From the NCBI RefSeq assembly GCF_013812825.1, contig NZ_JACCSU010000068.1, positions 77,845 through 141,844 of the forward strand: a stretch of 64,000 nt of DNA, written 5' to 3'. The position numbers and the translations under genes are program-made. The notes beneath the pieces are model-generated. The model saw nothing but the letters and a program-made list of their open reading frames with translations, was not told the origin of the DNA and made no database searches. Source of the stretch: Sphingomonas sp. (GTDB taxonomy: Bacteria; Pseudomonadota; Alphaproteobacteria; Sphingomonadales; Sphingomonadaceae). Below, in pieces: positions 1 through 64,000 of this stretch. How positions within the stretch are numbered: position 1 is the first letter of the stretch; every line of letters starts with the position of its first letter.

Positions 1-957
<957 letters not shown>

Positions 958-1045
958 TTAGGGCGTGAGTGCCCGAAAGGGCAAGCAGGGACGAGCAAAA
1001 AAGTTTTTCCAGTGGTCGCGAAGCGACGGCGAAACTACGCGAGAG

Positions 1046-1438
1046 TTATTGCGCGAGCGGCACCGCGGGCTGGTTCTCGACGGGTGCTTGCTGGTTGGCG
1101 GTCGTTGGGGCCGCGTCGCCCGGAGCCTGGTCGGCGAGCGGAACGGTCGGAGCGGCCGGAGCCGGCGCGGGCGCGACCGTGTTGGCGAGCGAGGTGTCGA
1201 CCTTGGCCGGCTCACGTGAGACTCCGGCCACCGCGGCGAGCAGGATCGACAGCCCGACGAACATCGCTCCGAGGACCGCGGTCGAGCGGGTCAGGAAGTC
1301 CGCCGCGCCGCGCGCGGTCATGAACCCCGACGAGCTGCCGCCGACGCCGAGCCCGCCGCCTTCCGACCGCTGCATCAGGATCACCGCGACGAGCGAAGCG
1401 GCAATGACGGTCTGGACGACCAGAAGGAAGGTGAACAT
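1046..1438 (-). CDS. secG: Preprotein translocase subunit SecG
   Basis: Two TM helices and an ILMQRSEGGGLG...GAADFLTRSTAVL motif; lies between tpiA and pyrG. Confidence 0.95.
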   Translation of the reverse strand: MFTFLLVVQTVIAASLVAVILMQRSEGGGLGVGGSSSGFMTARGAADFLTRSTAVLGAMFVGLSILLAAVAGVSREPAKVDTSLANTVAPAPAPAAPTVPLADQAPGDAAPTTANQQAPVENQPAVPLAQ

Positions 1439-1479
1439 GAGCGGGCTTTCGGGAATGCTGGAAACGCGTTGGGGCGCAT

Positions 1480-2256
1480 CTAGGCGATCGGCGGAGCGGC
1501 TTCAACCGCGGCTGCGGCGGCGATGATCGGCACGAAGTCCTCGGCCGACAGGCTGGCGCCGCCGACCAGCGCTCCGTCGACGTCCGCGACGGCGAAGATC
1601 TCGGGGGCGTTCGACGCCTTGACCGAGCCGCCATAGAGGATCCGGACCCGATCGCCGGCCTCGCCGTATGCGGCAACCAAGCGCTCGCGCAGCGCTCGGT
1701 GGATTTCGGCGATGTCCTCGCACGACGCCACCTTGCCGGTGCCGATCGCCCAGATCGGCTCGTAGGCGACCGCCAGGCGGTCCGGAACGCCCGCGGCGGC
1801 CGGCTCGCCGTGGGGAAGCGAGGCGTCGAGCTGGCCGGAGGCGGTGCGCACCGCCTCGCCGGCTTCGCGCTGGGCGAGGCTTTCGCCGACGCACAGGATG
1901 ACTCCGAGCCCGGCGCCGAGCGCGGCTTCCGACTTGGCTTTGACGTCCGCGTCGCTCTCGCGCTGCGAGTCGCGCCGCTCGGAGTGGCCGACGATGGTCA
2001 GGCTGGCGCCGGCATCGGTCAGCATGGCGGTGCAGACGCAGCCGGTGTGCGCGCCTTTTTCGGCGAAATGGACGTCCTGGGCGCCGATCGCAAAGCCGGG
2101 AACCGCCCGAGCGGCGCGCTCGATCAGCGTCGCCGGAACGCACAGAGCGACATCGACGGATGGGAAACGCCGCGAGGCCTCGGCGATCGCCCGGACCTGC
2201 TCGAGGTCGGCCGCGACCCCGTGCATCTTCCAGTTTCCGGCGACCAGCTTCTTCAT
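1480..2256 (-). CDS. tpiA: Triosephosphate isomerase
   Basis: AGNWKM, GHSERR, AYEPIWAIGTG, LYGGSV and LVGGASL motifs. Confidence 0.98.
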   Translation of the reverse strand: MKKLVAGNWKMHGVAADLEQVRAIAEASRRFPSVDVALCVPATLIERAARAVPGFAIGAQDVHFAEKGAHTGCVCTAMLTDAGASLTIVGHSERRDSQRESDADVKAKSEAALGAGLGVILCVGESLAQREAGEAVRTASGQLDASLPHGEPAAAGVPDRLAVAYEPIWAIGTGKVASCEDIAEIHRALRERLVAAYGEAGDRVRILYGGSVKASNAPEIFAVADVDGALVGGASLSAEDFVPIIAAAAAVEAAPPIA

Positions 2257-2368
2257 GCTCTCGTGCCACTAGCCATCTTGGGCAGCGACTGGAAGCTTGC
2301 CCCGCCTTGATGCGCGCGGCGCCCGCTCCTAAAGCGGCGTGAACTGTTTCCCCGAGGCGAATTCTTCA

Positions 2369-4303
2369 ATGCTTGCTTCCTTCCGCCGCCTGTCGAAATC
2401 GACGGTCGGTTCCATCGTCTTGGTGCTGTTCGTGCTGGCGATCGTCGCTTCGTTCGCGCTGGCCGACATCTCCAACATCGGTGCGGGCAGCTTGGGCTCC
2501 GGCAGCTCGTCGTCCCTGGCCAAGGCCGGCAACCAGCAGATCACCGACCGCGACATGTCCCGGGCGATGGAGCGGCGCCTCACCCAGGTCCGCCAGCAGA
2601 ATCCCGAAGCCGACTATTCGACCATCGCCGGCGACTTCGACGCGATCCTTGCCAGCCTGATCGACCAGGCCGCCCTGCAGGCGTTCGCCGACAAGCATGG
2701 GTTCGTGGTGTCGAAGCGGCTGATCGACGCCGAGATCGCGACCATTCCGGGCACCCGCGGGCTCGACGGCAAGTTCAGCGAGCAGGCTTACGCGCTGTTC
2801 CTCGCCCAGCAGCGCATGACCGACCAGGAAGTCCGGCAGTTGATCGCCAACGGGATCCTGCAACGCATGCTGCTGACCCCGGTGGCGACCAACGCGCGGG
2901 TGCCGGTGGGCATGGCGAGGCCCTATGCGTCGATGCTGCTCGAAGCGCGCGAGGGCGAGTTCGCCAACGTGCCGAATTCGGCGTTCCGCGCCGGGCTCAA
3001 GCCGACCGATGCCGACGTTCAGCGCTTCTATGCCGCCAACCGGGGACGCTACATGATCCCCGAGCAGCGCGTTCTCCGGCTCGCCCGGATCGGCCCCGAG
3101 CAGGTCGCCGGCGTTGCTGCCAGCGAGCAGGAGATCGCCGCTTATTACAACGCCAACCAGGCGACCTACGGAGCCAAGGAGATCCGCGTGATCAGCCAGG
3201 CGGTGGTCCCCGACCAGGCGGGCGCCAACGCCATTGCCCAGCGGGCTCGCGGCGGCGCCAGCTTCGTCGCGGCCGCCGCCCCGGCCGGGTTGAGCGCGGC
3301 CGACATTTCGGTCGGACCGCAAACCCGCAGCGAGTTTGCAGCGCTTGCCGGCGACCGCGTCGCCGCGGCGGCGTTTGCGACGCAGTCCGGAGCAATCGTC
3401 GGCCCGGTCCAGTCGGACCTTGGCTGGCACGTCGTCAAAGTCGATTCGATCCGTCGCGAGGGCGGCAAGCCGCTCGCCGCAGCCCGAGCCGAAATCGCCG
3501 CCAGGCTGACCGCCGAGAAGCGCAAGGAAGCGCTGACCGATCTCGTGACCACCATCGAGGACGCGATTTCCGAGGGCAGCAACTTCACGGAAGCGGCGGC
3601 GAAGGCCAAGCTCCAGGTGACCGAGACGCCGCTGATCACGGTCAGCGGCAGCGCGCTGGGCAACCCGTCCTTTCGACTGCCGCCCGAGCTCGCTCCGGCC
3701 TTGAGGAGCGGCTTCGAGCTGGCCCAGGACGACGAGCCGGTGGTCGAGACCCTCGCCAATGAGGAGAGCTATGTGCTGGTCGCTCCGTCGCGGATCGCCC
3801 CGGCTGCCCCGGCCCCGCTGGCCAGCATCCGCGCCCGGGTCGCCGAGGACTGGATCAACCAGCAGGCGGCGGACCGCGCCCGGGCCGTCGCGAATACCAT
3901 CGCCGCCAAGGCGGCTCGCGGTGTGCCGCTGGCCAAGGCGGTGGCCGAGGCCGGAGTCTCGCTGCCGCTGGTCCGCCCGGTGGCCGCTCGCCGGCTCGAC
4001 CTGTCGCAAATGGGCGCCAACGTCCCCGCCCCGGTGCGCATGCTGTTCAGCCTCGGCGCCGGCAAGAGCCGGGTTGTCGCCGACCCGCAGCAGCGCGGCT
4101 TCTCGGTCGTCAAGGTCAACCGCATCGTGCCCGGCAACGCGCTCAACCAGCCGGCGCTGATCGGCCGAGTCCAGAACGAGTTCCAGGAAGCGGTCGCCGA
4201 GGAATATGCCGGCCAGTTCCTGGCCGCCGTGCGCGCCGCCGTTGGAGTGCGCCGGAATGAAGGCGCGATCGCCGCGACCAAGCAAAGGATCAGCGGCAGC
4301 TAG
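2369..4303 (+). CDS. ppiD: PpiD/SurA-family periplasmic chaperone (peptidyl-prolyl isomerase-like)
   Basis: N-terminal TM anchor, SurA-N-like region and rotamase-like segment (GPVQSDLGWHVVKV); divergent from tpiA as usual. ATG at 2369 chosen as start. Confidence 0.85.
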   Translation: MLASFRRLSKSTVGSIVLVLFVLAIVASFALADISNIGAGSLGSGSSSSLAKAGNQQITDRDMSRAMERRLTQVRQQNPEADYSTIAGDFDAILASLIDQAALQAFADKHGFVVSKRLIDAEIATIPGTRGLDGKFSEQAYALFLAQQRMTDQEVRQLIANGILQRMLLTPVATNARVPVGMARPYASMLLEAREGEFANVPNSAFRAGLKPTDADVQRFYAANRGRYMIPEQRVLRLARIGPEQVAGVAASEQEIAAYYNANQATYGAKEIRVISQAVVPDQAGANAIAQRARGGASFVAAAAPAGLSAADISVGPQTRSEFAALAGDRVAAAAFATQSGAIVGPVQSDLGWHVVKVDSIRREGGKPLAAARAEIAARLTAEKRKEALTDLVTTIEDAISEGSNFTEAAAKAKLQVTETPLITVSGSALGNPSFRLPPELAPALRSGFELAQDDEPVVETLANEESYVLVAPSRIAPAAPAPLASIRARVAEDWINQQAADRARAVANTIAAKAARGVPLAKAVAEAGVSLPLVRPVAARRLDLSQMGANVPAPVRMLFSLGAGKSRVVADPQQRGFSVVKVNRIVPGNALNQPALIGRVQNEFQEAVAEEYAGQFLAAVRAAVGVRRNEGAIAATKQRISGS

Positions 4304-4343
4304 ACCAATCAGCGCTTGACGCGAGTCCCCGTGTTGCCTACAC

Positions 4344-4358
4344 GTTCTCCGTTCGTTC
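4344..4358 (+). promoter_or_regulatory. Alphaproteobacterial LexA (SOS) box GTTC-N7-GTTC
   Basis: GTTC-TCCGTTC-GTTC, 27 bp upstream of the lexA ATG and just downstream of a TTGACG -35-like hexamer (4316-4321). Confidence 0.9.
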
Positions 4359-4385
4359 CTGCTAAGGCCAAACGGGGTAACGCCA

Positions 4386-5039
4386 ATGCTCACCGCCAAG
4401 CAGCATGAATTGCTCATGTTCATCCACGAGCGGCTCGGTCGGACCGGGGTGTCGCCGAGCTTCGACGAGATGCGCGAAGCGCTCGATCTCAAGTCCAAGT
4501 CGGGAGTTCATCGCCTGATCTCCGCGCTCGAGGAGCACAAGTTCATCCGCCGCCTGCCCAACCGCGCCCGCGCCCTGGAAGTGGTCAAGATGCCGGAGAC
4601 GACCGCCCCCGCCGCCATCGCCGCGGCTGCGCGCCCTGCAGTCCCGGCGCCGGCCAACGACACCATCGAGATTCCGCTGTACGGACGGATTGCCGCCGGC
4701 ACTCCGATCGAGGCGCTGCAAGGCACCGAAGGGTTTGCGGTTCCCGCTGCGCTGCTCGGGCCGGGCGAGCATTACGCGCTCGAGGTATCGGGCGATTCGA
4801 TGGTCGAGGAAGGCATCCTCGACGGCGATTTCGCGCTGATCCGAAAGGTCGACACGGCGCGCGACGGCGAGATCGTCGTCGCTCTGATCGACGACAGCGA
4901 AGCGACTCTCAAGACCTTCCGGCACGAGGGCAGCATGATCCGCCTCGACCCGGCCAACCGCCATTACGAGCCGCAGCGCTACCGGCCCGACCAGGTGCAG
5001 ATCCAGGGGCGGCTGGCGGGGCTGATCCGCCGCTATTGA
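4386..5039 (+). CDS. lexA: SOS repressor LexA
   Basis: N-terminal wHTH ([22 protein letters not shown]), IAAG cleavage site, GDSM catalytic Ser and TLK catalytic Lys. Confidence 0.98.
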
Positions 5040-5051
5040 TGGGCGGCTGAG

Positions 5052-5396
5052 ATGGGCGGCGCCCGAATTGATTATGTCGAGCTGCCGAGCGCGACCGCGC
5101 ACGAGCTGACCCGCGGCTTTTACAGCAAGGCCTTCGGTTGGGATTTCGCCGATTACGGTCCCGCTTATTCGGCGACGACCAACGGAACGGTCGATGTCGG
5201 CCTCAACGGACAGCCCAGTGATGCGCTCGCCTCACCGCTCCCGGTGGTGCGGGTCAACGACCTCGAGGCCTCGCTCGACGCGGTGGTCAAGGCCGGCGGG
5301 ACCATCGCCAAGCCGATCTTTTCCTTTCCGGGCGGCCGCCGCTTCCACTTCATCGACCCGTCCGGGAGCGAGCTCGCGGTGTGGTCCGAAGCCTGA
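5052..5396 (+). CDS. VOC (glyoxalase/bleomycin-resistance) family protein
   Basis: IDYVEL...FYSKAFGW and GGRRFHFIDPSGSELAVW motifs. Confidence 0.85.
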   Translation: MGGARIDYVELPSATAHELTRGFYSKAFGWDFADYGPAYSATTNGTVDVGLNGQPSDALASPLPVVRVNDLEASLDAVVKAGGTIAKPIFSFPGGRRFHFIDPSGSELAVWSEA

Positions 5397-5397
5397 C

Positions 5398-5670
5398 CTA
5401 TTCGGCGGTGGTCGGATCGATGACGTTGCGCACCTGCGAAATGCTGTTGGCCGGGAAACCCGCGGTGTCGGCGTGCTGGCGGATCATGTCCTCGCTCGGG
5501 GCGCGATAAATGCAGTAAATCTTGTCGTCGGTGACATAGCTGTGGACCCACTGGATGTCGGGTCCGAGGTCGCGCAGGACCGAGCAGCTCGTCTCGGACG
5601 CGCCCTTTAGGTCACCACCGGACAGCTTGCCTACCCCGGGCATCTCACGTTCGATCACGAATTGGGGCAT
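5398..5670 (-). CDS. DUF4242-like small protein
   Basis: C-terminal part of ORF 5398..6132 from ATG 5670: MPQFVIEREMPG...QWVHSYVTDDKIYCIYRAPSEDMIRQHA...GFPANSI, recognisable as DUF4242-like. Confidence 0.8.
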   Translation of the reverse strand: MPQFVIEREMPGVGKLSGGDLKGASETSCSVLRDLGPDIQWVHSYVTDDKIYCIYRAPSEDMIRQHADTAGFPANSISQVRNVIDPTTAE

Positions 5671-7843
5671 CGGCGCTCTCCTTGGCTCTGACCCGCGGCG
5701 CATAGCGCATTTGCCCGCGAACGTCAGCCGCCCAGGGATGCCCGCCGATCCGCTCGGCGACCGTCTCGGCGCGCGGCTGCCGGCCGAGGTAGACCGCGAC
5801 CCCCCCGGTCCGGGCCAGCGAGTCGCGGTCGAGCTTGAGCCAGCGCGGAGTGCAGGCGCGCGGCAGCCAGCGGCTCGAAACGACGATGTCCGAGTTGGCA
5901 CAGGCGCGCACCAGGGCCTGCCACTCGATCGACTGCGCGGAGCGCGTCGCGAGGATCTGCCAGCGCCGCTCACCGCGGTCGAGCAGCGCGATGCAGCTGT
6001 CGCGCGAGCAGGAGGCGAACGGGCGCGACTCCAAGTCTTCCGGATCGTCGTCGAACCCGGCCGAATCGGCAAGGACGCTGCGGATGAAGTCGCCGCTGCG
6101 CTCGCGAAGCAGCAGCGGAGTGCCGTCGGCATCGACGACCGCCAGGTGACGCCCGTCGCCGGTGACCAGCAGGTCGGGGGTCGGCGACAGTGCGGCGCCT
6201 GCCGCGCCCAGCAGGATCGGGACGAGGCCCCACAACCGCGGGCGGCTGTTCCACAAGAACAGCCACAGTCCGCCGGCGACCATCATGCCCAGCGCCCAGG
6301 GAGGCATCGCCGCCATCATCACGATCGCACCCCGCGTGTTGGCGACTAGGTGCGCGAGGCCAAGCAGCAGGTCCAGCGACAGCCCGGTCAGCCACCACAA
6401 GGGCGCCCCCAGGCCGACGGCGTCGAGCAGCAGGGCAGCGGCTTCGAGCGGCATGATGACGAAGGTGGTGAGCGGGATGGCGATGATGTTCGCGGCGACC
6501 CCATACAGGCCGGACTTGTGGAAATGGTAGAGCGCGATCGGAATCAGCGCGAATTCCACCGCGAGCCCGGTGGCGATCAAGGCCAGCACTGCCCGTCCCA
6601 CCCGCGCGAACAGCGCTTCGTCGCGCCGGTGGAACATGCTCCGCGCCCAGGCGGTCGAATGCAGCGCGATGATCGAGGCGACGGCGGCGAAGCTGAACTG
6701 GAAGCTGGCTCCGGCGAGCGATTCGGGGCGGAACAGCAGGACCAGCAGCGCCCCGACCGCGAGCGTACGCAGGCTGATCGCGTCGCGGCCGAGCGCGATT
6801 CCAGCGAGAACCAGCAGCGCCGCGACGCAGCTTCTTACCGTCGGCACCTGGGCGCCGGTCAGAAGCGTGTAGCCGATGCCGGTCAGAGCGCCGACTCCCG
6901 CGGCGACCAGAATCAGGTTGAAGCGCAGCGCGACGCGCTCGCTCAGCGCCAGCAGCTTGAGGGTCAGGAGCATCGCCGCCCCGACCGCGGCGGCGATGTG
7001 CAGGCCGCTGACCGACAGCAGGTGCGTGAGGCCGCTTCGCCGCATCGCCTCGGCATCGGGCTCGCGGACGCTGTTCTGGTCCCCGGTGACGAGCGCGACG
7101 GCGATCCCTCCGCTGGGACCGGGCAGCCGCTCTCGAACGTGGCGGCCGAGCCGCTCGCGGGCCGCGTCGAGGCCGGTTTCTCCCTTGGGCTCGACGACGG
7201 TCACGGGCCCAAGCGCCCGACCGACGCCGCCGATGCCCTTGAACCAGGCATCGCGCGCGAAGTCGTAGCCCCCCGGCAGCGCCATCGGCGGCGGTGGCGC
7301 CAGCCGGGCGCGCAACTGCAGCTCGGCGCCCCTGGCGATGCCCTTGGGAGCCGCGTCCTGCTTGATCGACACCCGCACCCGCGGCGGCAGCGCCGGATCG
7401 GCGGGAGCGAGGGTCAGCCTAAGGTCGCCCTTGGCGACCCGGGTCTCGACCCGTTCGACCTTCGCCCGGAACTCGGTGACCAGCGGCCGCTCGAGCCGCG
7501 GCGCGGCGACATAGTGCGAGCGCGCCCAGACCAGCGAGCAGCCGAGCATCATCGCCAGCCCGAACCAGCCGGCCGCCCGCTCGGCCCGCCCGCCCCGCGA
7601 TGCGAAGCCGGCGATCGCCAGACCGGCGCTCAGGCACAGGAACGCCGCCCAGTGCCGCGGCTGCCCGAGCAGGAACCAGGCGGCGATGCCGGCGCCGAAG
7701 CCGACCACGAACCACGGCGGCAGCTGCCCGCGCTCGCGCTCGAGGAATGCCTCGACGCTTTCGCGCAAGCCGCCGAAACGCGTCTCCCAGAACCGCCGAG
7801 CCCGCTGTGGAAGAGGCGCACCCGCTATGTTAGGGGCGCTCAT
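5645..7843 (-). CDS. comEC: ComEC/Rec2 competence protein
   Basis: Multi-TM protein with GLTHLLSVSGLH and SFQFSF motifs plus a DUF4131-like region; divergent from gltX. Start uncertain (7843 or 7852). Confidence 0.92.
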   Translation of the reverse strand: MSAPNIAGAPLPQRARRFWETRFGGLRESVEAFLERERGQLPPWFVVGFGAGIAAWFLLGQPRHWAAFLCLSAGLAIAGFASRGGRAERAAGWFGLAMMLGCSLVWARSHYVAAPRLERPLVTEFRAKVERVETRVAKGDLRLTLAPADPALPPRVRVSIKQDAAPKGIARGAELQLRARLAPPPPMALPGGYDFARDAWFKGIGGVGRALGPVTVVEPKGETGLDAARERLGRHVRERLPGPSGGIAVALVTGDQNSVREPDAEAMRRSGLTHLLSVSGLHIAAAVGAAMLLTLKLLALSERVALRFNLILVAAGVGALTGIGYTLLTGAQVPTVRSCVAALLVLAGIALGRDAISLRTLAVGALLVLLFRPESLAGASFQFSFAAVASIIALHSTAWARSMFHRRDEALFARVGRAVLALIATGLAVEFALIPIALYHFHKSGLYGVAANIIAIPLTTFVIMPLEAAALLLDAVGLGAPLWWLTGLSLDLLLGLAHLVANTRGAIVMMAAMPPWALGMMVAGGLWLFLWNSRPRLWGLVPILLGAAGAALSPTPDLLVTGDGRHLAVVDADGTPLLLRERSGDFIRSVLADSAGFDDDPEDLESRPFASCSRDSCIALLDRGERRWQILATRSAQSIEWQALVRACANSDIVVSSRWLPRACTPRWLKLDRDSLARTGGVAVYLGRQPRAETVAERIGGHPWAADVRGQMRYAPRVRAKESADAPIRDRT

Positions 7844-7879
7844 CCATTGCATCTATCGGGACAAGACAAAGGAAAGCGC

Positions 7880-9310
7880 TTGAGCGCAAGTCACAATCCG
7901 TCATCCGCCTCCGCGACGAACGCAGTGGTGACGCGCTTCGCGCCCTCCCCGACCGGTTTCCTGCACATCGGCAACGCCCGCACCGGCCTCTTTTCCTGGC
8001 TTTACGCCCGGCACCACGGCGGCACGGCGCTGCTTCGAGTCGAGGACACCGACAAGACGCGATCGACCCAGGGGGCGATCGACGTGATCCTCGACGGGCT
8101 CGAGTGGCTCGGGCTCGACTGGGACGGGAAGGTCCACTTCCAGTCCGAGTTCGAGAAGCGGCATGCCGAGGTCGCGCATCAGCTGATCGAGCGCGGCGCC
8201 GCCTACCGCTGCTACCTGACGCCGCAGGAGCTCGCGAAGCGGCGGGAGAAAGCCCAGGCCGAGCGGCGGCCGTTCCGAATCGAGAGCGAGTGGCGCGACT
8301 GCTCGAGTGATGGCCCCGAAGACGCCCCGTTCGTCGTCCGACTGAAAGCGCCGCGCGAGGGCGAAACGGCGATCGACGACCTCGTCCAGGGCCGCGTTGC
8401 GGTCGCCAATGCCGAAATCGACGATTTCGTGCTGCTTCGGTCGGACGGGACCCCGACCTACATGCTGGCGGTGGTGGTCGACGACCACGACATGGGTGTG
8501 ACCCACATCATCCGTGGCGACGACCATCTCAACAATGCCTTCCGCCAGCTGGCGATCATCCGGGCGATGGACTGGCCGGAGCCGGCCTACGCCCACATCC
8601 CACTGATCCACGGGCCGGACGGAGCCAAGCTGAGCAAGCGCCACGGAGCGCTCGGGGTGCATGACTATCGCGAGACGGGAATTCTGCCCGAAGCCCTGTT
8701 CAATTATTTGCTTCGGCTCGGCTGGGGGCACGGCGACGACGAGATCATCAGCCGCGAGCAGGCGATCGCCTGGTTCGACCTCGACCATGTCGGCAAATCT
8801 CCGTCGCGCTTCGACTTGAAGAAGCTCGAAAGCCTCAACGCCCACTATATCCGGGAAGCCGACGACACTCGGCTGGCCGGGCTGGTCGCCGGTCGGCTCG
8901 GCCTCGGGGAAACCGACATCGAGCTGCTGGTCCGCGCGATGCCCGAGCTGAAGGCCCGCGCCCACGACCTCAACCAGCTGGCCGACGGAGCGCGATTCCT
9001 GTTCGCCCGACGCCCGCTCGCGATGGGCGAGGGCGCGGCCGCATTGCTCACCCCCGAGAGCCGGGCATTGTTGCGCGCCGCCCACCAGGCTCTCTGCAAG
9101 GTCGCGACCTGGGAGCATGACGAGCTCGAAACCGTCGTTCGCGAGGTCGCCGACCAGGCGGGGGTCAAGCTCGGCAAGCTCGCCCAGCCGCTGCGCGCCG
9201 CTCTGACCGGCCGCTCCACCAGCCCCGGAATTTTTGACGTGCTGGCCTTGCTCGGGCAGTGCGAAAGCCTCGATCGAATTGCCGACCAGATGGTGGAGCC
9301 GAACGAATGA
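7880..9310 (+). CDS. gltX: Glutamate--tRNA ligase
   Basis: [14 protein letters not shown] (HIGH) and KLSKR motifs. Probable TTG start at 7880; the longer ORF from 6350 is the antisense shadow of comEC. Confidence 0.96.
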
Positions 9311-10593
9311 CCGACAAGACGCTGACGATGACGTTCGATGGCGGCGAGCAGACCTACCCGCTGCTGTCAGGCTCGGTCGGCCCGGACGTCGTCGACATCC
9401 GCAAGCTCTACCCGGATACGGGCATGTTCACCTACGACCCGGGCTTCACCTCGACCGCCAGCTGCCAGAGCGCGATCACCTTCATCGACGGCGAAAAGGG
9501 CATTCTGCTCCACCGCGGCTACCCGATCGACCAGCTGGCCGAGCAGTCGAGCTTCATGGAGGTCGCCTATCTGCTGCTCCACGGCGAGCTGCCCAAGAAG
9601 AACGAGCTCGACACCTTCACCTATACCATCTCGCGCCACACGATGCTGCACGAGCAGCTTTCCACATTCTATCGCGGGTTCCGGCGCGACGCGCACCCGA
9701 TGGCGGTGATGTGCGGCGTGGTCGGCGCCCTCTCCGCTTTCTATCACGACAGCACCGACATCACCGATCCGCTGCAGCGGATGATCGCTTCGCACCGGCT
9801 GATCGCCAAGATGCCGACGATCGCCGCGATGGCCTACAAATACACCATCGGGCAGCCGTTCGTGTATCCGCAGAACAGCCTCAGCTACACCGGCAACTTC
9901 CTGCGCATGACCTTCGGCGTCCCCGCCGAGCCATATGAGGTTAACTCGGTGGTCGAGCGGGCGATGCGGCGAATCTTCATCCTCCACGCCGACCACGAGC
10001 AGAACGCGTCGACCTCGACGGTGCGGCTGGCCGGATCGTCGGGAGCCAATCCGTTCGCCTGCATCGCGGCCGGCATCGCCTGCCTGTGGGGCCCCGCCCA
10101 TGGCGGCGCCAACGAGGCGGCGTTGAACATGCTGCGCGAGATCGGGCGGCCCGAACGAATCCCCGAATATATCGCTCGAGCCAAGGACAAGGACGACCCG
10201 TTCCGGCTGATGGGCTTCGGCCACCGCGTGTACAAGAACTACGATCCGCGGGCGAAGGTCATGCAGCAAACCGCCCAGGAGGTGCTCGACGAGCTGGGAA
10301 TCAGCGACCCGGTGCTCGATACCGCCCGCGAGCTCGAGCAGATCGCTCTCAAGGACGATTATTTCGTCGAGAAGAAGCTCTATCCGAACGTCGACTTCTA
10401 TTCGGGCGTGATCTTGAACGCGATCGGCTTCCCGACCGAGATGTTCACCGCCTTGTTCGCCCTCGCCCGAACGGTCGGCTGGGTCGCGCAGTGGAACGAG
10501 ATGATCTCGGACCCCGAACAGAAGATCGGCCGCCCGCGCCAGCTCTATGTCGGCGCCAAGCGGCGGGACTTTGTGCCGGTCGACAAGCGCTGA
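9307..10593 (+). CDS. gltA: Citrate synthase
   Basis: [23 protein letters not shown] and YPNVDFYSG motifs; ATGA overlap with gltX. Confidence 0.98.
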
Positions 10594-10602
10594 GCCGGCC
10601 GG

Positions 10603-11940
10603 TCAGGCCGAAGGCAGGATCAGCATGAACCGTGCTCCCAGCTCGGGAGCGCTTTCCAGATGGATGTCGCCGCCCATCGAACGCGCGAGCCGCCGCGAAA
10701 TCGCCAGCCCGAGCCCGGTCCCGCCTTCGTCCGGGCCGGCCCGCTCGAAGCGCTCGAAGATTCGCTGCTGATCGGCGGGAGCGATCCCCGGCCCTTCGTC
10801 CGATACCGTCACCGAGGCGAGGTCGGAGGTCCGGTCGAAGCGCAGGGTGACGGTGCCTCCGGCCGGCGAATGGCGCACCGCATTGCCGATCAGATTGACG
10901 AGGATCTGGATCACGGCCCGCTCTTCGCCGCTGGCCGGCAGCGATTCGTCGCCCTCGATCGCGAAACGGATGCCGCGCGGCTCGGCGGATGGCTCGACCA
11001 GGACGACGGCCTCGGCCGCGAGCGCGGCGAGGTCGATGGTTCGGTGGCCCTGCCCGGTGTCTTCGCTCATCGAGTGGATCACCGACAGCAAGTGGCGGGC
11101 GGCGGCCGAAATGTCGGTCGCATAGACCGCATAGTCGCTGCGCAGCGGCCCGTCGGCGCGGTCGGCGATGCGCTCGGCGCAGTCGATGATCCGGTCGAGC
11201 GGTGAGCGCAGCGCCTCGTTCAGCACCTGATCGATCGCCGCCAGCGACGGCTGCGGCGGCTGGGTCGCCGAATCGCCGCTCGGCACCGCCCGGCCCGAAA
11301 AGCCGGCGAAGCTGCCGTCCGGGCCGAAGATGACGTCGGCGCTGAGCATCAGCGTCGCGCCCGGGTCGCCGCTCCGGGCGATCGCCGGCTGGCCCGAAAA
11401 ACCGTGGCGGGCGGCGAGCGCTGCAATTAGCGGCATCTCGCCGGCCTCATTCTCGTCGAGCCGGAAAACCCGAGTCAGCGGCTGGCCGATGAGGTCGGCT
11501 GGTTCGGCGCCAAGCCGCTCGGCCAGCGAGCCCGACAGCGAGGTGAGCTTGAGGTCGGAGTCCGCCGCCCATTCGCCGGCCTCGGCAACGGGCTGGGTGC
11601 TGTTGTCGCCGCCGAGCAGGGCCGCAAGCCGCGCCTGGCGGGGCGGACGGACGGTCCAGCCTTCCAGGGCCAGCGCGACTTCCTCGCCTTCGGGCACGGC
11701 GCGGACCCACATGTCGATATCGTGTTTGGCGCTGGCCGCAAGCGCGGGCCGCGAAACCGGGATCCCGAGCTTTCGCGCCAGCCTCGCGACCGCCGCGACC
11801 TGCGGCAGAGCGAGCGCCGCTCCGACGGTCGAGCCGGCCTCCATCTGCAGGGTCGCCAGCTCGGGGTCAGCGGCGACCAGCCGGCCGGCGCGGTCAACCC
11901 GGCCGAGAACCGGCCGCGGGTCAGAAGGTGCGCTGGCCAT
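10603..11940 (-). CDS. Soluble PAS-domain histidine-kinase-like protein lacking the H-box His
   Basis: HATPase N box (NLIGNAVRHS), G1/F (DEGPGI...IFERF) and G2 (GTGLGLAI) are present; the H-box region reads NEALRSPL. Confidence 0.85.
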   Translation of the reverse strand: MASAPSDPRPVLGRVDRAGRLVAADPELATLQMEAGSTVGAALALPQVAAVARLARKLGIPVSRPALAASAKHDIDMWVRAVPEGEEVALALEGWTVRPPRQARLAALLGGDNSTQPVAEAGEWAADSDLKLTSLSGSLAERLGAEPADLIGQPLTRVFRLDENEAGEMPLIAALAARHGFSGQPAIARSGDPGATLMLSADVIFGPDGSFAGFSGRAVPSGDSATQPPQPSLAAIDQVLNEALRSPLDRIIDCAERIADRADGPLRSDYAVYATDISAAARHLLSVIHSMSEDTGQGHRTIDLAALAAEAVVLVEPSAEPRGIRFAIEGDESLPASGEERAVIQILVNLIGNAVRHSPAGGTVTLRFDRTSDLASVTVSDEGPGIAPADQQRIFERFERAGPDEGGTGLGLAISRRLARSMGGDIHLESAPELGARFMLILPSA

Positions 11941-12982
11941 GATCCTGTCCGAGCGCCTCGAGCGCGGCGCGATAGGACGGGTCCAGCCGCAGCCACTCGC
12001 GGGCGGAATCGACTTCCTCGGTGCTAATCGAGTCGAACCGGGCGATCGCTCGGCCGGCATCGGCGATCTCGAGCAAGTCCCCCGGCCCGGCCAGCAGCCG
12101 CGCAGCCAGCTCGCGAGATGCGCCGGCCATCCTAAGCAGCAGCATGAGCGAGGCGCCCTCGCCGCCGAGCAGGAGGTCGAACGCCTCCTCGCCGCCGATC
12201 GCGGCCCGGCGCGCCAGCGCCTGCGCGACCAGCACCACTTCGCCGTCCTCGGCCGCGGCGGCGATCAAATCCTCGTCGAGCCGCCCCTGCTCGTCGAGCA
12301 ATCGGATCAAGGCGCCGGCGAGCGCCTCGAGCCGCTTGGCCTCGTCGTGCCGCTTGATCAGCGCCGCGCCGGCCGACGCCAGTTGCCGGTCGGCGGACGG
12401 GCGGTCGACGGTGGCCAGCAGGCGCCGCCTGAGGCCCGCGCCGACGATCTGGGTTAGAGCGGCAGCGGTCTCGGCCGGCAGGTCGTCGAACTCGACTCGG
12501 GCCTGGCCGAAGCGGTCGCGGCGGCGGCCACGCGCCAGGATCAAGGCCATCGCCGCGGCGGAAATCGACGCGTTGTCGTCGCTGACCAGGGTCTGCAACA
12601 AGCGTCCCTCGCGGCGGCCGCTGCGCGCCTTGACCGCGATCGTGATCTGCTCCTCGTCGGCGCGGCGAAGCAGAAGCTCGATCAGTTGCGGCTGGTCGAG
12701 CAAGCCCGCGGCGGTCAGCTCGGCGACCAGCCCGCTGTTATCCTCGTCGTTGGCGACCGCCGAGTTGGCCGGCAGCGACACCCGCAACTCGTCGGCGATG
12801 TCGGAGACGATCGCGTGGAGCATGGCGGTCATCAGGGCCCGCTCCTGCTCGTTCAGCCGCTGCCGCGGATCGAGGAAGAAATCCTGGCGGACGGTGTCCA
12901 GCCGCGCTCGCCCCGCGCGACGCGCGGGTGCGACCATGGGGTCGGCTGCCGGAGCAGCGATCGGCCATTCCTCGGGAACCAT
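11921..12982 (-). CDS. DUF2336-like helical protein
   Basis: All-helical alphaproteobacterial protein resembling DUF2336 members; AGGA RBS upstream of the ATG; overlaps the kinase start by 20 nt. Confidence 0.6.
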   Translation of the reverse strand: MVPEEWPIAAPAADPMVAPARRAGRARLDTVRQDFFLDPRQRLNEQERALMTAMLHAIVSDIADELRVSLPANSAVANDEDNSGLVAELTAAGLLDQPQLIELLLRRADEEQITIAVKARSGRREGRLLQTLVSDDNASISAAAMALILARGRRRDRFGQARVEFDDLPAETAAALTQIVGAGLRRRLLATVDRPSADRQLASAGAALIKRHDEAKRLEALAGALIRLLDEQGRLDEDLIAAAAEDGEVVLVAQALARRAAIGGEEAFDLLLGGEGASLMLLLRMAGASRELAARLLAGPGDLLEIADAGRAIARFDSISTEEVDSAREWLRLDPSYRAALEALGQDHGQRTF

Positions 12983-13017
12983 TTCCTGCGCGTTATCAGT
13001 CTCGATTTAACGCTGCG

Positions 13018-14202
13018 TCAATCGGGCCTGATTCGATGGTGCCAATTCTGGACAAAGAAGAAGGACGCGGCCGCGTAGAGCGCCAGGGCCACCAAGCCTA
13101 GCGCCCATGCGCCGGCGATCGCGAACGGGACCATGGCGAGGATCGCATTGCGCCTCGAGAACAGCCACACCTGCCCCGGGACCTCGTCATTGCCAAGCTC
13201 GATCCGCGCCGCCTCGGCGAACGCCAGCGCCGCCAGTGCCGTGACCAGCGTGCCCCAGCCGCTGCCGTGGGTCGCGAGCCTCCAGCCCAGCCCGAGCAGC
13301 GCAAGCCCCGCCGTCGGCCACAACAGCTGCAGGCTCAGCGACCGCGGCGGCAGAGGCCGCAGCCGAAGCGTCGCCAGGCGGCGGGCGACCAGGTCGAGCG
13401 GCGTCGACAGGATGAGCATCCCCAGCGACGGCCACAGCCAGCCGCGGGTGAAGGCCAGCGCCGCCGCCAGATTGAGCCCCAGAGCGGTCCAGATCAGCCA
13501 TTGCGGCCTGACCTGGGTGTCGAGCAGCCGTTCGGTCGCGAACTCCTCGACGAGCGGCAGCACGTAGCGGCTCGACCAGTCGCTCCGGGTTCCCCGCGAG
13601 GAGACGATCAGGGCCCGCTCGAAGCCGCCAAGCTGCTCGGCACTATCGGCCAGCAGCGGCTCGCCGGCTGTCGCGACGCGGACTCGCAGGGCGCCGTCCT
13701 GGAGCGCCCGCCTCAGCAAGGTCGATTGCAGGTCCCAGTCGCCGAGCATCGCCGCGGTCGCTCCCAGCGTTCGGCCGTCGACCAGCGCCACGCCCGCCCA
13801 GCGGCTGGTGGCGTCGATCCGTTCATAGGCTTCATGAGCCTCGTCGTCGGGCACGGTCGCGACCGCCGGCTCGGGCTCCTCGGCAAGCTGGGCGAGCAGC
13901 TCGGCCGGGGCCGCAACTCCATCGCCGAGCAGCAGGATCAACGAACCGGCCTCGAAGCGGCTCGCGGCTTCGTTGCCGTCGCTGACCGGGATCACCGCCA
14001 GCCCGTCGCCGCGCAGCCGCTCGAACGCTTCGTGGAGCGCCGGCGGAACGCGCTCGACCATGACCACGATCGGGGCCGCGCCAGCCGCCGCCGCGCAGCG
14101 CGCCTGATATTCGATCAACGTCCGGCCGGCGAGCGGCAGGAGCGCGCGAAGCTCGCCGCGATCATTCTCCTGATAGGCTCCGATCAGGGCGCCGACCGCC
14201 AT
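13018..14202 (-). CDS. Hypothetical membrane protein: degenerate nucleotidyltransferase-like N-domain plus CDP-alcohol phosphotransferase-like TM domain
   Basis: ALLPLAGRTLIEYQ resembles the NTP-transferase LLPxAG motif; about six C-terminal TM segments. ATG 14202 chosen as start. Confidence 0.6.
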   Translation of the reverse strand: MAVGALIGAYQENDRGELRALLPLAGRTLIEYQARCAAAAGAAPIVVMVERVPPALHEAFERLRGDGLAVIPVSDGNEAASRFEAGSLILLLGDGVAAPAELLAQLAEEPEPAVATVPDDEAHEAYERIDATSRWAGVALVDGRTLGATAAMLGDWDLQSTLLRRALQDGALRVRVATAGEPLLADSAEQLGGFERALIVSSRGTRSDWSSRYVLPLVEEFATERLLDTQVRPQWLIWTALGLNLAAALAFTRGWLWPSLGMLILSTPLDLVARRLATLRLRPLPPRSLSLQLLWPTAGLALLGLGWRLATHGSGWGTLVTALAALAFAEAARIELGNDEVPGQVWLFSRRNAILAMVPFAIAGAWALGLVALALYAAASFFFVQNWHHRIRPD

Positions 14203-14297
14203 GCCGCCTGTTCCCCTGCTTTTCCCCCGCTTCACAGCAGCCGGGCGAAGCACCCTCTCTAATCGCTTTCGCCGCGAGACAAAGATGGTAAACTGCA

Positions 14298-16613
14298 ATG
14301 GCCATGAACCCACGCATCCAGCGCGCCGAGCTTCCGCCCAGCGAGGCGGAAGAGCTTCCGGTCACCGACTCTTCACCCCAAGACGACACGCTCGAGCTTG
14401 GTTTCGACCAGATCCAGTGGACCGAACCCGAGGCGGAACCGGCGTCCCACGGGGCCGGCGGCCGAGCCGTCCTCGGCTACGGACTGACGATCCTGGCAAT
14501 CCTCTGGGTTGGCTTCACCGCCTGGTCGGCGGGACGAGTCATGGCCGGCCAGCCGATGTCGTCCCCGGCACTCGCGCAATGGATGGCGATCGCGGCGGGT
14601 CCGCTGGCGCTGCTCGGGCTGGCCTGGCTGATGTTCGGCCGCACCCGGCGGCGCGAAGCCGAGCGCTTCACCCGCTCGGTGGTGGCGATGCGCTCCGAGG
14701 CCCATTCGCTCGAGGCCCTGCTGGCCGTGCTGTCGCAGCGGATCGAGGACAGCCAGTCGGCGCTCAGCGGAATGGCGGATCGGCTGATGAAGCTGGGCGA
14801 CGAGGCCACCGGCCGGATCGGCACCGTCACCCGCGAGCTCGATTCCTCGTCCGATCGCCTCAGCCGAACCGGCGAGGCGGTCGACCGGGCCGCCGAGCAG
14901 GCGCGCACCGACATCGCCGTGCTGCTCGAGGACTTGCCGCGCGCCGAAGCGTCGACTCGGGCGGTTGCTGAACAGTTGCGCGGGATCGGCGGCGAAACCA
15001 CGGCCCGTGCGGCCGACCTCGGGCAGCAGGTCGCCGCGCTTACCGAGCGCACCCGCGAGGCGGATGAGCAGGTCGGAAGCGCTGCGCAGCGGCTGGTCAC
15101 GCACCTGACCCAGATCGAGAGCGCCGGCGCTGCGGCTGCCGCGCGGGTCGGCGAAGCGGAGACGAGCTTTTCAGGAGCGCTCGACTCGCTGCTCGACCGG
15201 ACCGCTCGAACGCTCGACGAGATTCGCGGCGGCATCGACACGCAGGCCGCGGCGGTCGCGGCGCTGGTCGAACAGGCGTCGGCCGGAATCGGGCGCGCCG
15301 GCGTTGAAGCCGCCGACGTGCTGGGATCCAAGATCGGCCAGGCCGGCGCTTCGCTGGACGGGCTATCGGCCCGAGTCGCCGAGCAGGAGCGCGTGTCGCA
15401 GCGGATGTTCGCGGAGATCGACCGCGGCCTGACCCTGATCGACGAGCGCTTCGCCGAACTCGCCGCGCAGGGCGACGAGCGGGCCAATCACTTCCTCGGC
15501 TCGCTGGCGCGGGCTCGAGCCGAGCTAGACGGGCTCGCCCAGCAGACCGGAACGCAGGACAATTCGATCGAATCGCTGGCCGAGCGAACGACCGCGCTTC
15601 GCCAGGGAATCGACCAGCTCACCGCCGAAATCCGCGAAGGCCTGGCGAGCGCCATCGGCGACGCCGAGAGCGGCGCCGAGCGCGTGCTTCGGGCCACCGA
15701 GACCGCCAAGCCCGAGATCGGCTGGATGCGCGACGCGGCGCTGGAGGCGAGCGAGCGGATTACGGCCAGCGGCACTGGAATCGCCGAGCAGCAGGACCGC
15801 TTCGCAGCACTCCTGGCGACCATCGACGACGGCGTCGGCACCTCCGAGACGCGCCTTGCCGCGTTGACCGCGGCGCTGGCCGAGGCCCAGGGTGAAGCGA
15901 CGCGCCTGACTGCCGAGACCGGGCCGGCGCTGGTCGCGGCGCTGGTGCAGGTGAAGGAAGCGGCTGCTCACGCGGCCGAGCGCGCCCGCGAGGCGATCGA
16001 GGGAGTCATTCCCGACAGCGCCGGCAAGCTGTCGAAAGCCACCCGCGAGGCGCTCGAGACGGCGATCCGCGAGGGCGTCGAGGAGCGCTTGCGCGGAGTC
16101 GAACAAGTCGCCGCGCGAGCGGTCGAAAGCGCGCGCGAAGCGTCGGATCGGCTCACCCAGCAGATGCTGAGCCTGGGTCAGAGCAGCGCTGCGCTCGAAC
16201 ATTATTTCGAGAAGACCCAGGCCGACCAGCGCGAGAAGGACAGCGAGGCGTTCGCCCGCCGGGTGTCGATGCTGATCGACTCGATGAATTCGGCGGCGAT
16301 CGACGTTGGAAAGATCCTGTCGGACGAGGTCGACGACAAGGCGTGGACGTCCTACCTCAAAGGCAATCGAGGCGTGTTCACGCGCCGCGCGGTGCGCTTG
16401 ATGGGCGGCAGCGAGAGCCGCGCGATCCAGGCGCATTATGACACCGACCGGGAGTTCCAGGCATCGGTGAACCGCTACGTGCACGACTTCGAGGCGATGC
16501 TGCGGCGAGTGCTGGCCGAGCGCGACGGCGGAATGATCGCGGTGACCCTGATGTCGTCGGACATGGGCAAGCTCTACGCGGCGCTCGCCCAGGCGATCGA
16601 TCGCCGGCGCTAG
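14298..16613 (+). CDS. Two-TM, long coiled-coil protein (TipN/GPR-like polar landmark candidate)
   Basis: Two N-terminal TM helices, about 550 aa of Ala/Glu/Arg heptad-rich sequence and a C-terminal NRYVHDFEAML...SSDMGKLYAALAQA domain. Confidence 0.7.
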   Translation: MAMNPRIQRAELPPSEAEELPVTDSSPQDDTLELGFDQIQWTEPEAEPASHGAGGRAVLGYGLTILAILWVGFTAWSAGRVMAGQPMSSPALAQWMAIAAGPLALLGLAWLMFGRTRRREAERFTRSVVAMRSEAHSLEALLAVLSQRIEDSQSALSGMADRLMKLGDEATGRIGTVTRELDSSSDRLSRTGEAVDRAAEQARTDIAVLLEDLPRAEASTRAVAEQLRGIGGETTARAADLGQQVAALTERTREADEQVGSAAQRLVTHLTQIESAGAAAAARVGEAETSFSGALDSLLDRTARTLDEIRGGIDTQAAAVAALVEQASAGIGRAGVEAADVLGSKIGQAGASLDGLSARVAEQERVSQRMFAEIDRGLTLIDERFAELAAQGDERANHFLGSLARARAELDGLAQQTGTQDNSIESLAERTTALRQGIDQLTAEIREGLASAIGDAESGAERVLRATETAKPEIGWMRDAALEASERITASGTGIAEQQDRFAALLATIDDGVGTSETRLAALTAALAEAQGEATRLTAETGPALVAALVQVKEAAAHAAERAREAIEGVIPDSAGKLSKATREALETAIREGVEERLRGVEQVAARAVESAREASDRLTQQMLSLGQSSAALEHYFEKTQADQREKDSEAFARRVSMLIDSMNSAAIDVGKILSDEVDDKAWTSYLKGNRGVFTRRAVRLMGGSESRAIQAHYDTDREFQASVNRYVHDFEAMLRRVLAERDGGMIAVTLMSSDMGKLYAALAQAIDRRR

Positions 16614-16616
16614 GCG

Positions 16617-16877
16617 TCAATTGTAGAAGTCGAGGTCCTCGACCTCGACCCAGCCGTATGTCCAGTTGGCGTAATACAGCCCGAACAGCAGCAATCCGAG
16701 CAGCGCCGCTCGGAGAAGGTGCCGCGGCAGGTCGAACCGGTGCGGGGCGCTGTCGGCCTGGCCCGGGACCTTCTCAGTCCCCGCCTCCTCGTCGGTCTTC
16801 ACCCCGAACGGCAGCAGCAGGAACGCGCTGGCGATGAAGAACAAGAGATAGATCGCGGCAATCGAGCCGATCGTCAT
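16617..16877 (-). CDS. DUF1467-like small membrane protein
   Basis: MTIGSIAAIYLLFF...LLPFGVKT...PGQADSAP; ATGA overlap with rnj, the usual position for this family. Confidence 0.8.
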   Translation of the reverse strand: MTIGSIAAIYLLFFIASAFLLLPFGVKTDEEAGTEKVPGQADSAPHRFDLPRHLLRAALLGLLLFGLYYANWTYGWVEVEDLDFYN

Positions 16878-18514
16878 TCGGGGACCTTGAGTATGGTCAC
16901 GTCGACCATCGGCTTCTTGCCGGTCCACGCGGTCGCGCATCGGCGAACCGCGAGCCGCACCGCCTCGCGGGCTCGGTCGTCGGCGGCGCGCGGGTCGAAC
17001 GCCCGCTCGGCGGTGTCGGCGGCATCGGCGATGAAATCCTCGCGATCGACCTCGACCGGGATTCCGAACGGACGGACCAGCGGAGTACCGGCAAGCTCGC
17101 CCTTCGCATCGAGCGCAAGCGCGACCGTGATCAGCCCGCCAACGGCAATCTTGCGGCGCTCGTTGATCGTCGTCCCGTCGGCGGGGAGAATCACATCGCC
17201 GTCGAGCACCAGCCGCCCGACCCGCACCTGGTCGATCTTCGCCGGCCCCTCGGGCGCCAGGCGAACGAGGTCGCCGTTCATCTGGACCACCGCCCTGGGA
17301 ACACCGTGCGACAAGGCCAGGCGCGCCTGCTCGGCGAGGTGCCGCGCCTCGCCGTGCACCGGCACGATGATTTCCGGCCGGACCCAGTCGTACATCATCA
17401 GCAGCTCGGGCCGGCCCGGGTGCCCCGACACATGGACATGCGCCTGCTTCTCGGTGACGATCAGGGCCCCAAGGTCGGACAGCTGGTTCATGATCCGGCC
17501 GATCGCCACCTCGTTGCCGGGAATGATCCGCGACGAGAAAATCACCGTGTCGCCTTGGGACAGCTTGAGCTCGTGGCTGCCCGAGGCGATCCGGCCGAGC
17601 GCCGCGCGCGGCTCGCCCTGCCCGCCGGTGGCGACGATCAGCAGCTCCTCGCGCGGCAGCCGCATCGCCTCGTCGAAGCGCACCGGCTCGGGGAAATCGC
17701 GCAGATAGCCGGTCGCCTTGGCAACTCCGATGATTCGATCGAGCGAGCGGCCGGCGACGCAGACGCGGCGGCCGGTTTCGGTCGCGACTCGGCCGATGGT
17801 CTGGAGCCGGGCCGCGTTCGACGCGAAGGTCGTGACCAGCACCCGCCCGCGGGCCTTGGCGACCTGCTCGGCAAGGCCGTGATGGACTCCTTCCTCGGAT
17901 CCCGACGGCTCGTTCTGGAAGACGTTGGTCGAATCGCAGACCAGCGCGAGCACGCCCTGGTCGCCGATGTCGGTCAGCGCCTCGGTGCTTGGAGCCTCGC
18001 CGAGCACCGGCGTCTCGTCCACCTTCCAGTCGCCGGTATGGAAGACGCGTCCGAACGGAGTCTCAATGAGAACGCCGTTGCCCTCCGGGATCGAATGCGA
18101 CAGCGCGATGTAGCGAACCTTGAAAGGGCCGAGCTCGACGACCCCGTCGCGCTCCACGATGTTGAGCTTGACCTGCCCGGTCAGCCCCTCTTCCTCGAGC
18201 TTGCCGGCGATCAGCCCGGCGGTGAATGGAGTCGCGTAGAGCGGCACCTTCAGGTCCGAGCACAAATAGGGCAGCGCGCCGATATGGTCCTCGTGCCCGT
18301 GGGTGAGGATGATTCCGGCCAGCCTGTCCTGCTGCTTCTCGATGAACTCGAGCTCGGGCAGGATCAGGTCGATGCCCGGATAATCGGGGCCGGCGAAGGT
18401 CAGGCCGAGGTCGACCATCAGCCACTGGCCGCGGCAGCCGTAGAGATTGACGTTCATGCCGATCTCGCCCGACCCGCCGAGCGCACAGAACAGCAGCTCC
18501 TCGCCTGGGATCAT
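16874..18514 (-). CDS. rnj: Ribonuclease J
   Basis: ALGGSGEIGMN, LTHGHEDHIG, HTGDWK and HVSGH metallo-beta-lactamase/beta-CASP motifs. Confidence 0.96.
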   Translation of the reverse strand: MIPGEELLFCALGGSGEIGMNVNLYGCRGQWLMVDLGLTFAGPDYPGIDLILPELEFIEKQQDRLAGIILTHGHEDHIGALPYLCSDLKVPLYATPFTAGLIAGKLEEEGLTGQVKLNIVERDGVVELGPFKVRYIALSHSIPEGNGVLIETPFGRVFHTGDWKVDETPVLGEAPSTEALTDIGDQGVLALVCDSTNVFQNEPSGSEEGVHHGLAEQVAKARGRVLVTTFASNAARLQTIGRVATETGRRVCVAGRSLDRIIGVAKATGYLRDFPEPVRFDEAMRLPREELLIVATGGQGEPRAALGRIASGSHELKLSQGDTVIFSSRIIPGNEVAIGRIMNQLSDLGALIVTEKQAHVHVSGHPGRPELLMMYDWVRPEIIVPVHGEARHLAEQARLALSHGVPRAVVQMNGDLVRLAPEGPAKIDQVRVGRLVLDGDVILPADGTTINERRKIAVGGLITVALALDAKGELAGTPLVRPFGIPVEVDREDFIADAADTAERAFDPRAADDRAREAVRLAVRRCATAWTGKKPMVDVTILKVPE

Positions 18515-19294
18515 CTAGGATGAAACGCTTGTCTGGTGGAGCAGGCCCAATCCCTGGATCGTCAGGTCCGGCTCGATCGCGTCGAACGCATCCGTGTGCG
18601 TGTCGAACAGGGTCGCGAGCCCGCCGGTCGCAACGACGGTGACGGGCCGCCCTATCTCGGCTTTCATTCGCCCGGCCAGCCCCTCGATCATCGCCACATA
18701 GCCCCAGTAGATGCCGATCAGCATCTGCCGCTCGGTGGTCCGGCCGACGACGCTGGTGTCGTCCGGAGCCTCGATCGCGATGCGCGGCAGCATCGCCGCC
18801 GCGTTGACCAGCGCGTCAATCGACAGGTTGATCCCCGGTGCAATGATGCCGCCTTTGTACGCGCCCGAGAAATCGACCACGTCAAAGGTGGTCGCGGTGC
18901 CGAAATCGATGATGATCAGGTCGCCCGGATATTTCGAGTGCGCGGCGATGACGTTGAGCGCCCGATCGGCGCCGACGTTCTGAGGCTCGTCGACGTCGAG
19001 CGCCATCGGCCATGCGGCCGCGCCCTGCCCGGCAATCAGCGGCTCGACATGAAAATATTTGCCGGCCAGCACCTGAAGGTTGTGGAGCGCGCGCGGCACC
19101 ACCGTGCCGATGATCACGGCGTCGACGTCGGCCTTGGAATAGCCCTCGAGCTCGAGCAATTGGTGAAGCCACACCGCATATTGGTCGGCGGTCCGCCGGG
19201 GATCGGTCGCAATGCGCCACCGTGCCTTGATCTCGCCGTCCAGGAGAAGCGCGAAGACCAGGTTGGTGTTCCCGGCGTCGATGGCGAGCAGCAT
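18515..19294 (-). CDS. coaX: Type III pantothenate kinase
   Basis: [25 protein letters not shown] and GGIIAPG motifs. Confidence 0.96.
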
Positions 19295-19325
19295 GGGGCC
19301 GACTGCTAGTCTGGCGCTCGCCGGT

Positions 19326-20030
19326 TCACAAGGCGACGTCCCCGGCCCGCACGATCTCGACGCCCTCGTCGGTGCGCAGCCGCAGCGCCCCGTCGGGCTC
19401 GATTCCGTCGAAGCGGCCGCTGACCCGATCGTCCGCACCGATGTGAACCGTGAGCAACGCACCCACGGGATGGGCGCGCATTTGCCACGCCTGGGCGACG
19501 GCGGCGGGCTCGCTTGCTCGCCACAAGGCCAGCAATCGGGCGAAGCTTGCCGCGAGCAGCGGCGCGAAGGCCTGCGGACTCGCCGCGCCGCGAAGCGATG
19601 CCGCCGTCCGGTCCGGCATGCGTGGTGCGAACGCCAGATTGACTCCGAAGCCGGCGACCACCCGCTCGCCGCTCCGTTCGAGCAGGATTCCGGCGAGCTT
19701 GTCGGGCCCAAGCAGCAGGTCGTTGGGCCATTTGAGCATCAAGGGCAGCCCGGCGGTCTGCGAAAGATTGGGCGCGGCGACGTCGACCGCCTCGATCAGC
19801 GCCAGGCCCGCGGCGAGCGACAGCGACGGCGCCGGCGGGTCACCGGGCTGCAGCTCGACCAAGGTGCTGCCGAAGAAGTTTCCCCGCGGAGAAACCCAGG
19901 CTCGCCCCTGCCGGCCCTTGCCGCCCGATTGCTCCAGCGCGACCAGCCAGTCGCCTTCGACCGCGGAATGATCTCCCAGCAAATCGGTATTCGTCGAGCC
20001 GGTCCGCTCGACGATTCGGATGCGGGTCAG
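19326..20030 (-). CDS. birA: Biotin--[acetyl-CoA-carboxylase] ligase (no HTH domain)
   Basis: [23 protein letters not shown] and LKWPNDLL...KLAGIL motifs. The conserved TGSTN lies upstream of the tracked TTG start (19982); a CTG at 20030 overlaps the nuoN stop. Confidence 0.92.
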
Positions 20031-21463
20031 AAGATCGATCCCGCGGCGCGGTCGGCGTAGTCGCCGAGCGGCCCGATCAGGAGATAGCCGAGCGGCGAGA
20101 CGATCAGCGCTGCAATGAGGATCATCAGCCGCTCGAGCGGGGCCCTCACCCGCACCAGCGGCGAGGGGGCCTCGTCGAAGTACATGATCTTGATGATCCG
20201 AAGATAATAATAGGCGCCGACCACGGTCCCGACGATGCCGGCGACGGCAAGCGCGATCAGTCCCTCGTCGACGGCTGCGTTGAACACCAGCAGCTTGGGC
20301 CAGAAGCCGAACAGGGGTGGGATTCCGGCGAGGCTGAACATGAAGATCGCCATTGCCGCGGCGAAACCCGGGCGCGCCTGCGACAGGCCGGCAAGATCCT
20401 CGATGCGCTCGGTCGGCTCACCGTCCCTGGTCCGCATGCGCAGCACGCACAGGAATGCGCCCAAGGTCATCACCACATAGATGGCCATGTAGAACAGCAC
20501 CGACGACGCGCCCTTCACCCCGCCGGCGGCGAGGCCGATCAGCGCGAAGCCGACATTGTTGATCGACGAATAGGCAAGCAGCCGCTTGATGTTGGTCTGT
20601 CCCCAGGCGGCGACCGCACCCAGGAAGATCGAGGCGAGCGCCGCGAAGATCACGATCTGCCGCCAGGCGTCGGTCGCGGGCTCGAGCGCGTCGAGGCAGA
20701 CTCGGGTGGCGAGCAGCACCGCCGCGACCTTCGGCGCCGAGGCGAAGAAGGCGGTCACCGGGGTCGGAGCGCCCTCGTAGACGTCCGGCGTCCACATGTG
20801 GAACGGAACGGCGCTGATCTTGAAGGCGATCCCGGAGAGCAGGAACACGAGGCCGAACAGCAGCCCCAGCGAGGGCGCGCCGTCGCGCGCGAAGGCGGCC
20901 GCAAGCCCGGAAAAGGTCATTGTGCCAGTGAAGCCGTAGAGCAGCGAGATTCCGTAGAGCAGGATGCCGCTGGCGAGCGCTCCAAGGACGAAATATTTCA
21001 GGCCTGCCTCGGCCGAGCGCTCGTCGCCGCGGCGGTAGGACGCGAGCACGTAGCTCGACAGGCTGAGCAGCTCGAGCCCCATGTACAGCATGATCAAATT
21101 GGTCGCCGAGACCGTCACCGCTCCGCCAATGGCGCTGAACAGGATCAGCACCGAATATTCGGGGCTGTGCTCGGTGCCGCGCTCGAACCAGCCGTGCGCC
21201 GCGATGATCGCGACCGCCGAGGAGAGGAAGATGATCACCTTGCCGAACGAGCCGAACGCGTCGGCGACGATCAGTCCGCCGAACAGGACCCCGGCGCTGG
21301 ACGGCGGCCCGATCAGCGCAACGCTCGCGGCGACCAGCAGCGCGACCGACGCCCAGCTGGTGAGGCCCGAGCCGCGACGGCCGACGAACGCCGAAACCAT
21401 CATCAGCAGCAGTGCGCCGACGGTCAGGATCAGCTCGGGCAGGATGGGCATCAGACGGTTCAT
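20027..21463 (-). CDS. nuoN: NADH-quinone oxidoreductase subunit N
   Basis: SAEAGLKYF, FKISAVPFHMWTPDVYEGAPTPV and IKRLLAYSS motifs. Confidence 0.97.
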   Translation of the reverse strand: MNRLMPILPELILTVGALLLMMVSAFVGRRGSGLTSWASVALLVAASVALIGPPSSAGVLFGGLIVADAFGSFGKVIIFLSSAVAIIAAHGWFERGTEHSPEYSVLILFSAIGGAVTVSATNLIMLYMGLELLSLSSYVLASYRRGDERSAEAGLKYFVLGALASGILLYGISLLYGFTGTMTFSGLAAAFARDGAPSLGLLFGLVFLLSGIAFKISAVPFHMWTPDVYEGAPTPVTAFFASAPKVAAVLLATRVCLDALEPATDAWRQIVIFAALASIFLGAVAAWGQTNIKRLLAYSSINNVGFALIGLAAGGVKGASSVLFYMAIYVVMTLGAFLCVLRMRTRDGEPTERIEDLAGLSQARPGFAAAMAIFMFSLAGIPPLFGFWPKLLVFNAAVDEGLIALAVAGIVGTVVGAYYYLRIIKIMYFDEAPSPLVRVRAPLERLMILIAALIVSPLGYLLIGPLGDYADRAAGSIF

Positions 21464-22995
21464 CAGTGGGCCGCTTCGGTTTGATGGGCTTCAGGGGCGG
21501 CTTGGGGCTTGCCGGCGGTCGGCACGGAATCGCCTTTGGGAGCGGCACGCTCGACGCGCTCGAGCAGCCGCCCGACGTCGGCCCGGATCGGCCTCAGGAA
21601 GCTTTCCGGGTAGACGCCCATCCACAAGACCGCCGCGGCGATCGGCGCCAGCAGCCACCATTCGCGCATCGACAGGTCGGGCATCGCGGCCGCTTCGGCG
21701 GTGCGGGCGGTGCCGAACGCGATCCGCCAATAGAGCCACAGCATGTAAGCCGCGCCGAGGATAATCCCGGTCGTTGCGACGATCGCCGCCCAGGTCGACA
21801 CCTGGTACGTGCCGACCAGGCTCAGGAACTCGCCGACGAAGCCGCTGGTGCCGGGCAGTCCGACCGCGGCCATGGTGAACAGCATGAACAGCAGCGCGTA
21901 GCCGGGCATGTTGTTCGAGAGACCGCCGTAGCGGTCGATCTCGCGGCTGTGCAGCCGGTCGTAGACGACCCCGACGCACAGGAAGAGCGCGCCCGAGACG
22001 AGGCCATGGCTGAGCATGACGATCATCGCCCCTTCGATGCCCTGCCGGTTGAACGCGAACAGGCCGAAGGTGACGAACCCCATGTGCGCGACCGACGAGT
22101 AAGCGATCAGCTTCTTCATGTCGCGCTGCACGAGGGCGACCAGCGAGGTATAGACGACGGCGATCCCCGACAGGATGAACACCAGCGGCACGAACGTCGC
22201 CGATCCTTCCGGGAACATCGGCAGCGAGAAGCGGATGAAGCCGTAGCCGCCCATCTTCAGAAGCACTCCCGCCAGGATCACCGAACCGGCGGTCGGAGCT
22301 TCGACGTGGGCGTCGGGAAGCCAGGTGTGGACCGGCCACATCGGCATCTTGACGGCAAAGCTGGCGAAGAAGGCGAGCCACAGCCAGATTTGGGCATTGA
22401 CCGGGAAGTCGTGCGCCATCAGCGCCGGGATCGACGTCGTGCCGGCCTCGAGCACCATGTACAGCATGGCGATCAGCATCAGCACCGAGCCGAGCAGCGT
22501 GTAGAGGAAGAATTTGTAGCTCGCCTTGATGCGCTCGGGCCCGCCCCAGATGCCGATGATCAGGTACATCGGTATGAGGCCGCCTTCGAAGAAGATGTAG
22601 AACAGGAACAGGTCCTGGGCGACGAACACGCCGACCATCAAAGCCTGCATCAGCAGGAACGCGGCCATATATTCGGGCACCCGTTTCTCGATGGCCCGCC
22701 ACGACGCCCCGATGCAGATCGGCATCAGGAACAGCGTCAGCATGATCAGCACCAAAGCGATTCCGTCGATGCCGAGCGCCCAGGCGATTCCACCGCCGAC
22801 ATCCGCTCGTTCGACGAACTGCCATTGCGGGCCGTCGGGGTCGTAGGCGCTCCACAGCCAGGCGCCGATCGCGAGCTCGACCAGCGTCGTGGCCAGCGCG
22901 ATCCAGCGAGCGGCGCCCGCGTTGACGAACAGGCAGACCATGCCGGCGACCAGCGGCAGGCCGACCAGGATCGACAGCACTGGAAGTTCGTTCAT
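21463..22995 (-). CDS. nuoM: NADH-quinone oxidoreductase subunit M
   Basis: [23 protein letters not shown] and [13 protein letters not shown] motifs; ATGA overlap with nuoL. Confidence 0.97.
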
Positions 22996-25037
22996 TGGGC
23001 CCACCAGACGGCCCAGCTCGCCGCGCCGATCAGCCCCAGCAGCATCACGAAGGCGTAGCTGTAGAGATAACCCGACTGCAGCCGGGCGGTGAGCTTGTTG
23101 CCGACGCCGACCGCGTACGCTGCGCCGTGCGGGCCGAAGCGGTCGATCGTGCCTTCATCGCCGCGCTTCCAGAACAGCCGTCCGAACCACAAGGCCGGGC
23201 GGATGAAGATGCGGTCGTAGAGCTCGTCGAAATACCATTTGTTGAGGACGAAGCGATGCAATCCGGGGAACTGGGCGACGAAGCCGGCGGCGGCGCCGGG
23301 GCGGCGGAGGTAATTGTTGTAGGCGATCGCCAGCCCGATCAGCATCACGACCGTTGCGGTGTATCTGACCCAGGCCGGCACCTCGTGGGCGGCATGGGCG
23401 AGATGTTCGTCGAACGCGACGCTGCCGTTCCAGAAGGCCGCGCCATGCTCGGCCTCGATGAAGATGCCTTGGAACAGCTGGCCGGCGAGGATCGAGCCCA
23501 GCGCCAGCAGGCCGATCGGCACCAGCATGGTCCACGGGCTTTCGTGCGGATGATATCCGCCCGTTCCGGCCGGGGGCATGGCGGTGCCGTGAGCGCTGTC
23601 GCCATGCTCCTGGTCGGGCGCGTCAGGCTCGCCGTGCAGCGCGTGCTGGATATGCTCGGACGCGGCCCAGCGCGGCTCGCCGTAGAAGGTCAGGAAGATC
23701 AGCCGCCACGAGTAGAAACTGGTCAGCAGTGCCGCCAGCGCGCCGAGGAAGAAGGCGATTCCGCCCGGCACGCTGCCGCTCGCATAGGCGCTTTCGAGGA
23801 TCGCGTCCTTCGACCAGTAGCCGGCAAAGCCGATTCCGAAGATGCCGACTCCGGTGATCGCCAGGGTGCCGATCACCATCACCCAGAAAGTGACCGGGAT
23901 CTGCTTTCGAAGACCGCCGTAGAACCGCATGTCCTGCTCGTGGTGCATCGCGTGGATGACCGAGCCGGCGGCAAGAAACAGCAAAGCCTTGAAGAAGGCG
24001 TGCGTGAACAAGTGGAACATCGCCGCGCCGTAGGCGCCGACCCCGGCGGCGAAGAACATGTAGCCGAGCTGCGAGCAGGTCGAATAAGCGACCACCCGCT
24101 TGATGTCGTTCTGGGCGGTGGCGACCGTGGCGGCGAAGATCGCGGTCGCCGCGCCGACGTAGATGACGGCGTGCTGCGCGACGACGCTGACCTCGAACAT
24201 CGGCGACAGCCGGCAGACCATGAACACGCCGGCGGTGACCATCGTCGCGGCGTGGATCAGGGCGCTGACCGGAGTCGGGCCCTCCATCGCATCGGGCAGC
24301 CAGGTGTGAAGGCCGAGCTGGGCCGACTTGCCCATCGCACCGACGAATAGCAGCAGGCACAACAGCGTCATCGTGTCGACGCGCATTCCGGCAAAGCCGA
24401 TGGTCGATCCGGCCATTCCGGGCGAGGCTTCGAGGATTGCCGGGATCGAGACGGTGCCGAACACCAGGAAGGTGCCGAAAATGCCGAGGCTGAAGCCGAA
24501 ATCGCCGACCCGGTTGACGATGAAGGCCTTCAATGCGGCCGCGTTCGCCGACGGCTTGTGGTACCAGTAGCCGATCAGCAAATAGGAGGCGAGGCCGACC
24601 CCTTCCCAGCCGAAGAACATCTGGACGAGGTTGTCGGCGGTGACCAGCATCAGCATCGCGAAGCTGAACAGCGACAGATAAGCGAAAAAGCGAGGCTGGC
24701 CGGGATCCTCGGCCATGTAGCCCCAGCTGTAGACATGGACGAGGCTGGAGACGGTCGTGACGACGACCAGCATCACCGCGGTCAATGCGTCCACCCGCAG
24801 CGCCCAGGTCACGTCCATGTCGCCTGACTTGATCCATTCGGCGACGTCGATGACCATCGGCTGCGTGTTTCCCGCCACGAAATCGAGGAAAATGGGCCAG
24901 CTCAGGGCCGCGCCGACGAGCAAGGCGCCGGTGGTGATCAGCTTGGCTGCGAAATTGCCAATCAGGCGCCCGCCGAGGCCGGCGATCAAGGCCGCGATCA
25001 GCGGCAGGAAGACGATCAGCTGAAGCGAGATATCCAT
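22992..25037 (-). CDS. nuoL: NADH-quinone oxidoreductase subunit L
   Basis: [32 protein letters not shown] and [11 protein letters not shown] motifs. Confidence 0.98.
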
Positions 25038-25342
25038 CAGCCGCGCATCCGGTTGACGTCGTCGACCGCGATCGAGCCGCGGCGGCGGAAGAAGATCACC
25101 AGGATGGCAAGACCGATCGCCGCCTCGGCCGCGGCGACGGTCAGCACGAACATCGCCATTACCTGCCCAGTCAAGTCGCCGAGGAAGGCCGAGAAGGCGA
25201 CCAGGTTGATGTTCACGGCGAGCAGGATCAGCTCGATGGCCATCAGCATCAGGATGACGTTGCGGCGATTGATGAAGATGCCGAGCACACCGAGCACGAA
25301 CAGGATCGCGGCGACGGTCAAATAATGGCCCAAGCCGATCAT
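25037..25342 (-). CDS. nuoK: NADH-quinone oxidoreductase subunit K
   Basis: [14 protein letters not shown] and [13 protein letters not shown] motifs. Confidence 0.97.
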
Positions 25343-25370
25343 GATCGGCGTGCTTTCACGAAGCGCGTGA

Positions 25371-25970
25371 TCACAGCTCGACCCCCTCGCCGCTCGCTGG
25401 CTGGGTCAGCCGGACCGCGTCCTTGGGCTTACGGGCGATCTGCTTGGACACGTTCTGCCCGCGAGTGTCGCCGCGGCTGCGGTGAGTGAGGACGATCGCG
25501 CCGATCATCGCCACCAGCAGGACCAGTCCGGCGATCTCGAACGGGAGCAAATAGCGGCTGTACATCAGCTCACCCATGGCAACGATGTTCGGCTGCCGGA
25601 CCGCCGGGATCGCCCCCGATGCAGGCCCGGCGTTGCGAGCGCTCACCGCGATGACGATCTCGGCCAGCAGCAGCAGCGCAATCAGAATCCCGAGCGGCAG
25701 GTTTTTCGTGAAGCCCGAGCGCAGCGACGCGAAATCGACGTCGAGCATCATCACCACGAACAGGAACAGAACCGCGACCGCGCCGACGTAGACGATGACC
25801 AGCAGGAGCGCGATGAACTCGGCCCCGACCAGCAGCATCAGCCCGGCGGCGCTGAAGAAGGCGAGGATCAGCCACAGCACGCTGTGCACCGGGTTGCGCG
25901 CGAAGATCACCGCCACCGCCGAAGCGATGGTCACCGTCGCGAACAGGTAAAAGGCGATGAGTCCGATCAA
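25371..25970 (-). CDS. nuoJ: NADH-quinone oxidoreductase subunit J
   Basis: [12 protein letters not shown] and [17 protein letters not shown] motifs; TTG start. Confidence 0.96.
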
Positions 25971-25994
25971 GTCTGAGGGCCCTGTTTGGAGCGG

Positions 25995-26480
25995 CTATCG
26001 ATAGGGTGCATCGGCGGCAAGGTTGGCGGCGATCGCCTGTTCCCATCGGTCGCCGTTGGCGAGCAACTTGGCCTTGTCGTAGAGCAATTCCTCGCGCGTC
26101 TCGGTCGCGAACTCGAGGTTCGGGCCCTCAACGATGGCATCGACCGGGCAGGATTCCTGGCACAGCCCGCAATAGATGCATTTGACCATGTCGATATCGT
26201 AGCGGGTGGTGCGCCGGGAACCGTCCTCGCGCGGCTCGGACTCGATGGTGATCGCCAGCGCCGGGCAGACCGCCTCGCACAGCTTACAGGCGATGCAGCG
26301 CTCCTCGCCGTTCGGGTAGCGGCGAAGTGCATGCTCGCCGCGGAAACGCGGGCTCTGCGGGTTCTTCTCGTACGGGTAGTTGATCGTCGCCTTGGGCTTG
26401 AAGAAATACTTCAAGGTCAGCGCGTGAGCACGGACGATTTCCCACAAGGTGAAGGCCTTGAGCCACTGCAGCGGGTTCAT
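25995..26480 (-). CDS. nuoI: NADH-quinone oxidoreductase subunit I
   Basis: Two 4Fe-4S motifs, [12 protein letters not shown] and [12 protein letters not shown]. Confidence 0.98.
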
Positions 26481-27535
26481 GAGCCAACTCCATAGCGGGT
26501 AAGCATCAGCCAGCTCGAAACGACGACGACCGATGTGATGCTGAGCGGCAGGAAGATCTTCCAGCCGAGCCGCATCAGCTGGTCGTAGCGGTAGCGCGGC
26601 ATGGTCGCTCGAACCCAGCTGAAGACGAAGAAGAAGAACAGCATCTTGCCGAACAGCCAGAAGATCCCGGGGATATCGAACCAGGGAATGAGGTCGACGT
26701 TGAGCGGCGGGAGGAAGCCGCCCCAGAACAGGATCGCGTTCAAGGCGCACATCAGGATGACGTTGCCGTACTCGCCGAGCCAGAAGAGCGCGAAGCTCAT
26801 CGACGAATATTCGGTCTGGAAGCCGGCGACGAGCTCGCTCTCCGCCTCGGTCAGGTCAAACGGAGTGCGGAAGGTCTCGGCCATCGAACTGATCAGGAAA
26901 ACAACAGCCATCGGGAACAGCAGGGGATTGAAGCCGAAGCCGTTCAGCAAGCCGAACACGTGACCTTGCTGCGCAAGCACGATCGCGCTCAGGTTGAACG
27001 TATTGGTGTAGAGCACGACGCTGATCAGAACGAAGCCGATCGACACTTCGTAGCTGACCATTTGCGCCGCCGCTCGAAGCGCCGAGAAAAAAGGATATTT
27101 GGAGTTGGACGCCCAGCCGGCGACGATGACGCCGTAAACGCCCAGCGACGACGCGGCGAGCACGTAGAGCAAGCCGACGTTGATGTCGGCGAGCACCACT
27201 CCCACGTCGAACGGAATCACCGCCCAGACGATCAGCGCGACGGTGAAACTCACGACCGGCGCGATCAGGAACAGCCCCTTGTTGGCGCTGGTCGGGATGA
27301 TGGTTTCCTTGAGGAACACCTTCAGACCGTCGGCGAAGCTTTGCAGCAGCCCCCAGGGACCAACGACGTTGGGCCCGCGGCGAAGCGCGATCGCCGCCCA
27401 GATCTTGCGGTCCGCATAGATGATCATCGCCACCGCGAGCATCAGCGGGAAGGCGATCAGGAGGATTCCGGCGATGGTCGCGAAGAACCACGACCATTCG
27501 TAGGTGAAGCCCCAGTTCTGGAACGATTCGGTCAT
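26477..27535 (-). CDS. nuoH: NADH-quinone oxidoreductase subunit H
   Basis: [21 protein letters not shown] and [15 protein letters not shown] motifs; ATG 27535. Confidence 0.97.
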
Positions 27536-29577
27536 TCCGCCGCCTCGCGGAATTCGCGGCCGTGGAGCAGCTCCTCCGAGCAGCGGCGCATGGTCGGGCT
27601 CGCCCGGCAGATCGCGTTGGTCAGGTAGAAATCGGCGATCGGATAGCGCACCGCACCCTCGGCCTTCGAGTCGAGCTCCGGCGGTGCCCAGGGCAGATCG
27701 ATGAGGCCGTCGCGGCCGAGCTCGGGATAGTCGGCAATCATCGAGTCCCGAAGCTGGTCGAGGCTGTCGAACGGAAGCGCTTGGCCGGCCAGCTCGCTGA
27801 CTGCCCGCAAGATCGCCCAGTCCTCGCGCGCTTCGCCGGGCGGGAACACCGCGCGCTCGCCGCGCTGAACGCGGCCTTCGAGACTGACGTAGGTGCCGTG
27901 CTTCTCGGCGTAGGCCGCGCCGGGCAGAACGAGGTCGGCGCTGCTCGCGCCGACATCGCCGTGGTGGCCGATGTAGACCTTGAACGCGCCCTTGAAGCGG
28001 TCGGCCGCGACTTCGTCGGCCCCGAGCAGAAACACCATTTGCGGCTCGGCGGCCTCGATGTCGGCGATTCCTCCGGGCTGCGCGTAGCCGAGGATCAGCC
28101 CCGCCATTCGCGACGCCGCGGTGTGGATGACGTTGAAGCCGTTCCAGGCAGCCTGTCCTGAGCTTGTCGAAGGGCGGACGAGCCTGAGCGGCCCGGCCAA
28201 GGCGAGCGCGGCGCCCAGGGCATTGCCGGCGAGCGCCCCCGGCCCGAGGATCAGCGCCGGGCGCTCCGCCGCTTCGAAGGCTTCCGACACTCCCTTTGGA
28301 ATCTTGCCCAGCAGCTTGAGATCGTTGCCGATCCACTCGACTCGCATCCCGAGGTCGACTTCCGGCCCGATGGCGAAAATCCTCGCGCCCTTGCGCGCCG
28401 CCTTGCGCAATCGGGTGTTGATCAGCGGCGCTTCCCAGCGCGGGTTGGTGCCGACCAGAAGCACCGCGTCGGCGCTCTCGATCCCGGCAATCGTCGAGTT
28501 GAACGCGACCGCCGACAGGCTCGAAATGTCATAAGCAAGGCCGGTCTGGCGGCCTTCGAGCAGGGCCGACCCCTGCGCTTCGAGCAGCTTTTTGGCCGCA
28601 TACATGGTTTCGGCGTCGAGCAGGTCGCCGGCGATCGCCGCGACGCCGGCGCCCGCTTTCTTCAGCCGCGCGGCGAAGACATCGAGCGCCTCGCCCCAGT
28701 CGGCTTCGCGCAGCTTGCCCGCGCCCTCGCCTTCTTTTGGGCGCACCCACGGCCGGTCGAGGCGATTGCGCACCAGGGCATCGACATGATGGCGCGTCTT
28801 GTCGTGGATCCACTCCTCGTTCACGTCCTCGTTGATGCGCGGCAGAATGCGCATCACCTGACGCTGGCGGACGTCCAGACGGATGTTGCTTCCAACTGCG
28901 TCCATGACGTCGATCGCCGGCACCCGGCGCAGCTCCCACGGACGGCTCTCAAAAATCTGCGGCTTCTGAAGCAGCGCCCCGACCGGGCAGATGTCGGCCA
29001 GGTTGCCGGCCAGCTCGCTGGTCACTGCGCGCTCGAGGTAGGATGTGATCTGCGCGTCCTCGCCGCGGTACAGCATGCCGAGCTCCGGCTCGCCCGCGAC
29101 CTCCTCGGCAAAACGGACGCAGCGGGTGCACTGGATGCAGCGAGTCATCGAGGTCTTGATGACCGGGCCCATATATTTGTCGTCGATCGCCCGCTTGTTC
29201 TCCTCGAACCGCGAGAAGCTGCGGCCGTAGGCCATCGCCTGGTCCTGGAGGTCGCATTCGCCGCCCTGGTCGCAGATCGGACAGTCGAGCGGGTGGTTGA
29301 TGAGCAGGAACTCCATCACCCCCTCGCGCGCCTTTTTCACCATCGCGGTATCCGTGCGGATCGTCTGGCCGTCGGCGGCGGGCAGAGCGCAGCTCGCCTG
29401 CGGCTTTGGCGGACCCGGAGCGACTTCGACCAGGCACATCCGGCAATTGCCGGCGATCGACAGCCGCTCGTGATAGCAGAAGCGCGGGATCTCCTTGCCG
29501 GCAAGCTCGCACGCCTGCAGTACGGTCACGCCCTGCGGGACCTCGAGCTCGATGCCGTCGACGGTAACCTTTGGCAT
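27532..29577 (-). CDS. nuoG: NADH-quinone oxidoreductase subunit G
   Basis: [36 protein letters not shown] and RCIQCTRC motifs. Confidence 0.98.
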
Positions 29578-30197
29578 TATCTCGCCGCCGTCGAATTGTG
29601 TTGAGCGAGGCGATTGGCGCCAAGCGCGAGCAATGCGCGCAACGCTTCACGGGTGAAGCGCGACTTGCTGTTGGCCGGAAGGCATCCGCCGAGCACCGGG
29701 CCAAGCGCGACGATGGCGTCATATTCGGCGGCTGTCGCGGGATCCGTCTTGAGCAGCCGAGCAACCGCTGCCGCGTCTTTCCGCACCGCGCAGAACGCCA
29801 TCAGCTCGCCGGCATTGCGCGCCTCGATGGCGGGCAGCGCCGGGTTGTACCCCGTGCGCGCGGCCAGATCGTCGAGGCTTCCGTCGCGGCGCAGCAGGCC
29901 TTCTGCAAGCGCACCGCCCCACAGCAACGTGCCCGACGAATAGGCTCCCCTGGGAACGCTGACGCCAGGGCACGGAGCAGGCCGGTTGACCAGCTTGCGC
30001 ATTTCCTTCCCGTAGGCGCGATCGCGGAAATCCGAGTCGAGCAGCGCGCGCACCGCGACCGGGCGCTCGATGGCAACGCATCGCCCGTAGGCGTGCAGCG
30101 CGCGCAGAGCCTTGGGGCTGGACTTCCCGCCGATTTCCGCTTCCGAGGGTGCGGACGCGGCCATGGCAATCGCGACGATAAGCGAGACGAGCATCAT
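29577..30197 (-). CDS. Secreted hypothetical protein with two Cys-containing internal repeats
   Basis: Signal-peptide-like N-terminus and four Cys; overlaps both neighbours (ATGA upstream, TAATG with nuoG). Confidence 0.75.
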   Translation of the reverse strand: MMLVSLIVAIAMAASAPSEAEIGGKSSPKALRALHAYGRCVAIERPVAVRALLDSDFRDRAYGKEMRKLVNRPAPCPGVSVPRGAYSSGTLLWGGALAEGLLRRDGSLDDLAARTGYNPALPAIEARNAGELMAFCAVRKDAAAVARLLKTDPATAAEYDAIVALGPVLGGCLPANSKSRFTREALRALLALGANRLAQHNSTAAR

Positions 30198-30328
30198 TCC
30201 CGATCCTCACTCTCGTCTTCATCGCGGCGGTGCTCGATGTGGGTGACGCGCGGGCCCGACGGGCGCATCAGCATCATCACCGCTACGACGAGCACGAGCA
30301 GCAAGGCGAGGATGATCACGAAGCGCAT
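30194..30328 (-). CDS. 44-aa single-TM microprotein
   Basis: Not in the ORF track. [44 protein letters not shown]; TGATG and ATGA overlaps with its neighbours; GC3-biased codons. Confidence 0.75.
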   Translation of the reverse strand: MRFVIILALLLVLVVAVMMLMRPSGPRVTHIEHRRDEDESEDRE

Positions 30329-30447
30329 CAGCCGCGCTCCGGCCCGCGGGCACGCGGGCGAAGGAGCTGGGCGAGCCGATAGGCGGCGACGGCCGCGAGG
30401 ATGAAGGCGACGAGCGCAAACGTCGCGAGGCCGGAATGGGAAGTCAT
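30328..30447 (-). CDS. 39-aa single-TM microprotein
   Basis: [39 protein letters not shown]; ATGA overlap with the nuoF stop. Confidence 0.6.
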
Positions 30448-31754
30448 TCGGCGGCCTCCAGCATGGTGCGCCCGGCGCGCTCGGCGATTCGGCGCTCGAG
30501 CTCGGGCCGGAAGTGGCGGATCAGGCCCTGGATCGGCCAGGCCGCGGCGTCGCCCAGAGCGCAGATCGTGTGGCCCTCGACCTGCTTGGTGACGTCGAGC
30601 AATTTGTCGATCGTCTCGACGGTCGCGTCGCCCTCGCGCAGGCGCTCCATGGTCCGCCACATCCAGCCGGTGCCCTCGCGGCACGGAGTGCACTGGCCGC
30701 AGCTCTCGTGCTTGTAGAAGTAGGAGATGCGGGCGATCGCACGGACGATGTCGGTCGATTTGTCCATGACCGTCACCGCCGCGGTGCCAAGGCCGCTGCC
30801 GAGATCCTTGAGCCCGTCGAAATCCATCGGCGCGTCGATGATCTCGTGCGCCGGGACCAGCGGCACCGAAGAGCCGCCGGGGATCACCGCGAGCAGATTG
30901 TCCCAGCCGCCGCGGACTCCGCCGCCGTGCAGCTCGATCAGTTCGCGGAAGCTGATCGACATCGATTCTTCGACCACGCACGGCGTGTTGATGTGGCCCG
31001 ACAGCTGGAACAGCTTGGTGCCGCTGTTGTTCTCGCGGCCGAAGCTCTTGAACCACTCGGCGCCGCGGCGAAGGATGGTCGGCACGACGGCGATCGATTC
31101 GACGTTGTTGACCGTGGTCGGGCAGCCGTAGAGGCCCGCGCCCGCGGGGAACGGCGGCTTCAAACGCGGAAAGCCCTTCTTGCCCTCGAGGCTTTCGAGC
31201 ATCGCGGTTTCTTCGCCGCAGATATAGGCGCCGGCGCCGCGGTGAACGAACAGGTCGAAGTCGTAGCCCGACCCGGCGACGTTCTTGCCGAGCAGGCCGG
31301 CCGAATAAGCGTCGGCGACGGCTTTCCTGAGCGCCTCGGTCTCGCGGACGAACTCGCCGCGGATGTAGATGTACCCGGCCCGGGCGCGCATCGCGAAGCC
31401 GGCGATCAACGAGCCCTCGATCAATTTGTGCGGGTCGTGGCGGATGATCTCGCGGTCTTTGCACGATCCCGGCTCGGATTCGTCGGCATTGACGACCAGG
31501 AAATTGGGTTTCCCGGGCTTGGGCTCCTTGGGCATGAAGCCCCATTTCATGCCGGTCGGGAAGCCGGCGCCGCCACGGCCGCGAAGGCCGCTCTCCTTGA
31601 TGATGTCGATGATCGGGTCCTGGCCCAGCTGCATCAATTTGGCGGTGTCGTCCCAATCGCCGCGCTGCTTCGCGGCTTTCAGGTCGGGCGACTGGAAGCC
31701 GTAGACGTTGGTGAAGATGCGGTCCTTGTCCGCAAGAGGCCCGGTGCTGGTCAC
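30444..31754 (-). CDS. nuoF: NADH-quinone oxidoreductase subunit F
   Basis: [30 protein letters not shown] and [12 protein letters not shown] motifs; GTG start. Confidence 0.98.
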
Positions 31755-31891
31755 GCGCCGATGCCCCCGGTCATGAAGTAGAAGACGGCCAGCAGGAGCA
31801 GCCCGAGCACGACGAATTTGATCATTCCGCTGATGAACTTGAACACCAGGAAGGCACCCACGACGGTGAGGATGATGGCGAGGATCTCCAT
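31751..31891 (-). CDS. 46-aa hydrophobic hairpin microprotein
   Basis: Not in the ORF track. [46 protein letters not shown]; TGATG and GTGA overlaps. Confidence 0.75.
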
Positions 31892-32043
31892 CAGCTTTTC
31901 GGGCTCTCGAGCAGCTTCATTCCGCCCCAGACCAGCAAGCCGGCGGCGGCGACCGCCAGCAGCAGGCCGACCACGCCTTTGACGATCTTCCAGGCGACGA
32001 TGATCAACAGGATCGCGACGACGATCTTGGCGATGTTCTTCAT
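31891..32043 (-). CDS. 50-aa hydrophobic hairpin microprotein
   Basis: [50 protein letters not shown]; ATGA overlap with the nuoE stop. Confidence 0.75.
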
Positions 32044-32708
32044 GCCCACTGCCCCCGATAGTCGTAGTTGCGCTCGGCCATTTTCTTGAGGCTGGTCGGA
32101 CCGCCGACCGGGCAGCTGGTCTGGCGCTCGATCTGCGGGCCCGGCCGGGGCGTTTCGCCGCGGGCGAGTGCGTCGAGGATCGCGGTCATGCTTTCCCCGG
32201 TCAGGTCCTCGTAATTGTCGTCGTTGATCTGGACCATCGGCGCATTGGCGCAGGCGCCGAGGCATTCGACCTCCGAGAGCGTGAACAGCTCGTCGTCGGT
32301 GGTCGCGCCCCTCCGGAGCCCACGCTGGTAGCAGGCGTCGAGCAAATCGTCGGACCCGCGCAACATGCACGGGGTCGTCCCGCACACCTGGACGTGGAAG
32401 CGGCCGACCGGGACAAGGTTGAACATGGTGTAGAAGGTCGCGACCTCGAGCACGCGGATGATCGGCATGCCGAGCTCGGCGGCGACGAACTCCATCACCG
32501 GGAGCGGCATCCAGCCCTGGGTATTGGTTTCGGCACCGACCTGCCGCTGGGCGAGATCGAGCAGCGGGATCACCGCCGACTGCTGCCGGCCTTCGGGATA
32601 GCGCGCGACGATTTCCGCCACCGCCTTGCGGTTGGCGTCGGTCCACGCAAAGCCGGACCAGCGCGCGCGCTGGTCGGCGTCGTCGAGGATGGAGGCTTGC
32701 CCGGCCAT
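32040..32708 (-). CDS. nuoE: NADH-quinone oxidoreductase subunit E
   Basis: EVATFYTMF, VCGTTPCMLRG and EVECLGACANAP 2Fe-2S motifs. Confidence 0.97.
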   Translation of the reverse strand: MAGQASILDDADQRARWSGFAWTDANRKAVAEIVARYPEGRQQSAVIPLLDLAQRQVGAETNTQGWMPLPVMEFVAAELGMPIIRVLEVATFYTMFNLVPVGRFHVQVCGTTPCMLRGSDDLLDACYQRGLRRGATTDDELFTLSEVECLGACANAPMVQINDDNYEDLTGESMTAILDALARGETPRPGPQIERQTSCPVGGPTSLKKMAERNYDYRGQWA

Positions 32709-33946
32709 TACCGGTCGACCTCCCCGAACACGACATCGATCGCGCTCAGCACCGCGGTGACGTCGGCGAGCATGTGGCCCTTCATCATGAAGTCCATCGC
32801 CTGCAGGTGCGAGAAGCCGGTCGGGCGGATCTTGCAGCGGTAGGGCCGGTTGGTGCCGTCGGCGACCAGATAGACCCCAAACTCGCCCTTCGGGCTCTCG
32901 GTGGCCACGTAAACCTCGCCGGCGGGCACGTGATAGCCTTCGGTGTAGAGCTTGAAGTGGTGGATCAGCGCCTCCATCGACGTCTTCATCTCGGCGCGCA
33001 TCGGCGGGAACACCTTGCGGTCGAGGCTGCCGATCGGCCCTTCCGGCATCTCGTTCAGGCATTGGCGCGCGATCCGCCACGATTGGCGCACTTCCTCGAC
33101 GCGGACCATGAAGCGGTCGTAGCAGTCGCCGTTGGTGCCGACGGGCACGTCGAACTCCATCCGGTCGTAGACTTCGTACGGCTGCGACTTGCGGATGTCC
33201 CAGGGAACGCCCGACGCCCGGATCATCGGCCCGGAGAAGCCCCAGGCGATCGCGTCCTCCTTGCTCACCTTGCCGATGTCGACGTTGCGCTGCTTGAAGA
33301 TGCGGTTGTCGGCAACCAGGCTGATCGCGTCCTCGAACAGGCGCGTGCGTTTGTCGAGGAACTCGCCGATCTGGTCGAACACCTTCGGCGGGATGTCGCC
33401 GTGGACTCCGCCGGCGCGGAAGTAATTGGCGTGCATCCGGGCGCCCGACACCGCCTCGTAGAGCTGCATCAGATCCTCGCGGATCTCGAACAGCCACAGG
33501 TTCGGAGTCATCGCGCCGACATCCATGATGTGGGTGCCAAGGTTGAGCATGTGGTTCTTGATTCGGGTCAGCTCCGCCATCAGCGTGCGGATGTATTGGG
33601 CGCGGAGCGGCACCTCGAGCCCCATCAGCTTCTCGATGGCGAGCACGAACCCATGCTCCATGCACATCGGCGAGGAGTAATCGAGCCGGTCGAAATAGGG
33701 CAGCGCCTGGGCGTAAGTCTTGTACTCGATCAGCTTCTCGGTCCCGCGGTGAAGCAGCCCGATGTGCGGATCGACGCGCTCGACGATCTCGCCGTCGAGC
33801 TCGAGGATCAGCCGAAGCACGCCATGCGCGGCCGGGTGCTGGGGGCCGAAATTGATGGTGTAGTTGTTGAGCGTCTCATCGCCGGCGGTCACGTCGCCGG
33901 CTTCGGGGACCCCAACGCTGACGTCGAGAGTGCGGGTTGCGGTCAT
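32708..33946 (-). CDS. nuoD: NADH-quinone oxidoreductase subunit D
   Basis: [25 protein letters not shown] and [10 protein letters not shown] motifs. Confidence 0.98.
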
Positions 33947-34821
33947 CCGGGGCCTCCGCCCGGCCGGCGGCGGCCCGGCGTTTTCGGCTTCGGAGACGAC
34001 ACATCGGCCTTGCTGACCTGATGCTTCGCCTTGGCCTGGTTCGACTTGCGCGCCTCCCTCTTCGCCTGCGCGTCGGCGGGCGCGCCGCCGCCGGTCTGCG
34101 CCGGCGTCTCGGTGGTCTTGGGAGTCTCGGCGGGAGTCTTGGGGTTGACCTTCGAGTGGCCGGACGGGGGCGGCGCGGGGGACGGCGCTCCCGGCTCCTG
34201 CGGCTTGGCTTTCTCGTCGCCGGGAAGCTGGTACTCGGCGCCTTCCCACGGCATCAGGAAGTCGAACGTGCGGAAATCCTGGGGAAGGGAAACCGGTTCG
34301 TAAACGACGCGCTTCTCGGCTTCGGAGTAACGCATCTCGACATAGCCGGTCAGCGGGAAGTCCTTGCGCTGCGGATGACCTTCGAAGCCGTAGTCGGTCA
34401 GGATCCGCCGCAGGTCGGAATTGCCGGCGAACGCGACCCCGTACATGTCGAAGACCTCCCGCTCGAACCAGCCGGCGACCGGCCACAGCGAGGTGACGCT
34501 CGGGACCGCAGTCGCTTCGTCCGTCGAGAGCTTCACTCGGATTCGGCGGTTCCGGGTCAGCGACAGAAGGTGGTAGACGACCTCGAACCGCTCGGGACGA
34601 TCCGGATAATCGACGCCCGCAATGTCCATCAGTTGCTGGTACTCGAGACCCGGCGTGTCGCGCAGCGACTGAAGCACGGTCGCGATTGCCTCCCGCCGAA
34701 CGACCAAGGTGATCTCGCCGACCTCGTGGCGCGCGTCGACCAGAGCGTCGCCGAGCGCCGCCTTGGCCGCTTCGATCACGCCCTCGTCGGACGCGCTCTG
34801 GGGGACGTGGGCCGCCAACAT
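33943..34821 (-). CDS. nuoC: NADH-quinone oxidoreductase subunit C with a low-complexity C-terminal tail
   Basis: [12 protein letters not shown] and [23 protein letters not shown] motifs. Confidence 0.96.
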
Positions 34822-34836
34822 GTTACCGCGAGCCGC

Positions 34837-35418
34837 TCACCGTTCGATGGTCCCTTCGCGGCGGATCTTCCGCTGCAGCTGGAGGATTCCGTAGAGCAAC
34901 GCCTCCGCGGTCGGGGGGCAGCCGGGCACGTAGATGTCGACCGGGACGATGCGGTCGCAGCCGCGCACCACCGAGTAGCTGTAATGGTAGTAGCCGCCGC
35001 CGTTGGCGCAGCTGCCCATCGAGATCACGTAGCGCGGCTCGGACATCTGGTCGTAGACCCGGCGCAGCGCCGGGGCCATCTTGTTGCACAGAGTGCCGGC
35101 GACGATCATCACGTCCGACTGGCGGGGGCTCGCCCGGGGCGCGACCCCGAACCGCTCGAGGTCGTAGCGCGGCATGTTGACGTGGATCATCTCGACCGCG
35201 CAGCAGGCCAGGCCGAAGGTCATCCACCACAAGGAGCCGGTGCGCGCCCAGGTGAACAAATCCTCGGTCGTGGTGACCATGAACCCCTTTTCGTTGAGGT
35301 TGCGGCGGAGAATTTCGAGCTGCTCGCGGTCGACTTCGCCCGGAACCAGCCCGGCGAGGCGCGCGAGCTCCTCCTCGGTCGGCATCGGGTCGTGCCGCGG
35401 ATCGAGGGTCACTCCCAT
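34837..35418 (-). CDS. nuoB: NADH-quinone oxidoreductase subunit B
   Basis: [20 protein letters not shown] and [12 protein letters not shown] motifs. Confidence 0.98.
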
Positions 35419-35786
35419 TCGAGCGCCCCTTTCTTCCACGCGTAGGCGAGACCGAGCGCGAGCTCGCCAAGGAAGATCATCATCGCGATCCAGCTCGCCA
35501 TTCCGGTGCCGGCCAGCGACACCGCCCACGGAAACAGGAAGGCCGCCTCGAGGTCGAAGATGATGAACAGGATCGCGACCAGGTAGAAGCGGACGTCGAA
35601 CCGCATCCGGCTGTCCTCGAAGGCCGGGAAGCCGCACTCATATTCGCTCAATTTCTCGGGGTTGGGCTGGTGCGCGCCGGTCACCCGCGAGACCAGCATC
35701 GGCAGCACGACGAACCCGATCGACAACGCCAAAGCGACGCCGAGGAACAGCAGGATCGGCAGATATCCGGCGGCGACGCTGGCCAA
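35409..35786 (-). CDS. nuoA: NADH-quinone oxidoreductase subunit A
   Basis: [10 protein letters not shown] and [18 protein letters not shown] motifs; TTG start at 35786 with a GGAG RBS. Confidence 0.96.
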
Positions 35787-35873
35787 GGGGAACTCCACTA
35801 CGCGAGGCTCGTGGCGCTTTAGGACACGGCGCGGACACGGGCAACACTGGCGGAAGCGCAAATCAGAGGGAAA

Positions 35874-36692
35874 TCAGATCGCCCGAAGCGCTCCGGACAG
35901 CAATTTGTGGAGCCGCGAGTGGATGTCGCTATTGCCGGCGAGATACTGGCGTCGCTCGAACATCTGGTCGGATCCGCGGTAATCGGTGACGAACCCGCCC
36001 GCCTCGCGGATCAGCAGGACCCCGGCGGCGGTGTCCCAGATATCGAGATCGTCCTCCCAGAAGCCGTCCATCCGCGCCGCCGCCACCCAGGCGAGATCGA
36101 GCGCGGCGGAGCCGAAGCGACGAACCCCCGACACGTGCGGTGCGATCGCCGAGTAGATCCGGCCCCACGCCCCGACCTCGCCGCGTCCGCAATGCGGGAT
36201 TCCGGTGCCGATCAGGGTCTCGCTGAGGTCGCGGCGGGCGGAGACCCGAAGCCGGCGATCGTTGAGCCAGGCGCCGCGGCCCTTCTCGGCCCAGAAACTC
36301 TCGTCCGTAAGCGGCTGGTAGACGAGGCCCTGGGTGATTTCGGGGCGCGCTCCCGGCCGCCGCTCCTCGACCGCGATGCTGATCGCGAAATGCGGCACTC
36401 CATGGAGGAAGTTGGTGGTGCCATCGAGCGGATCCACAATCCAGCGCGGCTTGTCCGGATTGCCCTCGATCTCGCCCCCCTCCTCGAGCAGCATGCCCCA
36501 GTCGGGGCGTGCAGAACGCAGCTCCTCGACGATGGTCTGCTCGGCCCGCTTGTCGGCCATCGAGACGAAGTCCGCGGGCCCCTTGCGGCTGACCTGCAGC
36601 TGCTCGACCTCGCCGAAGTCGCGGCGCAGTCGAGGCGCCGCCTTGCGGGCCGCTCGCTGCATGACGGTGACGAGGCCGGAATGGGAGACCAT
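35874..36692 (-). CDS. suhB: Inositol monophosphatase family protein (SuhB)
   Basis: WIVDPLDGTTNFLHG, RRFGSAALDLAWVAA and WDTAAG motifs. Confidence 0.92.
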   Translation of the reverse strand: MVSHSGLVTVMQRAARKAAPRLRRDFGEVEQLQVSRKGPADFVSMADKRAEQTIVEELRSARPDWGMLLEEGGEIEGNPDKPRWIVDPLDGTTNFLHGVPHFAISIAVEERRPGARPEITQGLVYQPLTDESFWAEKGRGAWLNDRRLRVSARRDLSETLIGTGIPHCGRGEVGAWGRIYSAIAPHVSGVRRFGSAALDLAWVAAARMDGFWEDDLDIWDTAAGVLLIREAGGFVTDYRGSDQMFERRQYLAGNSDIHSRLHKLLSGALRAI

Positions 36693-36695
36693 CGG

Positions 36696-37259
36696 TCAGT
36701 CGGCGCGGCGGACGTAGGTTTTCTCGTAGACGTCGACGACGATCCTGGTGCCCGCCGAGATGTGCGGTGGCACCATCACCCGAACGCCATTGTCGAGCAT
36801 CGCCGGCTTGTAGCTCGACGAGGCGGTCTGGCCTTTCACCACCGCATCGGCCTCGACGATCGTCGCCTCGATCTGGTCGGGAAGCTGAACCGAGATCGGC
36901 CGCTCGTTGTAAAGCTCCATGACCACGTCCATGCCGTCCTGGAGGAACGCCGCGGGCTCGCCGATCAGGTCCTCGGGCAGCGACACCTGCTCATAATTCT
37001 CCTTGTCCATGAACACGAGCATGTCGCCGTCGTGGTAGAGGAACTGGAAGTCCTTGGTGTCGAGACGCACTCGCTCGACCGTTTCGGCCGAGCGGAAGCG
37101 GACGTTGTTCTTGCGGCCGTCGATGAGGTTCTTGAGCTCGACCTGCATGTAGGCGCCGCCCTTGCCCGGCTGGGTGTGCTGGATCTTCACCGCGCGCCAG
37201 ATGCCGCCTTCATATTCGATGATGTTGCCGGGACGGATGTCCACGCCGCTGATCTTCAT
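36696..37259 (-). CDS. efp: Elongation factor P
   Basis: HTQPGKGGA loop, [12 protein letters not shown] and VPPHI motifs. Confidence 0.97.
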
Positions 37260-37290
37260 GTGCGAACCTTTGAAAGAACCGTTCGGGCTG

Positions 37291-37935
37291 CTAGCCGCTC
37301 GCCTTCTTACCGGCAAGCAGCGGGAACGGGTTGATGGCGCTGCCCTGGTACCATTTCTCACCCGGCTGCATCCGGTGAATTGCAAAATGCAGGTGGGGAC
37401 CGCCCGGGTTGGCGTTGCCGGTGTGGCCGACGCCGCCGATCAGCTGTCCGCGCCGGACTTGCTGCCCCTCGGCGAGACCGGGCGCGTAACCCTGCAAATG
37501 CGCGTAATAATAGATCCAGCGCCGGTCGGGGGAGCGGATGTAGGCGGTGATCCCGCCGCCGCCCTGCGAGAAGAAGAGTTTCTCGACCGTGCCACTAGCC
37601 GAGGCGACCACCGGCGTTCCTTCCGGCGCCATGATGTCGATCGCATCGTGTAGCCGGGCGCCGCCGGCGCGGGCCTGGGTGTAGGTGTCGCTGAGCTGGG
37701 CGGACTTGATCCCGGCGACCGGGAGGGCGAGGCCGGCCGGCCCGACGGTGACCCCTTCCGCAATGGTCACCGGCGGCTGTGCGTTGGGATCGATCGTGAC
37801 CTTCTGGCCAGACGCGGTGACCTTGCCGTCCGAAGCGCCCGGAGCAACCGCAATATTGTAGGCGAAAATCCAGAATGCGCTGACCAGGATCGCGGTGACG
37901 ACGGCGGTCGAGGCGATCGTGAACTTGCGCCCCAT
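37291..37935 (-). CDS. M23 family metallopeptidase
   Basis: HDAID, YAHL and PHLHF motifs; N-terminal TM helix. Confidence 0.93.
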
Positions 37936-37939
37936 TCAG

Positions 37940-39064
37940 CTACGCCTGGAAAATCGCCGTGAAGCCCGGCTTCATCATCCGGGCCAGCCGGAGCACGTCC
38001 CAGTTGGTCATCCGGATGCAGCCGCTCGATTCGGCCCGGCCGATGGTCTGCGGCTCGTCGGTTCCGTGAATGCCGTAATGCTCCTTGGTGAGGTCGAGCC
38101 AAGCTACTCCGACGGGCCCGTTCGGACCAGGCGGAAGCCTGAGTTCCTTGTCCGTTTTGGGATTGTTGAGCAATTCGGGCTGGTATTTGAACGGCGGCAG
38201 GAACGCGTAGGTGGTCGCCTTCCAGCGGCCGATCGGCAGCGGGTATTGCTTCGAACCCATGGTCACCGGGAACGCGGCGACGAGCTGGCCGGCGGCTCGG
38301 GCGGCGTCGCCTGACTCGCCTTCGCTTGGCGACTCACCAGGCGGTGTCCCGCGGTAGACCTTGAGCACGCCTTCGCTCTTGTCGACGACGACATAGTCGC
38401 CCTGCTGCTGCTGGCCATCGACGTTGAGCGCCGCCAGGACGTTCGCTCCGTTGCCCGGCACACCCGAATAATCGCGCGAAGTCGGCACGATGTTGGGCAA
38501 GCGCAACACCTGACCGTTGCCGATCAGCTTGTCCGGCCCATTCAGGGCGACGATCGTGTCGGGAGTCGTGTGATAGCGCTCCGCGACCTTCTCGAGCATG
38601 TTGCGATAGCCGAGGAACTGCAGCTCCGCCTGCTTCTCGGGGTCGTCCGGGAACGGGTGGACATATTGGCCGCCAACGTCGTCCGGGCCGAGGCGGGCCA
38701 TGACCGTCGAGGGCCGGTTGGCCTGCAGCAGCGCCCGGCGCGTCTCGTTGTCGAGCTTGCCGGTGGCTTCGAGCCCGCGCGCGCGCTGGAAGCTGCGCAG
38801 CGCCAGCTTGAACGATTCGCCCTCCTTGCCGTCGATCACTCCCGGCGAGAAGCCGTGCGCCGACATCAGCACCTGCGCGTGGAAGAACTCGCCCTCGATC
38901 GGTGAGCCCGGGGTGCCCGGAGCGGCCCACGCCTTCTCGCCGCGACCGGCGGCGGTGTTCGAAGCCGGCTGCTGGGCGGGTTGCTGGGAAGCCTGGGCCA
39001 TGGCGACGGCGGCGGTAGCCGTGCCGAGCAGACCGAGGGTGAGACGGGACGACCTGGAAAACAC
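37940..39064 (-). CDS. L,D-transpeptidase (YkuD family) with peptidoglycan-binding domain
   Basis: Signal peptide, PG-binding motif (GVIDG...LRSFQRARGLEATGKLD) and YGIHGT...SSGCIRM; GTG start with an AGGAG RBS. Confidence 0.9.
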   Translation of the reverse strand: MFSRSSRLTLGLLGTATAAVAMAQASQQPAQQPASNTAAGRGEKAWAAPGTPGSPIEGEFFHAQVLMSAHGFSPGVIDGKEGESFKLALRSFQRARGLEATGKLDNETRRALLQANRPSTVMARLGPDDVGGQYVHPFPDDPEKQAELQFLGYRNMLEKVAERYHTTPDTIVALNGPDKLIGNGQVLRLPNIVPTSRDYSGVPGNGANVLAALNVDGQQQQGDYVVVDKSEGVLKVYRGTPPGESPSEGESGDAARAAGQLVAAFPVTMGSKQYPLPIGRWKATTYAFLPPFKYQPELLNNPKTDKELRLPPGPNGPVGVAWLDLTKEHYGIHGTDEPQTIGRAESSGCIRMTNWDVLRLARMMKPGFTAIFQA

Positions 39065-39102
39065 GCAACTCTCCTGACGCAAGGGTGGTTATGAACTGAA
39101 CG

Positions 39103-39909
39103 ATGGAGCCCGGACTAGTTTCCATGTCGGCCGCCTCGAGCCGAGTTCATGTCGGCTGCTCGGGCTGGGTCTACCGCCACTGGAAAGGCGGCTTCTACCC
39201 GGCCGAGCTGTCGCAGAAGCGCTGGTTCGAGCATTATGCGAGAGACTTCGACACGGTCGAGATCAACGCCAGCTTCTACCGGCTGCCGCTGCCATCCACC
39301 TTCGACGGCTGGCGCGAGAAGGCGCCGCCGGGATTCCGCTACGCGGTCAAGGCCAATCGCTTCCTCACCCACATGAAGAAGCTGGTCGATTGCGAGGCTC
39401 CGCTGGCCGAGTTCATCGACCTTGCGCACCGGCTCGGCCCGACCTTGGGCCCGATCCTCTACCAGCTGCCGCCAAGCCTGCACAAAGACCTGGGGCGGCT
39501 GGAGGCGTTCCTGAAACGGCTGCCCGGCGACCTCGAGCATGTCGTCGAGTTCCGCCACAAGAGCTGGTACGACGAAGACGCCCTGGCGCTTCTCGATGCC
39601 CACGGCGCCGGCTTCGTCACCCACGACCTTGTCGGGCTGAAATCGCCGCGCTGGGCGAGCGGCCGAACCGCCTATGTCCGATTCCATGGCACCGGCGGCA
39701 AATATCGCGGCCGCTACAGTGTCGAGGCGATGGCCGAGTGGACGGATTGGCTGGTCGAGCAGCGCGCCGCCGGCCGCTCGGCCTGGGCTTATTTCAACAA
39801 CGATATCGGCGGCGACGCGATCGAGGACGCGCGGACTCTAAAGCGGCTGATCGGCGAGCGTGGCGGCGGACAGTTCCTCGAAGCGGCGGACCGGCACGCC
39901 CGGGTCTGA
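39103..39909 (+). CDS. DUF72 family protein
   Basis: VGCSGWVY, FDTVEINASFYR, LGPILYQLPP and AYVRFHG motifs. Confidence 0.92.
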   Translation: MEPGLVSMSAASSRVHVGCSGWVYRHWKGGFYPAELSQKRWFEHYARDFDTVEINASFYRLPLPSTFDGWREKAPPGFRYAVKANRFLTHMKKLVDCEAPLAEFIDLAHRLGPTLGPILYQLPPSLHKDLGRLEAFLKRLPGDLEHVVEFRHKSWYDEDALALLDAHGAGFVTHDLVGLKSPRWASGRTAYVRFHGTGGKYRGRYSVEAMAEWTDWLVEQRAAGRSAWAYFNNDIGGDAIEDARTLKRLIGERGGGQFLEAADRHARV

Positions 39910-40524
39910 GGCGCCCCACACCGCCTGGCACACGGCGACGAAATCCGCTCCGGCGTCGATCAGCGGACGGGCGTTGTCGGGCGTGATCCCGCCGATCGCG
40001 ACGCACGGGATCTCGAACAAGGCCGACCACCAGCTGAGGATCGACGGGTGCGGGCGGTAGTTCGAGGGCTTGGTCGTGGTCGGGTAGAAAGCTCCGAACG
40101 CGACATAGTCGGCGCCCGCCTCGCCCGCCTCCATCGCCAGGTGGCGGCTGTCGTGGCAGGTGCGGCCGATCTGCGCCGCCGGGCCGAGCAACGCACGCGC
40201 CTCGCGAACGTCGCCGTCCGACTGGCCGAGGTGGACCCCGTCGGCGCCGATCCGCTTGGCGAGCTGCATGCTGTCGTTGACGATGAACGCGGTGCCGTGG
40301 TCGGCGCAGATGCGCTGCAGCGGCTCGGCCAGCAGCGCGAGATCGTGCTCGGACATGTCCTTGACGCGCAGCTGAAACGCCGCGACCTGACCGGCCCCAA
40401 GCGCTGCCTTGAGCCGGTCGGAAAAGCGGCCGCCGACGTCCTGGACGCTGATCAGATAGAGCTTGCACGGCTCGGTGCGCTCGGGCGGCGGCAGGATCGC
40501 GAAGTCTTCGGGCTCGTCGGTCAT
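39838..40524 (-). CDS. thiE: Thiamine-phosphate synthase
   Basis: FQLRVK, IVND, GADGVHLGQSD, ADYVAFG and VAIGGIT motifs. Confidence 0.93.
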   Translation of the reverse strand: MTDEPEDFAILPPPERTEPCKLYLISVQDVGGRFSDRLKAALGAGQVAAFQLRVKDMSEHDLALLAEPLQRICADHGTAFIVNDSMQLAKRIGADGVHLGQSDGDVREARALLGPAAQIGRTCHDSRHLAMEAGEAGADYVAFGAFYPTTTKPSNYRPHPSILSWWSALFEIPCVAIGGITPDNARPLIDAGADFVAVCQAVWGASDPGVPVRRFEELSAATLADQPL

Positions 40525-40558
40525 GGCGCGCTCCTAGCGAATGAACTAGGCTGATCCA

Positions 40559-40924
40559 ATGAATCGGACGCTATTCCTCGCGCTGCTGGCGCTCGCATCC
40601 TGCGCAACGGTGCCGAAGACGGAATTCGCCAACGGCCCGACGGCTGCACTGAATGAAGTCGCCAATCTCGACGGTCTCACCGTCCGGCCGCTGGCGGTCG
40701 TCGAGGACAGCCGTTGCCCGATCAATGCCAATTGCGTCTGGGCAGGGCGAGTTCGGATTCGCGCGGAAGTCGGCGGCAACGGCACCCAGGAGCTGACCCT
40801 GGGCGAGCCGCTCGCGGTGAGGAGCGGTACTCTCACCCTGGTCGACGTCCGGCCGAGCAAGCGCGCGGCGGAAGCCATCGCGCCGCGCGCGTACCAGTTC
40901 ACCTTCCGCTTTCAGCGACCTTAG
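40559..40924 (+). CDS. Hypothetical lipoprotein
   Basis: Lipobox LASC and a DSRCPINANCVWAG motif. Confidence 0.8.
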   Translation: MNRTLFLALLALASCATVPKTEFANGPTAALNEVANLDGLTVRPLAVVEDSRCPINANCVWAGRVRIRAEVGGNGTQELTLGEPLAVRSGTLTLVDVRPSKRAAEAIAPRAYQFTFRFQRP

Positions 40925-41820
40925 GCGGCGACCCTCGCGGTCGAGGCGCGGAAGATCTCGTCGATCGAATTGCCAAGCACGCGATCGAACTCGTCGTCGC
41001 TCATGTCGTGCCGCAGCCCCTCGAGCAAGGCGCGCGAGAAGCTGGCGACCATGCCCTCGTTCTTCGCCAGCTCGCGGCACGCCTCGTCGCGCGAATAACC
41101 GCCCGACAGGGCCACGACGCGGAGCACCCGCGGGTGGCGAAGCAGCGGCTCGTACAGGCCGGGCTCGGCCGGAATCGACAGCTTGAGCATCACCTGCCGC
41201 TGGCCTGGCAAAGCGCCGAGCGCCGCGGTCAGTTGCTCGAGCAGGAATCGGTCGGCCTTGTCGCGCTCGGGGCTCTTGATCGACACTTCGGGCTCGATGA
41301 CCGGCATCAGCCCCGCCTCGGCGATCTGGGCGGCGACATGGAACTGCTGGCGGACGATCGCGGCGATCCCGGCGGGGTTGGCGAGCTCGATCACCGAGCG
41401 CATCTTGGTACCGAACATTCCCTTCGACCGGGCGCGCTCGAGCAGCTCGCCGAGGCCGGGCATGGGCTTCATCAGCTTGACTCCGTCGGCTTCGTCCTCG
41501 AGCCCCTTGTCGACCTTCAGGAACGGCACCACGCCGCGCTCGCGAAGCACGTCGGGGACCGGTTTGCCGTCGGCCTCACCGTCCATCGTCCGCTCGAACA
41601 GAATCGCGCCGAGGACCTTGTCGCCGGTGAACGCCGGAGAGGTGATGATGCGCACGCGCATTTTGTGGATGAGGTCGAACATCCCCTCCTCGCCCGACCA
41701 TTCGTTGCCGGAATAGCCGTAGCCGGTGAGAGCCTTGGGGGTGGAGCCGCCGCTCTGGTCGAGCGCCGCGATGAAGCCGTCGGCATCGCGGATCTTGGTC
41801 AGCATTTCGCTGTGTTGCAT
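40921..41820 (-). CDS. fba: Class I fructose-bisphosphate aldolase
   Basis: FIAALDQSGGSTPKAL, PFLKVDKGL, GTKMRSVI and VALSGGY motifs. Confidence 0.95.
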   Translation of the reverse strand: MQHSEMLTKIRDADGFIAALDQSGGSTPKALTGYGYSGNEWSGEEGMFDLIHKMRVRIITSPAFTGDKVLGAILFERTMDGEADGKPVPDVLRERGVVPFLKVDKGLEDEADGVKLMKPMPGLGELLERARSKGMFGTKMRSVIELANPAGIAAIVRQQFHVAAQIAEAGLMPVIEPEVSIKSPERDKADRFLLEQLTAALGALPGQRQVMLKLSIPAEPGLYEPLLRHPRVLRVVALSGGYSRDEACRELAKNEGMVASFSRALLEGLRHDMSDDEFDRVLGNSIDEIFRASTARVAA

Positions 41821-41842
41821 CGGACTTCCTCTGTTGGTCGGT

Positions 41843-42262
41843 TCAGCGATCCGGGACCGGCGCCCACGGCGGCCCCTTCAATTCGAGATTATTGCCTTCC
41901 GGATCGGCGAGGTAGACCGACGGGCCGTCGCCGTCCGCTCCATAGCGACTAACGATCTCACCCTCGATTCCGTTCGCTTTTAGATGCGCGAGCACCGCAT
42001 CGCCGTCCCATGGCAGCACGCGAAAACAGATGTGGTCGACGTTGCGTCCCTCGGCACCGGGCGCCGCGCCGCCCGTCCGGCCGAGCTTGCCGTCGACCGG
42101 CACCAGGTCGAGCAGCGCCGACCCGATGCGCAGCTGGTACAGCCCGATCGCCTCCTGCTTTTTCTCCCAGCGAGCGCCGAGCACGTCGATGTAGAAGCGG
42201 GCGACGGTCTCCAGATCTGCCACTCGCAGAACGACATGATCGATTGCCTGGATGTTGATCAT
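41843..42262 (-). CDS. VOC family protein
   Basis: IDHVVLRV...FYIDVLG, NVDHICF and [13 protein letters not shown] motifs; ATGA overlap with pgk. Confidence 0.88.
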
Positions 42263-43464
42263 GGCTTCTGAAGCGCCGCCACTCCCGGCAATGTGCGCCC
42301 TTCCATCCATTCGAGAAACGCTCCGCCGGCGGTTGAGACGAACGTGAAATCGCCGATGACGCCGGCGTGATTGAGTGCCGCCACCGTGTCGCCGCCGCCG
42401 GCGACGGAAACCAGGCTGCCTTCCTTGGTCAAGGCAGCCGCGGTCCGGGCGAGCGCGACGGTCGCCGCGTCGAACGGCGGTGTCTCGAATGCGCCCAGCG
42501 GGCCGTTCCACACCAGGGTTCGGCAGGTCTTGAGGACGTCGCCGAACGCCTCGACCGCCGTCGGCCCGACGTCGAGGATCATTTCGTCGGCGGCGATTTC
42601 GTGGACGTTGGCGGTGCGCACGCCAGGCGGGTTGGCGGCGAATTCCTTGGCAACCACGACGTCGTAGGGCAGATGGATGGTGCAGCGGGCCGCTTCCGCC
42701 TCGGCGAAGATGGCGCTCGCCTCCCCGGTCAGCTCGTGCTCGCACAGCGACTTGCCGACCTCGACTCCGCGTGCGGCGAGGAAGGTATTGGCCATGCCGC
42801 CGCCAATGATCAGATGGCCGACCTTGCCGACCAGATGGCCGAGCGCCGCGAGCTTGGTCGACACCTTGGCTCCGCCGACCAGTGCCGCGACCGGCCGCTC
42901 GGGACTGCCGAGCGCTTTTACGAGCGCTTCTAGCTCGGCCTGCATCGCCCGGCCTGCGAAGCTGGGAAGCAGATGCGCGATCCCCTCGGTCGAGGCGTGG
43001 GCGCGGTGCGCGGACGAGAACGCGTCGTTGACGTAGAAGTCGCCGAGCGCCGCCATTGCCTTGGCGAGCGCGGGGTCGTTGGTTTCCTCGCCGGCGTGAA
43101 AGCGGGTGTTCTCGAGGATGCCGATGTTTCCGGGCAGCATGGTCATCACGCCGCGCTGCGCCTCGGGTCCCTGGCAATCCTCGACGAAGCGCACCGAACG
43201 GCCGCTCAGCAGGGTCAGTGGCCGCACCAGCTGAGCCGTCGACATGTCCGGCCGGTTGTGCCCTTTTGGGCGCCCGAAATGCGACAGCAGCAGCACGATC
43301 GCGCCGCGGTCGGCAAGCTCGAGCACGGTTGGAAGCATCGCCCGCAGACGAGTGTCGTCGGACACCGACGCGCCCTCCATCGGCACATTGAGGTCGACCC
43401 GCACCAGCACTCGCTTCCCGGTGAGGTCGTCGGGCAGATCGTCGAGGGTCTTGAACGACTCCAC
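42259..43464 (-). CDS. pgk: Phosphoglycerate kinase
   Basis: [27 protein letters not shown] and [10 protein letters not shown] motifs. Confidence 0.98.
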
Positions 43465-43470
43465 GAGGCG

Positions 43471-44475
43471 CTAAAGCTTGGCCATCGCGCCCGCCGTGTC
43501 GACCATGCGGTTCGAGAAGCCCCATTCATTGTCGTACCAGCTGACGACTCGAACGAGCCTGCCTTCGATGACCGCGGTCTCGAGGCTGTCGACGGTCGAG
43601 CTCGCCGGATTGTGGTTGAGGTCGATCGAAACCAGTGGCTCGTCGCTGTAATCGAGGACCTCCTTCAGCGGTCCGCTGTCGGAAGCCGCCTTCAATGCGG
43701 CGTTCACCTCTTCCTTCGAGGTCTCGCGGCCGGGAACGAAGGTCAGGTCGACCAGGCTGACGTTGGGCGTCGGCACCCGCACCGCCGAGCCGTCGAGCTT
43801 GCCCTTGAGCTCGGGGAGCACCTCGCCGACCGCTCGGGCGGCGCCGGTGGTGGTCGGGATGATCGACATGCCCGCGGCGCGCGCGCGGCGCATGTCGGAA
43901 TGGATCTGGTCGAGGATCTTCTGGTCGTTGGTGTAGCTGTGGATGGTGGTCATCAGCCCGCGCTCGATGCCCAGCGTGTCGTTCATCACCTTGGCGACCG
44001 GGGCGAGGCAGTTGGTCGTGCACGACGCGTTGGAGACGATCGTGTGCCCGGCCTCGAGCTTGTCGTGGTTGACCCCGTAGACCACGGTCAGGTCGACGCC
44101 CTTGGCCGGCGCCGAGATCAGCACCCGCTTCGCGCCCGCGTCGAGGTGCTTCTGGCCGCCATCGCGATCGGTGAAGAAGCCGGTGCATTCGAGCGCCAGT
44201 TCGACCCCGTTGTCCCGATGCGGGAGCTTGGCCGGGTCGCGCTCGGCGGTGACCTTGATGCGCGTTCCGTTGACGACGAGATCATTGCCCTCGGCGGCGA
44301 CATCGCCGGGAAAGCGCCCGTGGACGCTGTCGCGCGAGAACAGCCAGGCGTTGGATTGGGCGTCGGCAAGGTCGTTGATCGCGACCAGCTCGAGCCCGCA
44401 ATCCGGCCGCTCGAGGATCGCCCGAGCGACTAGCCGGCCGATGCGCCCGAAGCCGTTGATTGCAACCCTGGTCAT
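43471..44475 (-). CDS. gap: Glyceraldehyde-3-phosphate dehydrogenase type I
   Basis: [19 protein letters not shown] and WYDNEWGF motifs. Confidence 0.98.
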
Positions 44476-46460
44476 AGCATGTCCCTTTTTTGAAGAAGCT
44501 CGACGACCCGCGGCGCGATGGCGTCTGGGGTCAGTCCGAAATGTTGGTAGAGGTCGGCGGCCGGCGCCGAGGCACCGAAGCGGTCGATGCCGATGCGAAG
44601 CCCGTGAAGCCCGGTGTAGCGCTCCCAGCCGAAGGTCGCTCCGGCTTCGATCGAGACTCGGAGGATCTCGCGATTGGAGACGTCGGGGAGAATATCCTCG
44701 CGGTAGTCGGGGTCCTGGGCGTCGAAGCGCTCGGTGCACGGCATCGACACCACATCGGCGCCGATTCCCTGGCTTTCGAGCCGCTCGGCGACGTCGAGCG
44801 CGATCTCGACCTCCGAGCCGGTTGCAATCAGGATCGCCTTGCGTGCCGCTGCCGCTTTCCTGAGCCGGTAGGCGCCGCGAGCGCTCAGGTTCTCTTTCGC
44901 CGCCTTGGTGCGCACGGGGCTCAGATTCTGCCGGGTCAGGGCCAGCACCGACGGCCCCTCGCTGGCCAGCGCCGCCGCCCAGCACTCGGCGGTCTCGACC
45001 GCGTCGGCGGGACGGAACAGCTCGAGCTGCGGCATCGCCCGCAGGCTCTGCAGGTGCTCGATCGGCTGGTGGGTGGGCCCGTCCTCGCCGAGCCCGATGG
45101 AATCATGGGTCATCACATAGATGACCCTGGCGTTTTGCAGCGCCGACAGTCGGATCGCCGGGCGGCAATAGTCGGAGAAGATCAGGAAGGTGCCGCCGTA
45201 GGGGATCACCCCTCCATGCAGCGCCATGCCGTTCATCGCCGCGGCCATGCCGAACTCGCGAATCCCGTAATAGATGTAACGCCCCGCATAATTGTCGGCG
45301 GTCAGCGCCTCCTGGGCCTTGGTCTTGGTGTTGTTCGAGCCGGTCAGATCGGCCGAGCCGCCGATCGTCGCGGGGATCTCCGCATTGATCGCCTCGAGAG
45401 CCATTTCCGACGCCTTGCGAGTAGCGATCGTGGGCGGCTTCGCGATCAGCTCCTCGAGATACGGCTTCAACCACTTGTCGTCGGCCTTGCCGGCCAGCCG
45501 CTCGAGGAACTCGTCCTTCGCTTTGCTGGCATCGAGCCGATGGTGCCATTCGGCGCGCTGCACCGCGCCGCGCCGGCCGGCCTCGCGCCACGCCGCCAGC
45601 ACGTCGTCGGGGACCGTGAACTCCTCCGGCTCGAGGCCGAGCTCCTTGCGCGCGGCTTCGACCTCCTGCCTGCCGAGCGCGGCGCCGTGGGTCGCGGCGG
45701 TGCCCTGCTTGTTGGGGGCGCCGTAGCCGATGACCGTCCGGCAGCGGATCAGGCTCGGCCGCTCGTCGGCGATCGCCTCGTCCAGGGCGCGCTCGACCTT
45801 GCCGGCGTCGAGTCCGTCGCACTCGGCCGTGTGCCAGCCGCCCGCGGCGTAGCGCGCCATCACGTCCTCGTTGCGCGACAGGTCGACCGAGCCGTCGATG
45901 GTGATCCGGTTGTCGTCCCACAGCACGATCAGCCGCCCCAGCTTCAAATGTCCGGCAAGCCCGACCGCCTCGTGGTTGACGCCCTCCATCAAATCGCCGT
46001 CGCTGGCGAGGACGAAGGTCCGGTGGTCGACCAGCTCGTCGCCGTAGATGGCGTTCAAGTGGCGCTCGGCGATCGCCATTCCGACGGCCATTGCCAGGCC
46101 CTGGCCCAGTGGCCCGGTGGTCGCCTCGACCCCGGCCAGCTCAAAATTCTCGGGGTGGCCCGCGCACGGGCTGTGGAGCTGGCGAAAGCGCTTGATGTCG
46201 TCGAGCGTCGGCCGCGCATAGCCGGTCAAATAGAGCAACGCGTAGATCAGCATCGAGCCGTGGCCGGCCGACAGGACAAAGCGGTCGCGGTCGGGCCAGT
46301 GCGGATCGGCGGGGTCGTACTTCAGATGCCGGGTGAACAGCGCGGTGGCGGCGTCGGCCATGCCCATCGGCATTCCCGGATGGCCGCTGTTGGCGGTTTC
46401 GACCGCGTCCATCGCCAAGGCGCGAATGGCATTGGCAAGTCGGCGTTGGGTCGGCTGCAA
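44472..46460 (-). CDS. tkt: Transketolase
   Basis: [15 protein letters not shown] and [14 protein letters not shown] motifs; probable TTG start at 46460 behind AGGAG. Confidence 0.98.
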
Positions 46461-46601
46461 TCCAGGCTCCTGAACGAACACTCAGCGACGGGATCAGCCG
46501 CGCACCGGATTGGGCAGGCCGATGGGTTCGACCCTTTGGGCGGTGAGCCGTTGGGCGTCAATGCTTGCCCGGACCGCGCATCTTGCGTAGCGGGAAAGGT
46601 C

Positions 46602-46790
46602 ATGGACGACGCCTCGGATGACACCGGCCTTTCGAATGCTTTGGAGCGCGCCGACCGGGCGTTCGGCCGGATCGAGCGAGCGCTTGCCGCCCGCACCCAC
46701 GAGGCCAAGGGGAGCGAGCAGGACCTGCGCTCGAAGGTGCGCGAAGCCGTCGCCGAGCTCGACCAGCTGATTCGCTCGGCAGGAGGGTGA
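46602..46790 (+). CDS. Small coiled-coil protein upstream of zapA (ZauP/DUF4164-like)
   Basis: MDDASDDTGLSNALERADRAFGRIERALAAR...VREAVAELDQLI; position matches the Caulobacter zauP-zapA arrangement. Confidence 0.75.
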   Translation: MDDASDDTGLSNALERADRAFGRIERALAARTHEAKGSEQDLRSKVREAVAELDQLIRSAGG

Positions 46791-46791
46791 G

Positions 46792-47103
46792 ATGGCCGAA
46801 GTCGACCTGACCATCGCCGGGCGCCCCTACCGGGTTGCCTGTCGGGCGGGCGAGGAGGACAGCTTGCGCGCCGCCGCCGCGCTGGTCGATGCCAAGAGCC
46901 GCGAGGCGCTGGCCGGGCTCGGCACCATGTCGGAGGCTCGCCAATTGCTGTTCGCGTCGCTGCTGCTCGCCGATCAACTGGTCGACCAGCGCGGACCGGA
47001 GAACGCCGGACCCGACCCGCGCCTGGCGCAAAGCGCCAACGCGCTTGCGAGCCGCCTCGAGGCGCTCGCGGATGCTCTTGAGAGCGAGGCCCAGACCGCC
47101 TAG
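46792..47103 (+). CDS. zapA: Cell division protein ZapA
   Basis: IAGRPYRVAC..GEE..L..AA..VD motif; followed by 6S RNA and ygfA. Confidence 0.92.
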   Translation: MAEVDLTIAGRPYRVACRAGEEDSLRAAAALVDAKSREALAGLGTMSEARQLLFASLLLADQLVDQRGPENAGPDPRLAQSANALASRLEALADALESEAQTA

Positions 47104-47111
47104 ATAAGGGC

Positions 47112-47267
47112 TGACGGGAACTGCCCGGTACGAGCCTTCGACTTCCCTGAGGCTATTACCATCCATGGGAGTTGTCCCTGCCCGAACCCTGGTTCGGATC
47201 ACACGGCGCCCACCTGACGTTTGTGGCGTCAGAGGATTTCCGGCAAACGGCCACGGTGGTCCCGTCA
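47112..47267 (+). ncRNA. ssrS: 6S RNA
   Basis: 5' TGACGGGAACTGCC pairs with 3' GGTGGTCCCGTCA as a closing stem; about 156 nt; canonical zapA-ssrS-ygfA position. Confidence 0.88.
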
Positions 47268-47846
47268 CCTCCCTTCCCCGCGCTGACCAAGGCGACCCTG
47301 CGTCGAGCGGCGCTCGACGCGCGCAAGGCCTATGTCGCGACCTTGAGCGATGCCGACCGCACATTGCTCGAGCGGCGGCTCGCCGAGCAGCTGACCGGGA
47401 TTTGCGCGAACGCCACCGTGGTCGCCGGCTATTCACCGCTCGGCAGCGAGATCAGCCCGCTGCTGGCGATGGAGGAAGCCCGGTCGGTTGGAGCGATCGT
47501 CGCGTTCCCCGCGTTCGCCGATCCCGCCAAGCCGTTCCAGTTCCTCGCCGGCGACCCGTCGGTCGGCGGCCCGTTCGGAATCCTCCAGCCGCGGCTGACC
47601 GCGCCGCGGGTCGAGCCGGACGTCATTCTCGTGCCCCTGATCGCGGTCGACGGCCGCGGCACTCGGCTGGGCCGCGGCAAGGCCCATTACGACCGGGTGC
47701 TCGCTCCTTATCGGCGCAAGGGCGCGCAGCTGATCGGAGTCGGCTGGTCGGTGCAGCGGATCGACGAGGAGATCCCGCGCGATCCCTGGGACGTGCCGCT
47801 CGACAGCTTCGCGTCGCCCGAGGGGCTCGAGCGGCTCGCCCCGTGA
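47256..47846 (+). CDS. ygfA: 5-formyltetrahydrofolate cyclo-ligase
   Basis: PDVILVPLIAVD...RLGRGKAHYDR and PRDPWDVPLD motifs. Start uncertain (GTG 47256). Confidence 0.92.
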   Translation: MVPSPPFPALTKATLRRAALDARKAYVATLSDADRTLLERRLAEQLTGICANATVVAGYSPLGSEISPLLAMEEARSVGAIVAFPAFADPAKPFQFLAGDPSVGGPFGILQPRLTAPRVEPDVILVPLIAVDGRGTRLGRGKAHYDRVLAPYRRKGAQLIGVGWSVQRIDEEIPRDPWDVPLDSFASPEGLERLAP

Positions 47847-48070
47847 CGCCCTCCGGACGCAAGGGCGCGGGCATCGCGGTCATCGTGCTGCTGATCCTCA
47901 TTTGGGCAGCACTCGTCGCAAGTCTCGCACCGGTGATTGGCAAATGGCCGATTCTCGTTCAGGGCGCGTTCTACCTCGTCATGGGAATAGTCTGGATTAG
48001 TCCGTTGAAACCGTTGCTCCGATGGACGCAAAGCGGCCGCTGGAGCGGGACTTCATCATCGGGCGATTGA
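47843..48070 (+). CDS. DUF2842-like small membrane protein
   Basis: MTPSGRKGAGIAVIVLLI...FYLVMGIVWISPLKPLLRW; GTGA overlap with ygfA. Confidence 0.8.
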   Translation: MTPSGRKGAGIAVIVLLILIWAALVASLAPVIGKWPILVQGAFYLVMGIVWISPLKPLLRWTQSGRWSGTSSSGD

Positions 48071-48095
48071 ACCAAGTGTATCATTCGAATATAGC
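48067..48095 (+). promoter_or_regulatory. Sigma70-like promoter TTGAAC-N17-TATAGC
   Basis: Correct 17-bp spacing inside an AT-rich patch 12 bp upstream of the cell wall hydrolase ATG. Confidence 0.5.
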
Positions 48096-48107
48096 ACCAA
48101 CGCTCTT

Positions 48108-49196
48108 ATGACCCAGACCGTGATTCTCTCCGCCACCAAACTATGGCGCGCCTACCCTCGCGAGGCCGCGGTCGTCGGCACGCTGGGGCTGGCGGCGATG
48201 TTTGCGTTGGCCGGCGCGGCCTATTCGACCCCGAGCCTGACCGGCTTGGGCATCGACTCGGCAACGCTCCGCGAGCCGCCGCCGGCGCCGCCGCCCTTGC
48301 TGGTGCGCAAGCTTGCGCCGGCCGACGCGGTGACCATCAACCAGACGATCCCGCTCGCCGACTCGCCCAACCCGGCGGCCCGGCCGTTTGCTCTGCGCGG
48401 CGCCGACGAAGCCACCCGGGCGCGGGCGCTCGAGTGCCTGACCAGCGCCATCTATTACGAGGCCGGCAACGAAAGCCCCGACGGCCAACGGGCGGTTGCC
48501 CAGGTGGTCCTCAACCGGCTCCGCCACCCCGCCTTCCCGGCGAGCGTGTGCGAAGTCGTCTACCAGGGCTCGACCCGGGAGACCGGCTGCCAGTTCACGT
48601 TTACGTGCGACGGCTCGCTGGCGCGACGGCCAAGCGCCGACGCCTGGTCGCGGGCACGCAAGATCGCCGAGGCGGCGCTGGCCGGAGTGGTGTTCGCGCC
48701 GGCCGGTTGGGCGACCCATTATCACGCCAATTATGTGGTGCCGTACTGGGCCTCGAGCCTGGCCAAGAATGCGATCGTCGGAGCGCACATCTTCTACCGT
48801 TGGGCCGGCGGCTGGGGCCGCCCGGCCGCGTTCGGCAAGCGTTACGCCGGCCGGGAACCGAACACCGAGGCGCTGAAGAGCGCCGCGGTCGCCGCCGAAG
48901 CGGCTTATGCCGCTCAGCAGGCCGCCGCGACCACCACCGCCGAGCTTGCCGCGACGATCCCCGGCGCCGAGGTGAAGAAGCCCGAGGAAGGCCGCCTCGC
49001 GATCCGCTTCAACCTCGCCGCCCGAAAGGCGGTCGAGGAAGCCCCGCGTCACGATTATGTCGAGAAGTTCCAGGCCTCGGACAATCTGCGCTGGTCGCTG
49101 AGCGGCGCCGCCGTCGAGGCCGAGGAGAAGCCGCTCGGCAAGGCCCCGCCGACGATCGGCGCGGCTGGCGGCGGCGGTGGCGCGTCCCAGCTTTAG
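48108..49196 (+). CDS. Cell wall hydrolase (SleB/Hydrolase_2 family)
   Basis: CLTSAIYYEA, AVAQVVLNR, CQFTFTCDG and ATHYHANYVVPYW motifs. Confidence 0.92.
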   Translation: MTQTVILSATKLWRAYPREAAVVGTLGLAAMFALAGAAYSTPSLTGLGIDSATLREPPPAPPPLLVRKLAPADAVTINQTIPLADSPNPAARPFALRGADEATRARALECLTSAIYYEAGNESPDGQRAVAQVVLNRLRHPAFPASVCEVVYQGSTRETGCQFTFTCDGSLARRPSADAWSRARKIAEAALAGVVFAPAGWATHYHANYVVPYWASSLAKNAIVGAHIFYRWAGGWGRPAAFGKRYAGREPNTEALKSAAVAAEAAYAAQQAAATTTAELAATIPGAEVKKPEEGRLAIRFNLAARKAVEEAPRHDYVEKFQASDNLRWSLSGAAVEAEEKPLGKAPPTIGAAGGGGGASQL

Positions 49197-49241
49197 GGCG
49201 CCGTCACGGCACCCGATCGGCAGCTATCTCAAAGCGAAGAA

Positions 49242-49318
<77 letters not shown>

Positions 49319-49338
49319 GCGGTTTGCGTCGCGGGCAA

Positions 49339-50589
49339 CTAGGTGACCCCCCCAACCCTGTCAACCGAACCGCCGCTGTCGGCCTGGCTGCCGATCTGGC
49401 CGGGCTCCTCATCCTCGTCTTTCTCCTCGGCTTCGCCGACGTGAGTCAAAGTGCCTTCCTCGAACAGGAATCCGGCGATGTCGGGGGTGCCGGCGGCGGC
49501 GAATACCGTCTTCATGATGATCAGCAACGGCACTGCCAGGAGAGCTCCGGTGGTCCCCCACACCCACGCCCAGAAGCTCAGCGCGATCAGGATCGCGAGC
49601 GGATTGATGGTCAGCTTCTTGCCGACCACCATCGGCGTGATGATGTTCGCCTCGACCATGTGGAGCGCAACGAAGATCGCCGGCGGGAGCATTGCCGACC
49701 AGACGTCGGGAAAGGTCATCAGCCCGCCGATGAACAGCAGCCCGGCCGAGGCGATCGGCCCCAGATAGGGGATGTAGTTGAGGACCGCGACGATGCCGCC
49801 CCACATGATCGGCGAGTCCATCCCGAGCTGCCACAGGATGAGAGCGGTCAAGGCGCCGAGCGTCACGTTGATGACGGTGATCGTGCCGATGTAGGTCGAG
49901 GTCGCGTCGACCACCTGCTGGATCACCCGGGCGGTGGTCAGCGCGCCTTCGAAGCTGCCGCGGCTGACGATCGTCTTCTTGCGCATCGCCGTCCAGCCGG
50001 CGAGGAAGAAGAAGATCACCAGCAGCGCGAAGAACAGCTGGATGAGCACGTGCGGCGCCGAGGTGGTGAGCAGCCCGGACAGCGAATTGGGCGTTTCGAT
50101 CCGCACCGTCCGCGACGCGTCGGGAGCAATGACGATCTGCGACAGGATCCGCTCCACGAAGCGATCGAACGCCTTGTAGAGGTCGAGCAGCGGTTCGAGC
50201 GCGGCGCGCACCTTGGGCAACCGCTCCGGCAACAGCGCCACCCAGTCGACCGCCGGCAGCACGATCGACCCGATCGCAAAGATCGCCATCACCAGGAAGA
50301 TGAGCACGCACAATGCCGCGGCGATCCGCGACGGCACGCCGCGTCGCTCGAACCACTCGAGCATCGGCACCAGCGCGATCGCGATCACCAGTGCGGCCGT
50401 GACGGGCAGGAAGAATTCGGCGCCGGCCCGAAGCGCGAACGGCAGGGCGATCAGCAGGCCGGCGCCGCCGATCAGGGTCAGCGAGGCGAGCAGCCGGTCG
50501 CGCTTGATGCTGATGCCCTCGGCCTGCGCGCGCGCCTCGTCGCCGTGCTCCGGGGCATTTTTGTGCTTGCTGGTCCGCGCGTCCATCAC
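49339..50589 (-). CDS. AI-2E family transporter
   Basis: Multi-TM protein with LNYIPYLGP, EANIITPMVVG and WGTTGALLAVPL motifs. Confidence 0.92.
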   Translation of the reverse strand: MMDARTSKHKNAPEHGDEARAQAEGISIKRDRLLASLTLIGGAGLLIALPFALRAGAEFFLPVTAALVIAIALVPMLEWFERRGVPSRIAAALCVLIFLVMAIFAIGSIVLPAVDWVALLPERLPKVRAALEPLLDLYKAFDRFVERILSQIVIAPDASRTVRIETPNSLSGLLTTSAPHVLIQLFFALLVIFFFLAGWTAMRKKTIVSRGSFEGALTTARVIQQVVDATSTYIGTITVINVTLGALTALILWQLGMDSPIMWGGIVAVLNYIPYLGPIASAGLLFIGGLMTFPDVWSAMLPPAIFVALHMVEANIITPMVVGKKLTINPLAILIALSFWAWVWGTTGALLAVPLLIIMKTVFAAAGTPDIAGFLFEEGTLTHVGEAEEKDEDEEPGQIGSQADSGGSVDRVGGVT

Positions 50590-50649
50590 GGCGCACCATA
50601 TCGGCGACGCGGCCGCTCGGCTAGCGGTTCGAGGTCAGCTTGCGAGTGC

Positions 50650-50736
50650 TGGTGCCCCTGGTCCGACTCGAACGGACACTCCGGTTAAAGGAACTCGATT
50701 TTGAGTCGAGCGCGTCTACCATTCCGCCACAGGGGC
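50650..50736 (-). tRNA. tRNA-Leu(CAA)
   Basis: GCCCCTGTGGCGGAATGGTAGACGCGCTCGACTCAAAATCGAGTTCC...GTTCGAGTCGGACCAGGGGCACCA, 87 nt with a long variable arm. Confidence 0.97.
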
Positions 50737-50797
50737 CCACGAAGGGTTGGCCGCGCCTAGCTAGCGACGACAGCTGCGCGCGGCAATGCCGCGGGGC

Positions 50798-51568
50798 TCA
50801 CGCCAGCGCCGGTTCGTCTTCGCGAAGGTGCAGGTAATTGCTGTCGAAATCGCCGGCGTCGGCGAGCTTCTTCCAGTCGCCGATGGTGATCGAGCGCGGG
50901 CTCACGCGTTCGATCAGCCCGTCGGCCTCGAGCGACTTCAAGGTCCGGTTGACGTGGACCGAGGTCAGGCCGGTCACGTCGCCAAGCTGCTCCTGGGTCA
51001 TCGGCAATTGATAGCCGGTCTGCTCGCCGAGCCCGGCGAGCTTCAGCCGAAGCGCGAATTCGCACAGCACGTGGGCGATGCGGCTCCGGGCGTCCCGCCG
51101 CCCGACGTTGGCGATCCATTCGCGGAAGATCGACGCATCGACCAGGGTGTCGATCCACATCGCCTTGCCGACCGCCGGGCGCTCGAACGCCAGCCGGGTC
51201 ACTTCCTCCCGCGGGATCATCGCGATCTGGCCGGGGGTGAGCATCTGGACGCTGTGGTCGGCGGTTCCAAGCAGCGAGTTCTGCAGGTCGACCATCTCGC
51301 CCCTCATGTGGATCGCGCAGATCTGCCGATAGCCGCCGCCGACGATCTTGTGGCGCATCGCAAAGCCGGACAGCAGCACGCAGGAATAGGCCGCGCGGTC
51401 GCGCTCGCGGACGATGTATTGGTGCTGCTCGAGCGACTTCACCGTGTGCGGGAGCGCGAGCAAAGCGGCGCGGTCGGCAGCGTCGAGATCGTGCCAATAA
51501 GCGAGCTTGCGAACCATAGGCTCGAGCGGCGACTGGTCGGAGGATGACTGCTTTTCGGGCCGGTTCAA
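50798..51568 (-). CDS. Crp/Fnr family transcriptional regulator
   Basis: Effector beta-barrel plus HTH (LPMTQEQLGDVTGLTSVHVNRTL); no N-terminal FNR Cys cluster; probable TTG start at 51568 behind GGGAG. Confidence 0.92.
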   Translation of the reverse strand: MNRPEKQSSSDQSPLEPMVRKLAYWHDLDAADRAALLALPHTVKSLEQHQYIVRERDRAAYSCVLLSGFAMRHKIVGGGYRQICAIHMRGEMVDLQNSLLGTADHSVQMLTPGQIAMIPREEVTRLAFERPAVGKAMWIDTLVDASIFREWIANVGRRDARSRIAHVLCEFALRLKLAGLGEQTGYQLPMTQEQLGDVTGLTSVHVNRTLKSLEADGLIERVSPRSITIGDWKKLADAGDFDSNYLHLREDEPALA

Positions 51569-51823
51569 AACGTATCTCCCGCTAGGCAGGGGCGGGAGCA
51601 CGGACTGAATCTCTCGGTTGCCAGCGCCTTCTTATCTCGGGTGGCAATAAATGACTTTAACACCATGCTCCCCCAACATATGCTGTTTTTCCGAGCCAAA
51701 ACCCAAAATAACATAGATTTAGACATGCGTTCCTGATAAATGATGCACATCGCCGAGCAGCGCCTTAGGCCTCGGCGGCTGAGAGACTCCCCGCGCTCCC
51801 GCCTATCTGCAAGGAGCGATACG

Positions 51824-52072
51824 GTGGCTCGATATTTCCTGCATTTGCGCGACGGAACCGAGCAGATCCTGGATCCGGAAGGATTCGAGTTCGCGACCAT
51901 CGAGGCGGTCCGAAAAGCGGTGCTCGTTTCGGCCCGCGACCTGATGACCGGCGACATTCGCGAAGGGGTCATTGACCTGCGCTTCCGCATCGACGTCGAG
52001 ACCGAAGCCGGCGACATCGTCTATACCCTGCCCTTCAAGCACGCGGTCAACATCATTCCCGACCCGGCCTAA
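51824..52072 (+). CDS. DUF6894-like small protein
   Basis: MARYFLHLRDG...DPEGFEF...AV...ARDLM...GDIVYTLPF; AAGGAG RBS before the GTG. Confidence 0.8.
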   Translation: MARYFLHLRDGTEQILDPEGFEFATIEAVRKAVLVSARDLMTGDIREGVIDLRFRIDVETEAGDIVYTLPFKHAVNIIPDPA

Positions 52073-52077
52073 GGCCC

Positions 52078-52323
52078 TTGGCCGACCGCATCGATCGGCG
52101 GAAATCGATCGCGAACAAAAGTCGTCCACCGCTGGCAAACGCGAATCCGTGCGAGGCGCTGGGCAAAGCGCTCCATCGCGCGTTTGCGACCGACCATTCG
52201 GCCTCCTTCGACGAGGCGCTCAAGGCGATCGACGAGGCAGACAGCGAGGTCTGTGGCAATCGCGATCCAGCCGACTCAACCGTCAAAATCGCTAATTGCG
52301 CGGCGCCTGACGGCGGTAGCTGA
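52078..52323 (+). CDS. Possible small NepR-like protein
   Basis: LGKALHRAFATDHSASFDEALKAIDEAD resembles the NepR helical motif; weak TTG start; 3' end overlaps comM. Confidence 0.35.
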   Translation: MADRIDRRKSIANKSRPPLANANPCEALGKALHRAFATDHSASFDEALKAIDEADSEVCGNRDPADSTVKIANCAAPDGGS

Positions 52324-53800
52324 GCGCTTCCGCGACGTGGATCCGGCCGACCTGCTCGGCCCCGGCGAGGTCGGCGATGGTGCGCGCGACCCTGAGCACC
52401 CGGTGGAAACCACGCGCCGACAAGCGCATCGCCGCGGCCGCGTCGGCCAGCAGCTTGCGCCCCGGGTCGTCGGGAGTCGCGACCCGGCCGAGCAGCTCGC
52501 CATCGGCCTCGGCATTGGTTCGCACCCCGTGGCCGTTGTAGCGCCGCGACTGGACCGAGCGAGCGTCGGCGACCCGCAGCGCGACCTGGGCGCTGCCCTC
52601 GGCCGGCGGCGGCAAGGTGAGGTCGGCGGCGGACACTCCTTGCACCTCGACATGCAGGTCGATCCGGTCGAGCAGCGGCCCGGACACTTTCGCCTGGTAA
52701 TCGGCGGCGCAGCGCGGGGCCCGGCTGCAGGCCAGCGCCGGGTCACCGAGATGGCCGCAGCGGCACGGGTTCATCGCCGCGATCAGCTGCACCCGCGCGG
52801 GAAAGGTCACATGCGTGTTGGCGCGCGCGACGCTGACGCTTCCGGTCTCGAGCGGCTGGCGAAGCGAATCGAGGACGGCGCGCTGGAACTCGGGCAGTTC
52901 GTCGAGAAACAGCACGCCCAGATGCGCGAGGCTGATCTCGCCGGGGCGCACGCGCAGCCCGCCGCCGACCAGCGCCGGCATCGACGCGCTGTGATGGGGC
53001 GATCGGAACGGGCGCCGGCGGCGGATTCGGCCGCCGTTCAACTCGCCGGCGACCGACGCGACCATCGACACTTCGAGGGCTTCCGACGGCTCGAGCGGCG
53101 GCAGGATCCGCGGCAGGCAGGCCGCGAGCAGCGACTTGCCGGCTCCCGGCGGGCCGCTCATCAGCAGATTGTGCCCGCCGGCGGCGGCGATCTCGAGCGC
53201 CCGCTTGGCAACCTCCTGCCCCTTGACCTGACTGAGGTCGGGGCCGTGGCCGAGCGGCTCGACTTCCGCTTGCGCCGGCGGCGCCAGCAGCGCGGTCCCC
53301 TTGAGGTGGGCGAGAAGCGCCAGCAGGTCGGGCGCCGCGACGACGTCGAGCTCGCCGGCCCATGCGGCCTCGCTGCCCTGCGCGGCGGGGCAGATCAGCC
53401 CCTTGTCGTTGGCGGATGCGTGCAGCGCCGCGAGCAGCACTCCGGGCGACACGGCGATCCGCCCATCGAGGCTCAACTCGCCGACCGCCACATAATGCGA
53501 CAGGCTTTCGGCGTCCGCGGCGCCGATCGCGGCGAGCAGGCACAGTGCGATCGGCAGGTCGAAATGCGAGCCTTCCTTGGGGAGGTCGGCCGGCGACAGG
53601 TTGATGGTGATTCGCCGCGGCGGAAGCGCCAGCCCGATCGCGGCCAGCGCCGCGCGCACGCGCTCGCGGCTCTCGGCGACGGCCTTGTCGGGCAGGCCGA
53701 CGATGATGAAGGCCGGCAGCCCCGAGGAGAGCTGGACCTGCACTTCGACGGCTCGAGCTTCGAGGCCGAGGTAAGCGACGGTGGCGACGGTCGCACCCAT
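52292..53800 (-). CDS. comM: YifB/ComM family Mg-chelatase-like AAA+ ATPase
   Basis: NLSPADLPKEGSHFDL, GPPGAGKS, LFLDELPEF and SGPLLDRID motifs. Confidence 0.95.
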   Translation of the reverse strand: MGATVATVAYLGLEARAVEVQVQLSSGLPAFIIVGLPDKAVAESRERVRAALAAIGLALPPRRITINLSPADLPKEGSHFDLPIALCLLAAIGAADAESLSHYVAVGELSLDGRIAVSPGVLLAALHASANDKGLICPAAQGSEAAWAGELDVVAAPDLLALLAHLKGTALLAPPAQAEVEPLGHGPDLSQVKGQEVAKRALEIAAAGGHNLLMSGPPGAGKSLLAACLPRILPPLEPSEALEVSMVASVAGELNGGRIRRRRPFRSPHHSASMPALVGGGLRVRPGEISLAHLGVLFLDELPEFQRAVLDSLRQPLETGSVSVARANTHVTFPARVQLIAAMNPCRCGHLGDPALACSRAPRCAADYQAKVSGPLLDRIDLHVEVQGVSAADLTLPPPAEGSAQVALRVADARSVQSRRYNGHGVRTNAEADGELLGRVATPDDPGRKLLADAAAAMRLSARGFHRVLRVARTIADLAGAEQVGRIHVAEALSYRRQAPRN

Positions 53801-53939
53801 TCAGCGTGCCGCCACGGCAACTGAACGGAAATCAATGTCCAGGGATACTCCTAGCTCGGCGGGGGCACGCTAGACGCTGCGAGGCACAATCGGCAAGCTT
53901 CCCTTGCGCCGACCAGCCGACGCAACCACATGTTGGCCG

Positions 53940-54353
53940 ATGATGACTCGAGAGCAGTGGCAGGAGTTCGTCCGTAGCAAGCCGGTCCGAACCGCGCTGT
54001 TCATGACCGGGCTGCTGCTGATCCTGCTGTCGCCCCTGGCTGGCGCGATCCCCGGCCCTGGCGGGATCTTCGTGTTTGCCGCCGGTCTGACCCTGACGCT
54101 GAGGAACAGCGATTGGGCCAAGCGCCAATATGTCCGATTCAAGGTGTGGCAGCCGAAGGCCGGCCGATGGGCCGACTGGGGTCTCAGGCGTCGTAGCGCG
54201 CGGCGCCGCGAAGAGCGCCGCAAGCTGCGTCATGCGATGGGCCATCCGCCGCCGGCCGACGAGCTCGCCCAGGGCGCGATCGCGGCGATAATGCCGGACC
54301 CGCCGGCCAAGGCGCCCGAGAAATGGAGCGATCGCGAAGGGCGCTCCGATTGA
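53940..54353 (+). CDS. PGPGW-like membrane protein
   Basis: TM segment followed by IPGPGGIFVFAAGL. Confidence 0.7.
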   Translation: MMTREQWQEFVRSKPVRTALFMTGLLLILLSPLAGAIPGPGGIFVFAAGLTLTLRNSDWAKRQYVRFKVWQPKAGRWADWGLRRRSARRREERRKLRHAMGHPPPADELAQGAIAAIMPDPPAKAPEKWSDREGRSD

Positions 54354-54415
54354 CTTCCAGCGGCCCCTTCCGATTGACTTTGCGGAGGGGCTCCACTATC
54401 GGCGCACCCGACTGC

Positions 54416-54444
54416 GGCTGCCCCAACGGCGGCCCTTTTTCTTT
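54416..54444 (+). terminator. Rho-independent terminator-like hairpin upstream of rpmH
   Basis: GGCTGCC-CCAAC-GGCGGCC stem (7 bp, one G-U pair) followed by CTTTTTCTTT. Confidence 0.5.
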
Positions 54445-54474
54445 GATTTCGCGTTCACTTTGAATTTCTAGGGC

Positions 54475-54939
54475 ATGAGCGATGAAGCGCACCTTCCAGC
54501 CGAGCAATCTGGTCCGCAAGCGACGGCACGGGTTCCGCCACCGCATGGCGACGGCCGCCGGGCGCAAGCTGCTGAACGCACGCCGGGCGCGCGGCCGCAA
54601 GAAGCTCAGCGCCTAGCCACGATCCGCAAGCGCGCGGATTTCCTCGCCGCCAACGCCGGCAAGCGCGCGTCGAGCCCGGGCTTCGTGCTGCTGGTCCGCG
54701 ACCGCTCCGACGGCGATCCAACCAAGCGCGTCGGTTTCACCGTCACCAGGAAGATCGGTGGAGCGGTCGTCCGCAACCGCATGAAGCGGCGCCTTCGAGC
54801 GCTCGCCCGCGAGATCTTGCCGACGATCGGCATTCCGGGCGCCGACCATGTGCTGATCGGCCGCTCCGGCGGGATCGAGCGCGATTTCGCTCAGCTTCGC
54901 CACGAGCTGGAAGCTGCCCTGGAGCGGCTCCGCAAATGA
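54475..54939 (+). CDS. rnpA: Ribonuclease P protein component (start uncertain; the only canonical start overlaps rpmH)
   Basis: [30 protein letters not shown] (RNR motif) and DHVLIGR. Confidence 0.9.
54482..54616 (+). CDS. rpmH: 50S ribosomal protein L34
   Basis: Not in the ORF track. [44 protein letters not shown], 44 aa. Confidence 0.98.
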
Positions 54940-55148
54940 TCGCCCGGCTGCTCATCCTGGTCGCCCGCGGCTGGCAGGAGGGACCCTCGAAGGTGCTTCC
55001 GCCAAGCTGCCGCTACCGGCCGACCTGCTCGGCCTATGCGATCACCGCATTGTCGCGCTATGGGGCCGCTCGCGGCAGCTGGCTGGCGCTGAAGCGCATC
55101 TGCCGTTGCCATCCGTGGGGCGGCCAAGGCTACGACCCGGTACCATGA
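54936..55148 (+). CDS. yidD: Membrane protein insertion efficiency factor YidD
   Basis: SCRYRPTCSAY...RICRCHPWGGQGYDPVP motif. Confidence 0.96.
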   Translation: MIARLLILVARGWQEGPSKVLPPSCRYRPTCSAYAITALSRYGAARGSWLALKRICRCHPWGGQGYDPVP

Positions 55149-55170
55149 CGAGGCCGACGAGGATTCCGAC

Positions 55171-56889
55171 TTGAGCGACGACAACAAGAACATGATCCTC
55201 GCCATCGTCCTCAGCGCTCTGGTGCTGATCGGCTGGAGCATGATCTCGGACCGATTGCTGCCCACCGCCGGGCCGCAGACGCAGCGCGTCGAGGACGGCA
55301 AGGTGAAGCCGATCCCGCAACCCCAGGCCGACCCTGCCGCCGATCGGCCGCAGGCGCTGCGCAACCGGGCGATCGTACTCGCCTCGACGCCGCGCGTGCG
55401 GATCGAGACTCCCGCGCTGCAGGGGTCGATCAACCTGAAAGGCGCCCGGATCGACGATCTGGTGCTGCTCCGCGAGCGCCAGGGGATCGGCAAGGATTCG
55501 CCGCCGGTGCGGCTGCTGTCCCCGGCCGGAGCTCCGGCCGGCTATTTCGCGAGCTTCGGCTGGACCGGCGAGGGAGCCGAGGCGCCCGGACCCGACGCGG
55601 TGTGGACCCCGAGCTCGCCTGTGCTGGCACCGGGGCGCCCGGTGACCCTGACCTGGACCAGCCCCAGCGGGCTCAAGTTCGAGCAGACCATTGCGGTCGA
55701 CAATGATTATCTATTCACGGTCCGGCAGCGGGTCGCCAACGCCACCGCCAACGCGGTCGCGGTGCGCCCTTACGGGCTCATCAGCCGGGCCAATGAATCT
55801 CCTGACCCGGACGGCTGGACGATGCACGTCGGCCCAATCGGCTATCTGGACGGTGCGGCGAATTACGACGTCGACTGGGACACGCTCGACGACGCCGGCC
55901 CGAACGGCGAGCGCTTCGACAGCCGCGGCGGCTGGCTCGGCTTCACCGACAAATATTGGCTGGCCGCGCTTGCACCGGCGCAGGACGCGGCGATCAGCGC
56001 CAGCTTCCGCAAGGCTCCCAGCGGCCCCTACCAGGCCGATTTCGCCCGCCAGCCGATCGTCATTCCTTCTGGCCAGGCGGTTGCCATCGAGAGCCACTTG
56101 TTCGCCGGCGCCAAGGAAAAGACGCTGCTAGACCGCTACGAGGCAATGGGCATCCCCAAGCTTTCCAAGTCGATCGACTGGGGCTGGTTCGAGTGGTTCA
56201 TGCGGCCGATCTTCGACCTGCTCAACTGGCTGTTCAAGCAGATCGGCAATTTCGGCGTTGCGATCATCTGCCTGACGTTCATCGTCCGGCTGCTGATGTA
56301 CCCGATCGCCCAGAAGCAGTTCCAGTCGATGGCGGCGATGCGCAAGGTGCAGCCGAAGATGAAGGCGCTGCAGGAGCGCTACAAGGACGACAAGCCGCGC
56401 CAGCAGCAGGAGATCCTGAAGCTCTACCAGACCGAAAAGATCAACCCGGCTGCGGGCTGCCTGCCGATCCTGCTCCAGATTCCCATCTTCTATGCGCTCT
56501 ACAAGGTACTGATGGTGGCGGTCGAAATGCGCCACCAGCCGTTCGTCCTGTGGATCAAGGACCTCTCGGCGCCCGATCCGATGACCCCGGTCAATCTCTT
56601 CGGGCTGCTCGATTTCACGCCGCCCTATTTCCTCGCCATCGGAGTGCTTCCGATCCTGCTTGGGGTGACGATGTGGATGCAGTTCAAATTGAACCCGGCG
56701 CAACTGGACCCGACGCAGCAGCAGATCTTCGCGATCCTGCCGTGGGTGATGGTGGTCGTGATGGCGCCGTTCGCCGCCGGACTGCAGCTTTACTGGGTGG
56801 TGTCGAACATCCTGACGATCGCCCAGCAGTGGTGGCTGTACCGGCGCTACGGAGTCGATTTTACCCAACCCGCTCCGGCACCCAGTTGA
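55171..56889 (+). CDS. yidC: Membrane protein insertase YidC
   Basis: IDWGWFEWF, GNFGVAII and GCLPILLQIPIFYALY motifs; TTG start. Confidence 0.98.
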   Translation: MSDDNKNMILAIVLSALVLIGWSMISDRLLPTAGPQTQRVEDGKVKPIPQPQADPAADRPQALRNRAIVLASTPRVRIETPALQGSINLKGARIDDLVLLRERQGIGKDSPPVRLLSPAGAPAGYFASFGWTGEGAEAPGPDAVWTPSSPVLAPGRPVTLTWTSPSGLKFEQTIAVDNDYLFTVRQRVANATANAVAVRPYGLISRANESPDPDGWTMHVGPIGYLDGAANYDVDWDTLDDAGPNGERFDSRGGWLGFTDKYWLAALAPAQDAAISASFRKAPSGPYQADFARQPIVIPSGQAVAIESHLFAGAKEKTLLDRYEAMGIPKLSKSIDWGWFEWFMRPIFDLLNWLFKQIGNFGVAIICLTFIVRLLMYPIAQKQFQSMAAMRKVQPKMKALQERYKDDKPRQQQEILKLYQTEKINPAAGCLPILLQIPIFYALYKVLMVAVEMRHQPFVLWIKDLSAPDPMTPVNLFGLLDFTPPYFLAIGVLPILLGVTMWMQFKLNPAQLDPTQQQIFAILPWVMVVVMAPFAAGLQLYWVVSNILTIAQQWWLYRRYGVDFTQPAPAPS

Positions 56890-57524
56890 TGGAGGGGGAC
56901 GAGGAGCTGGCGGAGCGCGCCCGCAAGCTGTTCGCCGGGCCGATCAATTTCCTGAAGTCGGCTCCGGCGCTGCAGTTCCTGCCCGACCCGGCGGTTCCGG
57001 AAATCGCGTTCGCCGGCCGCTCGAACGTCGGCAAGAGCTCGCTGCTCAACGCGCTGACCAACCGCAACGGGCTGGCGCGGACCTCCAACACTCCGGGGCG
57101 CACGCAGGAGCTCAATTTCTTCGATGTCGGCAAGCCGCTCCGGCTGCGGCTGGTCGACATGCCGGGTTACGGCTTCGCCGAGGCCCCCAGGGATATGGTC
57201 AAGCGCTGGCGCTTCCTGATCAACGATTATCTGCGCGGCCGAGCGGTGCTCAAGCGCGCACTGGTGCTGATTGACTCACGCCACGGACTCAAGCCCGTCG
57301 ACCACGAGGTGATGACGATGCTCGACGACGCCGCGGTCAGCTATCACCTCGTCCTGACCAAGGCCGACAAGGTCAAGCGGACCGACCTTCAGGCCGTGGA
57401 GCGGGATACAGCCGACCAGGCGGCGAAGCATCCGGCCGCGCACCCGACCGTCTTCACCACGTCGAGCGAAACCGGTAGCGGGATCGCCGAGTTGCGTACC
57501 GCGATCCTCGAAGCGAGCGAATAG
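56889..57524 (+). CDS. engB: Ribosome biogenesis GTPase EngB/YihA
   Basis: GRSNVGKSSL, DMPGYG and TKADK motifs; TGATG overlap with yidC. Confidence 0.96.
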   Translation: MEGDEELAERARKLFAGPINFLKSAPALQFLPDPAVPEIAFAGRSNVGKSSLLNALTNRNGLARTSNTPGRTQELNFFDVGKPLRLRLVDMPGYGFAEAPRDMVKRWRFLINDYLRGRAVLKRALVLIDSRHGLKPVDHEVMTMLDDAAVSYHLVLTKADKVKRTDLQAVERDTADQAAKHPAAHPTVFTTSSETGSGIAELRTAILEASE

Positions 57525-57535
57525 GACCTTTTCGA

Positions 57536-58201
57536 ATGCTCAAGTTGATCATCGGCAACCGGGCCTATTCGAGCTGGTCGATGCGCGGCTGGCTGGCCCT
57601 CAAGCAATCCGGCGAGCCGTTCGAGGAGCTCGTCGTTCCGATGTTCGACGCCGAGTGGGACAAGCGCCGCGAGGGCGACGAGTTCGCTCCGTCGCTCGGC
57701 AAGGTGCCGATCATGTGGGACGGCGAGTGCGTCGTCTGGGACAGTTTGGCGATCATCGAGTTCCTCGCCGACCGGGTCGGGCGCGAGCGTTACTGGCCCG
57801 AGGACTCGGCGGCGCGCGGAATGGCCCGGTCGATGGCCGCGGAAATGCATTCCAGCTTCGCCAATCTGCGGCGCGAGCTGCCGATGAACGTCCGCAAGAG
57901 CTACTCGCCCAAGGCCCTGTCGGATGGGGTCAAGGACGACATCAACCGCATCCTCCAATTGTGGGCGCAGGCGCGCGCGCGCTTCGGCGGCACCGGCGAT
58001 TTCCTGTTCAGCGACTGGTGTGCGGCGGACATCATGTACGCTCCGGTGGTCACGCGGTTCATCACCTACGGAGTGCCCGTGCCGCCGTTCGCCGAGCTCT
58101 ACATGAAGGCGGTCCTGTCGCACCCGGCGGTCAGCGAGTGGATTGACCAGGCTCAAGACGAGCCGTGGGTGATCGAACAATATGAGGACGCCGCCGCCTA
58201 G
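57536..58201 (+). CDS. Glutathione S-transferase family protein
   Basis: YSSWSMRGWL, LGKVP, WDSLAIIE and ADIMYAPV motifs. Confidence 0.92.
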   Translation: MLKLIIGNRAYSSWSMRGWLALKQSGEPFEELVVPMFDAEWDKRREGDEFAPSLGKVPIMWDGECVVWDSLAIIEFLADRVGRERYWPEDSAARGMARSMAAEMHSSFANLRRELPMNVRKSYSPKALSDGVKDDINRILQLWAQARARFGGTGDFLFSDWCAADIMYAPVVTRFITYGVPVPPFAELYMKAVLSHPAVSEWIDQAQDEPWVIEQYEDAAA

Positions 58202-58210
58202 CAAGCGCGG

Positions 58211-58663
58211 CTAGTAGGGTGTGCCGTCCTTGTGAGTGTAGCGGCCGTTCGAATTGTCCCAGTGCAGGTCGACGTCGGGATAGTGGCAATCGCCTTCCGA
58301 AACACGGCCGTCGACCGCGATGAAGGTGCAGTTGCGCGCGCTTCGGTTGACGAGATGATGGCCGTTCGCAACGTCCTTGGGGAACAGCGCGCAGTCGCCC
58401 GCCCGCATCACCGTCTCGCCGTCATCTTCGACCAGCACGGCCTCGCCGTCGACGACGACGACGAACTCATCGATCCCTTCATGCCAGTGGCGCTGGCTCG
58501 AGATTCCGCCGGGCTCCAGCACGACGTGGCTGACGCCGATGTCCTTCAGGCCGCCGGCCGCTCCCAGCCGGCGAAAATGGCGCCGTCCCATCTCGGCCGC
58601 GAAGGGCATCGGGTAGGTGGTTCGATTGGTCGGCTCGACCTGGTCGAGATCGATCTTGGGCAT
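58211..58663 (-). CDS. Cupin domain protein
   Basis: SSQRHWHEGIDEFVVVVDGE...GDCALFP...GHHLVN motif. Confidence 0.9.
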   Translation of the reverse strand: MPKIDLDQVEPTNRTTYPMPFAAEMGRRHFRRLGAAGGLKDIGVSHVVLEPGGISSQRHWHEGIDEFVVVVDGEAVLVEDDGETVMRAGDCALFPKDVANGHHLVNRSARNCTFIAVDGRVSEGDCHYPDVDLHWDNSNGRYTHKDGTPY

Positions 58664-58716
58664 GGGATTTTTCCGCTCCTGTCGTCGCGGCCCTGCCCTA
58701 GCAGCGGATCGCTGCG

Positions 58717-60816
58717 CTAGAAATTGCCCCGCACCGAGAGCTGGAAGATCGGCCCGATCAGCTGGTTGTTGCGCTGGATGAACAGGACCGGATTTTCGTC
58801 GCGGCGGCCATCGAAGACGGTGCGATCGAACCGGTGCCGGGCGTTCAGCAGGTTGATGACGGTCGCTCGGACGGTCATCCCCCTGACGGCCTTGTGCTCG
58901 ACATAGGCACTGAGCCACCACGGGCCTTCCCAGCTGCGGAACACTTCGGTCAGAAAATAATGCTTGGCGAAGTGGTCGTGATTGGCATCCGCGCCCCACG
59001 CGATCTGGCTGCCGGGGATATCGTGGCGCAGGCTGAATTCGGCCCAGCGGTCGCGGGTCCCGCTGATCGCCCTTCTCTCACCGGTCAGCGGATCCCGGAC
59101 GCTGGTCTTTTGAAAGCCGAGCGTGGTGTCGAGCTTGGCGCCTTTCCAGCCGATCGGGTCGAACAGGAGGGTGCTCGTGCTCTCCATTCCAAATCGGGTC
59201 GCTCGCGCCAGATTGCCGATCCCCTGTCCATCCTCGCCGATCGGGATCACGTCGATGATGTCCTCGACCCGGTGGTAATAGGTCTTGAGCCTCGTCTTGC
59301 CCCAGCGGCCGAGCTCGCGGCCGATCTCGACCTCGCCTTCCCAGCTTTGCGGCGGCACGAGGTCCGGATTTCCGGCCTGTTCCCGGTCCTGGCTAAGCCT
59401 CGGCTGGGCGAGGAAATCGTAGAAGCTGATTTGGCCGACGCGGCGGCGCAGCTTGAAGCTCGTGTCCCAGCCCTCCGACGGGCGCCAGCCGAGCGTCAGG
59501 CTGCCTTTGGGACGGAAGAATTTGCGCGGCGGCAGGTCCCCGTCCACGCGGGCCAGCTTGGAGATTTCGCCACCGGCGGCCACCTGGAGGTCGAGCTTGG
59601 AGCTCAGCGGGCGGCTCCACGTTCCGATCGCTTCGTAGCGCGTCTCGGTGACCTTGCCGGTTCCTTCGGGGAAGTCGACCTCGACGAATTCGCCATCCGC
59701 CGAAAGCACCGACAGCGCCCCGCGCTGGTCGAGCGAATTGAACGCCCGCTCGAGCGATAGCTGCCAATCGTTTTTCCCGGTCTTCAAGCCATATTCCGCC
59801 CGGCCGATGGTCTCGCCGATGCGCGAATCGCGGCTGAACCGGATGCCCTGGTCCGGCGCTCCGCTGTCGAAGCTGGTCACTTGGGTGGTGACGAGGGGCT
59901 CATGGTCGAAACGCCGCACTCCGATCAGCTTGAGTCGACCGGGGCCCAGGGCGAACGCGTAGTCGCCACTGATATCGATTGTGTATCCCTTGAGGGAATC
60001 GCGCGTCGTTCGACGGCGATCGTCCCCATTCACCAGGTCGCGCCGGTCGCGGATGTGGACGGGCCCCCAATAAGGCCCATAGACCAGCGTGAGATTGCCA
60101 AGCGATGAGCCCGGGCCATCGAGCGCGAACTTGCCGGTCAGCTTGGGGTGCTCGAATTGCGCGCTGAAAATTTCGTCGCGAGTCTCGATGATATTGCCGC
60201 CGGCGTCGAAAATCTCGATCAGCCCGCCGAAGCCGCCGCGCCCCGGCTGGTTCTGGAGCGACAAGGTGTAGTCGACCGGCCCCGTCTTGCCCGCATAGCT
60301 GAGCAGGCCGCGATAGAGGTTGGGCTTGGCGAAGTGGGCGCGGACATCCGGCTTCCATTCGAACTGGCCCGAGGATTTGGCCGCGGCTTTGACGAAGACG
60401 TTGGCAACCTGTCCGGACAGTCCCGCGATGCCGAGACTGGCGGCGTCGACGATTTCGATCCGCTCGACATTCGCCGCGTTGATCTTCTGCAGGTCATCGA
60501 TCGCTCCGCCGGACTTGTTGGCGCTGCGCTGGCTATTGATCAGGACATTTTCCGAGGCTTGGCCGAGCCCGCGCTCCTGGGAGGCGCCGCGGATGGTGAA
60601 GCCGGGGACCTGCAGCAGCATGTCGTATGCGGTCTTCGGCGCGAAGCGGGCAAAGTCGGCAGGAGTGAAAATCCGCTTCGATCCAGCCGGGGTTGGCACC
60701 GGTGGCGGAGCGATCGCCGGATCGGCCGGGGCCGCGGCCGTTTGAGCGGCGGTCTGAACAGGCGCGAGGAGGGCAATACCGGCCAGCAGCGCGCGGCGGT
60801 TACGCAACATGTTCAT
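58717..60816 (-). CDS. TonB-dependent receptor
   Basis: Signal peptide, short plug (DMLLQVPGF...VERIEI), beta-barrel pattern and terminal Phe (SVRGNF); AGGGGG RBS. Confidence 0.88.
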   Translation of the reverse strand: MNMLRNRRALLAGIALLAPVQTAAQTAAAPADPAIAPPPVPTPAGSKRIFTPADFARFAPKTAYDMLLQVPGFTIRGASQERGLGQASENVLINSQRSANKSGGAIDDLQKINAANVERIEIVDAASLGIAGLSGQVANVFVKAAAKSSGQFEWKPDVRAHFAKPNLYRGLLSYAGKTGPVDYTLSLQNQPGRGGFGGLIEIFDAGGNIIETRDEIFSAQFEHPKLTGKFALDGPGSSLGNLTLVYGPYWGPVHIRDRRDLVNGDDRRRTTRDSLKGYTIDISGDYAFALGPGRLKLIGVRRFDHEPLVTTQVTSFDSGAPDQGIRFSRDSRIGETIGRAEYGLKTGKNDWQLSLERAFNSLDQRGALSVLSADGEFVEVDFPEGTGKVTETRYEAIGTWSRPLSSKLDLQVAAGGEISKLARVDGDLPPRKFFRPKGSLTLGWRPSEGWDTSFKLRRRVGQISFYDFLAQPRLSQDREQAGNPDLVPPQSWEGEVEIGRELGRWGKTRLKTYYHRVEDIIDVIPIGEDGQGIGNLARATRFGMESTSTLLFDPIGWKGAKLDTTLGFQKTSVRDPLTGERRAISGTRDRWAEFSLRHDIPGSQIAWGADANHDHFAKHYFLTEVFRSWEGPWWLSAYVEHKAVRGMTVRATVINLLNARHRFDRTVFDGRRDENPVLFIQRNNQLIGPIFQLSVRGNF

Positions 60817-60922
60817 GACATTCCCCCTTTGCGGCGGTGTGACAGCCAAATGGCCGGCGAGTCAGACCCTTTTCGGCTACCGCGGCGGATTTTCGACAAA
60901 CGGCGGGAGGCTGAGCGAGCGC

Positions 60923-61051
60923 TCACCGGTTGCGCCCGGGGCGAAGCTCGATGCCGAAGTTCAACCCGTCGGCGACGCTCGCGAAGCCGGTGGTCGACAG
61001 GCTGATGGTGGTCAGGGCGAGCGCCGCCAGGAACGCAAGAGTGCGGGGCAT
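60923..61051 (-). pseudogene. 42-aa signal-peptide ORF, probably a truncated remnant of a secreted protein
   Basis: Not in the ORF track. Strong GAGGAG RBS; MPRTLAFLAALALTTISLSTTGFASVADGLNFGIELRPGRNR*. Pseudogene status is inferred. Confidence 0.5.
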
Positions 61052-61156
61052 TGCATTTCTCCTCAACACAGCAGGCAAGGCTTGCCCGTTCGCCCAAGGG
61101 GGCGTTTCAAACTCGGCAAAAATTCTGGACTTCAGCTGGTCAGGGCGGTGGCAGGA

Positions 61157-62992
61157 TCAGGGACTGTCATCGCGACCGGGGATGTCTTCGGGATTGATCC
61201 CGAGGGCCTTCATTTCCACCAGCTTGTGGACGCTCGGCAGCCGATGGCCCGAGCGTCGGAAACGGGCAATGTCGGCGGGCGTCACCCCGACGGCCTTCAG
61301 CTCCACCAGATCGTCCATCGGCAAGTAGCCGTAGGCAGCCGCGATGCCGCGGATGTAAGCGCCGTTGATCCCCATCGCGCGCGCCTCCACGATCGAGTCC
61401 GCGTTGAGGCGCGGGTAGCCGGACCGCGCGAGGTCGCGAACATAGTCCGGGCTCACACCCAGCGCTTTCAACTCCACGATATCGTCATGATCGAGCCTCA
61501 GATGAGGCGCTGCATTGCGAATCGCCCGGACATATTCGGGAGTCGCCCCGACGGCCTTCATCTCAATGGCCCGGTCGATCGCATCCTGGTGCGGATGAGC
61601 CGCGACGGCGGTTGCCGCGGCCAGTCCCCGCACTGCGCGCGCGTCGGCGAAGGTGACGACCGAGCCGTTCGGGCCAGTCATCACCGTGCGCCGGCGACCA
61701 TTTGCGTCGGGCGGCGAAACCCTGACTGTGGCGCCGCTGGGAGCGCGCAACAGCGTTTCGCCGTTTGCGGTCGTAACGGCAGCTCCATTCGGGTGAGTGA
61801 CGAGCACCGCACCGGCGGCACCGGCGGCGATTGCCGCCGCCGACTCGCTAACCGCGCCGGCGGCGCTTCCCGAAGAAGCATTCGCGGCGAGCCTGCCGGC
61901 AAGCGGCGCCGCCGCTGCGGCCGCCGCCTGACCCGGAACAAAGCGCCCGTGCTCGGCGGCCGTCGCGATGGTCGGGGCGACGACATTGAACGCCGCCACC
62001 GGCACCGCCATGCCGGCCGCGAAGAAGGCCGCCGCGGTGCTCCAGCGCCAGCCGCCCGGAGCCCGCTCGAGCGCTCCATCAAGCACCCGCCGGATCCGCC
62101 GAGCGAGCGAGTTCCTGGCCGGAGCGACCCCGTGCGCGCCGATCAGCAGGCCGCGGCACTCGTGGCGAGCGATCCCGACCAGGAGCTTGGCATATTCGGT
62201 GTCCTCGATGTCGGCGCCGAGCACCGCGTCGTCGGCGGCTTCCTCGCGCAGCTGATGCGCCTCGCGGGCCAGCACCCAGACCAGCGGGTTGAACCAGAAC
62301 ATCGCGGCCGTGACTCGGGACAGCAACAGCTTGGCCCAGTCGAGGCTGGCGACGTGCGCCAGCTCATGGGCGATGATCGCCTCGGCCTCGCGGTGCGACT
62401 GGGCCGCTTCGCCGTTGAGCAGGATCACCGGGCGAATCACGCCCCAGCTGATGGGCGAGGGCAGCTCGTCGCTGGTCAGCAGAGCGGTGCCGTGCTTGAA
62501 TCCCATCCGCCGCTGCGCGCGGGCAAGCGCGGTCAGCCAGTTGGGCTCGACCATCACGGTGGCGCGGCTTTTCAGCCCGATCAGCCGGCCAAGCGCGATC
62601 AGGGTAAGCAGGAGAAGCAGGCCCGCAGGCGCAGCGTAGGCCCAGACAGCCCAGTCGACAGGCGCCGCGGCGAGTGCTGCGCCGCTATCGGCGGGAAAGG
62701 TGCCCGCGGGGGACGCGGCCTCCGATTTCAATGCCGGCGTGGTTGACGCCTGGACAAGGGACTCGACCGGAGTCGCGGCCTCGGCCGCACGCGCGGCGAG
62801 GAATGACGGGCCTTCGACGTTGAGCGCCGGAAGACCGAGCGCCGCGACCGGCAGGAGCAGGATCGCAATCAGGCCGAGATGGGCGATCCAGCTGCGGTCG
62901 GAGGCGGATCGGTGTTGCGCGAGCTTGAGCAGCAGCAGGACGGTGCCGGCGACGAGGAACGACTTGGCGGCGATCGGAATCAGCAGGTCCAT
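61157..62992 (-). CDS. M56 family (BlaR1-like) membrane metallopeptidase with C-terminal helical repeats
   Basis: TM helices, SPISWGV..PVILL, AHELAH (HExxH), WFNPLVW and REEAAD motifs; no penicillin-binding domain. Confidence 0.93.
   Translation of the reverse strand: MDLLIPIAAKSFLVAGTVLLLLKLAQHRSASDRSWIAHLGLIAILLLPVAALGLPALNVEGPSFLAARAAEAATPVESLVQASTTPALKSEAASPAGTFPADSGAALAAAPVDWAVWAYAAPAGLLLLLTLIALGRLIGLKSRATVMVEPNWLTALARAQRRMGFKHGTALLTSDELPSPISWGVIRPVILLNGEAAQSHREAEAIIAHELAHVASLDWAKLLLSRVTAAMFWFNPLVWVLAREAHQLREEAADDAVLGADIEDTEYAKLLVGIARHECRGLLIGAHGVAPARNSLARRIRRVLDGALERAPGGWRWSTAAAFFAAGMAVPVAAFNVVAPTIATAAEHGRFVPGQAAAAAAAPLAGRLAANASSGSAAGAVSESAAAIAAGAAGAVLVTHPNGAAVTTANGETLLRAPSGATVRVSPPDANGRRRTVMTGPNGSVVTFADARAVRGLAAATAVAAHPHQDAIDRAIEMKAVGATPEYVRAIRNAAPHLRLDHDDIVELKALGVSPDYVRDLARSGYPRLNADSIVEARAMGINGAYIRGIAAAYGYLPMDDLVELKAVGVTPADIARFRRSGHRLPSVHKLVEMKALGINPEDIPGRDDSP
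61160..61585 (-). repeat. Five ~29-aa helical protein repeats
   Basis: AIEMKAVGATPEYV / IVELKALGVSPDYV / IVEARAMGINGAYI / LVELKAVGVTPADI / LVEMKALGINPEDI. Confidence 0.85.
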
Positions 62993-63372
62993 CAGCGTTC
63001 TCCCTTCGCGGCGCGGGCCCGCGCGATCATATCCTCGAGCCGCTGGAGCTCATCGACGTCGAGTCGGTCGGACATTCCAAGCAAGGCGGTGGCGGCGCCG
63101 GCGGTCGAGCCGTTGAAGAACACCCTGACGACTTCACTCAGCGCCGACTTGCGGGCGACGCTGTCGGCGACCGCCGGAGTGTAGAGAAAGCCGCGATCCG
63201 AATCCTCGCGCCGGACATAGCCCTTGCGCTCGAGCCGCTGGAGCATTGCCCGAACAGCAGAGCCGCTGAGGCGGTCGGGAAGCGCTTCGCAGATGTCGGC
63301 GACGGCCAGTGAGCCACGCTCGTAGAGCAGATCGACGATCTGGCGTTCCCGCGGCGGCAGTTTGCTGAGCAT
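62992..63372 (-). CDS. BlaI/MecI/CopY family repressor
   Basis: LPPRERQIVDLLY...AVRAMLQRLERKGYV...FLY...VVRVFFNGS; coupled to the M56 gene by a TGATG overlap. Confidence 0.95.
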   Translation of the reverse strand: MLSKLPPRERQIVDLLYERGSLAVADICEALPDRLSGSAVRAMLQRLERKGYVRREDSDRGFLYTPAVADSVARKSALSEVVRVFFNGSTAGAATALLGMSDRLDVDELQRLEDMIARARAAKGER

Positions 63373-63389
63373 TGGAGCCCCTCCCTCGC

Positions 63390-63416
63390 TACATATGTAA
63401 CGCTGCTACAAATGTA
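63390..63416. promoter_or_regulatory. Tandem BlaI/CopY operators TACAnnTGTA
   Basis: TACATATGTA (63390-63399) and TACAAATGTA (63407-63416; extends to GCTACAAATGTAGC), directly upstream of the blaI-like RBS. Confidence 0.9.
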
Positions 63417-63519
63417 GCGCCATTGCAAGTCCCTTTTTCGACCAATCGACGAACGGATGGAAATTGGCTCGTTCGAGCGCCGCTCTTGCCCGTCCGCCGC
63501 GCCTTGCTACTGCTGCTCA

Positions 63520-64000
63520 ATGCCCGCCCCCCTCGACGCCGTCGCCCTCGCCTGCCAGCTGATCAACTGCCCAAGCGTCACACCGGCGCGCGGCCAGGTG
63601 TTCGACGCCCTCGAGGCCGCGCTTCGGCCGCTTGGTTTCGAGATCCACCGATTTATCGAAGGTGAACCGCCCGACGGGCCGGTCGAGAATCTGGTCGCGA
63701 TTCGCGGCGAGGGAGCACCGCACTTCGGCTTTGCTGGGCATCTCGACGTAGTGCCGCCAGGGGACGGCTGGTTGAGCGACCCGTTCGAGGCGCAGGTCGC
63801 CGATGGAATCCTGACTGGCCGCGGCGCCAACGACATGAAAAGCGCGATCGCCGCATTCGTCGCCGCGCTGTCGCGCGTCCAGCAGCAACGCGGCACCTGC
63901 TCGCTGCTGATCACCGGCGACGAGGAAGGGCCCTCGGTCCACGGCACCCCGGCGATCATCCGCTGGCTCAAGGACCGCTCGATCCGGCCGGACATGATCC
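63520..64000 (+). CDS. dapE: Succinyl-diaminopimelate desuccinylase (partial; runs off the window end)
   Basis: Read manually from ATG 63520: LINCPSVTP...FGFAGHLDVVPPG...GRGANDMKSAIAAF...LITGDEEG..HGT. Confidence 0.92.
   Translation, partial: MPAPLDAVALACQLINCPSVTPARGQVFDALEAALRPLGFEIHRFIEGEPPDGPVENLVAIRGEGAPHFGFAGHLDVVPPGDGWLSDPFEAQVADGILTGRGANDMKSAIAAFVAALSRVQQQRGTCSLLITGDEEGPSVHGTPAIIRWLKDRSIRPDMI

Follow-up and report, generated by a model that had tools for sequence, protein, structure and literature searches.

A conserved membrane microprotein and a probable deletion remnant between nuoF and nuoG in the complex I operon of a Sphingomonas

Two short open reading frames of 39 and 44 codons, orf39 and orf44, lie one behind the other after nuoF in the complex I (nuo) operon of a Sphingomonas sp. 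orf44 is a member of a conserved, uncharacterised family of membrane microproteins which is tied to the slot between nuoF and nuoG. The reading that we prefer, with a probability of about 0.75, is that orf44 is a real gene inherited vertically and that orf39 is the stub of a deleted gene which encoded a secreted protein with four cysteines.

Gene organisation between nuoE and nuoG

The window, that is the whole stretch of 64,000 nucleotides analysed here, comes from a soil-metagenome MAG, and 98% of its sampled words are found in one DNA run. The search for RNA or Ribo-seq runs with the window sequence returned DNA metagenomes only. The exact sequences of orf39 and orf44 are already present in a public predicted-protein collection, with NCBI nr as the source of orf44.

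All the genes discussed below are on the minus strand. nuoF (30444-31754) encodes a protein of 436 aa with the Pfam domains Complex1_51K, SLBB_2 and NADH_4Fe-4S; its 3' end, CTGGAGGCCGCCGAATGA, provides the GGAGG Shine-Dalgarno sequence and the stop codon which overlaps the next start. It is followed by orf39 (30328-30447, 39 aa), whose ATG overlaps the TGA of nuoF (ATGA, 30444-30447), by orf44 (30194-30328, 44 aa), whose ATG overlaps the TGA of orf39 (TGATG, 30326-30330), and by orf206 (29577-30197, 206 aa), which is coupled to orf44 by an ATGA (30194-30197) and to nuoG by a TAATG. nuoG itself (27532-29577) encodes 681 aa with the Pfam domains Molybdopterin, Fer4_Nqo3 and NADH-G_4Fe-4S_3, among others. 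Two further small frames, orf50 and orf46 (31751-32043), are found between nuoE and nuoF, and the whole forms an unbroken chain with overlaps of 1 or 4 nt (nuoE-orf50-orf46-nuoF-orf39-orf44-orf206-nuoG). The search of Rfam over positions 29000-32500 gave no relevant match.

The sequence-only reading of this DNA described the two microORFs as filling the gap exactly through ATGA, TGATG and ATGA overlaps, and gave orf39 a basic tail and orf44 an acidic tail. The three overlaps are confirmed when the minus strand is read, and the tails are as described in the translations. The gap is not filled by these two frames alone, since orf206 precedes nuoG: orf39 and orf44 account for 254 of its 866 bases, and the last ATGA, which had been taken as an overlap with nuoG, is made with the start of orf206. 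Both microORFs have a hydrophobic stretch, and their GC3 (0.82 for orf39 and 0.84 for orf44) can be compared to that of nuoF (0.90) and nuoG (0.86).

The orf44 family

The neighbourhood of nuoF was compared in 80 loci that encode close relatives of NuoF and come from Sphingomicrobium, Sphingomonas and Allosphingosinicella. Relatives of orf44 are detected by tblastn directly after nuoF in many of these loci, with identities of 71% (L001), 64% (L008), 63% (L002) and 60% (L019). An HMM of the family, built from 23 clear members (alignment A1), has matches in 36 of the 80 loci, each time inside the nuoF-nuoG gap and on the strand of the nuo genes. The start codon lies on the nuoF stop (ATGA) in 23 of 29 members, and in 20 of the 29 the frame ends 8 nt into nuoG (...GAC GAT GCC TAA over ATG CCT AAG). 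The conservation of the end of the tail (...DDA before the stop codon) is partly forced by the overlap with the start codon of nuoG and with its ribosome-binding site. Truncated copies of orf44-family genes also exist, in L036 and L037.

The same arrangement is found in independent assemblies, in which the microprotein is called as a gene (nuoC-D-E-(48-54 aa)-(46 aa)-nuoF-(44-48 aa)-[216 aa]-nuoG-H-I-J), and the position between nuoF and nuoG is also seen in metagenome and Logan contigs. A search with the single sequence of orf44 returned three close relatives only, none of which is the variant of runs X2-X5 described below. The profile search returned more than 1000 clusters at 90% identity, and 200 at 50%, almost all of 40-50 aa; those that bear a name are almost all called "hypothetical protein", and no Pfam domain is present in any of them.

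On a tree of NuoF with 86 scored loci, the presence or absence of the family requires just seven changes. The family is ancestral to one large clade, and several losses have followed. orf44 is missing from about half of the related genomes, and in some of them, as in L024 and L032, nuoF overlaps nuoG directly; orf44 is therefore dispensable for complex I as such. Cultured strains that carry a member of the family include Sphingomonas hankyongi SE220 (L015), S. segetis YJ09 (L018) and Sphingomonas sp. URHD0057 (L031).

Members of the family have 41-50 aa and consist of a short N-terminus, one transmembrane (TM) helix, the motif R-x-(S/G)-G-P-R-(V/I)-T-x-I-x-R and a charged, mostly acidic tail. 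T29 and I31 are invariant, and orf44, which scores 70.8 bits against the family HMM, carries both. AlphaFold2 predicts a helix for residues 2-21 (pLDDT 92) and an unstructured tail. According to the positive-inside rule, the basic motif and the tail would be cytoplasmic. There is no Pfam or NCBIfam model for the family; searches of Pfam, NCBIfam and PDB sequences gave nothing significant for orf44, orf39 or orf206, and a profile search of PDB sequences nothing below E=0.29.

The pairwise dN/dS of orf44 ranges from 0.14 to 0.5 for close pairs, and omega is 0.13 under a GY+F3X4 codon model, which indicates purifying selection. Indeed, the invariant positions are encoded by different synonymous codons, four for G25 and three for T29, and selection therefore acts on the peptide. 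These results bear on the possibility that neither frame is translated, both being open by chance in a GC-rich spacer. At 63-72% GC, frames that stay open for 40 codons are common, and all three frames of the same strand are open across the orf39 segment, but for orf44 this explanation is excluded by the conservation of the amino acids with synonymous turnover, by the omega of 0.13 and by hundreds of independent occurrences. We consider it extremely improbable for the pair.

Orphan status of orf39

orf39 is carried by a single genome. No relative was found at E<1e-3 in 80+13 related loci, and a search of 5.8 billion proteins, for which the query was lengthened by two upstream in-frame residues, returned only orf39 itself. 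Similarly, the exact DNA pattern of its 3' part has no match in JGI metagenomes. In the nearest relatives, whose NuoF is 92-95% identical (L001, L002 and L087-L089), and also in L093, orf44 begins directly at the nuoF stop; the architecture of L093 (nuoF-orf44-208 aa-nuoG) is that of the window minus orf39.

The frame begins with GGAGG-N7-ATG, in which the GGAGG lies inside nuoF. The probability that a frame of 39 codons is open at 72% GC is about 0.5, as estimated from simple base composition; the openness of orf39 is thus not improbable by chance and is in itself no evidence for a gene. The claim that both microORFs are real genes, for which tBLASTn conservation and dN/dS had been proposed as a check, stands for orf44, with its synteny, its matches in 36 of the 80 loci and its purifying selection, and fails for orf39, which has no homologue in any locus.

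Two other sources of orf39 were considered. The idea that it is a truncated paralogue of orf44 is unsupported: orf39 scores 3.3 bits on the HMM of the orf44 family, a value reached by about 1-2% of shuffled sequences, the pairwise comparison gives p of about 0.04, and no match to the family was found beyond hydrophobic composition. No internal DNA duplication that explains orf39 was found in the window.

The secreted four-cysteine family

The family of orf206 (alignment A3) is characterised by a signal peptide, four invariant cysteines (C40, C76, C136 and C172), an invariant arginine (R187) and a C-terminal helix with the sequence LRxxxAxxxYRL. All of these features are present in orf206. The AlphaFold2 model of orf206 is all-alpha (pLDDT 88.6), and a Foldseek search of the PDB with this model gave no match with E<1. 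The protein would thus be secreted and all-alpha, and probably a paralogue of the product of the gene from which orf39 derives. orf39 has only the n- and h-region of the signal peptide and the last 21 residues; the four cysteines and R187 are missing.

The four-cysteine genes come and go frequently, and their distribution requires 24 changes on the NuoF tree. orf44 often adjoins them, and it is present without any four-cysteine gene in 32 of the 83 loci having a complete nuoF-nuoG gap.

A probable origin of orf39 by in-frame deletion

The alignment of contigs from other metagenome runs (X2-X5) to the nuoF-orf39-orf44 region revealed two types of contigs. Those of type 1 match positions 30222-30398 at about 90% identity, i.e., codons 1-36 of orf44 and codons 17-39 of orf39. 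Those of type 2 match positions 30393-30520, i.e., the 3' end of nuoF and codons 1-18 of orf39. Both types diverge from the window at one point, and the two ranges overlap exactly by the hexanucleotide TCGCGG (30393-30398), a 6-bp microhomology which is common to both parental contexts and which would be the deletion junction.

The 5' piece of orf39 (30399-30447; codons 1-18, running into the junction) corresponds to the n- and h-region of a Sec-type signal peptide. Beyond the junction, type 2 contigs continue as ...FILAVAASAQAPDD (...AVAASAQAPDD), which has the appearance of a signal-peptide c-region with an A-x-A site. The 3' piece (30328-30392; codons 19-39 and the stop codon) would correspond to the last 21 codons of the parent, with the TGATG that couples it to orf44.

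In type 1 contigs, the frame of orf39 stays open upstream of the junction, and the reading ends in ...ERG before the stop codon. This upstream reading of 32 aa scores 12.0 bits on the C-terminus of the HMM of the orf206 family, a value that none of 5000 shuffled sequences reaches, and 8.4 bits when the most similar member of the family is left out. Residues 18-34 of orf39 align to positions 202-218 of the same HMM with a weak score (4.8 bits, reached by 21 of 5000 shuffled sequences; 4.1 bits without L048). The orf206-family gene which follows nuoF in L048 ends in ...FLRNAAGVAAYRLGQQIQPRGRK, and its C-terminus is similar to the 3' piece of orf39. In P0164, a similar C-terminus of the family (...YRLLAANTPPERG) is found directly before a homologue of orf44, and the order nuoF-DUF-orf44 is found in L033 and L031. 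No contig with the full parental gene was found: the two types of contigs are separate pieces, with loose ends of 30 nt. A mis-assembly across the 6-bp junction is unlikely, because positions 29441-30548 of the window recur unchanged in an independent Logan contig of the source run.

These comparisons of sequences suggest that orf39 is most likely the remnant of a secreted four-cysteine gene of the orf206 family, after an in-frame internal deletion. The order of the genes in the ancestor would have been nuoF-DUFa-orf44-DUFb(orf206)-nuoG, where DUFa is located between nuoF and orf44, as in L033. An in-frame deletion between two copies of TCGCGG would have removed the codons of DUFa between codon 18 and the last 21, leaving a stub that retains the start of the parent, 18 codons of its signal peptide, its last 21 codons and the stop that overlaps the ATG of orf44. 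The hydrophobic "TM" segment of orf39 would then be the h-region of the signal peptide joined to an Ala-rich C-terminal helix. The ATGA start, the TGATG stop and the GC3-biased frame of orf39 would all have been inherited from the parent gene, and the argument from coupling and codon bias for orf39 as a real gene would thereby be lost.

orf39 owns a strong start, and it is probably translated. The termination of its translation at the TGATG may matter only by keeping ribosomes delivered to orf44. The peptide need not have a function, and yet the remnant may have acquired one. orf39 could thus be a young functional microprotein, either an exapted membrane peptide or a coupling ORF which is needed for the expression of orf44. 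The perfect GGAGG-N7-ATG start has been kept, the frame ends exactly on the ATG of orf44, the deletion did not shift the reading frame, the peptide could enter the membrane by the hydrophobic stretch before its basic tail, and four of the eight differences to the related contigs in the 3' part fall at third codon positions. However, orf39 is known from a single genome, a deletion would be expected a priori to leave the frame intact in 1 of 3 cases, its start and stop come from the parent and did not evolve anew, and in the closest relatives, which have no orf39, orf44 is expressed directly from the nuoF stop. We hold a function of orf39 to be improbable.

Small proteins in nuo operons and in respiratory complexes

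Six unidentified reading frames (URFs), URF1-URF6, are known in the nuo/nqo operon of Paracoccus denitrificans, and two of them, URF2 and URF3, lie between NQO1 (nuoF) and NQO3 (nuoG). More generally, ORFs unrelated to the 14 core subunits have been described within the nuo operons of alphaproteobacteria since the 1990s, as illustrated by urf1-urf7 of Rhodobacter capsulatus (PMC4758237, PMC13066640, PMC9036352). The frames of the window resemble them in that they are non-core ORFs in the same orientation among the nuo genes, including in the nuoF-nuoG slot; the likeness is one of position. The URFs described so far are heterogeneous (urf7 is a SAM methyltransferase of 257 aa, and Urf1 a TM hairpin which may or may not be followed by a C-terminal domain), whereas orf44 is a single-pass peptide of 44 aa with its own motif. 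The orf44 family is thus an uncharacterised family in an already known type of location.

Urf1 (protein-3h or protein-O of Rhodovulum sulfidophilum and Dinoroseobacter shibae) is so far the one product of a nuo-operon URF to have been located, and it is found in the LH1-RC complex (PMC13066640). It resembles orf44 as a small membrane protein whose gene lies within the nuo operon, but it is a U-shaped hairpin of two helices, it belongs to LH1-RC, and its gene occupies a different slot, between nuoE and nuoF. Its analogues in the window are orf50 and orf46, not orf39 or orf44.

The proteins CydX (37 aa), CydH, CioY, CcoQ and KdpF are single-TM subunits which are encoded in the operon of a complex or beside it, and which bind to this complex and stabilise it (PMC12648545). 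orf44 resembles CydX, CcoQ and KdpF by its size, below 60 aa, by its one TM helix (predicted at residues 2-21) and by its place in the operon of a membrane complex. The differences are that the sequences are not similar, that the host enzyme is another one and that physical association was shown for those proteins, to which orf44 is likened by analogy.

Possible roles of orf44

The orf44 family usually starts on the stop of nuoF and ends inside nuoG, and translational coupling on the nuo mRNA would therefore yield the peptide in step with NuoF and NuoG. It would insert into the membrane with the N-terminus out and the C-terminus in, and the cytoplasmic GPRVTxIxR segment would bind a partner. 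This partner could be a membrane complex, most probably complex I, for which orf44 would be a small stabilising or assembly subunit, as are CydX, CcoQ and KdpF for their own complexes. By this analogy, complex I is the likeliest partner that we can name, and we propose it tentatively.

Single-TM supernumerary subunits of complex I-type enzymes include NdhP and NdhQ of cyanobacteria and plastids and, in mitochondria, NDUFA1, A3, B1, C1 and others. Like orf44, they are short single-pass peptides; they decorate the membrane arm. No homology to the known supernumerary subunits (NDUFS4, S6, A12, PIMT, Nqo15, Nqo16, NdhL-V and the mitochondrial single-TM subunits) was found at the curated cutoffs of Pfam and NCBIfam or among PDB chains. 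To our knowledge, none of the 18 subunits in the structure of Paracoccus complex I is encoded by an extra ORF among the nuo genes, a subject which the paper on this structure does not take up. This structure, at 2.3 Å, consists of the 14 core subunits plus NDUFS4, NDUFS6, NDUFA12 and PIMT, and none of the subunits modelled in it is of the short single-pass kind of NdhP, NdhQ and their mitochondrial counterparts (PMC11522691). That the orf44 family is a true single-TM supernumerary subunit, or a dedicated assembly factor, of the complex I of Sphingomonadaceae is a possibility that we regard as somewhat unlikely.

The stronger proposal of the sequence-only reading was that orf39 and orf44 are both lineage-specific single-TM accessory subunits of bacterial complex I. 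In its favour, the two frames show translational coupling to their neighbours in the nuo operon, operon-encoded single-TM respiratory subunits such as CydX, CcoQ and CioY are well known (PMC12648545), and orf44 is conserved and syntenic. However, orf39 is absent from all relatives and from the 5.8 billion proteins, and descent from a deleted gene accounts for its features; orf44 has no homology to known subunits, and the structure from Paracoccus adds just four proteins to the core (PMC11522691). We therefore judge this proposal very unlikely.

orf44 may instead be a real protein which acts outside complex I and merely uses the nuo mRNA with its strong expression, for example as a plug or stabiliser of another membrane complex, or as the membrane partner of the four-cysteine protein. 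Urf1 provides a precedent in Rhodobacterales, since it was seen by cryo-EM in LH1-RC (PMC13066640). About half of the related genomes have complex I without orf44, and orf44 is frequently beside four-cysteine genes. On the other hand, the family keeps strictly to its place between nuoF and nuoG, with most members coupled to both neighbours, and the 32 of 83 complete-gap loci that have orf44 without a four-cysteine gene show that it is independent of that partner. These sphingomonads are moreover not known to us to have LH1-RC. A role outside complex I is possible, if somewhat unlikely.

Significance

The 14-subunit complex I of bacteria gained about 30 extra subunits in mitochondria, many of which are single-pass, and only a few intermediates are known from bacteria. 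The orf44 family is a concrete candidate for such a gain of an accessory protein, as it is bound to the nuoF-nuoG slot, is under purifying selection and occurs in cultivable strains of Sphingomonas. If orf44 acts elsewhere, as Urf1 does, it would be merely another uncharacterised small membrane protein.

The case of orf39 shows how an in-frame deletion can leave a coupled, codon-biased microORF without evolutionary history, and it calls for caution in the annotation of small ORFs.

The nuoF-nuoG slot is a place of rapid turnover of small membrane ORFs and secreted proteins. If orf44 does serve complex I, as a single-TM subunit or in its assembly, it would be the first of its kind in a non-photosynthetic bacterium, and the slot would be a nursery where accessory proteins arise and vanish, with its microORFs, four-cysteine proteins, truncated duplicates and deletion stubs.

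Dual coding at the start of nuoG

The orf44 microprotein family, which sits between nuoF and nuoG, has a conserved ...DDA* end that overlaps the start of nuoG family-wide, GAC GAT GCC TAA being read over ATG CCT AAG (e.g., at 1885-1900 in L004 and 7427-7442 in L015, two of the loci fetched around close NuoF relatives). Because of this overlap, the conservation of the tail is in part a dual-coding constraint, shared with the M-P-K of NuoG and with the nuoG ribosome-binding site.

Sphingomonad-type nuo loci are also found under other taxon names, in L009 (a "Bacillota bacterium" MAG) and in P0076 ("Myxococcales bacterium", an entry from public protein collections). NuoF from these loci is 85-89% identical to that of the window, and in both cases a contig was probably assigned to the wrong bin in a public MAG.

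A secreted four-cysteine family

The 206-residue product of orf206 (29577-30197, minus strand) belongs to a secreted family with four invariant cysteines (C40, C76, C136 and C172), spaced as two pairs with 36 residues between the partners, and an invariant arginine, R187. The AlphaFold2 model is all-alpha and confident (pLDDT 88.6, pTM 0.83); the PDB gave no fold match at E<1, and neither Pfam nor NCBIfam has a model that matches orf206. Members often lie between nuoF and nuoG, in one to three tandem copies, and the family turns over fast, with 24 changes counted on the NuoF tree.

In P0164, a predicted protein of 172 aa taken from the 50%-identity library, the C-terminal half of a four-cysteine member (...YRLLAANTPPERG) runs in frame into an orf44-family peptide, through either a natural fusion or the loss of a stop codon.

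Small membrane ORFs in the nuo operon

Two micro-ORFs, orf50 (31891-32043) and orf46 (31751-31891), both on the minus strand, occupy the gap between nuoE and nuoF and are translationally coupled via ATGA, TGATG and GTGA overlaps. Each looks like a two-helix hairpin; orf46 is conserved in 48 of the 80 relatives and orf50 in 27. The pair fills the same slot of the nuo operon as Urf1, which in Rhodovulum and Dinoroseobacter encodes a protein located in LH1-RC (PMC13066640).

In one subclade, a second conserved family of small membrane ORFs (63-64 aa; ...HVSTT-TM-FGYRSPDRSPG...RERIED) lies between nuoF and the orf44 homologue (L010 and L036, both 7308-7502; L049, 7308-7499; L029, 3282-3476; L037, 1955-2149), and it too starts at the nuoF stop. 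Truncated tandem copies of the orf44 family (e.g., MSTIMLIALVIVFAVIFSMRRARRRGGPRP) stand directly upstream of the intact copy in L036 (7502-7594, 30 aa) and L037 (2149-2232, 27 aa); micro-ORF duplication and decay occur in this slot. Unrelated hydrophobic ORFs are also found there: a 74-aa two-TM family (L046, 7332-7556; L053, 7305-7529), a 54-aa ORF (L001, 7445-7609) and a 56-aa ORF (L023, 7460-7630). Small membrane ORFs appear to have a hotspot at the nuoF-nuoG junction.

Follow-up and report, generated by a model that had tools for sequence, protein, structure and literature searches.

The operons that encode complex I in Alphaproteobacteria contain extra ORFs inside an otherwise canonical set of 14 nuo/nqo genes (PMC4758237, PMC9036352). 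In Rhodobacterales, one of them, urf1, is located between nuoE and nuoF and encodes U-shaped tandem transmembrane (TM) helices that lack similarity in sequence from one species to another; the shortest form, in Rba. sphaeroides, has 70 aa and consists of the hairpin only (PMC13066640, PMC12079452). The Urf1 hairpins have been resolved by cryo-EM in RC-LH1, where their termini face the cytoplasm, and the products located in this way are protein-O/protein-LRC of D. shibae (PDB 8YZ2) and protein-3h of Rdv. sulfidophilum (PMC13066640, PMC12079452). Extra frames in alphaproteobacterial complex I operons have been known for about 30 years without a function, and the nuoE–nuoF product was seen as a protein only in 2025–26, unexpectedly in a photosynthetic complex. 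A literature search for small proteins encoded in the nuoE–nuoF gap returned nothing beyond the two RC-LH1 papers. The URFs of the Paracoccus nqo operon were reportedly described by Xu, Matsuno-Yagi and Yagi in 1991–93; together with the Rba. capsulatus urf genes, these other frames encode mostly larger soluble proteins, such as the urf7 methyltransferase, and none of them was a subunit in the structure of Paracoccus complex I.

A comparable arrangement is found in Sphingomonas sp., in a 64-kb stretch of DNA referred to here as the window (Table 1). Two small ORFs, ORF1 and ORF2, lie between nuoE and nuoF, as urf1 does in Rhodobacterales including Rba. capsulatus, and are embedded extras like the other nuo/nqo URFs. 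The coupled chain nuoE-ATGA-ORF1-TGATG-ORF2-GTGA-nuoF that had been proposed for this locus is confirmed on the minus strand, with the lengths given for both ORFs. The nuoE gene starts with GTG at 32711 or with ATG at 32708, the latter overlapping the nuoD stop as TGATG, and its end reads, on the minus strand, ...CAG TGG GCA TGA, where the ATGA contains the ORF1 ATG; a GGGGG in the 3’ end of nuoE provides a G-rich Shine-Dalgarno-like stretch for ORF1. The ORF1 TGA and the ORF2 ATG have one base in common, and the ORF2 TGA overlaps the GTG start of nuoF, whose product is 84–94% identical to NuoF of Sphingomicrobium and Sphingomonas. No terminator and no promoter-like site was detected in a scan of the nuoE–nuoF interval, and an internal promoter or terminator at this site was therefore rejected. 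Judging from the stop/start overlaps, ribosomes leaving nuoE can run via ORF1 and ORF2 into nuoF, so that the microproteins would be made together with the N-module subunits. No further copies of ORF1 or ORF2 were found elsewhere in the window.

Table 1. Features of the nuoE–nuoG region, in positions of the window
Feature	Position	Strand	Evidence or occurrence
nuoE (NDUFV2/24-kDa homologue)	32040..32711	-	Pfam 2Fe-2S_thioredx (E=6e-53); PDB NDUFV2 matches (E=6e-61)
ORF1, 50 aa, family A, position-1 microprotein	31891..32043	-	homologues, GC3, codon pattern, dN/dS
ORF2, 46 aa, family B, position-2 microprotein	31751..31891	-	homologues, GC3, codon pattern, dN/dS
nuoF (NDUFV1/51-kDa homologue)	30444..31754	-	Pfam Complex1_51K (E=6e-47), SLBB_2, NADH_4Fe-4S
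Second variable slot between nuoF and nuoG, three stop/start-overlapping ORFs	29577..30447	-	sequence and GC3
39-aa ORF, single TM	30328..30447	-	counterpart in 0/73 relatives
44-aa ORF, single TM and acidic tail	30194..30328	-	present in 20/73 relatives
206-aa ORF, signal-peptide-like N-terminus	29577..30197	-	present in 25/73 relatives

In a window with 67% G+C and 594 ORFs of at least 25 aa, the length of ORF1 or ORF2 alone means little. The frequency of long ORFs at high G+C would allow both to be chance ORFs, or a conserved untranslated spacer, and in keeping with this the sequence of the window, itself of soil-metagenome origin, was found in read runs of DNA metagenomes only (at best 93% of the sampled words, in a run from soil), the same search finding no RNA run that contains it. 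Nevertheless, this explanation appears highly improbable, since ORF1 and ORF2 are set above chance by their conservation. A sequence search gave 140 homologues of ORF1 and 51 close homologues of ORF2, many of them in Sphingomonadaceae, and a profile search extended the ORF2 family to at least 1178. GC3 is 0.92 in ORF1 and 0.91 in ORF2 (range 0.86–0.92), resembling nuoE and nuoF, with GC2 at about 0.3, while the differences at codon positions 1/2/3 amount to 0.33/0.13/0.42 for ORF1 and 0.35/0.24/0.49 for ORF2, position 3 being the most and position 2 the least variable, as is typical for coding sequence. Furthermore, the ORFs are intact and keep their lengths in more than 100 loci, each family has invariant residues of its own, Urf1 products of the same slot have been observed as protein elsewhere, and on a 756-kb contig gene callers fill the nuoE–nuoF gap with genes of 58 and 46 aa. 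On this comparative evidence, ORF1 and ORF2 are real, conserved genes for predicted small membrane proteins.

Scans against Pfam and NCBIfam placed neither ORF above a curated cut-off, the best matches being DUF7649 for ORF1 (17.2 bits, cut-off 27) and MnhG for ORF2 (10.5 bits, cut-off 156). The families are unnamed in both collections, and automatic pipelines often mis-name their members. A PDB sequence search with both family profiles returned no chain at E<=10 from a copy that should include the 8YZ2 protein-O, and no Urf1-derived chains came up when NuoE was used as the query. Family B forms only 55 clusters at 50% identity in a representative-library search, which corresponds to a narrow lineage; most of the longer family-B matches in that library look like frameshifted or chimeric calls.

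The gap between nuoE and nuoF is modular in the 79 related species whose loci were found via NuoF. Its first position is occupied by family A (the ORF1 type) or by a third family, C, or is left empty, and its second position carries family B (the ORF2 type, present in 49 of the 79 loci) or is vacant; in at least five close relatives the gap is empty and nuoE abuts nuoF. A metagenome search with an ORF2-family peptide motif alone retrieved 78 loci, all of which adjoin nuoE and/or nuoF. Thus, the ORFs are not only conserved but also fixed in position, and the phyletic co-occurrence with nuo that had been proposed as a check is borne out for every family-B locus. The converse fails, as some nuo operons lack these genes. 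In a plasmid collection, the nuo operon of Sphingomonas parapaucimobilis has no inserts; a match from Paracoccus aminovorans in the same collection was set aside as an orphan nuoF, which is uninformative on the slot. The commonest junctions are tight (nuoE to the first ORF, -4 or -1 nt in 37 of 56 loci; C to B, -4 nt in 14 of 15; A to B, 8 of 8), and G-rich Shine-Dalgarno-like motifs precede the slot ORFs of relatives as well.

The slot content turns over quickly between close species, with gain, loss and swapping of families among species whose NuoF proteins are more than 90% identical. This could point to benign passengers or translation relays, that is, hydrophobic ORFs inserted by recombination and kept as nuoF translation depends on read-through, with selection only on ORF integrity and harmless membrane insertion. 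The junction overlaps are indeed retained on both sides, and nuoE overlaps nuoF directly where the gap is empty (L064, L073). Several unrelated-looking types of TM ORF occur in these slots, and one locus (L007) carries a 56-bp copy of the nuoE 3’ junction. Constraint is also looser than on the neighbouring genes, with a dN/dS of 0.37 for ORF1 and 0.40 for ORF2 (range 0.37–0.42), whereas the same pairs of genomes give 0.12–0.21 for nuoE and nuoF. However, these values are well below 1, certain residues are invariant over hundreds of sequences (K19, K22, G23, G40 and G41 in family A; G22 and K25 in family B), and the distribution of Lys and Arg is consistent and family-specific, which together argue for a constraint on the protein beyond that on any hydrophobic peptide. 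The passenger explanation is accordingly regarded as rather unlikely.

With regard to the proteins themselves, ORF1 has hydrophobic runs at residues 7–18 and 23–42 (12 and 20 residues) that are split by W18-K19-I-V-K22-G23, and its ends are basic, with a Lys-rich N-terminus (K2, K6) and K43 and K49 in the tail; K6, I7, A10, A17, K19, K22, G23, G35, G40, G41, L44 and L45 are invariant across its homologues. ORF2 has runs at residues 3–17 and 26–40 (15 and 15), split by K18-FISGMI-K25, and termini without basic residues. The aromatic-Lys break described in the original prediction is present in both, as AWKIVKG in ORF1 and VFKFISG in ORF2, and is formed by residues that are invariant or nearly so (W18, K19, K22 and G23 in the ORF1 family; K18, F19, G22 and K25 in the ORF2 family), G22 and K25 holding throughout the diverse ORF2 family. 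Of the hairpin shape that had been proposed, the two hydrophobic runs are seen by hydropathy, with the invariant Lys and Gly between them, whereas the AlphaFold2 monomers built from the family alignments are single, straight, continuous helices (ORF1, residues 2–45, pLDDT 92; ORF2, residues 2–40, pLDDT 91.5), so that the hairpin itself is inferred. A single-span reading of either protein would bury two Lys residues.

The K+R bias, taken as termini minus loop, is +2.95 for family A, +1.96 for family C and -2.0 for family B, with ranges that do not overlap, and these opposite distributions suggest that ORF1 and ORF2 are oppositely oriented in the membrane. The positive-inside rule would place both termini of ORF1 in the cytoplasm, as for family C and the solved Urf1 hairpins, whereas ORF2 would expose its Lys-flanked loop there. 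The two would then be antiparallel and could pack side by side. Oppositely oriented pairs of homologous genes derived from dual-topology proteins, such as the EmrE-like YdgE/YdgF and the Fluc pairs, were reportedly described by Rapp et al. in 2006, and ORF1 and ORF2 resemble them in being adjacent, possibly paralogous and of opposite K+R bias. Those proteins, however, have four TM helices per protomer and are proven antiparallel dimers, while the paralogy of A and B has moderate support only, and each of these families is also found by itself.

The old tandem duplication that had been suggested for ORF1 and ORF2 received mixed support from the profile–profile comparison. With alignments of close homologues, hhalign gave a probability of 12% for A against B, and the two proteins do not score on each other's family models (1.3 and 2.1 bits). 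With diverse alignments, the probability rose to 53% at a score of 22.4, which 2 of 150 polarity-preserving column shuffles reached. Moreover, four bridging sequences (P0314, P0316, P0328 and P0339) score 16–22 bits on the ORF1-family HMM and 27–35 bits on the ORF2-family HMM, values that none of 200 shuffles reached on either. Families A and B are thus probably distant relatives, as far as bridging sequences and profile comparison indicate. Homology of A and C by profile comparison was rejected, as a reversed control outscored the real comparison; a GxKR[IL]K tail shared in some family A members is suggestive in this respect. The alternative suggestion of a heterodimer survives in a weaker form, since an antiparallel pair would fit the opposite bias and is possible, while an obligate pair is rejected because families A and B each occur alone in many species, with their K+R bias unchanged.

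Judged by analogy, urf1 is the closest known counterpart of ORF1 and ORF2, and a sequence match is not a strict criterion here, because Urf1 proteins lack similarity to each other. In addition to the gene position, they share two adjacent hydrophobic stretches, predicted to form a helix-turn-helix in ORF1 and ORF2, the lack of sequence conservation across lineages and, for families A and C, a charge bias that predicts termini inside. Nonetheless, the sphingomonad slot differs in holding two separate genes of 46–50 aa without the third helix, linker or C-terminal domain, in drawing on three sequence families, in having a second protein of predicted opposite orientation and in belonging to the Sphingomonadaceae; ORF1 and ORF2 also have no PDB match, and their AlphaFold2 monomers are not hairpins. 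As a urf1 hairpin gene at exactly the same nuoE–nuoF position had been described in Rhodobacterales, the pair is not supported as an undescribed module, for which it had been named the best candidate.

The suggestion that the pair encodes accessory subunits of complex I is not supported as worded either. All Urf1 products that have been located experimentally are in RC-LH1, and no comparable small membrane subunit is seen in the 2.3 A structure of Paracoccus complex I, where NDUFS4, NDUFS6, NDUFA12 and PIMT are the only extras (PMC11522691). Besides, the empty gap in at least five close relatives indicates that the microproteins are dispensable for complex I as such. In complex I, NuoE and NuoF are located well away from the membrane, and contacts of the microproteins cannot be read from where their genes lie. 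A putative accessory function in complex I, or one in its assembly, is still plausible. Small accessory subunits such as CydX of cytochrome bd, NdhP and NdhQ of cyanobacterial NDH-1, protein-U/Y of the Rba. sphaeroides RC-LH1 and the mitochondrial single-TM supernumerary subunits are tiny and hydrophobic, often encoded in the operon of their partner, and stabilising but dispensable for catalysis. ORF1 and ORF2, as putative accessory proteins, are similar to them in size and hydrophobicity, although not homologous.

The explanation preferred here, tentatively and at a likelihood somewhat short of even, is that ORF1 and ORF2 are the Sphingomonadaceae counterparts of Urf1, reduced to the bare transmembrane part, and form predicted membrane hairpins that most likely dock on the membrane arm of complex I. 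Each would fold as a helix-turn-helix and, alone or together with the other, would attach to the surface that a large membrane complex exposes to lipid, acting there as a plug that aids stability or assembly but is dispensable. The membrane arm would be the most probable partner, as it is co-expressed with the microproteins in bacteria that are mostly non-phototrophic. Such plugs might instead serve another partner, namely RC-LH1 in phototrophs, or cytochrome bc1, an oxidase or a supercomplex interface, with the nuo operon only supplying strong coordinated expression. The location of the known Urf1 products, the composition of Paracoccus complex I and the dispensability and fast turnover of the slot genes speak for this. 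Conversely, the linkage to nuoE–nuoF, which holds for 100% of the 78 loci found independently, would be difficult to account for were complex I irrelevant; none of the loci was seen to have a photosynthesis gene nearby, and the relatives in Sphingomicrobium and Sphingomonas are for the most part non-phototrophic. Another partner is therefore given a low, though appreciable, probability.

The mostly non-phototrophic Sphingomonadaceae thus keep the slot filled with minimal predicted membrane proteins of 46–55 aa, and this, together with the strict tie to nuoE–nuoF, the invariant residues and the opposite bias, argues for a role linked to complex I expression and not to photosynthesis alone. In a broader and more doubtful reading, the nuoE–nuoF hairpins (Urf1 and families A, B and C) would belong to a single class of adaptors that spans the Alphaproteobacteria, evolves fast and has interchangeable members. 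Produced in a constant ratio to the N-module, they would physically link complex I, or intermediates of its assembly, with other machinery of the membrane (RC-LH1 in phototrophs, respiratory partners in heterotrophs), and A or C would form with B an antiparallel four-helix unit that goes back to a duplicated hairpin. In a variant of this adaptor reading, co-translational membrane insertion would anchor the nuoB–nuoG stretch of the mRNA, which otherwise encodes soluble subunits only, at the membrane, and the peripheral-arm subunits would be made beside the membrane arm. Cultivable relatives offer natural presence/absence and swap variants of these very small proteins: Sphingomonas hankyongi SE220 (L015) and Sphingomonas sp. 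URHD0057 carry C followed by B, and S. segetis YJ09 (L018) carries C only.

The second variable slot is context for the ORF1–ORF2 pair and not part of it. Its three ORFs match no Pfam or NCBIfam family, and they bring the operon to the five extra proteins that had been counted, a number that is right at the level of ORFs. In S. meliloti, in the plasmid collection, inserts occur at other junctions, with an 84-aa ORF separating nuoD from nuoE and one of 214 aa separating nuoF from nuoG.

The minus strand of the window carries nuoE, ORF1, ORF2 and nuoF in this order, as read from the sequence, and all three stop/start junctions of the original prediction (ATGA, TGATG and GTGA) are exact. A Shine-Dalgarno-like G-rich stretch is found 10-14 nt ahead of the starts of ORF1 and nuoF, and no promoter-like or terminator-like site was found on scanning the nuoE-to-nuoF interval. 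An ORF of 46-50 aa is by itself weak evidence for a gene, because the window is G+C-rich (67%) and contains 594 ORFs that are 25 aa or longer. That the two predicted ORFs are real genes is confirmed by their homologues, conserved residues, base composition and substitution pattern. Homologues at 60-98% identity number 140 for ORF1 and 51 for ORF2, none with a name beyond 'hypothetical'; where an organism is given, it is a Sphingomonas or Sphingomicrobium MAG. A profile built from diverse ORF2-type sequences matches at least 1178 sequences. Residues K6, I7, A10, A17, K19, K22, G23, G35, G40, G41, L44 and L45 are invariant in the ORF1 family (family A), as are G22 and K25 throughout the ORF2 family (family B). 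GC3 reaches 0.92 in ORF1 and 0.91 in ORF2, against 0.89 in nuoE and 0.90 in nuoF, while GC2 (0.35 and 0.30) is as expected from hydrophobic codons. Between species, sequence pairs differ at codon positions 1/2/3 by 0.33/0.13/0.42 in family A and by 0.35/0.24/0.49 in family B. Purifying selection acts on both families, roughly two- to threefold weaker than on the core subunits, with dN/dS of 0.37 (A) and 0.40 (B) versus 0.18-0.21 for nuoE and 0.12-0.14 for nuoF in the same genome pairs. Gene callers have also annotated the pair in public assemblies, for instance on a 756-kb contig, where a 58-aa and a 46-aa gene separate nuoE from nuoF. The JGI automatic names of such proteins ('high-affinity Fe2+/Pb2+ permease', 'MnhG subunit', 'PurR-regulated permease PerM', 'amino acid transporter') are spurious, since composition drives the matches of short, very hydrophobic sequences. 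The window is of soil metagenome origin, the best sequencing run containing 93% of its sampled words, and no RNA run with the window sequence was found among sequencing runs.

Coordinates of the slot genes, neighbouring inserts and comparison features (window positions unless a related locus, L, is named)
Feature	Location	Strand	Basis or occurrence
nuoC ORF	33943-34821	minus	
nuoE	32040-32711	minus	Pfam 2Fe-2S_thioredx, E=6e-53
ORF1, 50 aa	31891-32043	minus	sequence reading
ORF2, 46 aa	31751-31891	minus	sequence reading
nuoF	30444-31754	minus	Complex1_51K, SLBB, NADH_4Fe-4S domains
39-aa ORF, single TM	30328-30447	minus	nuoF-nuoG gap; 0/73 relatives
44-aa ORF, single TM and acidic tail	30194-30328	minus	nuoF-nuoG gap; 20/73 relatives
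206-aa ORF, signal-peptide-like N-terminus	29577-30197	minus	nuoF-nuoG gap; 25/73 relatives
Family C example	L003:1842-1988		
Family A gene with added cassettes	L007:3390-4001		
55-aa 2-TM ORF behind family B	L022:3837-4004		
55-aa 2-TM ORF behind family B	L048:3834-4001		
133-139-aa lipoprotein-like ORF	L059:2263-2664		record labelled Proteobacteria
133-139-aa lipoprotein-like ORF	L074:3579-3998		record labelled Allosphingosinicella
84-aa hypothetical gene, nuoD/nuoE	L162:1882-2136		Sinorhizobium meliloti
214-aa gene, nuoF/nuoG	L162:4309-4953		Sinorhizobium meliloti

The content of the nuoE-nuoF gap was compared across 80 species-representative loci gathered via NuoF, 79 of which have both flanking genes. 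The gap measures from -4 to 676 nt and houses three families of hydrophobic proteins of 45-55 aa: A, B and a third, family C (48 aa, MIGLIIAVIIAILLIGLLLKLLKIAIILAL..AQNKFGTKRIK), which is not present in the window. Family B stands alone at 18 loci, C-B is found at 17, A-B at 14, A alone at about 10 and C alone at 10, with none or other occupants at the remaining 10, among them five in which nuoE abuts nuoF (L035, L045, L058, L064 and L073). A and C never occur together; either is always first and B always second, with C taking the place of the ORF1 family right after nuoE at L003, L009, L010, L015 and about 23 more loci. The window's NuoF is 84-94% identical to those of Sphingomicrobium, Sphingomonas and Allosphingosinicella genomes, and even the loci above 90% differ in architecture (L001 A-B, L002 B, L003 C-B, L004 B, L005 A-B), so the slot turns over fast. 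With regard to less common occupants, the lipoprotein-like ORF of L059 and L074 follows a different TM ORF of 60-64 aa, and two loci have a further 2-TM ORF behind family B. L009 (JBLNCZ010000027.1) is titled a 'Bacillota bacterium' MAG, yet carries a sphingomonad-type nuo operon (C-B, NuoF 89% identical); mislabelling or contamination of the bin is probable.

In every protein two lysines separate two hydrophobic runs, which average 12+20 residues in A, 16+18 in B and 19+15 in C. Since a protein crossing the membrane once would have to bury both lysines in the core of the bilayer, the most economical reading is a helix-turn-helix hairpin. Given the family alignments, however, AlphaFold2 predicted an uninterrupted helix for each protein (ORF1 2-45, ORF2 2-40, pLDDT about 92), and the hairpin is therefore still a presumed fold. 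If it is assumed, the K+R bias (termini minus loop counts) is +2.95 in A (range 1 to 5), +1.96 in C (1 to 3) and -2.0 in B (-3 to -1), with +2 for ORF1 and -2 for ORF2. The positive-inside rule would then place both ends of the position-1 protein (A or C) on the cytoplasmic side; for the position-2 protein (B) it would place the loop there, which gives the opposite orientation.

The fixed position and co-occurrence with nuo were borne out in an independent search of metagenome contigs by the family-B peptide motif only: all 78 confirmed loci adjoin nuoE and/or nuoF, 68 of them both and 10 only one, mostly because the contig ends. Family B is confined to 55 clusters (50% identity) among 1.84 billion representatives, a narrow range, and no extra copy of either microprotein was found elsewhere within the window. 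Coupling is also conserved in relatives, with spacings of -4 or -1 nt between nuoE and the first ORF at 37 of 56 loci, -4 nt between C and B at 14 of 15, and -1 or -4 nt between A and B at 8 of 8. Given this strict linkage and stop/start coupling, the microproteins are expected to be synthesised together with NuoE and NuoF. The larger spacings after nuoE are mostly at loci with inserted repeat elements, and gap repeats account for most non-overlapping junctions. Short repeats are present at L008, L014, L018, L020, L028, L030, L044, L050, L062, L065, L066, L068, L072 and L076; their recurrent translations (..VIASAAKQSS..LDCFVA.LLAMT..; ..PLPGGERIEVRGL..SPSP.RGEG..; ..VIPAKAGI...) look like REP/MITE-type intergenic repeats. 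At L007, the A gene is followed by an ORF of about 63 aa with 2 TM, a 56-bp copy of the nuoE 3' end (52/56 identical, TGATG junction included) and a 72-74-aa 2-TM ORF, of which L014 has a homologue. This copied junction suggests that recombination at the nuoE/first-ORF junction adds cassettes. Its position ahead of an additional 2-TM ORF, and the direct overlap of nuoE with nuoF where the gap is empty, lend some support to a translated relay or benign passenger retained by coupling, an unlikely rival reading. Against it, the invariant residues and the constant charge bias indicate that the genes are not kept merely as passengers.

The old tandem duplication originally proposed is upheld only in part. 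In hhalign, close-homologue alignments of ORF1 and ORF2 gave a probability of 12%, and there was no direct cross-scoring between the two. Diverse locus-derived alignments of A and B gave 53% (score 22.4, reached by 2/150 column shuffles preserving the polar/apolar pattern) and B versus C gave 49% (1/150 shuffles), while A versus C was insignificant (10/150 shuffles, reversed template higher). Family-B members with an A-like centre (..IAWKVLTG.IK..; P0314, P0316 and P0328, also P0339) bridge the two: they score 16-22 bits against the model of A and 27-35 bits against that of B, neither reached by any of 200 shuffles. Some A proteins end in GQKRLK, comparable to the C tail GTKRIK. These comparisons moderately support, short of proof, the rather probable descent of the slot's hairpin genes from one ancient gene. 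Two metagenome proteins are hybrids, P0336 with an A-type N-terminal and a B-type C-terminal half and P0318 with a B-type N-terminal half and an A-type remainder; they may have arisen by genuine recombination at the central motif common to both families, or as chimeras during assembly.

In sphingomonads, ORF1 and ORF2 represent the slot held in Rhodobacterales by urf1. The Dinoroseobacter shibae protein-O (239 aa), encoded between nuoE and nuoF, has an N-terminal helix-turn-helix transmembrane motif that is part of RC-LH1 in cryo-EM, with both ends on the cytoplasmic side (PMC12079452). Likewise, protein-3h of Rhodovulum sulfidophilum, an N-terminal fragment of the nuoE-nuoF-encoded Urf1, lies in the LH1 gap (cryo-EM, PMC13066640). 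Other carriers of urf1 include Rba. capsulatus, Rba. sphaeroides (70 aa, hairpin only) and Roseobacter denitrificans, besides D. shibae; the Urf1 proteins lack mutual sequence similarity, but tandem transmembrane helices in a U shape are common to them all. The authors, who regard the function of Urf1 as unknown, suggest that it serves as an LH1-RC 'plug' or takes part in assembling or regulating complex I (PMC13066640). In families A and C the charge bias agrees with the solved hairpins of Urf1, which have their termini on the inside. The sphingomonad slot differs in consisting of bare membrane helices, in two genes (split or duplicated) and three families. B would be an added partner of opposite orientation. 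The 'undescribed module' of the original prediction is thus a slot already described; what is new is a minimal, two-gene variant composed of unnamed protein families, which matched no Pfam or NCBIfam model at its cut-off and no PDB chain at E<=10.

The predicted complex I subunits are a candidate reading that the closest experimental precedents do not favour. In Paracoccus, the 2.3 A structure of complex I comprises 14 core subunits, NDUFS4, NDUFS6, NDUFA12 and a PIMT, and a small membrane extra subunit is absent (PMC11522691). A peripheral, non-catalytic role fits the dispensability, fast turnover and relaxed constraint. The tentatively preferred reading, at somewhat less than even chances, is that dispensable hairpins plug a large membrane complex or help to assemble it, docking most probably on the membrane arm of complex I. 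The main rivals, a different partner complex (as with the RC-LH1 of the Urf1 structures) and the relay or passenger described above, each seem improbable.

The positions of nuo-operon inserts vary among alphaproteobacterial orders. In Sphingomonas parapaucimobilis (L160), nuoE, nuoF and nuoG abut with zero inserts, and S. meliloti (L162, record labelled pSymB, 3.7 Mb) has nothing in the nuoE-nuoF gap and inserts on either side. The three ORFs between nuoF and nuoG in the window, linked by ATGA/TGATG overlaps, belong to no Pfam or NCBIfam family, and their uneven presence among relatives marks a second variable slot. Further upstream, the nuoC ORF encodes 292 aa, of which about 85 form a low-complexity tail rich in Pro, Ala and Lys that NuoC does not usually have; it may be translated as annotated or may be an ORF extension typical of G+C-rich DNA.

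Follow-up and report, generated by a model that had tools for sequence, protein, structure and literature searches.

An rnpA gene that probably encloses rpmH in Sphingomonas and its relatives

Results

A long rnpA reading frame spans rpmH

The window analyzed here, a stretch of 64,000 nucleotides from a Sphingomonas sp. contig, has a GC content of 67% and carries the genes rpmH, rnpA, yidD, and yidC next to each other on the forward strand. The features needed for what follows are listed below in window coordinates.

54374 to 54402, + strand: promoter-like boxes TTGACT (54374-54379) and TATCGG (54397-54402) separated by a 17-nt spacer, recognized by conservation only
54416 to 54444, + strand: GC-rich hairpin (54416-54434) with a U-run directly after it (54435-54444), a terminator-like match in a scan
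54469 to 54471, + strand: upstream end of the rnpA frame, set by an in-frame TAG two codons before the ATG at 54475
54470 to 54473, + strand: Shine-Dalgarno (SD)–like AGGG, the only such element, with 1 nt between it and the proposed rnpA AUG and 8 nt between it and the rpmH AUG
54475 to 54477, + strand: proposed rnpA start ATG, conserved, at -7 relative to the rpmH ATG at 54482
54475 to 54612, + strand: predicted N-terminal extension of RnpA, 46 codons over rpmH, rich in A/P/R/Q/G and with a net charge of 0
54475 to 54939, + strand: long rnpA open reading frame (ORF) of 154 aa from the ORF list, with its stop TGA at 54937-54939
54482 to 54616, + strand: rpmH, ribosomal protein L34 (Pfam PF00468), 44 aa beginning MKRTFQPS, with its stop TAG at 54614-54616
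54613 to 54939, + strand: RnpA core, defined by Pfam PF00825 and alignment to RnpA in the PDB
54619 to 54624, + strand: near-cognate codons ACG (54619) and ATC (54622), candidate reinitiation sites
54936 to 55148, + strand: yidD (Pfam YidD, E 3e-27), its ATG sharing the sequence ATGA (54936-54939) with the rnpA stop
55171 to 56889, + strand: yidC from the ORF list, next after yidD

The L34 match is full length (E 7.9e-22, profile positions 1-44 of 44). Both genes are on the same strand; the rnpA ORF is in the -1 frame of rpmH, which puts rpmH in the +1 frame when counted from rnpA. The whole of rpmH lies within this ORF, and the rnpA frame is free of stop codons across rpmH and into the RnpA core. 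The window sequence has matches in soil metagenome DNA runs only, and an exact-sequence database look-up with its own RnpA returned no record.

The Ribonuclease_P match (PF00825, E 2.9e-22) covers residues 47-152 of the long protein and profile positions 4-108 of 109, including the RNR-motif helix, and nine RnpA sequences from the PDB were matched, the residues 6-10 of which align to residues 46-50 here. In an AlphaFold2 model, the core has a pLDDT of 73-88 and a predicted alpha-beta3-alpha-beta-alpha fold with the first helix at residues 41-59, and residues 1-40 of the extension are coil with a pLDDT of 43-51. The sequence of the extension drifts freely among relatives wherever rpmH changes synonymously, and the constraint on it therefore seems to be the absence of stops rather than a particular peptide. 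The extension is probably disordered and dispensable.

The initiation region offers rnpA one canonical start

The TAG at 54469-54471 makes the ATG at 54475 the first possible start in the rnpA frame and the sole canonical start available, and many relatives have a stop at the equivalent -13 position. Canonical start codons in this frame occur at 54475 (ATG), 54685 (GTG), 54781 (ATG), 54817 (TTG), and 54850 (GTG), with no in-frame ATG, GTG, or TTG between the rpmH stop and the RnpA core. The next one, the GTG at 54685, encodes V71 in the first strand of the RnpA fold, and since solved RnpA chains align from residues 46-50, a start there would remove helix 1. The preliminary description of this region, which placed an rnpA ATG 7 nt before that of rpmH in a frame open through rpmH into the core, saw no canonical start ahead of the first conserved helix, and measured the two distances from AGGG to the ATGs, was accurate in all of these respects.

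The leader upstream of both ATGs has several conserved features. TTGACT and the TA of the second box are found at the same distance in most of ~70 Sphingomonadaceae leaders; a consensus promoter scan of the leader called no promoter. The boxes would place the start of the mRNA ~70 nt before the ATG at 54475 and, taken together with the other features shared by these leaders (the hairpin with its U-run, an A/U-rich stretch, and the SD-like GG), they make it very probable that the mRNA includes this ATG. The 7-bp stem of the hairpin is kept in 39/39 aligned leaders, mostly through changes from G-C to G-U and with one compensatory pair. An Rfam search of the leader found no family (best E values of 0.29 and 0.91), and the hairpin may be an attenuator or a 5' stabilizer. 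A single-sequence RNA fold around the two AUGs was no better than shuffles (z = +0.46), and a consensus fold recovered the upstream leader hairpin only, with no structure sequestering the start sites.

One point on which the preliminary description fared less well is the ribosome-binding site, which it proposed that rnpA shares with rpmH, as in Thermus. The two bases of the SD-like GG, at -10 and -9, are kept in 73/77 and 68/77 loci, respectively. Treating AGGG as an AGGA-type element paired to the anti-SD gives an aligned spacing of ~14, the optimum, for the rpmH AUG and of ~7 for the rnpA AUG (6-9 in relatives). In Escherichia coli reporters, a short aligned spacing physically bars the 5' codon from the P site (PMC9841429). 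The spacing of ~7 for rnpA is below the range that works in these reporters (PMC9841429), by E. coli rules that may not fit Sphingomonas ribosomes. A shared site is thus unsupported as such, the spacing being optimal for rpmH only, and because AGGG lies 1 nt from the rnpA AUG, which is too short, initiation of rnpA is probably weak and SD independent. Extended pairing with the anti-SD was considered as a reason for the conservation of GGNATGA and rejected since, by inspection, there is no match to GGUGAUC in any register.

The upstream ATG is conserved and mostly occurs without a downstream start

The preliminary description cautioned that GC-rich codon usage leaves a frame such as this one stop poor by chance, and the caution was justified. 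When the L34 codons were resampled synonymously using the codon usage of the window, the -1 frame was open in 74% of trials, and it is open in 44/49 distinct rpmH sequences from non-nested loci versus 75/75 distinct nested ones. The open frame was accordingly discarded as evidence from this sequence alone. Because it is expected by chance in the window, relatives were collected for comparison, and it is from these comparative sequence data that the support for a nested rnpA comes, the open frame itself being weak evidence. The first set comprised 80 Sphingomonadaceae species loci from GTDB genomes, selected by similarity of the RnpA core only; the loci that include rpmH number 77 (76 species plus the window). 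The second set comprised 65 metagenomic loci, for which the query was the RnpA of a Novosphingobium-like relative with a conventional start.

An ATG at exactly -7 together with an open frame was found in 75/77 Sphingomonadaceae loci, and the nested arrangement occurs in four metagenomic loci as well. The check across the family that the preliminary description proposed, namely whether relatives keep the upstream ATG and lack stops in the overlapped frame, hence came out in its favor, and the two exceptions both start rnpA after rpmH: L060 (Novosphingopyxis) has AAA at -7 and L078 (a Novosphingobium MAG) has TAG, and each has an ordinary ATG in the spacer after rpmH. Within the shared context GG-N-ATG-A-N-C-N-ATG, positions -7, -6, and -5 are A, T, and G in 76, 75, and 76 of the 77 loci, the major-allele frequencies at -8, -3, and -1 are 61%, 53%, and 78%, and positions upstream of -12 vary freely. 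The base after the -7 ATG is A in 74/77 loci, which is favorable at the fourth position of a start codon (PMC9841429).

The upstream ATG is absent where rnpA has an ordinary start. No ATG occurs at -4, -7, or -10 in any of the 53 non-nested loci, in which rnpA starts with ATG, GTG, or TTG 3-6 codons before a [KR]R.DF motif. Among 135 loci, 68 have a nested ATG and no downstream canonical start, 14 have both, 50 have the downstream start only, and three have neither (Fisher p 2e-20, a value that overstates independence because the loci are largely from one clade). In other words, 14/82 nested loci also have an ATG, GTG, or TTG a few codons ahead of the core. No in-frame ATG, GTG, or TTG was found within rpmH in any of the 82.

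This pattern can be set against the idea that the -7 AUG is a decoy that tunes translation of rpmH, the long product being tolerated and functional RnpA coming partly from other starts. Such a role is compatible with a single 30S subunit being able to use only one of the two AUGs, with an extension that evolves freely and is predicted to be disordered, and with the possible downstream start kept in those 14 nested loci. However, non-nested relatives express L34 without such an AUG, the remaining 68/82 nested loci have no other canonical start, and a decoy would not require the frame to stay open over 46 codons and through every spacer insertion. We consider this idea very unlikely.

Stop codons are avoided in the overlapped frame

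An rpmH codon with T at its third position creates a stop in the rnpA frame if the next codon begins with AA, AG, or GA, and we refer to such third positions as stop-creating sites. In the 75 distinct nested rpmH sequences, T was found at 0/364 of these sites, compared with 13.8% elsewhere in those genes. In the rnpA core, yidD, and yidC of the same loci, third positions in this codon context are T in 7.0% of cases, by which ~29 would be expected in rpmH versus none seen. In non-nested rpmH genes, T occupies 6/210 stop-creating sites (Fisher p 0.002 versus nested genes, again overstating independence because most loci belong to one clade). The avoidance of stops is thus a real but modest signal, since this codon context is depleted of T even where there is no nested gene.

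The spacers behave in the same manner. In nested loci, the distance from the rpmH stop to the RKRADF-type motif at the N terminus of the core takes 11 different lengths from 8 to 83 nt, all of which are in frame, whereas non-nested loci use all three frames relative to rpmH. In ~1000 nt of long spacers, there are no stops in the rnpA frame versus 14 and four in the other two.

The same architecture is found in a second lineage

Three metagenomic loci (L140-L142) with a GC content of 51-57%, an rpmH of 53 aa, and gpsA upstream have an ATG at -10, in the same relative frame, and no in-frame ATG, GTG, or TTG between it and the RnpA core. Databases contain ~100 clusters for the RnpA of this lineage, with lengths of 174-176 aa; the small number that carry names come from MAGs labeled "Deltaproteobacteria bacterium" and "Candidatus Binatia bacterium." Five Binatia-like loci whose rpmH genes share 73-80% nucleotide identity all have the -10 ATG and the open frame, with T at 0/42 stop-creating sites versus 24% elsewhere. 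At the sequence level, this Binatia-like lineage is an unrelated, independent replicate of the nested signals. The starts at -4 (in Thermus), -7, and -10 share one frame (all are 2 mod 3), which follows from the universal ATGAAR start of L34 placing a TGA in the other frame. For one of the five Binatia-like loci (L148), the RnpA in the database is 120 aa with a CTG start on the rpmH stop, which looks like an annotation workaround that avoids the overlap. Separately, L121 has a possible further nested variant at -31.

Reinitiation after rpmH as a possible alternative source of RnpA

The main rival to a nested rnpA is that the gene is not nested and that ribosomes reinitiate after the rpmH TAG (54614-54616) on the ACG at 54619 or the ATC at 54622, giving a protein of ~105 aa at ~1% of L34. 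On this view, the open frame and its upstream ATG would have another role or none. Such coupling would be inefficient and could supply RnpA at ~1/130 of L34 (PMC9945441). The two codons occupy the place where relatives start rnpA, and the equivalent positions are GTG or ATG in L092, L018, and L066, which suggests that this is probably the ancestral rnpA start position. One or more near-cognate codons are present at +131 to +146 in all short-spacer loci. Two loci (L122 and L123) lack a nested ATG as well as every canonical rnpA start, which makes it probable that some members of this order start rnpA at a near-cognate codon.

The codons themselves point the other way. After the rpmH stop, near-cognate starts occur in only 14-25/53 loci per site, with none kept at a constant position, and L026 and L054 have neither a canonical nor a near-cognate codon at +131 to +140. 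In most relatives, the equivalent codons are ACC, ACT, or ACA and CTC, CTT, or CTA, which are non-initiating, and the amino acids are kept: +137 is Thr in 34/53 short-spacer loci, via ACG, ACC, ACT, and ACA, and +140 is Leu, Ile, or Met in 53/53, via nine different codons. The retention of Thr and Leu/Ile through synonymous changes at non-initiating codons argues that these positions are read as sense codons. Reinitiation also leaves unexplained the invariant -7 ATG and its absence beside a normal start, the avoidance of stop-creating T in rpmH, and the occurrence of the same pattern in a second lineage. We regard reinitiation as unlikely to be the source of RnpA here.

A programmed -1 frameshift in rpmH giving an L34-RnpA hybrid, or a start at the GTG at 54685 within an accidental GC-driven ORF, would fit the position of rnpA in the -1 frame of rpmH and the ~74-90% of comparable sequences that are open by chance, but we hold both to be extremely unlikely because rpmH lacks both a slippery X XXY YYZ heptamer and homopolymer runs of five or more, on which ground the frameshift was rejected, because the GTG start deletes residues 47-70, including a helix that is invariant in relatives and present in every solved RnpA, and because each leaves the invariant ATG unexplained.

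Discussion

We conclude that rnpA in this Sphingomonas genome is probably a nested gene of the Thermus type, of 154 codons starting at the ATG at 54475, with rpmH contained within it. As reported in PMC9841429, which relays the work of Feltens et al. (2003, PNAS 100:5724), in Thermus the rnpA AUG precedes that of rpmH by 4 nt, and both genes have been shown experimentally to be expressed. In both systems, rnpA completely encloses rpmH and runs in the same direction, its AUG precedes that of rpmH by a few nucleotides, the two genes stand in the same frame relationship, RnpA is extended at its N terminus (here by prediction), and there is no separate rnpA start after rpmH. All the hallmarks of the Thermus type that can be read at this level, i.e., an upstream start, full nesting, no independent start, and conservation in relatives, were found. 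There are also differences. The offset is 7 nt here (ATGAGCGATG) and 4 nt in Thermus (AUGGAUG). The SD-like element is weak here (AGGG, GAGG, or AAGG) and too close for rnpA; in Thermus, both genes are believed to use one GGAGG. Finally, the long protein is expressed in Thermus, whereas here it is predicted. Since Sphingomonas is a mesophilic alphaproteobacterium and belongs to a different phylum from Thermus, the origin of the arrangement is independent.

Comparison with other systems helps to define what is particular to this one. Conventional operons, such as those of E. coli, Bacillus subtilis, and the Novosphingobium-like loci L078 and L081-L120, have the same gene order rpmH-rnpA-yidD-yidC and the same RnpA core and L34, but in these operons rnpA starts with an ATG, GTG, or TTG after or overlapping the end of rpmH, in any frame, whereas here that start has decayed to ACG/ATC. 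The ambiguous AUGUG and GUGUG sites of E. coli (in pqiA, tamA, and narQ; PMC9841429) similarly have two starts within one ribosome footprint and overlapping frames, and there the partition of initiation depends on the aligned SD spacing and on whether the fourth position is A (PMC9841429). However, the E. coli starts share 1 nt, and their alternative ORFs are short, whereas here the starts lie at an offset of 7 nt and each frame encodes an essential and conserved protein. The holin and antiholin of phage lambda S likewise come from two close AUGs on one mRNA and are made in a fixed ratio, but the lambda starts are in the same frame and yield two isoforms, whereas those described here are in different frames and yield unrelated proteins.

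How two such starts might be shared out is suggested by their arrangement, and we infer both the use of the -7 AUG and the following scheme for partition between L34 and RnpA from the sequences compared. A single mRNA, probably starting ~70 nt upstream at TTGACT/TATCGG, would carry two AUGs 7 nt apart. Most 30S subunits would pair with AGGG and be directed to the rpmH AUG at the optimal spacing of ~14, giving abundant L34. A small fraction would initiate at the upstream AUG, probably without SD pairing, on the A/U-rich and unstructured leader, and the A at the fourth position would help this AUG to be used. This minority initiation would yield little RnpA, bearing a disordered extension of ~40-46 residues, so that a low ratio of RnpA to L34 would be fixed at the initiation step. 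Cells need ~130-fold less RnpA than L34 (PMC9945441), with which minority SD-independent initiation is consistent. Nesting would in this way replace the weak start codon or the intercistronic terminator of ordinary rpmH-rnpA operons.

As of 2022, the rnpA-rpmH overlap of Thermus was the only described bacterial case (PMC9841429), and we found no report for Sphingomonas in the literature on nested or overlapping rnpA and rpmH. RnpA predictions of 154-155 aa for these genomes, e.g., for S. lutea, are already present in databases. The long ORF has thus been called by software, but as far as we could find it has been neither recognized nor tested as a nested gene. A broader proposition, which we put forward tentatively and could not yet call the probable one, is that nesting of rpmH in rnpA has been reached at least three times independently (at -4 in Thermus, at -7 in most Sphingomonas-like Sphingomonadaceae, and at -10 in the Binatia-like lineage), the ratio of RnpA to L34 in the Sphingomonas version being set by competition between SD-guided and SD-independent initiation and possibly modulated by the leader hairpin.

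These observations have a practical side, as the gene tables for four of the loci (L146, L147, L149, and L150) list the long rnpA and miss rpmH, and either L34 or the true N terminus of RnpA is liable to be misannotated in hundreds of genomes. If the nested reading is true, these bacteria would provide a natural and tractable mesophilic model for the choice between starts in two frames for two essential genes. In this large and common mesophilic group, which can be cultivated, nesting seems to be standard, and it apparently recurs in an uncultured lineage. What looked like a curiosity of Thermus would then be a strategy, used repeatedly, by which the relative amounts of two essential gene products are hard-wired at initiation.

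The frame available to a nested rnpA

The shared frame of nested rnpA genes, which start at an ATG upstream of rpmH and run through the whole of it, follows from the first codons of rpmH. In the window (54482-54487) and in every rpmH gene examined, the gene starts with ATG AAR. Because L34, the rpmH product, invariably opens in this way, the +1 frame begins with TGA, which leaves the -1 frame as the only possible host for an ORF entering from upstream. This is why Thermus, Sphingomonas and a Binatia-like lineage, in which the rnpA ATG lies 4, 7 and 10 nt before that of rpmH, respectively, all use the same frame.

The last of these is a second, unrelated nested lineage, found in metagenome-assembled genomes labelled Deltaproteobacteria or Candidatus Binatia with a GC content of 51-57%. 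Its rnpA loci are as follows.

Loci with the rnpA ATG 10 nt upstream of rpmH
L140, 785-1318
L141
L142
L146, 1201-1725
L147, 1201-1731
L148, 1033-1563

In these loci, rnpA occupies a frame identical to that in Sphingomonas, rpmH encodes a 53-aa product and gpsA lies upstream. T is found at none of the 42 third positions in rpmH where it would create a stop in the rnpA frame, and RnpA of this type accounts for about 100 clusters of proteins 174-176 aa long.

Variant starts and the linker

Three loci from a Sphingomonadales-like group with 70% GC (L112, L114 and L121) have an in-frame ATG about 31 nt before rpmH, from which the frame is open into rnpA. This ATG is the sole canonical start in L121; L112 and L114 have an additional ATG in the spacer. 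The group may represent another nested variant, or the upstream ATG may be there by chance. Two relatives, L122 (844-1060) and L123 (843-1060), lack an upstream ATG as well as any ATG, GTG or TTG before the RnpA core, and in L122 a TGA just ahead of the rpmH stop closes the rnpA frame. Barring assembly errors, rnpA in these two loci would have to use a near-cognate start (CTG, ATT or ATC).

Insertions of up to ~75 nt are tolerated in the linker that separates the RnpA core from the rpmH stop (L047, L063, L064, L114 and L121). Some of them are palindromic and REP-like, e.g., GCGAAATCCGCCGCAAGCGGATTTCG in L114 and L121. Those of the nested loci, L047, L063 and L064, are all in frame and stop-free.

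Leader and neighbouring genes

The window features flanking the nested pair are as follows.

52292-53800, minus strand: ComM/YifB-type Mg-chelatase-like ATPase, upstream of rpmH
53904-54353, plus strand: 149-aa ORF with a hydrophobic centre and no assigned family, upstream of rpmH
54374-54444: TTGACT, 17-nt spacer and TATCGG-like box, then a GC hairpin with a U-run, conserved in leaders
54936-54939: ATGA, overlap of the rnpA stop and yidD start

S. lutea (L149) has the same ATPase and 149-aa ORF pair ahead of its rpmH. The boxes and hairpin occupy the same position in the leaders of the Sphingomonadaceae species loci L001-L080 and are common to nested and non-nested members of the family. The conserved hairpin (GGCYGYC...GGCGGCC, then the U-run), which is absent from Rfam, lies ~30 nt upstream of the start codons and looks like an intrinsic terminator. 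Because this terminator-like element sits inside the 5′ leader, it may act as an attenuator or stabilise the 5′ end. At the other end, an ATGA stop/start overlap is the usual sign of translational coupling, here of yidD to rnpA.

Consequences for annotation

Nested loci are prone to lose L34 or the RnpA N terminus in annotation, because the gene tables of L146, L147, L149 and L150 call the long rnpA and omit rpmH altogether, while that of L148 begins rnpA with a CTG located on the rpmH stop, sidestepping the overlap.
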